A stretch of DNA of 5,661 bases from Erysipelotrichaceae bacterium MTC7 (GTDB lineage: Bacteria; Bacillota_I; Bacilli_A; Erysipelotrichales; Erysipelotrichaceae). Where the stretch lies: the NCBI GenBank assembly GCA_001695645.1, contig LVZN01000031.1, positions 1-5,661 on the forward strand, read 5' to 3'. Shown here one piece after another: positions 1 through 5,661 of this stretch. The notes beneath the pieces were generated by a model that saw only the letters and a list, made by a program, of their open reading frames with translations, made no database searches and was not told the origin of the DNA. Numbering within the stretch: position 1 is the first letter of the stretch; every line of letters begins with the position of its first letter. The position numbers and the translations under genes are program-made.

Positions 1-22
1 CTCATCTTTTTTGATTGTGTAG

Positions 23-72
23 CCACACGATATTTTATAGTTCAATATTTTCGAACCACACGTTATTTTATA
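23..72. repeat. Two direct copies of CCACACG(A/T)TATTTTATA (23-39 and 56-72), 33 bp apart
   Basis: The two 17-mers were read directly and match at 16 of 17 positions. The start-to-start spacing of 33 bp is about three helical turns. On the minus strand each copy reads TATAAAATA(A/T)CGTGTGG, which has a -10-like TATAAAAT core. The repeat lies downstream of the 81-aa gene in non-coding DNA at the window edge. Confidence 0.5.
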
Positions 73-134
73 TTACCTTTTTTAACATGGTTAGCACAAT
101 TTTACTCTGTATCTGCCCTCAATCTAATTAGTTG

Positions 135-380
135 TCAAACTCGTATCCAATCACCAATCCACTCACCATTAGTTTTGTTCATTTTTCTCTTATATTTAAC
201 TCCATTTACTGTTTTATAAACCCAAATATAAACAACAGATTTACCCTCCCCATTCGAGTTTGATGTAGTTGACCTACTCAAGGAAAATTGTGATATATCC
301 TCTTCTGATGCATTAATACTTGATGTAAAAAAACACAAACAAAGAATAAGAGACAATAATAGTTTTATTTTATTTTTCAT
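135..380 (-). CDS. Small secreted protein of unknown family (81 aa; predicted mature form 57 aa)
   Basis: The ATG at 378-380 is preceded by AGGAGG (385-390). That RBS starts 2 nt after the stop of the upstream M56 gene (393-395), which implies co-transcription. The N-terminus is a Sec-type signal peptide: MKNKIK / LLLSLILCLCFF / TSSINA|SEE. There is no lipobox. The mature C-terminal 35 aa is basic and aromatic (8 K/R vs 2 D/E) and ends in GEWIGDWIRV. I did not recognise a family. Confidence 0.7.
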   Translation of the reverse strand: MKNKIKLLLSLILCLCFFTSSINASEEDISQFSLSRSTTSNSNGEGKSVVYIWVYKTVNGVKYKRKMNKTNGEWIGDWIRV

Positions 381-392
381 TTTTCCTCCTGA

Positions 393-1514
393 TTATTCAC
401 TTTTGACTTCAAGGTGTTCATATTCAACTGTGATTTCTTCTATAGTTTCTAAGTACTCATTTTTATAATAAACATCAAAGCCTTTATCGGTTTCAATAAT
501 ATATGAGTTATCTTCTGTCAAAATAAAATATTCGTTTCCTTCAGGTATAGGGTAATCTGGTTGAAATGTAACTAAAGACACCATGACAATAAGGATTAAA
601 AGTAACGTGTATGATAAATTATTTAATTTAGTGCGTTTCGAATTTTCGTCAAATGATAGAATTGACCGACATCTAGTTGTAAACTCGGAGTTGCTTTCGT
701 TACCTGCAAATTCTGAAATCAGTGGGGTTTTATTCCAAATTATATTACTATTTATTCCATAAGTTTCAGCTTTTCTATACATTTTAAACAAGAATTCTGT
801 ATAAGTTACTGAATTGTTTTCTTTCATTTTCAGAACATGCAAATCAACATCTTTCTCTAACAATTCATACGTTTGCCTTCTAATTACAAACAGTAATGGA
901 TTCCACCAATACAAAGCATATATAAATTCGATAAGTAGTTTTATTAACATGTGAAAGTGCAAAAAATGTGTTAGTTCGTGTTGTAGTATCATAGATAACT
1001 CTGCTTCAGTGTAATCATCTTTTGGAATAATGATTGTACCTTTTACAAGTCCAATAACCATCGGAGCTGGAACAAAGTTTACATAAATTACCCTTATTTT
1101 TCTTCTTTTTGGCATAAAATCAACTAGAGATGGCATTATACTCTGTGGTATTTCACTGCTAGGAAATATTGAGAATACCCTATTTGTAACATATGTTTTT
1201 CTAATTAGCTTTATTAGCTTATATGCACTTATCGTAAACCAGAAAAAGATCATTAAATCTAGTATCATATAATCCATAAGAATCTTTGTTCTCAACATTT
1301 TACTTAACAAAACTAAAACATTGGTTGATAAGAAATGCCCGATTATTGGCAATTCTATCGGAATAGCAAGTCTCAACGAAATCACAACAAAAATTATCAG
1401 TAATGGTTTTATATCTATTTGCTGATTTGCATATCTATCTTTCAACTGTTTAAGAAAATATATACTTAAACTTGAAAAAAAGATAACACTTATTGTACCC
1501 CATGTTGTAAACAT
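393..1514 (-). CDS. BlaR1/MecR1-type M56 family membrane metalloprotease (signal transducer/anti-repressor) with a short non-PBP C-terminal ectodomain
   Basis: The zinc motif HELTH (residues 179-183) is encoded at 966-980. Its context is typical of Peptidase_M56: APMVIGLVKGTIIIP...ILQHELTHFLHFH...WWNPLLF...EKDVD. Hydrophobic segments sit at the N-terminus (about residues 5-20, 36-58 and 82-97). A further TM helix spans residues 299-317 (564-620). It is followed by a 56-aa tail (396-563). The start lies 4 nt downstream of the blaI-like stop. Confidence 0.9.
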   Translation of the reverse strand: MFTTWGTISVIFFSSLSIYFLKQLKDRYANQQIDIKPLLIIFVVISLRLAIPIELPIIGHFLSTNVLVLLSKMLRTKILMDYMILDLMIFFWFTISAYKLIKLIRKTYVTNRVFSIFPSSEIPQSIMPSLVDFMPKRRKIRVIYVNFVPAPMVIGLVKGTIIIPKDDYTEAELSMILQHELTHFLHFHMLIKLLIEFIYALYWWNPLLFVIRRQTYELLEKDVDLHVLKMKENNSVTYTEFLFKMYRKAETYGINSNIIWNKTPLISEFAGNESNSEFTTRCRSILSFDENSKRTKLNNLSYTLLLILIVMVSLVTFQPDYPIPEGNEYFILTEDNSYIIETDKGFDVYYKNEYLETIEEITVEYEHLEVKSE

Positions 1515-1518
1515 ATCA

Positions 1519-1920
1519 TTACCTAGTTTTTTCTTCTCTTCTTTCCTGAATCATCTTCTCAATCTCGTTGAGCATTTCTTCCTCTGATTGGTTTGATTCA
1601 GATTTCACCAGTGCAAGTGTCATTTCGTATATTGGATTATCTTTTTTACTCTTAGGAAATAAACTTTTGAATTGATCAACAGCATACTCATCCGCAGAAA
1701 CTAATGGAGAATACTTTCTTGCGTTGGTTTTATTTACAATTGTGATAGACGATATTTCTATATATTCCTTATTAAGCAATGTCTTTAAAGTATTTTGAAC
1801 AGTAAATATACTTATTTTTTCATCATCTATCCTTGATAATATTTCTGTTGCAGTTAAGCTATCATCTTCACTCCATAATACTTTCATAATATCTAATTCT
1901 CTTCCTGTTAATCTTTTCAT
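1519..1920 (-). CDS. BlaI/MecI/CopY-family winged-helix transcriptional repressor (Penicillinase_R-like)
   Basis: The translation MKRLTGRELDIMKVLWSEDDSLTATEILSRI...FTVQNTLKTLLNKEYIE...RKYSPLVSADEYAVDQFKSLF matches the BlaI/CopY pattern of an N-terminal wHTH followed by a YsPlvs..eY core. I prefer the ATG at 1918-1920 because AGGAG (1932-1936) lies 11 nt upstream. The ORF-track start at 1941 has no Shine-Dalgarno sequence and adds only 7 residues (MLGVEYI). Confidence 0.88.
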   Translation of the reverse strand: MKRLTGRELDIMKVLWSEDDSLTATEILSRIDDEKISIFTVQNTLKTLLNKEYIEISSITIVNKTNARKYSPLVSADEYAVDQFKSLFPKSKKDNPIYEMTLALVKSESNQSEEEMLNEIEKMIQERREEKTR

Positions 1921-1998
1921 AATATACTCTACTCCTAACATTCAAAATCGTATTCAATCATAAAAAACTCTTGAACTATAACTTACCTTTACAATTAT

Positions 1999-2027
1999 AT
2001 ACTACATAGATTGCTTTAATGTGTCAA
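1999..2027 (-). promoter_or_regulatory. Candidate sigma-A promoter for the blaI-like operon
   Basis: On the minus strand a perfect -35 TTGACA (complement of 2022-2027) is followed by a 17-nt spacer and a -10 TAGTAT (complement of 1999-2004). This is about 55-75 nt upstream of the repressor start codons. Confidence 0.5.
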
Positions 2028-2029
2028 CA
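2022..2029. promoter_or_regulatory. TGTCAACA box 1 (candidate operator), overlapping the -35 of the minus-strand promoter
   Basis: The 8-mer TGTCAACA has an internal TGT-N2-ACA dyad and recurs at 2107-2114. The flanks are partly conserved: TTaAtgTGTCAACAaTA versus TTcAatTGTCAACAgTA. A degenerate third copy, ATCAACAAT, lies at 2042-2050. Confidence 0.35.
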
Positions 2030-2072
2030 ATAAACATAAAAATCAACAATTAATAAAATTTGTTAATTAGTA

Positions 2073-2101
2073 TTGTAAGACGTTAATACTTGTGTTATTA
2101 T
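2073..2101 (+). promoter_or_regulatory. Candidate sigma-A promoter (extended -10) for the divergent micro-ORF and secreted-protein operon
   Basis: The -35 is TTGTAA (2073-2078), followed by a 17-nt spacer that ends in TGT (2093-2095). The -10 is TATTAT (2096-2101), which gives an extended -10 of TGnTATTAT. The predicted transcription start near 2108-2110 falls inside TGTCAACA box 2. Confidence 0.5.
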
Positions 2102-2106
2102 TCAAT

Positions 2107-2114
2107 TGTCAACA
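2107..2114. promoter_or_regulatory. TGTCAACA box 2 (candidate operator) at the predicted +1 of the plus-strand promoter
   Basis: This is the second exact copy of TGTCAACA. It is immediately followed by the 8-bp palindrome GTAGCTAC (2115-2122). Confidence 0.35.
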
Positions 2115-2202
2115 GTAGCTACACAATAGTTGATGAATGAAATATTTAATATTTTTATGATTTACTTTAGTACAATAAGGAAAAGGAGAAGAAATAGGGG
2201 AA

Positions 2203-2337
2203 ATGAAAAAGAATGAATATTCAGACTTAAGGAAAAAGGGCGAAGAATATGGTAAAGATATTCGCTCATGGTATATTGGTTTTCTCGTGATATCTTTGAT
2301 TTTAGCAATTATCGTTATTGTATACTTGTTTATGTAG
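2203..2337 (+). CDS. Unannotated 44-aa tail-anchored membrane micro-protein (hypothetical)
   Basis: I translated this by hand: MKKNEYSDLRKKGEEYGKDIRSWYIGFLVISLILAIIVIVYLFM*. It has a charged N-terminal half followed by one clean TM helix of about 20 aa. A purine-rich stretch AAAAGGAGAAGAAATAGGGG (2181-2200) lies upstream. The stop is 20 nt before the next gene and downstream of the candidate promoter. It is below the size cutoff of the supplied ORF track. The Shine-Dalgarno spacing is suboptimal. Confidence 0.45.
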   Translation: MKKNEYSDLRKKGEEYGKDIRSWYIGFLVISLILAIIVIVYLFM

Positions 2338-2357
2338 ATTAAGGAAAAGCAGAAAAA

Positions 2358-2849
2358 ATGAAAATTTATAAAAAAATGCTTGTGGTACTGGTTGCTACAG
2401 TCATTGCTATGGTTGGTTTTACGAAATCAATAGATGCAGCTTCCATAGCTAGAACTGGAAAACTTGGTGGTACATTTAATACTACTTATCATTATGCGTA
2501 CAACTACAGTGCAATGATTTACTATGATGCAGGAACAGGTAGAGTTACATCCGCTGACACAATAAAAACAAGTAACAAAACTTGTGCTAGTCTCATTGGA
2601 CTAGAATATGGATGTTCGATCAACACTTCTCAAGCTTCTAAAACAATCAACTATGCTAGCGTTAAATATGTTGTTAAGGTTGATGTATATGCAAACACAG
2701 GTTGGGGCGGTGGAGTCTATGTTGGTTCACAAAATAACACAGTTACACTAAGCTCACCTGGACCAACTAGAGGTGCGGAACCGTTAGAAACGATTGAAAT
2801 TGGAGAAATGTACACTGATTTAAGATTGGTTGAAAACTTTGTAGAATAA
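2358..2849 (+). CDS. Orphan secreted protein (163 aa; predicted mature form 136 aa)
   Basis: The signal peptide is MKIYKK / MLVVLVATVIAMVGF / TKSIDA|AS. The mature part is rich in Thr, Ser, Asn, Tyr and Gly, which suggests a beta-rich fold. It has a single Cys pair (C-x9-C, CASLIGLEYGC), a GWGGGVYVG glycine patch, and an acidic tail EPLETIEIGEMYTDLRLVENFVE. A strong terminator follows. I did not recognise a family. Confidence 0.8.
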   Translation: MKIYKKMLVVLVATVIAMVGFTKSIDAASIARTGKLGGTFNTTYHYAYNYSAMIYYDAGTGRVTSADTIKTSNKTCASLIGLEYGCSINTSQASKTINYASVKYVVKVDVYANTGWGGGVYVGSQNNTVTLSSPGPTRGAEPLETIEIGEMYTDLRLVENFVE

Positions 2850-2885
2850 TCTACAAAGAACTAAAAGAATTATAGTCTAACACCT

Positions 2886-2923
2886 AAAAAGTGGTTACAC
2901 ATTATAATGTGTAACCACTTTTT
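2886..2923. terminator. Bidirectional rho-independent terminator
   Basis: A perfect 12-bp stem pairs GTGGTTACACAT (2891-2902) with ATGTGTAACCAC (2907-2918) around a TATA loop. The stem is flanked by AAAAA (2886-2890) and TTTTT (2919-2923). It can therefore terminate both the plus-strand operon ending at 2849 and the convergent minus-strand operon ending at 3042. Confidence 0.85.
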
Positions 2924-3041
2924 CTAGTTTCCGCAAGAAAATGAAAAACTATCTGTCCTTAAGTCTAGTTTCAACGCAATTGCACTCTTATCAAACGCTT
3001 CAATGTAAGCATATAATTATTAATAGTAGTTTATTGATTTA

Positions 3042-3278
3042 TCATTGATCTTCATTTGTCAGATTTTCCCCAGTATGAGGCTTACCTGCCCCCAATACTT
3101 TCAATGCTTCTTTTTGCAACATTCCCATCTTATTTGATATTTTTTGTAAAGGGACTAGCTTTTCATCAATTTCGCTTAATTCTTTGTCCCATTTTACATT
3201 CGCTTCAGCTCTTTTTGCTTCAATAACACTTCTTTTTTTTATTAGTTTATCAATGTCTTTTTTGATTGTATTCATCAT
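3042..3278 (-). CDS. Small coiled-coil protein, hypothetical (78 aa)
   Basis: AAGGAGG (3283-3289) lies directly upstream of tandem ATGATG, so the second ATG at 3273-3275 may be the real start. The sequence is charged with heptad-like spacing (KKDIDKLIKKRSVIEAKRAEANVKWDKELSEIDEKL). It is the last gene of the minus-strand operon. Confidence 0.7.
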   Translation of the reverse strand: MMNTIKKDIDKLIKKRSVIEAKRAEANVKWDKELSEIDEKLVPLQKISNKMGMLQKEALKVLGAGKPHTGENLTNEDQ

Positions 3279-3285
3279 TTCCTCC

Positions 3286-4446
3286 TTATTTATAAATCAA
3301 AATAATAGAGGTGGAAGAACTTCCACCTTTGATATTTACCTTGTTAGGGGTTCTGTTTTTTTTGCACTTGCATTTTTTATTTTGTGTGACTTTTGCTTTA
3401 TCAATTGTGTTACGAATAGAATCAATAGAACTACTTTCTGTTTTTTTTACAAGGAATTCATTCCAGTCCTTACTACCATCAAGAGGATATAATTCCTTTG
3501 CATTAACTCCTTTACTAGATAATATTTCAATTGCAATACCAGCAAACTTTTTTCCAGCGTTAATTTTATTTCCCCAGTCATTATCGTAGCACACCGTAAT
3601 ACTTTCATATCCAATACGTTCTTGCACCTTCAATATCGTTTCATACCGTGTACAGCTCCCAGTTGCAAGGTAAGCGTAATCGTTCAAATCTATTCCTTTT
3701 TCTTTTTGAAGAGTCATGTAAGACAGCATATCAACTGCTCCTTCAAAACAAAGTAATTCTTTTTTTGAAGAATATGGTTTTTCATTATATGCATTTTGTC
3801 TTGGATCTACTGACATATCTACTAGCCAACCATAATTGTAATCAGACCCTTGGATTTCTAATTTAAAATTGTTTGCATCCGTACAAGAACGTATATTTAC
3901 GCAAGCAACTAAGCCTAGTTCATCTCTTCCCACAAAAGCAACAGATTTTCTACCAAACCTGTCTTGTGCCTGCTTAATAAAGTCTTGTTTGACCAATGTA
4001 ATAACGATAGTTGGATCTATTTTTCTTTTCTGAATTAAGTATGCCATTACGTTTTTACTAGATTCATCAAACGTAACATTACCAAGCAATGTTTGTGTTC
4101 GCTTTTTTTTGTAGGCTAAAGAATTAGTATCTTCTAACGTTTTCCTTGGTTTTTTTTCTATTACATCAACATCTACATTTATCCTTGGCAAACAATACTC
4201 ATAAGCTTCTTTAAAGTTCATATCAATCTCAGGGATCTCTTCCATAAATTTTAGTACGTCTCCGCCTTTATGTGTAGCCCATCTTACAAACGAGTTAGTA
4301 TCTTTATATATAGTTACTGAATCATGTTCTTCTAGTTTAGCTAGTCTTTTTGATTTATGGACAACTCTCAATCCAAATTCCTCCGCAATATCCACAATTT
4401 GTATTTGATCCTTTATTTTGTTTTTTAATTCTCTATCTATTTTCAT
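3286..4446 (-). CDS. DUF3991/Toprim domain protein (conjugative-element primase-like)
   Basis: The Toprim motifs are the Glu in LLCFEGAVDMLSY (E235, 3742-3744) and the DxD in TVCYDNDWGN (residues 288-290, 3577-3585). The central region resembles DUF3991: AYLIQKRKIDP...VAFVGRDELG...FKLEIQGSDYNYGW. The N-terminus resembles a CHC2 primase zinc-finger fold but lacks the Cys ligands. The start lies 3 nt after the stop of the upstream gene. Confidence 0.85.
   Translation of the reverse strand: MKIDRELKNKIKDQIQIVDIAEEFGLRVVHKSKRLAKLEEHDSVTIYKDTNSFVRWATHKGGDVLKFMEEIPEIDMNFKEAYEYCLPRINVDVDVIEKKPRKTLEDTNSLAYKKKRTQTLLGNVTFDESSKNVMAYLIQKRKIDPTIVITLVKQDFIKQAQDRFGRKSVAFVGRDELGLVACVNIRSCTDANNFKLEIQGSDYNYGWLVDMSVDPRQNAYNEKPYSSKKELLCFEGAVDMLSYMTLQKEKGIDLNDYAYLATGSCTRYETILKVQERIGYESITVCYDNDWGNKINAGKKFAGIAIEILSSKGVNAKELYPLDGSKDWNEFLVKKTESSSIDSIRNTIDKAKVTQNKKCKCKKNRTPNKVNIKGGSSSTSIILIYK
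3296..3328 (-). terminator. Terminator-like hairpin inside the last codons of the Toprim gene
   Basis: A perfect inverted repeat pairs AGGTGGAAG (3309-3317) with CTTCCACCT (3320-3328). On the minus strand it is followed by CTATTATTTTGATTTAT. It encodes the odd C-terminal GGSSSTS tail and sits just upstream of the RBS of the 78-aa gene. Confidence 0.4.
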
Positions 4447-4449
4447 TTG

Positions 4450-4680
4450 TTATTCCTTCTTTCCATGATTAGAATGAAATACTAGAACTGAATTTTCTTC
4501 TATTAAAGTTAGTAATCCACTTTCGTCTTCGCTTGATAATTTTATTAAGAGGGAATCAGTAAATGATTTTTGTATAGGAAAGTTTGTTCTGCTATTAACC
4601 AATAGCAGTCTCAACTCTTCAATTGAAGTTGGTTTATAAAATTGAATAAAATACTTTTCCTCTTGTGTATAAATTTTCAT
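4450..4680 (-). CDS. Small protein resembling the 'transposon-transfer assisting' (TnpW-like) family
   Basis: The 76-aa product reads MKIYTQEEKYFIQFYKPTSIEELRLLLVNS...FTDSLLIKLSSEDESG. This resembles the family pattern as I recall it (fT.EE..li.iy...sr.eli..L......e...l.ds.l.KL..m.dee). Its start overlaps the upstream stop in an ATGA overlap (4677-4680). Its position next to a DUF3991/Toprim gene is typical of Firmicutes conjugative elements. Confidence 0.55.
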   Translation of the reverse strand: MKIYTQEEKYFIQFYKPTSIEELRLLLVNSRTNFPIQKSFTDSLLIKLSSEDESGLLTLIEENSVLVFHSNHGKKE

Positions 4681-5564
4681 ACTGTGTCCTCCCCTAAATA
4701 AACATCATTATCATCAAACATGAAATCCATTGGAACTCCATTACTATCTTCATTTTTCGCTTCAACATCAAGGACATGATCACTGTCCTGGTAATTTTGC
4801 AATCTATTATTTCTTATCTCTTTGGCAGCATCAATGGTTTCTCTTACATTCCTTGATTTGATTACTTCAATTTCTTCAAGTTGTTTTTTTCGCCTTTCTT
4901 TTTCATCAAACGATACACAAGAATTAACCACTACTGAAGGTAACATCTGAAAGAGTTCTGACAAATATATGTAGAGTTGAACACACTCCTCTTCACTATG
5001 ATTCTCAAAATCTAGGAACTCGTCCACATCAGTTTTTAGAATATCTAGAAGCCCAAATTGTAAGTAATTCATCAAGTTATCCTTAAAAGATAATTGTTTA
5101 CCTTTTTCATATTCATATTGTTTAAATAGTTCAGAAATCAACTTCTCATGCCAATCTTCAGAGAAAATCGATTTTAGCTTTTGAATACGTTTTGGATCTA
5201 AATATGTTGCAATTAATGACGAAAAAACTGGCTTCTTCTTAGTATTCATTTGTGAAATATCGAATACTTTTACTGGTTTCCAAATTATTGTATTTCCCGT
5301 GCAACTGGGAACTACTGTAAGTAAACCTTTCATCCCCTTCTTAACCCATAATTCCTCTTTAAATTCTTTATCCCATGCATCTTTCGTTTTTACATTTGTT
5401 GCAGATGGCAAGTTATAAAGAATACTCGCAACATTCCACCAACTGATATCAGAAAACATTCTCATGAAACGTATATGAGTTTTTAATACCTCTTTATTTC
5501 TAACGAAGTTAGGAATCTGTCTTTTAACTTCATCTATGTATCCTATAAGTTGTTCTTCATTCAT
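4677..5564 (-). CDS. ArdC-N-like ssDNA-binding domain protein with an acidic C-terminal tail (conjugative-element protein)
   Basis: A strong RBS AGGAGGTG lies 6 nt upstream of the ATG. Residues 37-86 (5307-5456) read FSDISWWNVASILYNLPSATNVKTKDAWDKEFKEELWVKKGMKGLLTVVP. This fits the ArdC N-domain pattern YS..N..LI..Q.P.AT.V.t...W...g..VkKGekGi.i..P. No HExxH protease motif is present. Confidence 0.5.
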   Translation of the reverse strand: MNEEQLIGYIDEVKRQIPNFVRNKEVLKTHIRFMRMFSDISWWNVASILYNLPSATNVKTKDAWDKEFKEELWVKKGMKGLLTVVPSCTGNTIIWKPVKVFDISQMNTKKKPVFSSLIATYLDPKRIQKLKSIFSEDWHEKLISELFKQYEYEKGKQLSFKDNLMNYLQFGLLDILKTDVDEFLDFENHSEEECVQLYIYLSELFQMLPSVVVNSCVSFDEKERRKKQLEEIEVIKSRNVRETIDAAKEIRNNRLQNYQDSDHVLDVEAKNEDSNGVPMDFMFDDNDVYLGEDTV

Positions 5565-5583
5565 CTTTTCACCTCCTGATTAG

Positions 5584-5616
5584 AATAAAAAAGTGATGGA
5601 GAAAAACACTCCATCA
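5584..5616 (-). terminator. Candidate rho-independent terminator or attenuator immediately upstream of the ArdC-like gene
   Basis: On the minus strand an 8-bp stem pairs TGATGGAG with CTCCATCA (5594-5601 and 5609-5616) around a 7-nt loop. It is followed by C-TTTTTT-ATT (5593 down to 5584). The structure ends about 5 nt before the RBS AGGAGG. Confidence 0.45.
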
Positions 5617-5661
5617 TCTTAAAGAAAAAAAACAAATCGTATAAAAGGTACCTTCACTACT

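Follow-up and report, generated by a model that had tools for sequence, protein, structure and literature searches.

The closest precedent for the locus described here is the CenIR/CDR_0474 system of C. difficile (Kurtz et al., J Bacteriol 2026; PMC13492132). In both systems, which are found in Firmicutes, a BlaI-family repressor is encoded upstream of an M56 membrane protease, and a small exported protein bearing a signal peptide is encoded just downstream. In C. difficile, cdr_0474 lies 215 bp downstream of cenIR and behaves as a separately repressed target that is induced ~500-fold (PMC13492132). M56 proteins that lack the sensor are the majority of the family, with a transpeptidase domain present in ~6% of ~15,000 M56 proteins (PMC13492132). 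Responses to signals other than beta-lactams have also been described for PetR/PetP of Synechocystis, which combines a BlaI-type repressor with an M56-type protease (bioRxiv 10.1101/2020.07.31.226407), and for the non-canonical BlaI/BlaR pair of Mycobacterium (cited in PMC13492132). Both belong to other phyla, differ in their sensor tails and in their targets, and are not known to have a conserved secreted third partner.

The BlaI/BlaR1 and MecI/MecR1 systems of S. aureus and B. licheniformis share with the present locus a winged-helix repressor of the same Pfam family and a protease with the transmembrane-plus-gluzincin fold. They differ from it in having a PBP/transpeptidase sensor and a beta-lactamase or PBP2a target, both of which are absent here, whereas the present locus has an extra conserved gene for a secreted protein. 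In the blaP/blaI-blaR1 locus of B. licheniformis, blaI is followed by blaR and faces a divergent neighbour operon, an order that is alike in the present locus. A third component is known from the mec switch, where MecR2, a ROK-like protein of the cytoplasm, serves as an anti-repressor against MecI. Its gene is reportedly (Arede et al. 2012) the third co-transcribed gene of mecR1-mecI-mecR2, and its product is said to modulate the switch. The third protein of the present locus, of 81 aa, has no sequence relationship to MecR2 and, being small and Sec-exported, could act only outside the membrane, unlike MecR2.

The analysed stretch of DNA, here called the window, comprises 5,661 nucleotides from Erysipelotrichaceae bacterium MTC7. 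The locus combines two adjoining units carried by a conjugative element, a conserved trio on the minus strand (135 to ~2030) and a separate cargo cassette on the plus strand (2203-2849; Table 1). The ORF listing of the window contains all five frames proposed in the initial annotation, and the tight packing described for the minus-strand operon is confirmed, with gaps of 4 nt (1515-1518) and 12 nt (381-392) and with the RBS of the 81-aa gene beginning 2 nt past the M56 stop (TAA-TC-AGGAGG-AAAA-ATG on the minus strand). Translation of the small-protein gene is coupled to that of the protease gene. The hydropathy profiles of the 81-aa protein (hydrophobic residues 4-25) and of the 163-aa protein agree with a signal peptide at the N-terminus, and that of the 44-aa product fits a membrane protein with one C-terminal transmembrane segment (residues 19-44). 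The G+C content is 0.35-0.36 over the 163-aa gene versus 0.29 over the trio. The region between the divergent units spans 1942-2202 (261 bp). The true start of the repressor is most likely M8 (ATG 1920), giving 133 aa, as judged from the repressor of the locus with the closest M56 homologue (L001), which is 66% identical and starts at the equivalent of M8; the control region would then measure ~281 bp.

Table 1. Features of the locus, in window coordinates.
Feature	Position	Strand	Basis
81-aa small exported protein, module gene 3	135..380	-	ORF, hydropathy, homologues
373-aa short M56 (BlaR1-type) membrane zinc protease	393..1514	-	Pfam, alignment, Foldseek
BlaI/MecI-family winged-helix repressor, probably 133 aa	1519..1920 (ORF to 1941, 140 aa)	-	PF03965
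Candidate operator half-sites YTTACAWW, 1988-1995 (+) and 2072-2079 (-)	1988..2079		motif scan, weak, post hoc
Candidate promoter, repressor operon: TTGACA 2027-2022, 17 nt, TAGTAT 2004-1999	1999..2034	-	consensus match
Near-match to half-site: CTACATAG	2000-2007		motif scan
Candidate promoter, plus-strand cassette: TTGTAA, 17 nt, TATTAT, upstream TG	2073..2101	+	9/12 matches
44-aa single-pass membrane micro-protein, cargo gene 1	2203..2337	+	ORF, TM
163-aa Sec-exported all-beta protein, cargo gene 2	2358..2849	+	ORF, hydropathy, AF2
Bidirectional intrinsic terminator	2886..2923		perfect 19-nt palindrome, A5/T5 flanks
CHC2/DUF3991/Toprim primase, context gene	3286..4446	-	domain search

The repressor and the protease form a pair of the BlaI/BlaR1 type, as initially annotated. 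The repressor matches Penicillinase_R (PF03965, E=6.4e-12), and the profile of its family matches structures 2g9w, 1okr and 1sd4, which comprise MecI, BlaI and M. tuberculosis BlaI. The protease matches Peptidase_M56 (PF05569, E=1.5e-21) over residues 76-260 only, carries HELTH at 179-183, and has H179, E180, H183 and E220 invariant in the alignment. The only significant Foldseek matches of its model are the cryo-EM entries of S. aureus BlaR1 (8exs, 8exq and 8exr; E 3e-7 to 5e-5), and the TM-score against the transmembrane-plus-protease domain of BlaR1 is 0.60. The dipeptide at which MecI and BlaI are cleaved (N|F) is not conserved and, for this reason, cleavage of the repressor is only assumed.

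The domain search found no transpeptidase domain in the M56 protein, which scores 57 bits against NCBIfam blaR1_generic, where the cut-off is 400. The claim that the PBP sensor has been replaced holds: after the last transmembrane segment (~302-320), the protein carries a small conserved non-PBP ectodomain of ~55 aa with the pattern Q..Y..P … NSYII … G.Y. This mini-ectodomain is predicted to form a beta-meander, with strands at 330-358 (pLDDT 64-73), and the tail at 324-373 is acidic (15 D/E vs 3 K/R). CenR likewise has a short C-terminal extracytoplasmic tail and no transpeptidase domain, but its tail is ~125 aa long and mostly disordered, whereas that of the window is a conserved beta mini-domain.

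In total, 73 related loci were recovered, 43 of them with a short M56 protein, which has an adjacent BlaI in 40 of the 43. In 27 loci, a homologue of the 81-aa gene comes directly after the M56 gene, with gaps mostly of -4 to +14 nt; when decayed remnants are counted as well, a small-protein gene stands behind this subtype of M56 in 29 out of 42 related loci. The fact that homologues of all three trio proteins keep the same order in many genomes means that the locus is not a chance arrangement; the three form a conserved module. The related loci are found chiefly in Lachnospiraceae and other Clostridia, and the 81-aa family is spread over many Clostridia and Erysipelotrichia. The 81-aa protein is built of a signal peptide, a variable stretch of ~25 aa and a conserved, Trp/Tyr-rich C-terminal domain of ~35 aa. 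The uncurated C-terminal motif of the family reads …KYR..NG.LQYRRWN.T…W..P.WI, with R65, W74 and W78 invariant (alignment A3), and no family match was found in Pfam or NCBIfam.

We consider it reasonably probable that the locus is a three-gene regulated-proteolysis module of the BlaIR family in which the small protein is the partner of the ectodomain, with the cargo cassette as a separate unit. In such a module, a repressor dimer would occupy one or more operators overlapping its own promoter and keep the operon low. A non-beta-lactam extracytoplasmic cue would act on the mini-ectodomain, for which the co-expressed small exported protein would be the extracellular partner, as a ligand, co-receptor or modulator. 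The cue would activate the cytoplasmic HExxH protease, which would cleave the repressor, and de-repression of the operon would then also raise the level of the small protein, as a feedback. Of the secreted proteins, only the 81-aa protein may still be a self-signal, the role given to them by one of the two options of the initial annotation. An obligatory co-receptor role is disfavoured because the protease and the repressor persist in loci without the small-protein gene, which is missing from 13 of the 42 related loci and carries a frameshift or truncation in L001/L002, L008 and L020.

This repeated loss or pseudogenisation with retention of blaI-M56 also speaks for a CenIR-like arrangement, in which the small exported protein would be only a regulated, envelope-acting output and the mini-ectodomain would sense the cue alone. 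Indeed, the main CenI target in C. difficile is the small exported protein encoded just 3' of cenIR (PMC13492132). The subtypes of the small protein and of the ectodomain segregate together 10:10, in line with a conserved trio, but the co-variation is not specific to the ectodomain (partial r of 0.31, vs 0.40 with the protease domain), which again fits this arrangement. Nonetheless, we regard it as possible but unlikely. The small gene lacks a separate promoter and operator. It belongs to the same operon as the M56 gene and lies close behind the stop codon of the latter, unlike the distant cdr_0474, so that its product would be synthesised together with the sensor and not switched as a target. 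In addition, the 13 loci without the gene would be purposeless if the small protein were the sole output. CDR_0474 has 136 aa, is reported to be unique to C. difficile and has no known relation to the 81-aa family, which is broad.

In the promoter scan, the candidate promoter of the repressor operon ranks first (10/12 matches), and its -35 box is overlapped by an imperfect palindrome at 2015-2034. Since shuffled sequences yield as many promoter-like sites as the control region does, the plus-strand promoter is kept as a candidate. No operator was confidently identified in the window, and the TACA-N-TGTA operator that is canonical for BlaI/BlaR1 and MecI/MecR1 occurs in none of the 42 upstream regions. 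The motif YTTACAWW, picked post hoc, occurs twice in the intergenic region of the window against ~0.5 expected (~4-fold), and in L001 it occurs five times within 184 nt of the control region versus 33 times in 18 kb overall. One candidate half-site of the window falls at -10/+1 of the repressor promoter and the other over the -35 of the plus-strand promoter. In the related 375-aa clade, a block of ~90 nt containing the palindrome ATATCA-N5-TGATAT is conserved upstream of blaI between unrelated flanks, and the module there carries its own control region of promoter and palindrome.

The half-site over the plus-strand promoter, together with the divergent layout that resembles blaP/blaI-blaR1, favours the initial proposal of a self-contained five-gene circuit, with the 44-aa and 163-aa proteins as dedicated output or self-signals of the BlaI/M56 pair. 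As a conserved system, this model is largely refuted, and we hold it to be improbable. The expected constant company of the mini-ectodomain with the 81-aa and 163-aa genes stands in part for the former, as described above, and fails for the latter: none of the 43 short-M56 loci holds a homologue of the 44-aa or the 163-aa protein, so that the five genes co-occur nowhere else among them. The closest homologous module (L001, M56 59% identical) faces a lipoprotein-plus-ABC-transporter operon in the divergent position. The five 163-aa homologues with readable context represent four distinct loci in ordinary chromosomal settings, and none has a BlaI/M56 neighbour. The 163-aa family is rare: a search of 1.84 billion representatives gave 16 proteins at E<=1e-3, one of them the query and another a spurious repeat protein. 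The family is marked by two conserved Cys residues and the motif SSPGP; no Pfam family covers the 163-aa protein, and its all-beta AF2 model (pLDDT 86.4) has no fold match in PDB or BFVD. The 44-aa protein has no database homologue, although in [Clostridium] innocuum an ORF that matches it weakly (33% identity across 49 columns; E=2e-4 for a search space of 2.5 kb) and is broken by a TAA lies directly upstream of, and collinear with, the 163-aa homologue. The absence of both genes from the M56 loci, the homologues without BlaI/M56, the apparent innocuum pair and the higher G+C content of the 163-aa gene indicate that the two genes are a cassette of their own. In the window, this cassette occupies the divergent "target" position and is probably controlled by the same repressor; the 163-aa protein may be an effector and the 44-aa protein an accessory factor, which is the other option of the initial annotation.

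The trio adjoins a primase of the CHC2/DUF3991/Toprim kind, which is typical of Gram-positive conjugative elements, and homologues of this primase gene are found on 412 plasmids, of which 326 are typed as conjugative. This setting raises the alternative of a mobile-element switch similar to ImmR/ImmA of ICEBs1; in such a switch, the protease would be the anti-repressor that governs excision, transfer or maintenance genes. Some relatives likewise adjoin a MobA/MobL relaxase (L039, L049) or sortase/SpoVG/DUF6674 genes (L003), and BlaI-like proteins match the phage regulator family phrog_1077. However, most related loci lie in non-mobile, heterogeneous settings: the 25 commonest neighbour families, headed by the ABC-transporter ATPase domain (ABC_tran), include no conjugation family, and L001 is chromosomal, between ilvD and sbcCD. 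In the window, transcription of the trio operon runs away from the ICE genes. The terminator, which folds better than expected (z = -6.2; 0 of 200 shuffles fold equally well), ends the plus-strand cassette as well as the ICE genes that converge on it and thereby parts the two. The proteins themselves are M56 and Penicillinase_R rather than ImmA (M78) and XRE. A mobile-element switch is, for these reasons, very improbable.

A BlaIR-type switch without an antibiotic-binding domain is a common and already known form, and the lack of the sensor is no oddity. The new element is the conserved small secreted third gene beside the sensor-less BlaI-M56 pair.

The window, which spans the entire 5,661-nt contig of Erysipelotrichaceae bacterium MTC7, holds part of a conjugative element on which a three-gene BlaIR-like cassette lies beside a secreted-protein cargo that is unrelated to it. 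The five open reading frames proposed in the initial annotation were all recovered, with the 4-nt and 12-nt gaps between the minus-strand genes and an AGGAGG ribosome-binding site that begins 2 nt past the M56 stop codon. M8 (ATG at 1920) is the probable first residue of the repressor, judging from a 66% identical homologue that starts there.

Table. Open reading frames of the repressor-protease trio and of the divergent cargo cassette
Feature	Position	Strand	Status
81-aa ORF	135-380	-	ORF confirmed
373-aa ORF	393-1514	-	ORF confirmed
140-aa ORF	1519-1941	-	ORF confirmed
44-aa ORF	2203-2337	+	ORF confirmed
163-aa ORF	2358-2849	+	ORF confirmed

A terminator formed by a perfect palindrome of 19 nt (2886-2923, z = -6.2) closes the plus-strand unit, and the neighbouring gene encodes a CHC2/DUF3991/Toprim primase with homologues on 412 plasmids, 326 of which are typed as conjugative. 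The 163-aa gene has a G+C content of 0.35-0.36, versus 0.29 for the trio. Megablast of the whole window against plasmids and phages gave no match, as did the PADLOC defence-system models, and scanning the window for Rfam families and tRNAs gave nothing. At the contig end, just 3' of the 81-aa gene, positions 14-79 contain a 33-nt direct repeat in two tandem copies, which are 73% identical and have CCACACG-TATTTTATA in common; they may be iteron-like, or mark an element end or a recombination site.

The protease and the repressor are genuine BlaIR-type proteins that lack the penicillin sensor. The assignment of the repressor to the BlaI-like proteins is borne out by its match to PF03965 (Penicillinase_R; residues 11-132, E=6.4e-12), the family of repressors with an N-terminal winged-helix DNA-binding domain and a helical dimerisation domain at the C terminus, and by the family profile A9, which matches the structures of M. 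tuberculosis BlaI (2g9w, 5e-5) and MecI (1okr, 8e-5), together with the BlaI structures 1sd4 and 1p6r. The staphylococcal N-F scissile dipeptide of the dimerisation helix is not conserved, the MecI segment LVLNFVEKE being aligned with aaLvkke (TLALVKSE in the window). This scissile bond defines the staphylococcal BlaI and MecI members and not the entire Penicillinase_R family.

For the protease, PF05569 (M56) at residues 76-260 (E=1.5e-21) is the only Pfam domain in the 373-aa protein, and no transpeptidase sensor (PF00905) was found in it. Its scores with the NCBIfam models blaR1_generic (57 bits, cut-off 400) and MecR1 (35 bits, cut-off 1200) are far below threshold, and the earlier description of a sensor-less M56 protease is thus upheld. 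Residues H179, E180, H183 and E220 are invariant across the M56 relatives. The AlphaFold model has a mean pLDDT of 66, with 73-86 in the protease core, and the only significant PDB matches obtained with Foldseek are five cryo-EM entries of S. aureus BlaR1 (E from 3e-7 to 5e-5; probability 1.00 for 8exs, 8exq, 8exp and 8exr), with a TM-score of 0.60 to the transmembrane-plus-metalloprotease domain. The protein is a multi-pass membrane protein whose last hydrophobic segment lies at about 302-320. The 50 residues past this segment are acidic (3 K/R versus 15 D/E), which fits a location outside the cell, and residues 321-373 are predicted to form a small beta-meander of three to four strands (pLDDT 64-73). 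This mini-ectodomain has the conserved positions Q..Y..P, NSYII and G.Y. A linked beta-lactamase or PBP2a target was also sought, and the divergent 44-aa and 163-aa proteins have no Pfam or NCBIfam match.

It has been reported that, among about 15,000 M56 proteins, only about 6% carry a transpeptidase domain and about 96% have a BlaI-like gene no more than five genes away; about 94% of M56 "BlaR" proteins are without a beta-lactam sensor (Kurtz et al., J Bacteriol 2026, PMC13492132). CenIR of C. difficile has a short non-transpeptidase tail and mainly represses a gene 215 bp downstream, the product of which is a small exported protein (PMC13492132). The module of the window is the same kind of system and falls in the non-canonical BlaIR-like class described there (PMC13492132); in contrast to CenIR, it has a conserved, structured mini-ectodomain and, in many Clostridia and Erysipelotrichia, a conserved small exported protein encoded within the operon. 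The membrane-embedded M56 gluzincin with its HExxH motif is shared with BlaR1 and MecR1, whereas their penicillin-binding domain and beta-lactamase or PBP2a target are absent from the window. The system also differs from ImmR/ImmA, given that a Penicillinase_R protein and a multi-pass membrane M56 protease are found in place of an XRE repressor and a cytoplasmic M78/COG2856 protease.

An exact-protein look-up of the M56 sequence returned no record, and the homology search returned P0003, a 59% identical homologue, plus more distant ones. Scanning of GTDB species genomes gave 73 loci; short M56 proteins of this type (360-430 aa) are found at 43 loci, 40 of which have an adjacent BlaI-like gene, and a blaI-like gene beside a short-tailed M56 without a recognisable C-terminal domain is also the architecture of the window. 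In the closest relative (locus L001), the module sits on the chromosome with ilvD and sbcCD on either side, and faces an operon for a lipoprotein, an ABC ATPase and a 767-aa permease. The neighbourhoods of 31 non-redundant loci are heterogeneous: the commonest family, ABC_tran, accounts for 8 of 136 neighbours, and LytTR regulators, an S8/SLH protease, DUF4885 and a MobA/MobL relaxase are also met. In the clade with a 375-aa protease, a block of about 90 nt upstream of blaI, which includes the palindrome ATATCA-N5-TGATAT, is conserved while the sequence further upstream is unrelated, indicating that the portable unit consists of promoter/operator, blaI, M56 and small gene.

The relaxase gene (E=9e-91; L039 3690-5390, also in L049) lies directly upstream of the trio and is co-directional with it, so that at least one clade of the module rides on mobilisable elements. 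About 1 kb upstream of the module in L049, on the opposite strand, a 119-aa ORF (4197-4556, minus strand) without signal peptide has at its end a motif like that of the small protein (…WVYAEINGQIYRRLYDITNQCWIGDRELCP). It also groups with BlaI-like sequences and has the look of a rearranged piece of another module.

The third gene of the trio belongs to a family for which no Pfam or NCBIfam model exists and no description was found in curated families or the searchable literature; searches of plasmids and viral contigs with the small protein gave no match. An iterative ORF search placed it directly downstream of M56 in 27 loci, with gaps mostly of -4 to +14 nt. Counting frameshifted and truncated remnants, it accompanies the M56 gene in 29 of 42 loci; the initial annotation had proposed to test whether the mini-ectodomain always co-occurs with the 81-aa and the 163-aa genes, and the 163-aa gene was found at none of the M56 loci outside the window. 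In members of the family, the signal peptide and a stretch of variable sequence are followed by a conserved C-terminal domain of about 35 aa (D.I..KYR..NG.LQYRRWN.T...W..P.WI), in which R65, W74 and W78 are invariant. A WW domain was taken to be a profile-detectable three-stranded sheet of about 35 aa in which two Trp are spaced by 20-22 residues and a Pro lies at the C-terminal end. The C-terminal domain has a WW-like spacing, G-x13-W-x2-P, its sole PDB sequence match is a weak one to the designed WW prototype 1e0m (E=0.44), hhalign against a hand-typed WW alignment gave a probability of 9.5% (P=0.003), and the Pfam WW model matched 0 of 22 members. Homology to WW domains is a weak lead.

The small-protein gene is split in L001 (8193-8440) and L002 (1190-1363): the signal-peptide ORF of L001 ends at 8366, and the C-terminal domain (IYKTVNKVTYKRRFNQTTGKWVGDWIRI) resumes in another frame past the TGA. 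Given that the lesion is identical in two independent assemblies, it is a true frameshift or pseudogene and not an assembly error.

The small protein is a candidate partner of the M56 sensor. Its gene is adjacent to and translationally coupled with the M56 gene and has no promoter of its own, both the small protein and the ectodomain are extracytoplasmic, and two subtypes of the former co-segregate 10:10 with two subtypes of the latter. However, shared descent explains this co-segregation equally well (partial correlations of 0.31 versus 0.40), and a mirror-tree test of co-evolution between ectodomain and small protein was not specific. Moreover, the small gene is decayed or absent in about one third of the loci, the frameshifted closest relative among them. 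We consider it unlikely that the mini-ectodomain has the small exported protein as its self-produced extracellular ligand or co-receptor and that the operon forms an auto-inducing, proteolysis-based loop. In such a loop, the secreted small protein would be sensed by the BlaR-type protease, which would destroy the repressor of the very operon that encodes the protease and the small protein.

In the control regions, the TACA-N-TGTA dyad of bla, mec or cop boxes is absent from all 42 upstream regions, and TACA/TGTA dyads at any spacing of 0-15 nt occur 0-1 times, which is the shuffle expectation; clade-specific palindromes are found there instead. The top promoter-like site of the minus strand in the window consists of TTGACA (2027-2022), 17 nt and TAGTAT (2004-1999), with an imperfect palindrome overlapping the -35 box, and a candidate plus-strand promoter (TTGTAA-17-TATTAT, with TG upstream) lies at 2073-2101. 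The L001 control region has 5 copies of the half-site YTTACAWW in 184 nt, versus 33 in 18 kb, and the intergenic region of the window has two, one by each candidate promoter. A de novo operator search of the window versus L001 gave AT-rich k-mers and this half-site only, and no operator is claimed. Given that the half-site was picked post hoc in AT-rich DNA, and that promoter-like sites in the control region show no excess over shuffles, we infer that the repressor controls the divergent cassette with a confidence no better than about even odds.

The sequence TGTCAACA(A/G)TA, which reads TGTTGACA on the minus strand, is found twice in the window (2022-2032 and 2107-2117). These duplicated boxes were rejected as an operator in favour of a reading as -35-like elements, and the second (TTGACA, 18 nt, TATTAA) might give the repressor operon an additional promoter further upstream.

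The initial annotation had presented the five genes as a single circuit. This reading is not supported, given that no homologue of the 44-aa or 163-aa protein is found at M56 loci outside the window; lack of co-occurrence in other genomes was among the outcomes that the initial annotation had named as refuting it. Conversely, no BlaI or M56 gene was found near five homologues of the 163-aa protein, read at four distinct loci: one in [Clostridium] innocuum, one shared by two Logan assemblies, one in another Logan assembly and one in a JGI metagenome. A word-indexed search with the 163-aa protein had retrieved the query alone, and the family was found by exhaustive search of 1.84 billion representatives, of which 16 proteins reached E<=1e-3, a count that includes the query and P0021, an 818-aa repeat protein matched over 7 stretches that was excluded as spurious. 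Members are secreted proteins of 150-200 aa with two conserved Cys and an SSPGP motif. The AlphaFold model is confident and all-beta with long strands (pLDDT 86, pTM 0.74), and Foldseek found no match for this fold, the top hits being at E=0.12 (TM below 0.3) for the PDB and at E=0.04 (TM 0.26) for BFVD. The 163-aa protein had no hit in Pfam, NCBIfam, PHROG or PADLOC, no known bacteriocin, toxin or adhesin family was matched, and a search of plasmids with it was negative.

In [C.] innocuum (locus L077), a collinear ORF directly upstream of the 163-aa homologue (7790-7940) is weakly similar to the 44-aa membrane protein (33% of 49 aligned columns identical, E=2e-4 for a search space of 2.5 kb), which suggests that the 44-aa and 163-aa genes form an older two-gene unit. 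This ORF has an in-frame TAA past codon 11 and no start codon after it, and is either a pseudogene or read through. A 44-aa-like match in L085 was discarded, as it lies on the wrong strand.

A 26-nt direct repeat, 85% identical (2170-2195 and 2334-2359; GTA.A.TAAGGAAAAG.AGAA.AAAT), precedes both plus-strand genes and gives them near-identical ribosome-binding contexts. In two distant relatives (L082 8464-8910 and L084 795-1232), a conserved partner gene for about 146 aa comes directly after the 163-aa-family gene, the stop codon of which overlaps its start codon; the partner looks cytoplasmic, is 53% identical between the two, and has no counterpart in the window.

As a regulatory cassette the module is portable and brings its own candidate promoter and palindrome, and its cargoes are as varied as ABC transporters, LytTR regulators, relaxases and, in the window, the 44-aa plus 163-aa cassette. 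Such loci should not be called beta-lactam resistance regulators, and the divergent neighbour should not be assumed to be a dedicated target. The association of a sensor-less protease with a conserved, co-translated, secreted mini-protein provides a concrete candidate, open to testing, for what acts on this switch from outside the cell. If the operon does form the auto-inducing loop outlined above, this would be a three-component form of BlaIR signalling not described before, possibly a sensor of cell density or cell contact; many gut Clostridia and Erysipelotrichia would have it, and mobile elements would drive varied cargo with it.

Follow-up and report, generated by a model that had tools for sequence, protein, structure and literature searches.

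A small, predicted secreted protein conserved as a third component beside a BlaI/M56 protease pair in gut Bacillota

Gene organization of the locus

The window, by which we mean the whole analysed stretch of 5661 nt from Erysipelotrichaceae bacterium MTC7 (GC content 30.8%), carries on its minus strand three consecutive genes: a gene of a BlaI-type repressor, a gene of an M56 (BlaR1-like) membrane zinc protease and ORF 135–380, whose product has 81 aa (Table 1). Read on the minus strand, the junction between the last two genes consists of the M56 stop codon TAA (393–395), the dinucleotide TC, the AGGAGG sequence, AAAA and the ATG codon at position 380. A gap of 12 nt with the ribosome-binding site inside leaves no space there for a separate promoter of the small gene. 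The stop codon of blaI lies 4 nt ahead of the M56 start, so blaI and the M56 gene are coupled as well, which makes the small gene the third cistron. An earlier sequence-only reading had described AGGAGG 2 nt after the M56 stop codon and the third-cistron position; both were borne out by the window sequence, the strand (minus) being a detail which that reading did not give. This layout shows the small gene to be, in all probability, co-transcribed and translationally coupled with the gene of the BlaR1-fold membrane zinc protease.

As for the upstream end of the operon, the true start of blaI is likely to be the ATG codon at 1920, with AGGAG in front of it. A search for a common palindromic BlaI operator upstream of 60 blaI genes returned AT-rich noise only, and a three-way footprint of the window and loci L001 and L003 was not informative.

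Table 1. Features of the blaI–M56–small-gene cassette in the window
Feature	Position	Strand	Evidence or remark
Small-protein gene, third cistron	135..380	-	ORF list; 8.5e-24 against family profile; 286 homologous clusters
C-terminal module, aa 51-81, YIWVYKTVNGVKYKRKMNKTNGEWIGDWIRV, predicted three-stranded antiparallel beta-sheet	138..230	-	AlphaFold2 (AF2) model and conservation
Polar acidic linker, predicted disordered, aa 25-50	231..308	-	pLDDT 53-63; least conserved part of the cassette
Signal peptide, aa 1-24, MKNKIKLLLSLILCLCFFTSSINA	309..380	-	n-, h- and c-region by sequence reading; AF2 helix 3-18
Shine-Dalgarno AGGAGG	385..390	-	2 nt past M56 stop codon, 4 nt ahead of small-gene ATG (sequence)
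M56 (BlaR1-like) membrane zinc protease, 373 aa, without penicillin-binding domain	393..1514	-	Pfam PF05569, 1.5e-21
M56 C-terminal acidic beta-hairpin ectodomain, aa 318-373	396..563	-	Composition, AF2 strands, family consensus
HELTH zinc-binding motif, aa 179-183	966..980	-	H179, E180 and H183 invariant
R48-x3-P52-x-E54 loop between predicted helices 2 and 3	1353..1373	-	Conservation in orthologues
BlaI-type winged-helix repressor gene	1519..1941	-	Pfam PF03965 (Penicillinase_R), 6.4e-12, aligned from residue 11
Best sigma-70-like promoter match before blaI: TTGACA, 17 nt, TAGTAT	1999..2027	-	10/12 consensus matches; shuffled DNA of the region has no fewer such sites

The M56 protease and its ectodomain

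Modelling shows the M56 protein with what is predicted to be the BlaR1 protease fold, in which an acidic beta-hairpin ectodomain of ~56 aa replaces the penicillin-binding sensor. The AF2 model, which is of moderate quality (mean pLDDT 66, from 7 sequences only), matched in Foldseek the cryo-EM structures of Staphylococcus aureus BlaR1 (8EXS, 8EXQ, 8EXP and 8EXR) with probability 1.00. The transpeptidase sensor domain PF00905 was not found in the protein, the 56 aa past the last TM helix gave no Pfam match, and the score against the NCBIfam model blaR1_generic was 57 versus a cut-off of 400. In the tail AF2 placed strands at residues 330–332, 337–342, 345–350 and 353–358 (pLDDT 64–73), forming a small beta-meander; its family consensus is N-x-Y-x-I-x3-D-G-x-Y-D-x-Y. 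Recounting of these 56 aa confirmed the charge reported earlier for the ectodomain (16 D/E and 3 K, with 0 R).

Outside the zinc-binding motif, conservation points to the R-x3-P-x-E loop: R48 and P52 are present in 98% of 59 orthologues and a Glu at position 54 in the majority of them (50–80%), while in the alignment of 7 M56 sequences all three residues are invariant. By likeness to BlaR1 this loop is probably extracellular. E318 is conserved at the membrane boundary and is, like the loop and the hairpin motifs, presumed to be outside the membrane.

The cassette has in common with BlaR1–BlaI and MecR1–MecI of staphylococci the M56 transmembrane and zinc-protease fold, the HExxH motif and a BlaI-type repressor in the same operon, but here there is no penicillin-binding domain, and a linked beta-lactamase or PBP2a gene is absent from the window, with no such conserved neighbour in the 87 loci described below. 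In BlaR1, signalling reportedly depends, according to cryo-EM work, on an extracellular loop contacting the sensor domain.

The small-protein family

A word-indexed search with the small protein gave one relative (P0001, 39% identity), encoded directly after a BlaI–M56 pair and overlapping the M56 stop codon. A two-sequence profile was then searched against 1.84 billion cluster representatives, and we observed 286 proteins (representative clusters) at E-value ≤1e-3. Nearly all of them have 70–95 aa and one common architecture: a signal peptide with an A-x-A-like site, a variable polar linker and a C-terminal module with the consensus W-[RV]-Y-K-x2-N-G-x2-Y-K-R-L-Y-N-x-[TS]-x3-W-[IV]-G-D-W-I. 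The named members, e.g. those of Oscillibacter valericigenes and Lacrimispora algidixylanolytica, are all called ‘hypothetical protein’ in the source databases. Three large proteins (P0018, P0034 and P0068) considered as possible fusions were rejected, being low-complexity matches to the linker.

At the DNA level, a degenerate pattern for the small-protein motif only was scanned against one genome per species (185 579 species), with a chance expectation of ~0.02 matches by our own estimate. The scan gave 87 stretches, every one with an ORF of the family; they come mostly from Lachnospiraceae, the others from Erysipelotrichaceae, Oscillospiraceae, Enterococcus, Companilactobacillus and Sedimentibacter. 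Carriers that can be cultured include Companilactobacillus nantensis DSM 16982, Thomasclavelia spiroformis and Holdemanella hominis. The motif pattern was absent (0 matches) from 2.9 million viral contigs, and we therefore no longer considered a function carried by phages. Plasmid and phage collections contained nothing close to the window, its M56 protein or the small protein.

With 286 homologous clusters, a conserved protein motif, conserved synteny (see below) and a strong ribosome-binding site with coupling, ORF 135–380 is, as judged from these comparisons, a real gene, far beyond chance. The idea of a non-functional, chance or untranslated ORF, in favour of which one could name only the small size and a frameshift in one relative (L003), is effectively refuted by conservation and retains practically no probability.

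The signal peptide of the window protein has three Lys residues, a hydrophobic core of 12 residues and Ala at position −1, the latter retained in at least 90% of members of the family alignment. The linker segment SEEDISQFSLSRSTTSNSNGEG counts 22 aa with 4 D/E versus 1 K/R, and the C-terminal 35 aa contain 8 K/R, 2 D/E and 6 aromatic residues; taken as a whole, the mature protein has a net charge of only +3. Thus recounted, the 24-aa signal peptide, the 57-aa mature product, the acidic linker and the basic aromatic C-terminal 35 aa described in the sequence-only reading all hold.

The last 30 residues contain most of the conserved positions, including most of the aromatic and Lys/Arg residues; W53, K56, Y63, R65, W74 and W78 are invariant or nearly so in the family, with a spacing of 21 residues from W53 to W74. 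With 112 family sequences as input, AF2 predicted the three strands of the module at residues 51–58, 61–68 and 73–80 with pLDDT ~95. Strand alternation would put conserved residues on both faces of the predicted sheet, suggesting that the module packs against something.

A Foldseek search of the PDB with this model gave no significant match (best E-value 2.5), as expected for so small a unit, and the sole match of a sequence profile in the PDB was to the signal peptide. The small protein had no match in Pfam, NCBIfam, PHROGs or PADLOC, nor did 30 family members in Pfam. Small beta domains of the wall-binding or WW-like kind (CW_binding_1, SH3b, WW) were excluded as matches, with neither profile nor structure fitting: WW domains and CW_binding_1 repeats share with the module hairpin or three-stranded units of ~20–35 residues rich in Trp and Tyr, a likeness of fold class only, but sequence matches in Pfam or PDB and a significant Foldseek match are missing. 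A YD/RHS repeat identity was also set aside, as the window protein gives no profile match.

Where the linker passes into the module, ~8–10 residues ahead of the first conserved Trp, most family members have the motif I-x-P-x-[AS]-D-x-[IV]-x-W, possibly a processing site or an additional strand. The motif is missing from the window protein, which has EGKSVVYIW instead, and in the closest relatives only IMSD is left.

Linkage of the small gene and the M56 gene

In the 87 loci BlaI and M56 proteins were detected with profiles built from Pfam-annotated seeds, full-length M56 proteins scoring from 1e-85 to 1e-143. We considered the 71 small genes that had 700 nt or more of DNA on their upstream side. 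Co-occurrence with M56, which the sequence-only reading had itself named as a check, is very strongly supported: in 70 of the 71 cases an M56 gene ends just upstream on the same strand, and the one remaining copy (L068) belongs to a rearranged trio with the order small gene, blaI, M56, where M56 is one gene away. The trio is kept as well in L090, in the order M56, small gene, blaI. Among 68 junctions between M56 and small gene there were 48 overlaps and 12 further cases with a distance of ≤20 nt, i.e. 60 of 68; overlaps and short gaps of this kind are typical of genes whose products are subunits produced in constant proportion.

BlaI was found in 61 of the 68 complete family loci. When neighbouring ORFs of the 87 loci were clustered, BlaI, M56 and the small protein were the sole conserved genes; the flanks were variable and included genes of ABC-F ATPases, sugar-nucleotide and glycosyltransferase genes, chemoreceptors and housekeeping genes. 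A reverse search that started from M56 showed the small gene downstream in five of six relatives (P0003–P0008, about three lineages). For P0006 (locus L097) no gene of the small family was present on the 4.2-kb contig, which has 213 nt of DNA downstream of M56.

In another locus, L003, the small gene has a 1-nt frameshift while blaI and M56 are intact, and the sequence in L004 is identical. This could be either a recent pseudogene or an assembly error common to the two assemblies.

Charge, conservation and co-evolution

The opposite charges of the two extracellular parts, described in the sequence-only reading for the window, were seen across the family: 98% of loci have a negatively charged M56 ectodomain (median −9) and 85% a positively charged module (median +2). 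Complementarity of the charge sign therefore holds as a family trait. The charge magnitudes of module and ectodomain are uncorrelated (Spearman −0.15, p 0.25).

Mean pairwise distances were determined in 59 complete trios. The module has the lowest value (0.45), followed by BlaI (0.68), the M56 core (0.74), the M56 ectodomain (0.75) and the signal peptide with linker (0.78); thus no other part of the cassette is nearly as constrained as the 30-residue module. In terms of mean identity, it reaches 55% versus 25% for the ectodomain. A mirror-tree comparison of module and ectodomain gave a raw correlation of 0.28 and a partial correlation, given the M56 core, of −0.02; the power of this comparison is low because there are 59 pairs only and the module is nearly invariant. 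The co-evolution with the M56 tail that the sequence-only reading had called for was accordingly not seen: neither the partial correlation nor the charge magnitudes gave a specific interface signal. Its proposal of a cognate ligand, co-sensor or inhibitor of M56 is thus supported in part, by co-occurrence and the family-wide sign of charge, and finds no backing in co-evolution. The possibility that ectodomain and module are homologous halves of a pseudo-symmetric pair was rejected (hhalign probability 0.15%).

Comparison with known systems

We know of no secreted third component in the canonical bla and mec regulons, in agreement with the sequence-only reading. MecR2, whose gene follows that of the repressor, is an anti-repressor of the cytoplasm; the third component of the present cassette, in contrast, has 81 aa, begins with a signal peptide and comes from a gene that follows M56. 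CpxP, a small extracytoplasmic protein, modulates (inhibits) the sensor CpxA and is at the same time an output of it. The window resembles that system in having a small exported protein genetically linked to, and probably co-regulated with, a sensor that it possibly modulates; the analogy is functional only, since the sensor is a histidine kinase rather than an M56 protease, the protein helical rather than a beta-sheet and the envelope Gram-negative.

The published case closest to the window cassette is CenIR of Clostridioides difficile, a BlaIR-type pair without transpeptidase domain and with a short C-terminal tail of the M56 protein (Kurtz, Muh, Weiss and Ellermeier, J Bacteriol 2026, PMC13492132). 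As in the window, a small signal-peptide protein is encoded directly downstream of the pair: CDR_0474, the dominant member of the CenIR regulon, is an exported protein of 136 aa with a gene located 215 bp downstream (PMC13492132). It differs from the window protein in length, in this distance and in being induced alone, whereas the window gene, with a product of 81 aa, is translationally coupled. CDR_0474 is also restricted to C. difficile, BLAST finding no relatives elsewhere (PMC13492132), while the family described here has 286 clusters across Bacillota; we set the two apart by the published description, not by sequence. According to the same paper, ~6% of roughly 15 000 M56 proteins have a beta-lactam-binding domain, the commonest architecture is an M56 domain with a short unassigned tail, the second commonest has a TonB_C protein–protein interaction ectodomain, and the activating signals of ~94% of BlaR-like proteins, CenIR included, are reported as unknown (PMC13492132). 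The preprint on PvmSR of Pseudomonas aeruginosa mentions no third component.

Possible role of the small protein

From the comparisons of sequences we regard it as settled that the product of ORF 135–380 is a conserved, by all signs secreted, third component of a distinct BlaI/M56 subfamily. As for its role, we tentatively prefer a reading in which the small protein would work outside the cell as a partner of the M56 protease, either a co-sensor in trans or a feedback modulator. In such a mechanism a protein of ~57 aa, encoded in a self-contained blaI–M56–small-gene cassette widespread in gut Bacillota, would be exported by Sec, and after export its module would stay at the cell surface. The module would bind the M56 ectodomain, the R-x3-P-x-E loop or both, and would either supply in trans a sensing surface missing from M56 or work as a feedback modulator. 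The protease would be switched when this contact changes, be it through a conserved envelope or environmental ligand bound on the aromatic face or through loss of the small protein; it would then cleave the BlaI-type repressor, with derepression of the operon and of other BlaI targets.

A partner is favoured by the obligate linkage, the tight coupling, the survival of the trio through rearrangements of gene order and the opposite signs of charge, as well as by the fact that neither small beta unit looks self-sufficient, both extracellular pieces being predicted small beta-meanders. The TonB_C interaction ectodomain of the second commonest M56 architecture we count as a precedent. What speaks against a partner is the lack of a co-evolution signal, the frameshifted small gene in L003/L004, the M56 gene of L097 without a small gene and the need of an anchorless secreted protein for some means of retention, none being known. 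Moreover, the module is far more conserved than the ectodomain, which agrees better with a conserved target elsewhere than with an interface private to the cassette. That latter point also bears on the main rival reading, an equally simple one, namely that the small protein is a regulated output: it would act on the envelope or bind the cell wall at a level controlled by BlaI/M56, and would not signal back. This we judge to be less likely than a partner. It would be consistent with the module being the most conserved element, with its richness in Trp, Tyr, Lys and Arg, suited to binding an invariant envelope polymer, with the lack of co-evolution with the ectodomain and with the absence of further conserved neighbours, which leaves the small protein as sole candidate for an effector in cis. 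CenIR gives a precedent, CDR_0474 being induced ~500-fold on loss of the regulator and causing envelope phenotypes (PMC13492132). Still, cdr_0474 lies 215 bp downstream and is strongly induced alone (PMC13492132), but the small gene here, translationally coupled to that of the sensor, would lack a separate promoter. The module shows no likeness to any wall-binding domain in Pfam or PDB. The known outputs of BlaI-type repressors, blaZ and mecA, are, as is generally known, separate transcription units. An output and a partner with feedback are compatible, not mutually exclusive.

A secreted ligand, a receptor and a transcription factor in one presumably autoregulated operon are also reminiscent of pheromone cassettes such as agr, com and pln (general knowledge). 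The small protein, which has no anchor and in most members carries I-x-P-x-[AS]-D before the module as a possible processing site, could then be a diffusible autoinducer that binds the M56 ectodomain, triggers cleavage of BlaI and induces its own operon in a quorum-sensing loop by regulated proteolysis. We consider this improbable. Pheromone cassettes show rapid co-diversification of ligand and receptor, whereas here the ligand is less divergent than the receptor ectodomain (0.45 versus 0.75), the ectodomain has diverged no faster than the M56 core (0.74) and the partial correlation is −0.02. A ligand more conserved than its receptor runs counter to the diversification of pherotypes and would entail extensive cross-talk among species; nor is a dedicated processing or export gene conserved in the loci. 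A role of the small protein as a cationic bacteriocin or antimicrobial peptide exported by Sec, for which BlaI/M56 would provide regulation or immunity, is highly improbable: the small mature product, the cationic Trp/Tyr-rich module and Sec export would recall lactococcin 972 and enterocin P (general knowledge), but immunity or ABC transporter genes are not conserved nearby, bacteriocin families give no match, the very high conservation across Bacillota families is atypical and the net charge of the whole mature window protein is low, as given above.

Returning to the partner reading, one could speculate that this M56 subfamily is a split BlaR1, its sensing or ligand subunit being detachable and, as a diffusible and conserved protein, doubling as an interspecies signal among gut Lachnospiraceae; we think this rather doubtful. 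If it were true, it would amount to cell–cell communication via regulated proteolysis of a BlaI repressor, a mode so far undescribed.

BlaI/BlaR-type systems of regulated proteolysis are abundant, and beyond the ~6% that sense beta-lactams the signal is acknowledged as an open question (PMC13492132). A large unannotated secreted family beside an M56 protein that lacks the sensor domain gives a concrete lead to what these widespread sensors of gut bacteria detect. The loci delimit a large subfamily from Bacillota of the human and animal gut, whose sensor goes with a strictly linked 30-residue module that is secreted and has a predicted structure. A protein of 35–57 aa can be synthesised, so it would be a cheap reagent to probe sensor signals, as well as how a BlaR1-fold protease switches without a penicillin-binding domain. 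A family now annotated as ‘hypothetical protein’ could receive a family model.

Further observations on individual loci

In L003, the region 8193–8437 has the signal peptide and linker at 8193–8366 and the module IYKTVNKVTYKRRFNQTTGKWVGDWIRI in another frame at 8351–8437. This small-gene remnant adjoins the closest relative of the window M56 protein (59% identity). The M56 ectodomain in L097 has a hairpin of the same type as the family (NSYII...YELY). Locus L045 has two copies of the small gene (2005–2232 and 5039–5266) 3 kb apart on a 5.6-kb contig, each preceded by a 92-aa M56 fragment only; the pair may stem from a tandem duplication followed by decay, or from faulty assembly.

A variant module, QYRHWN[AE]TQG[RK]WVEPDWI, was observed in L005 (5483–5719), L093 (3037–3273), L095 (1778–2011) and L098 (3344–3580). 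The M56 protein of these loci has 380 aa and a different, apparently helical end of the ectodomain, and the loci lie among sortase, SpoVG and DUF6674 genes. The L005 variant has a sub-threshold match to the RHS-associated core model TIGR03696 (E-value 0.0086, 16.6 bits versus a cut-off of 32.5).

By sequence reading, the cassette is situated beside genes of a PseB-like dehydratase and a DegT-like aminotransferase in one clade, with L009, L013, L026, L043, L068 and neighbouring Acetatifactor/Lachnospiraceae loci, and with large multi-pass membrane proteins also nearby in L013, L026 and L043; in a separate group, L029, L054, L070 and L076, an N-acetylneuraminate-synthase-like gene is found upstream of it. 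Sugar-nucleotide and neuraminate neighbours hint that the cassette of those species may have to do with surface glycan or flagellin glycosylation.

Surroundings of the cassette in the window

Just downstream of the small gene there are two tandem 33-nt repeats (window 14–79, plus strand) with CCACACG[AT]TATTT at 23–35 and 56–68; a third similar copy, CTACACAATAGTT, is present at 2119–2131 (plus strand) in the intergenic region upstream of blaI. The three matches compare with 0.14 expected for a pattern chosen post hoc. In L003, ACACGATATTTT is found shortly past the small-gene remnant. The repeat may be an operator for BlaI or for another regulator.

Divergently from blaI, the window encodes a 44-aa ORF with a single TM segment (2203–2337, plus strand) and a 163-aa signal-peptide protein (2358–2849, plus strand), with no Pfam or NCBIfam match and not conserved beside other cassettes. 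In bla loci blaZ has the same divergent position relative to blaI. These two genes are candidates for local targets of the repressor.

Three more ORFs on the minus strand (3286–4446, 4450–4680 and 4677–5564) correspond to a primase-like protein (Toprim_2, DUF3991 and a weak CHC2 zinc finger) and two unannotated ORFs, suggesting that the window cassette is located on a conjugative or mobilisable element.

Follow-up and report, generated by a model that had tools for sequence, protein, structure and literature searches.

What does a membrane protease of the BlaR1 type sense when it lacks a penicillin-binding domain? The question is raised by an M56 gene in a 5,661-nucleotide stretch of Erysipelotrichaceae bacterium MTC7 (contig LVZN01000031.1), the whole of which was analysed and is called the window here. 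BlaR-like M56 proteases are very common, and beta-lactam sensing is possible in only about 6% of them; a transpeptidase domain is found in only ~6% of M56 proteins, and ~94% are without one (Kurtz et al. 2026, PMC13492132). The absence of a penicillin-binding sensor is the norm in the M56 family, hence not itself new, and a preliminary description of this locus had overstated the novelty of the non-PBP C-terminus. What is new here is an M56 gene tightly coupled to the gene of an undescribed small secreted protein, a candidate for the cue that such switches sense or for the product that they release. The M56 gene lies between the genes of a BlaI-like repressor and of the 81-aa secreted protein, in the order repressor, protease, secreted protein and all on one strand (Table 1), and this module is a self-contained operon that falls, like CenIR, in the non-canonical BlaIR class.

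Table 1. Positions of the module's features in the window, with the basis for each.
Feature	Position	Strand	Basis
Best candidate for a sigma-70-like promoter, TTGACA-17-TAGTAT, ~58 nt ahead of the start codon of the blaI-like gene	1999..2027	-	10/12 consensus matches
BlaI/MecI/CopY-family winged-helix repressor, 140 aa, first operon gene	1519..1941	-	Pfam Penicillinase_R, E=6.4e-12
M56 (BlaR1-type) membrane zinc metalloprotease, complete, 373 aa	393..1514	-	Pfam, NCBIfam, PDB profile, AF2, Foldseek
HELTH zinc-binding motif, residues 179-183; counterpart of H201ExxH205 in BlaR1	966..980	-	Sequence reading and invariance in alignment
EKDVD, residues 220-224; counterpart of E242xxxD246 in BlaR1, a motif that includes the third zinc ligand	843..857	-	Alignment to BlaR1
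Last transmembrane helix, residues 293-316; corresponds to the helix that leads into the extracellular sensor of BlaR1	567..638	-	AF2; HMMER alignment to 8exs runs through it
Predicted flexible acidic stalk, residues 317-336	507..566	-	AF2 pLDDT <=50 at 316-320 and 324-327; no secondary structure assigned
Predicted folded beta-meander mini-ectodomain, residues 337-372; strands 337-342, 345-350, 353-358, 369-372	399..506	-	AF2
GGAGG Shine-Dalgarno sequence of the partner gene, 4 nt before ATG	385..389	-	In the 12-nt gap between M56 stop (393-395) and partner ATG (378-380)
Small secreted partner, 81 aa; predicted signal peptide 1-24, cleaved after INA, then a variable spacer and a conserved mini-domain at the C-terminus, 50-81 (nt 138-233)	135..380	-	Partner HMM, AF2

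The catalytic part of the protease was compared with BlaR1, whose gluzincin residues are H201, E202, H205, E242, D246, Y261 and R294, the last two being stabilising (PMC9834060). Pfam placed Peptidase_M56 (PF05569) at residues 76-260 of the 373-aa ORF, scoring 77.3 bits where the cut-off is 31 (E=1.5e-21). A profile alignment to the PDB brought the motifs of the protease into register with the HExxH and ExxxD motifs of BlaR1, and H179, E180, H183, E220, D224, Y238 and R281 were invariant among 55 aligned sequences. The position of BlaR1 D210 is occupied by His188 in the clade of the window protein and by Asp in most remaining family members. BlaR1 was the sole significant match in a PDB sequence search (E=3e-20). 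Likewise, the only significant Foldseek matches of the AF2 model (pLDDT 73, pTM 0.64) in the PDB were the BlaR1 entries 8exq, 8exs, 8ext, 8exp and 8exr (E 2e-7 to 7.5e-5, probability 1.00), the next being ZMPSTE24 (E=0.23). These data show that the protease carries the full gluzincin apparatus of BlaR1 and, as modelled, the BlaR1 fold. They bear out the preliminary description, which had reported an intact core (HELTH, EKDVD, and WWNP, which lies at residues 203-206) and a BlaR1-like topology.

The likeness ends at the last transmembrane helix. Only positions 105-329 of the 585 in the NCBIfam BlaR1 model were aligned, with residues 78-316, so the protein stops at the point where the BlaR1 sensor domain starts. 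The equivalog level of full-length BlaR1 or MecR1 was not reached in NCBIfam (blaR1_generic, 57.4 bits against 400; MecR1, 35.3 against 1200; NF000326 and NF033109), and neither Pfam nor NCBIfam matched a transpeptidase (PF00905) or any other domain in the tail, as had been expected of a profile check. No beta-lactamase or PBP2a gene was present in the window or in the related loci inspected. Since the protein has neither a PBP domain nor an SxxK motif, beta-lactam sensing by acylation is impossible, and for that route the earlier statement that it cannot be a beta-lactam sensor was upheld.

A short BlaR1-like gene could be a pseudogene, the 3'-truncated remnant of a full-length blaR1, a possibility that had been named at the outset as fatal to the idea of a distinct ectodomain. 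Its shortness relative to BlaR1 (585 aa) is all that speaks for this. However, the same end point and the tail, with its conserved core, recur in more than 150 relatives that are 365-388 aa long, and relatives at 59% and at 20-26% identity all finish 52-70 aa beyond the last transmembrane helix. Downstream of the M56 gene there is no PBP-like coding remnant; what comes next, 12 nt on, is a conserved gene with its own start site. Truncation is, by the family-wide length and the conserved tail, as good as ruled out. On sequence evidence, the conserved tail marks, and is private to, a large 365-388-aa M56 subfamily of gut Clostridia and Erysipelotrichaceae. The module is common in gut metagenomes of humans and animals, where it forms clusters of thousands of sequences. 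One relative was indexed in 233 blocks of the assembly collection.

The tail itself (residues 318-373, nt 396..563 on the minus strand) has 56 aa with 16 D/E, 3 K, 0 R and no SxxK, exactly as first quoted, and the transmembrane helix earlier put at 299-317 agrees with the last helix of the AF2 model. The K/R-rich SKRTK before that helix and the acidic segment after it are consistent with the positive-inside rule, and the tail, placed after the BlaR1-equivalent last helix, is predicted to be extracytoplasmic. Its D/E share was 28.6% compared to 7.9% for the remaining protein (binomial p=4e-6) and to a generic 12.5% (p=1e-3). In the model, the place of the PBP domain is taken by a disordered acidic stalk of ~20 residues and a four-stranded beta-meander of ~36 residues (AF2 10-residue block means 75-87), in keeping with the small beta-rich domain first proposed. 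Y321, P324, N336, Y338 and I340 were invariant among 7 tail sequences; Y338 and I340, which are invariant in the family, sit inside the beta-meander, and N336 is just ahead of it. The resulting profile, Y..P...N.[ST]Y[IL]I...G.Y, scored the window protein at 77 bits (E=9e-17), although this protein is itself among the 7 sequences from which the profile was built; independent support comes from the invariant residues common to relatives at 20-26% identity. A match of the tail to a known domain would also have told against a new ectodomain, and none was found by Pfam, NCBIfam or PDB sequence searches.

Could this tail be no sensor at all, but a relic of the beta-hairpin at the N-terminus of an ancestral PBP/class-D sensor, with a protease that is constitutive or controlled from the cytoplasm? 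The profile alignment to BlaR1 (8exs) does pass the last transmembrane helix into the first sensor strands, where the family's 'NSYIIKKKDGEYILH' is paired with 'NSGSFVMYSMKKDKYY' of BlaR1. The tail-only profile, however, found no BlaR1, MecR1 or OXA in the PDB, its best matches being unrelated proteins at E ~0.8-0.95. In an exhaustive HMMER search of 1.84 billion representatives its matches were confined to this M56 subfamily, bar one outlier (P0125), a eukaryotic EGF-repeat protein that we rejected as spurious. The tail core is moreover invariant among relatives of ~20-25% identity and confidently folded in the model, which argues for a selected function. We consider a vestige very improbable.

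If the tail is a functional ectodomain, its neighbours in the operon are of interest. Two window proteins had been proposed as ligands to be tested. The 163-aa protein had 0 matches in related loci and never accompanies the module elsewhere, and the remaining window genes, also with 0 matches there, were rejected as module members. In contrast, the 81-aa neighbour was found to be the conserved partner of the M56 module. It carries a predicted signal peptide and is thus probably extracytoplasmic, and it matched the partner HMM at E=5.6e-15, its own motif being among the 20 seeds. R65, N68, T70, W74 and W78 (motif R..N.T...W...W) were invariant in 67 sequences, and the family comprises at least 1045 clusters. 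Residues 50-81 were modelled as a four-stranded mini-domain with AF2 pLDDT 91-95. These data define a large, unannotated and previously undescribed family of Sec-exported proteins, the last ~32 residues of which are confidently predicted to form a W/Y/R-rich beta-sheet. Foldseek gave no significant match to a known fold (best E 3.6), the weak matches being mostly single propeller or lectin blades. The tail and the partner were also compared as possible homologues arising from a duplicated hairpin, and hhalign rejected this (probability 0.1%).

At the other end of the operon, all 23 upstream ORFs tested from related loci matched the Penicillinase_R family, and tblastn found a repressor homologue in 42 related loci. 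Read directly, the sequence of the window repressor does not retain N101-F102, the dipeptide at which BlaI is cleaved. The putative promoter is a consensus match only, sigma-70-like sites in the region being no more numerous than in the shuffled expectation. No BlaI/CopY-type TACAnnTGTA operator stood above chance, and alignment of the promoter region with that of locus L001 revealed no convincing operator.

Linkage between protease and partner was counted from both sides. Among 9140 six-frame ORFs the partner HMM had 28 matches, 26 of them directly downstream of an M56 gene on the same strand. By a stop-to-stop recount the partner domain follows M56 in ~33/49 family loci, or about two thirds, including the locus of the closest homologue; in about one third the tail is conserved and the partner is absent in cis. 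From the partner side, M56 was upstream in 7/7 places sampled. In the loci examined, the partner family lay directly downstream of this M56 subfamily, the exception being one extra copy in L050, and in many loci the two genes overlap or are 1-14 nt apart. Proteins of 467-468 aa were rejected as true domain fusions; they are read-throughs that retain the Met and signal peptide of the partner, and are therefore evidence of adjacency. In a mirror-tree comparison, with 30 pairs available, the partner co-diverged with the whole protease (partial Mantel r=0.12, p=0.04 for the tail vs 0.37 for the core). This test indicates co-inheritance only, the tail-specific signal being too weak to count.

The cassette is portable and sits on mobilisable elements, its neighbours in different genomes being mobile-element, ABC-transporter or PspA/VanZ genes. 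A defence-system, phage or plasmid origin was ruled out: PADLOC matched no defence system in the module, a viral contig collection held no relatives of it, a phage and plasmid megablast gave no match, and PLSDB yielded M56-core matches only, with no partner.

The preliminary description had reasoned from the acidity of the tail to a cationic ligand. The ectodomain would then be an electrostatic sensor of antimicrobial peptides or cationic envelope components, and several observations agree with this: the window tail carries a net charge of -13, an acidity beyond chance; tails across the family average -7.3; the partner domain in the window is basic (+5); and ABC-transporter, PspA or VanZ genes, typical of cationic-peptide and envelope-stress responses, adjoin some related loci. 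However, net tail charge ranged from -16 to +3 across the family, and was -4 in the closest homologue and +3 and +2 in the very abundant P0110 and P0119 types. The invariant tail residues are aromatic, hydrophobic or Pro/Asn, none being acidic, and much of the acidity is located in the disordered stalk and at the C-terminal end of the tail. Tail and partner charges were uncorrelated (Spearman rho=0.08, p=0.68), which rules out electrostatic complementarity as a conserved principle. Because the charge varies so widely and does not follow that of the neighbour protein, the step from acidity to ligand is weak, and a cationic-ligand sensor seems improbable.

We tentatively explain the operon as a non-canonical BlaIR switch in which the beta-meander docks the co-transcribed secreted mini-protein as ligand or co-sensor, and give this explanation as a whole a chance slightly short of even. 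On the model of BlaR1/BlaI and CenIR, the mini-ectodomain would respond to an extracytoplasmic event and shift the cytoplasm-facing protease towards cleavage of the BlaI-like repressor. Cleavage would derepress the operon itself, hence the secreted mini-protein, and also neighbouring genes with the same operator; autoregulation is an assumption here, because of the operator search described above. The beta-meander would serve as a protein-docking module and the mini-protein as its cognate extracellular partner, whether ligand or co-sensor, a step that we rate appreciably below even; in our view, a folded tail of ~36 residues favours protein-protein contact over a small-molecule pocket. A cognate partner of this kind would create an autocrine feedback loop. 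CenIR was counted as a precedent for the explanation as a whole, its top regulon member being a small exported protein encoded just downstream. Counted against it were the weak tail-specific co-divergence, the loci that have no partner and the unconserved N-F dipeptide.

The mini-protein may be such a ligand or co-sensor, or it may be merely the first output of the switch. As an output it would be the main regulated product, an envelope-acting, adhesive or antimicrobial effector, and the ectodomain would sense another cue, for example from the envelope or peptidoglycan. The CenIR analogy points this way, since the small, exported, downstream-encoded CDR_0474 of C. difficile is the most strongly repressed CenIR target (500-fold) and nothing suggests a signal role for it (PMC13492132). 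The retention of the tail in the third of family loci that have no partner in cis, the absence of tail-specific co-evolution beyond shared ancestry, and the presence of envelope-stress genes (PspA, VanZ, SH3_3, ABC-2 transporter) near some related loci are also consistent with an output. Yet the partner gene shares a transcript with the sensor gene and is often coupled to it in translation, whereas cdr_0474 lies 215 bp downstream; in our view, the former layout is the more typical one for subunits. Moreover, partner genes were found beside this one M56 subfamily only, and the ~36-residue domain hints at no alternative ligand. An output role alone is possible but doubtful. In a more specific form of the ligand or co-sensor reading, which we think rather unlikely, the beta-meander and the secreted four-stranded mini-protein would together make up an extracellular receptor of two parts, or else an autocrine, quorum-like pair of ligand and receptor, that gates proteolysis of a BlaI-type repressor.

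Either way, the short-tail subfamily is an unusually tractable entry to M56 signals, its ectodomain being tiny, conserved and, as modelled, folded, and its gene being genetically welded to that of a single small secreted protein that could be synthesised, added, deleted or co-crystallised. If the mini-protein were the ligand, the module would be a new protein-mediated switch for cell-cell or self-sensing in gut Firmicutes. A ligand-receptor pair would amount to a protein-based signalling cassette that has so far gone unrecognised, is widespread in gut Clostridia and is often found on mobilisable elements, and it would give the ~94% of BlaR-like proteases without a penicillin-binding domain their first identified class of natural ligand. 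If it were output only, a large uncharacterised exported family would still be under the control of a proteolytic switch.

The closest known system is CenIR of Clostridioides difficile, a BlaI-family repressor with an M56 protease that has no transpeptidase domain (Kurtz, Muh, Weiss and Ellermeier, J Bacteriol 2026, PMC13492132). The available text of that paper states that CenIR is essential in C. difficile and that its activating signal was sought without success. Besides this gene pair and a Firmicute host, the two systems share a short C-terminal extracellular region matching no known domain and a small Sec-exported protein encoded just downstream. In a comparison by description rather than by sequence, CenR has a tail of ~125 aa, most of it disordered, whereas the window tail has 56 aa and a family-conserved, predicted folded beta-meander. 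Cdr_0474 encodes 136 aa and is unique to C. difficile (PMC13492132), whereas the window partner, in a comparison likewise made by description, is within the operon after a 12-nt gap, has its own Shine-Dalgarno sequence and belongs to a broad family. M. tuberculosis BlaR (Rv1845c), M. abscessus BlaIR and P. aeruginosa PvmSR are "atypical BlaIR" pairs for which the available text of a preprint reports the sensor domain absent (bioRxiv 10.64898/2026.08.03.742534). According to that text they resemble the module in joining an M56 protease without beta-lactam sensor to a BlaI-like regulator, with control beyond classical beta-lactam induction; they differ in coming from other phyla, and the same text makes no mention of a co-encoded secreted partner.

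BlaR1/BlaI and MecR1/MecI of Staphylococcus aureus and Bacillus licheniformis (8EXP-8EXT) share with the module an M56 gluzincin with HExxH, ExxxD and the conserved Tyr and Arg, the fold and topology, an adjoining BlaI-family repressor and, presumably, signal-dependent repressor proteolysis. In contrast to them, the window protease has no PBP/class-D sensor of ~250 aa and no SxxK, falls far below the NCBIfam cut-off for BlaR1 (57 bits vs 400) and adjoins no beta-lactamase or PBP2a gene; the repressor is without the N-F cleavage dipeptide, and the gene order is repressor then protease, with the blaI-like gene upstream.

A further parallel is offered by ImmR/ImmA with RapI-PhrI of ICEBs1, and by peptide quorum systems, in which a mobile-element repressor is inactivated by a dedicated metalloprotease and the element encodes a secreted signal. 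ImmA belongs to another protease family and is cytoplasmic, and to our knowledge there is no homology between the ImmR/ImmA system and the M56 module. The ICEBs1 signal is a pentapeptide that is re-imported and acts via RapI, whereas here a folded protein of ~55 aa would act on the ectodomain of a membrane protease. The logic of ImmR/ImmA and RapI-PhrI is nevertheless what an autocrine reading of the M56 module would imply.

The M56 protein of the window matched Pfam Peptidase_M56 at residues 76-260 (E=1.5e-21), and the Pfam search returned no transpeptidase domain. Against the NCBIfam BlaR1 model it scored 57 bits for a cut-off of 400, with residues 78-316 aligned to only model positions 105-329 of 585, and it failed every defining test for the beta-lactam-sensing BlaR1/MecR1 group. 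The preliminary description had concluded that this M56 protease is not a beta-lactam sensor, and the Pfam and NCBIfam results bore this out. The motifs and coordinates it quoted were correct on re-reading, and the tail after the last TM helix, with 56 residues, 16 D/E, 3 K and no SxxK, agreed with the sequence exactly.

Features of the window and of its M56 protein
Feature	Position	Strand	Details
Partner gene	135..380	(-)	81 aa; start 12 nt past M56 stop, GGAGG 5' of start
M56 gene	393..1514	(-)	373 aa; ORF reading
HELTH	nt 966-980	(-)	read from sequence
WWNP	M56 residues 203-206	(-)	read from sequence
EKDVD	M56 residues 220-224	(-)	read from sequence
BlaI-like repressor gene	1519..1941	(-)	
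44-aa single-TM ORF	2203..2337	(+)	divergent from operon; no family match
163-aa signal-peptide protein	2358..2849	(+)	divergent from operon; no family match
Mobile-element backbone	3042..5564	(-)	primase and flanking ORFs
DUF3991/Toprim/CHC2-zinc-finger primase	3286..4446	(-)	family matches

In a PDB sequence search, S. aureus BlaR1 structures were the only solved relatives of the M56 family (E=3e-20). The catalytic site is intact. H179, E180, H183, E220, D224, Y238 and R281 were invariant in 55 aligned family members; BlaR1 H201ExxH205 aligned with H179/E180/H183 and E242xxxD246 with E220/D224, and BlaR1 Tyr261 and Arg294 (residue roles from PMC9834060) are plausibly the counterparts of Y238 and R281. 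An AF2 model (pLDDT 73, pTM 0.64) reproduced the helix and sheet pattern, and Foldseek matched it significantly only to BlaR1 cryo-EM structures (E 2e-7 to 7.5e-5), with ZMPSTE24 a distant next match. By homology, the last helix (293-316) points outward; a K/R-rich stretch ahead of it and an acidic stretch behind it support this orientation. Sequence and model suggest that the cytoplasmic side works like that of BlaR1. BlaR1 Asp210, which stabilises His205, is reportedly almost invariant; its position holds His188 (nt 951-953) in the window protein, His also in P0002 and P0005, and Asp in most other family members. The resulting HExxHxxxxH spacing, also seen in M48/Ste24-type proteases, agrees with a weak M48 Pfam match of the window protein (E=0.0013).

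A homologue 59% identical to the window protein has the same length (373 aa), more distant relatives (22-26% identity) have 378-380 aa, and Y321, P324, N336, Y338 and I340 are invariant tail residues common to these relatives. Such similar lengths and shared residues ruled out that the gene is a 3'-truncated blaR1 remnant. The family profile search gave at least 160 clusters, nearly all of 374-384 aa, several of them named 'M56 family metallopeptidase' (Lachnospiraceae or Roseburia) and some containing approximately 5,000 member sequences. A genome scan placed the family mostly in Lachnospiraceae, Butyricicoccus, Agathobaculum and other gut Clostridia. When a tail-only profile was searched exhaustively against 1.84 billion representatives, all but one of the 40 matches were C-termini of short-tail M56 proteins or fragments thereof; the exception, a eukaryotic EGF-repeat protein, was rejected as spurious.

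The possibility that the tail is a known domain was likewise set aside, as it had no Pfam, NCBIfam or PDB sequence match. AF2 predicted a low-confidence stalk (approximately residues 317-336) and then a compact antiparallel beta-meander (residues 337-372, strands 337-342, 345-350, 353-358 and 369-372; pLDDT 75-87 as 10-residue block values), in keeping with the small beta-rich domain proposed earlier. In HMMER, the alignment of the M56 family profile (A7) with BlaR1 8exs (residues 340-374) did not stop at the last TM helix but extended into the first sensor-domain beta-hairpin, where family NSYIIKKKDGEYILH aligned with BlaR1 NSGSFVMYSMKKDKYY. The alignment hints at a possible origin of the mini-ectodomain in the N-terminal part of an ancestral sensor domain; the tail-only profile did not recover the hairpin match.

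The acidity of the window tail exceeds chance (D/E 28.6% versus 7.9% outside the tail; binomial p=4e-6). The conserved tail positions hold aromatic or hydrophobic residues, Pro or Asn, and none is acidic; net tail charge ranges from -16 to +3 across the family, being -4 in the closest homologue and positive in the abundant P0110 and P0119 types. 'Hyper-acidic' therefore fits the window protein and is not a conserved property. Tail and partner charge were uncorrelated (rho=0.08), with no conserved complementarity. These data weaken the earlier proposal of a cationic ligand, and the 163-aa secreted protein suggested as a candidate was in no related locus.

The partner of the window carries a signal peptide with cleavage after INA and ends in VYIWVYKTVNGVKYKRKMNKTNGEWIGDWIRV. 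Small ORFs 3' of M56 in related loci end in one of two related motifs, 'KYR..NG.LQYRRWN.T.G.WVDP.WI' or 'W.YK..DG.LYKR.YN.T...WIGDWI'. Clustering at 90% identity divides the family into at least 1,045 clusters, each of them 'hypothetical', with no Pfam or NCBIfam family found and no mention of the C-terminal motif in the literature searched. AF2 folded the last 32 residues of the window partner into a small beta-sheet (pLDDT 91-95), a long hairpin (50-58, 61-68) with two short strands, for which Foldseek gave no significant neighbour. R65, N68, T70, W74 and W78 were invariant in 67 sequences (partner alignment A8). The N-x-T tripeptide (N68 and T70; nt 171-179), kept in 67/67 proteins, could be only a turn motif; in form it also matches a glycosylation sequon. 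Both small domains are extracytoplasmic and conserved.

A partner-motif HMM matched 28 of 9,140 six-frame ORFs from all loci, 26 of them immediately 3' of M56 and in the same orientation; the other two were a frameshifted remnant at the downstream position and an extra copy. A stop-to-stop recount placed the partner downstream in approximately 33/49 M56 family loci, including that of the closest homologue, where the gene is frameshifted. At that locus (L001 8193-8425, L002 1190-1422), one frame encodes the signal peptide and spacer, and another encodes a C-terminal domain that is intact and shares 61% identity with that of the window. Two assemblies carry the same DNA here, which points to a pseudogene of recent origin or to an assembly error common to both. 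Sampled from the partner side, M56 was immediately upstream in 7/7 distinct places, and all 23 upstream ORFs tested in related loci were Penicillinase_R repressors. Many M56 and partner genes overlap by 1-4 nt; in L012 and L033 the M56 ORF is approximately 35 codons longer and overlaps the partner by approximately 107-110 nt in another frame. The 467-468-aa 'long' members (P0103, P0106, P0109, P0111-P0122) are M56 and partner read-throughs in which the Met and signal peptide of the partner are kept. Only one partner-like copy was found elsewhere than directly downstream of M56, a divergent second ORF of 119 aa in L050 (5556..5197(-)), ending '...TKWVYAEINGQIYRRLYDITNQCWIGDRELCP', on the opposite strand approximately 1.4 kb upstream of the module. 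Some Lachnospiraceae loci without a partner contain decayed remnants of one (L009 8133-8234, L021 8113-8398), in the form of a truncated signal-peptide ORF or of a frameshifted domain, which points to the gene having been lost recently rather than never having been there.

BlaR1 and CenIR suggest by analogy that signal sensing at the ectodomain would lead to cleavage of the BlaI-like repressor, and this would derepress the operon and linked genes. On circumstantial grounds we tentatively favor the view that the secreted mini-protein docks onto the beta-meander as its ligand or co-sensor, because the linkage is exclusive, the genes are translationally coupled and the folded part of the tail is small. 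The main rival, a realistic second choice, is that the mini-protein would be merely the first output of the switch, as CDR_0474 is for CenIR. Approximately one third of loci keep the tail with no cis partner, and mirror-tree comparison of partner and M56 gave a partial r of 0.12 for the tail versus 0.37 for the core; the partner is co-inherited with the whole protease, without tail-specific co-evolution.

The 5,661-bp contig (G+C approximately 30%), identical to one from Erysipelotrichaceae bacterium MTC7, also carries the primase, which has weak PADLOC matches to the DnaG-like part of DRT models, and small ORFs without known family, a gene content characteristic of conjugative or mobilisable elements. 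ORFs of 78, 76 and 295 aa without known family flank the primase, the latter two overlapping by 4 nt (4677-4680). A 26-nt direct repeat (2170-2195 and 2334-2359, 85% identical) that includes the ribosome-binding site precedes each divergent ORF. None of the other window genes, the 44-aa and 163-aa ORFs among them, was in any related locus. An abundant relative lies between MobA/MobL relaxase and TnpV/serine-recombinase genes; others are transcribed divergently from an ABC-2 transporter operon or adjoin PspA and VanZ genes in an apparent chromosome. L081-L084 (the P0216 context) and L001 have, in some genomes, neighbors of the envelope-stress type: divergent PspA_IM30 and TPM-like membrane protein genes, downstream VanZ-like and SH3_3 genes, or a divergent ABC-2 operon. 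The differing neighbors therefore argue for a portable cassette, and those of chromosomal copies may hint at an envelope-related output. None of the phage, viral and plasmid collections searched contained the module, nor did PADLOC match it.

C. difficile CenR also lacks a transpeptidase domain, which occurs in only approximately 6% of approximately 15,000 M56 proteins; in the commonest architecture, the M56 domain is followed by a C-terminus that lacks annotation (Kurtz et al., J Bacteriol 2026, PMC13492132). Sensor-less BlaR proteins have also been reported from mycobacteria and P. aeruginosa. The missing PBP domain is therefore ordinary, and the preliminary description overstated its novelty. 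The strongest CenI-repressed gene encodes a small exported protein 215 bp downstream (PMC13492132). As far as we found, both this particular conserved mini-ectodomain and the secreted family coupled to it in the operon are undescribed. The window system is of the non-canonical BlaIR type, its secreted partner family being undescribed, and through it the question of what non-PBP BlaR proteases sense becomes directly testable.
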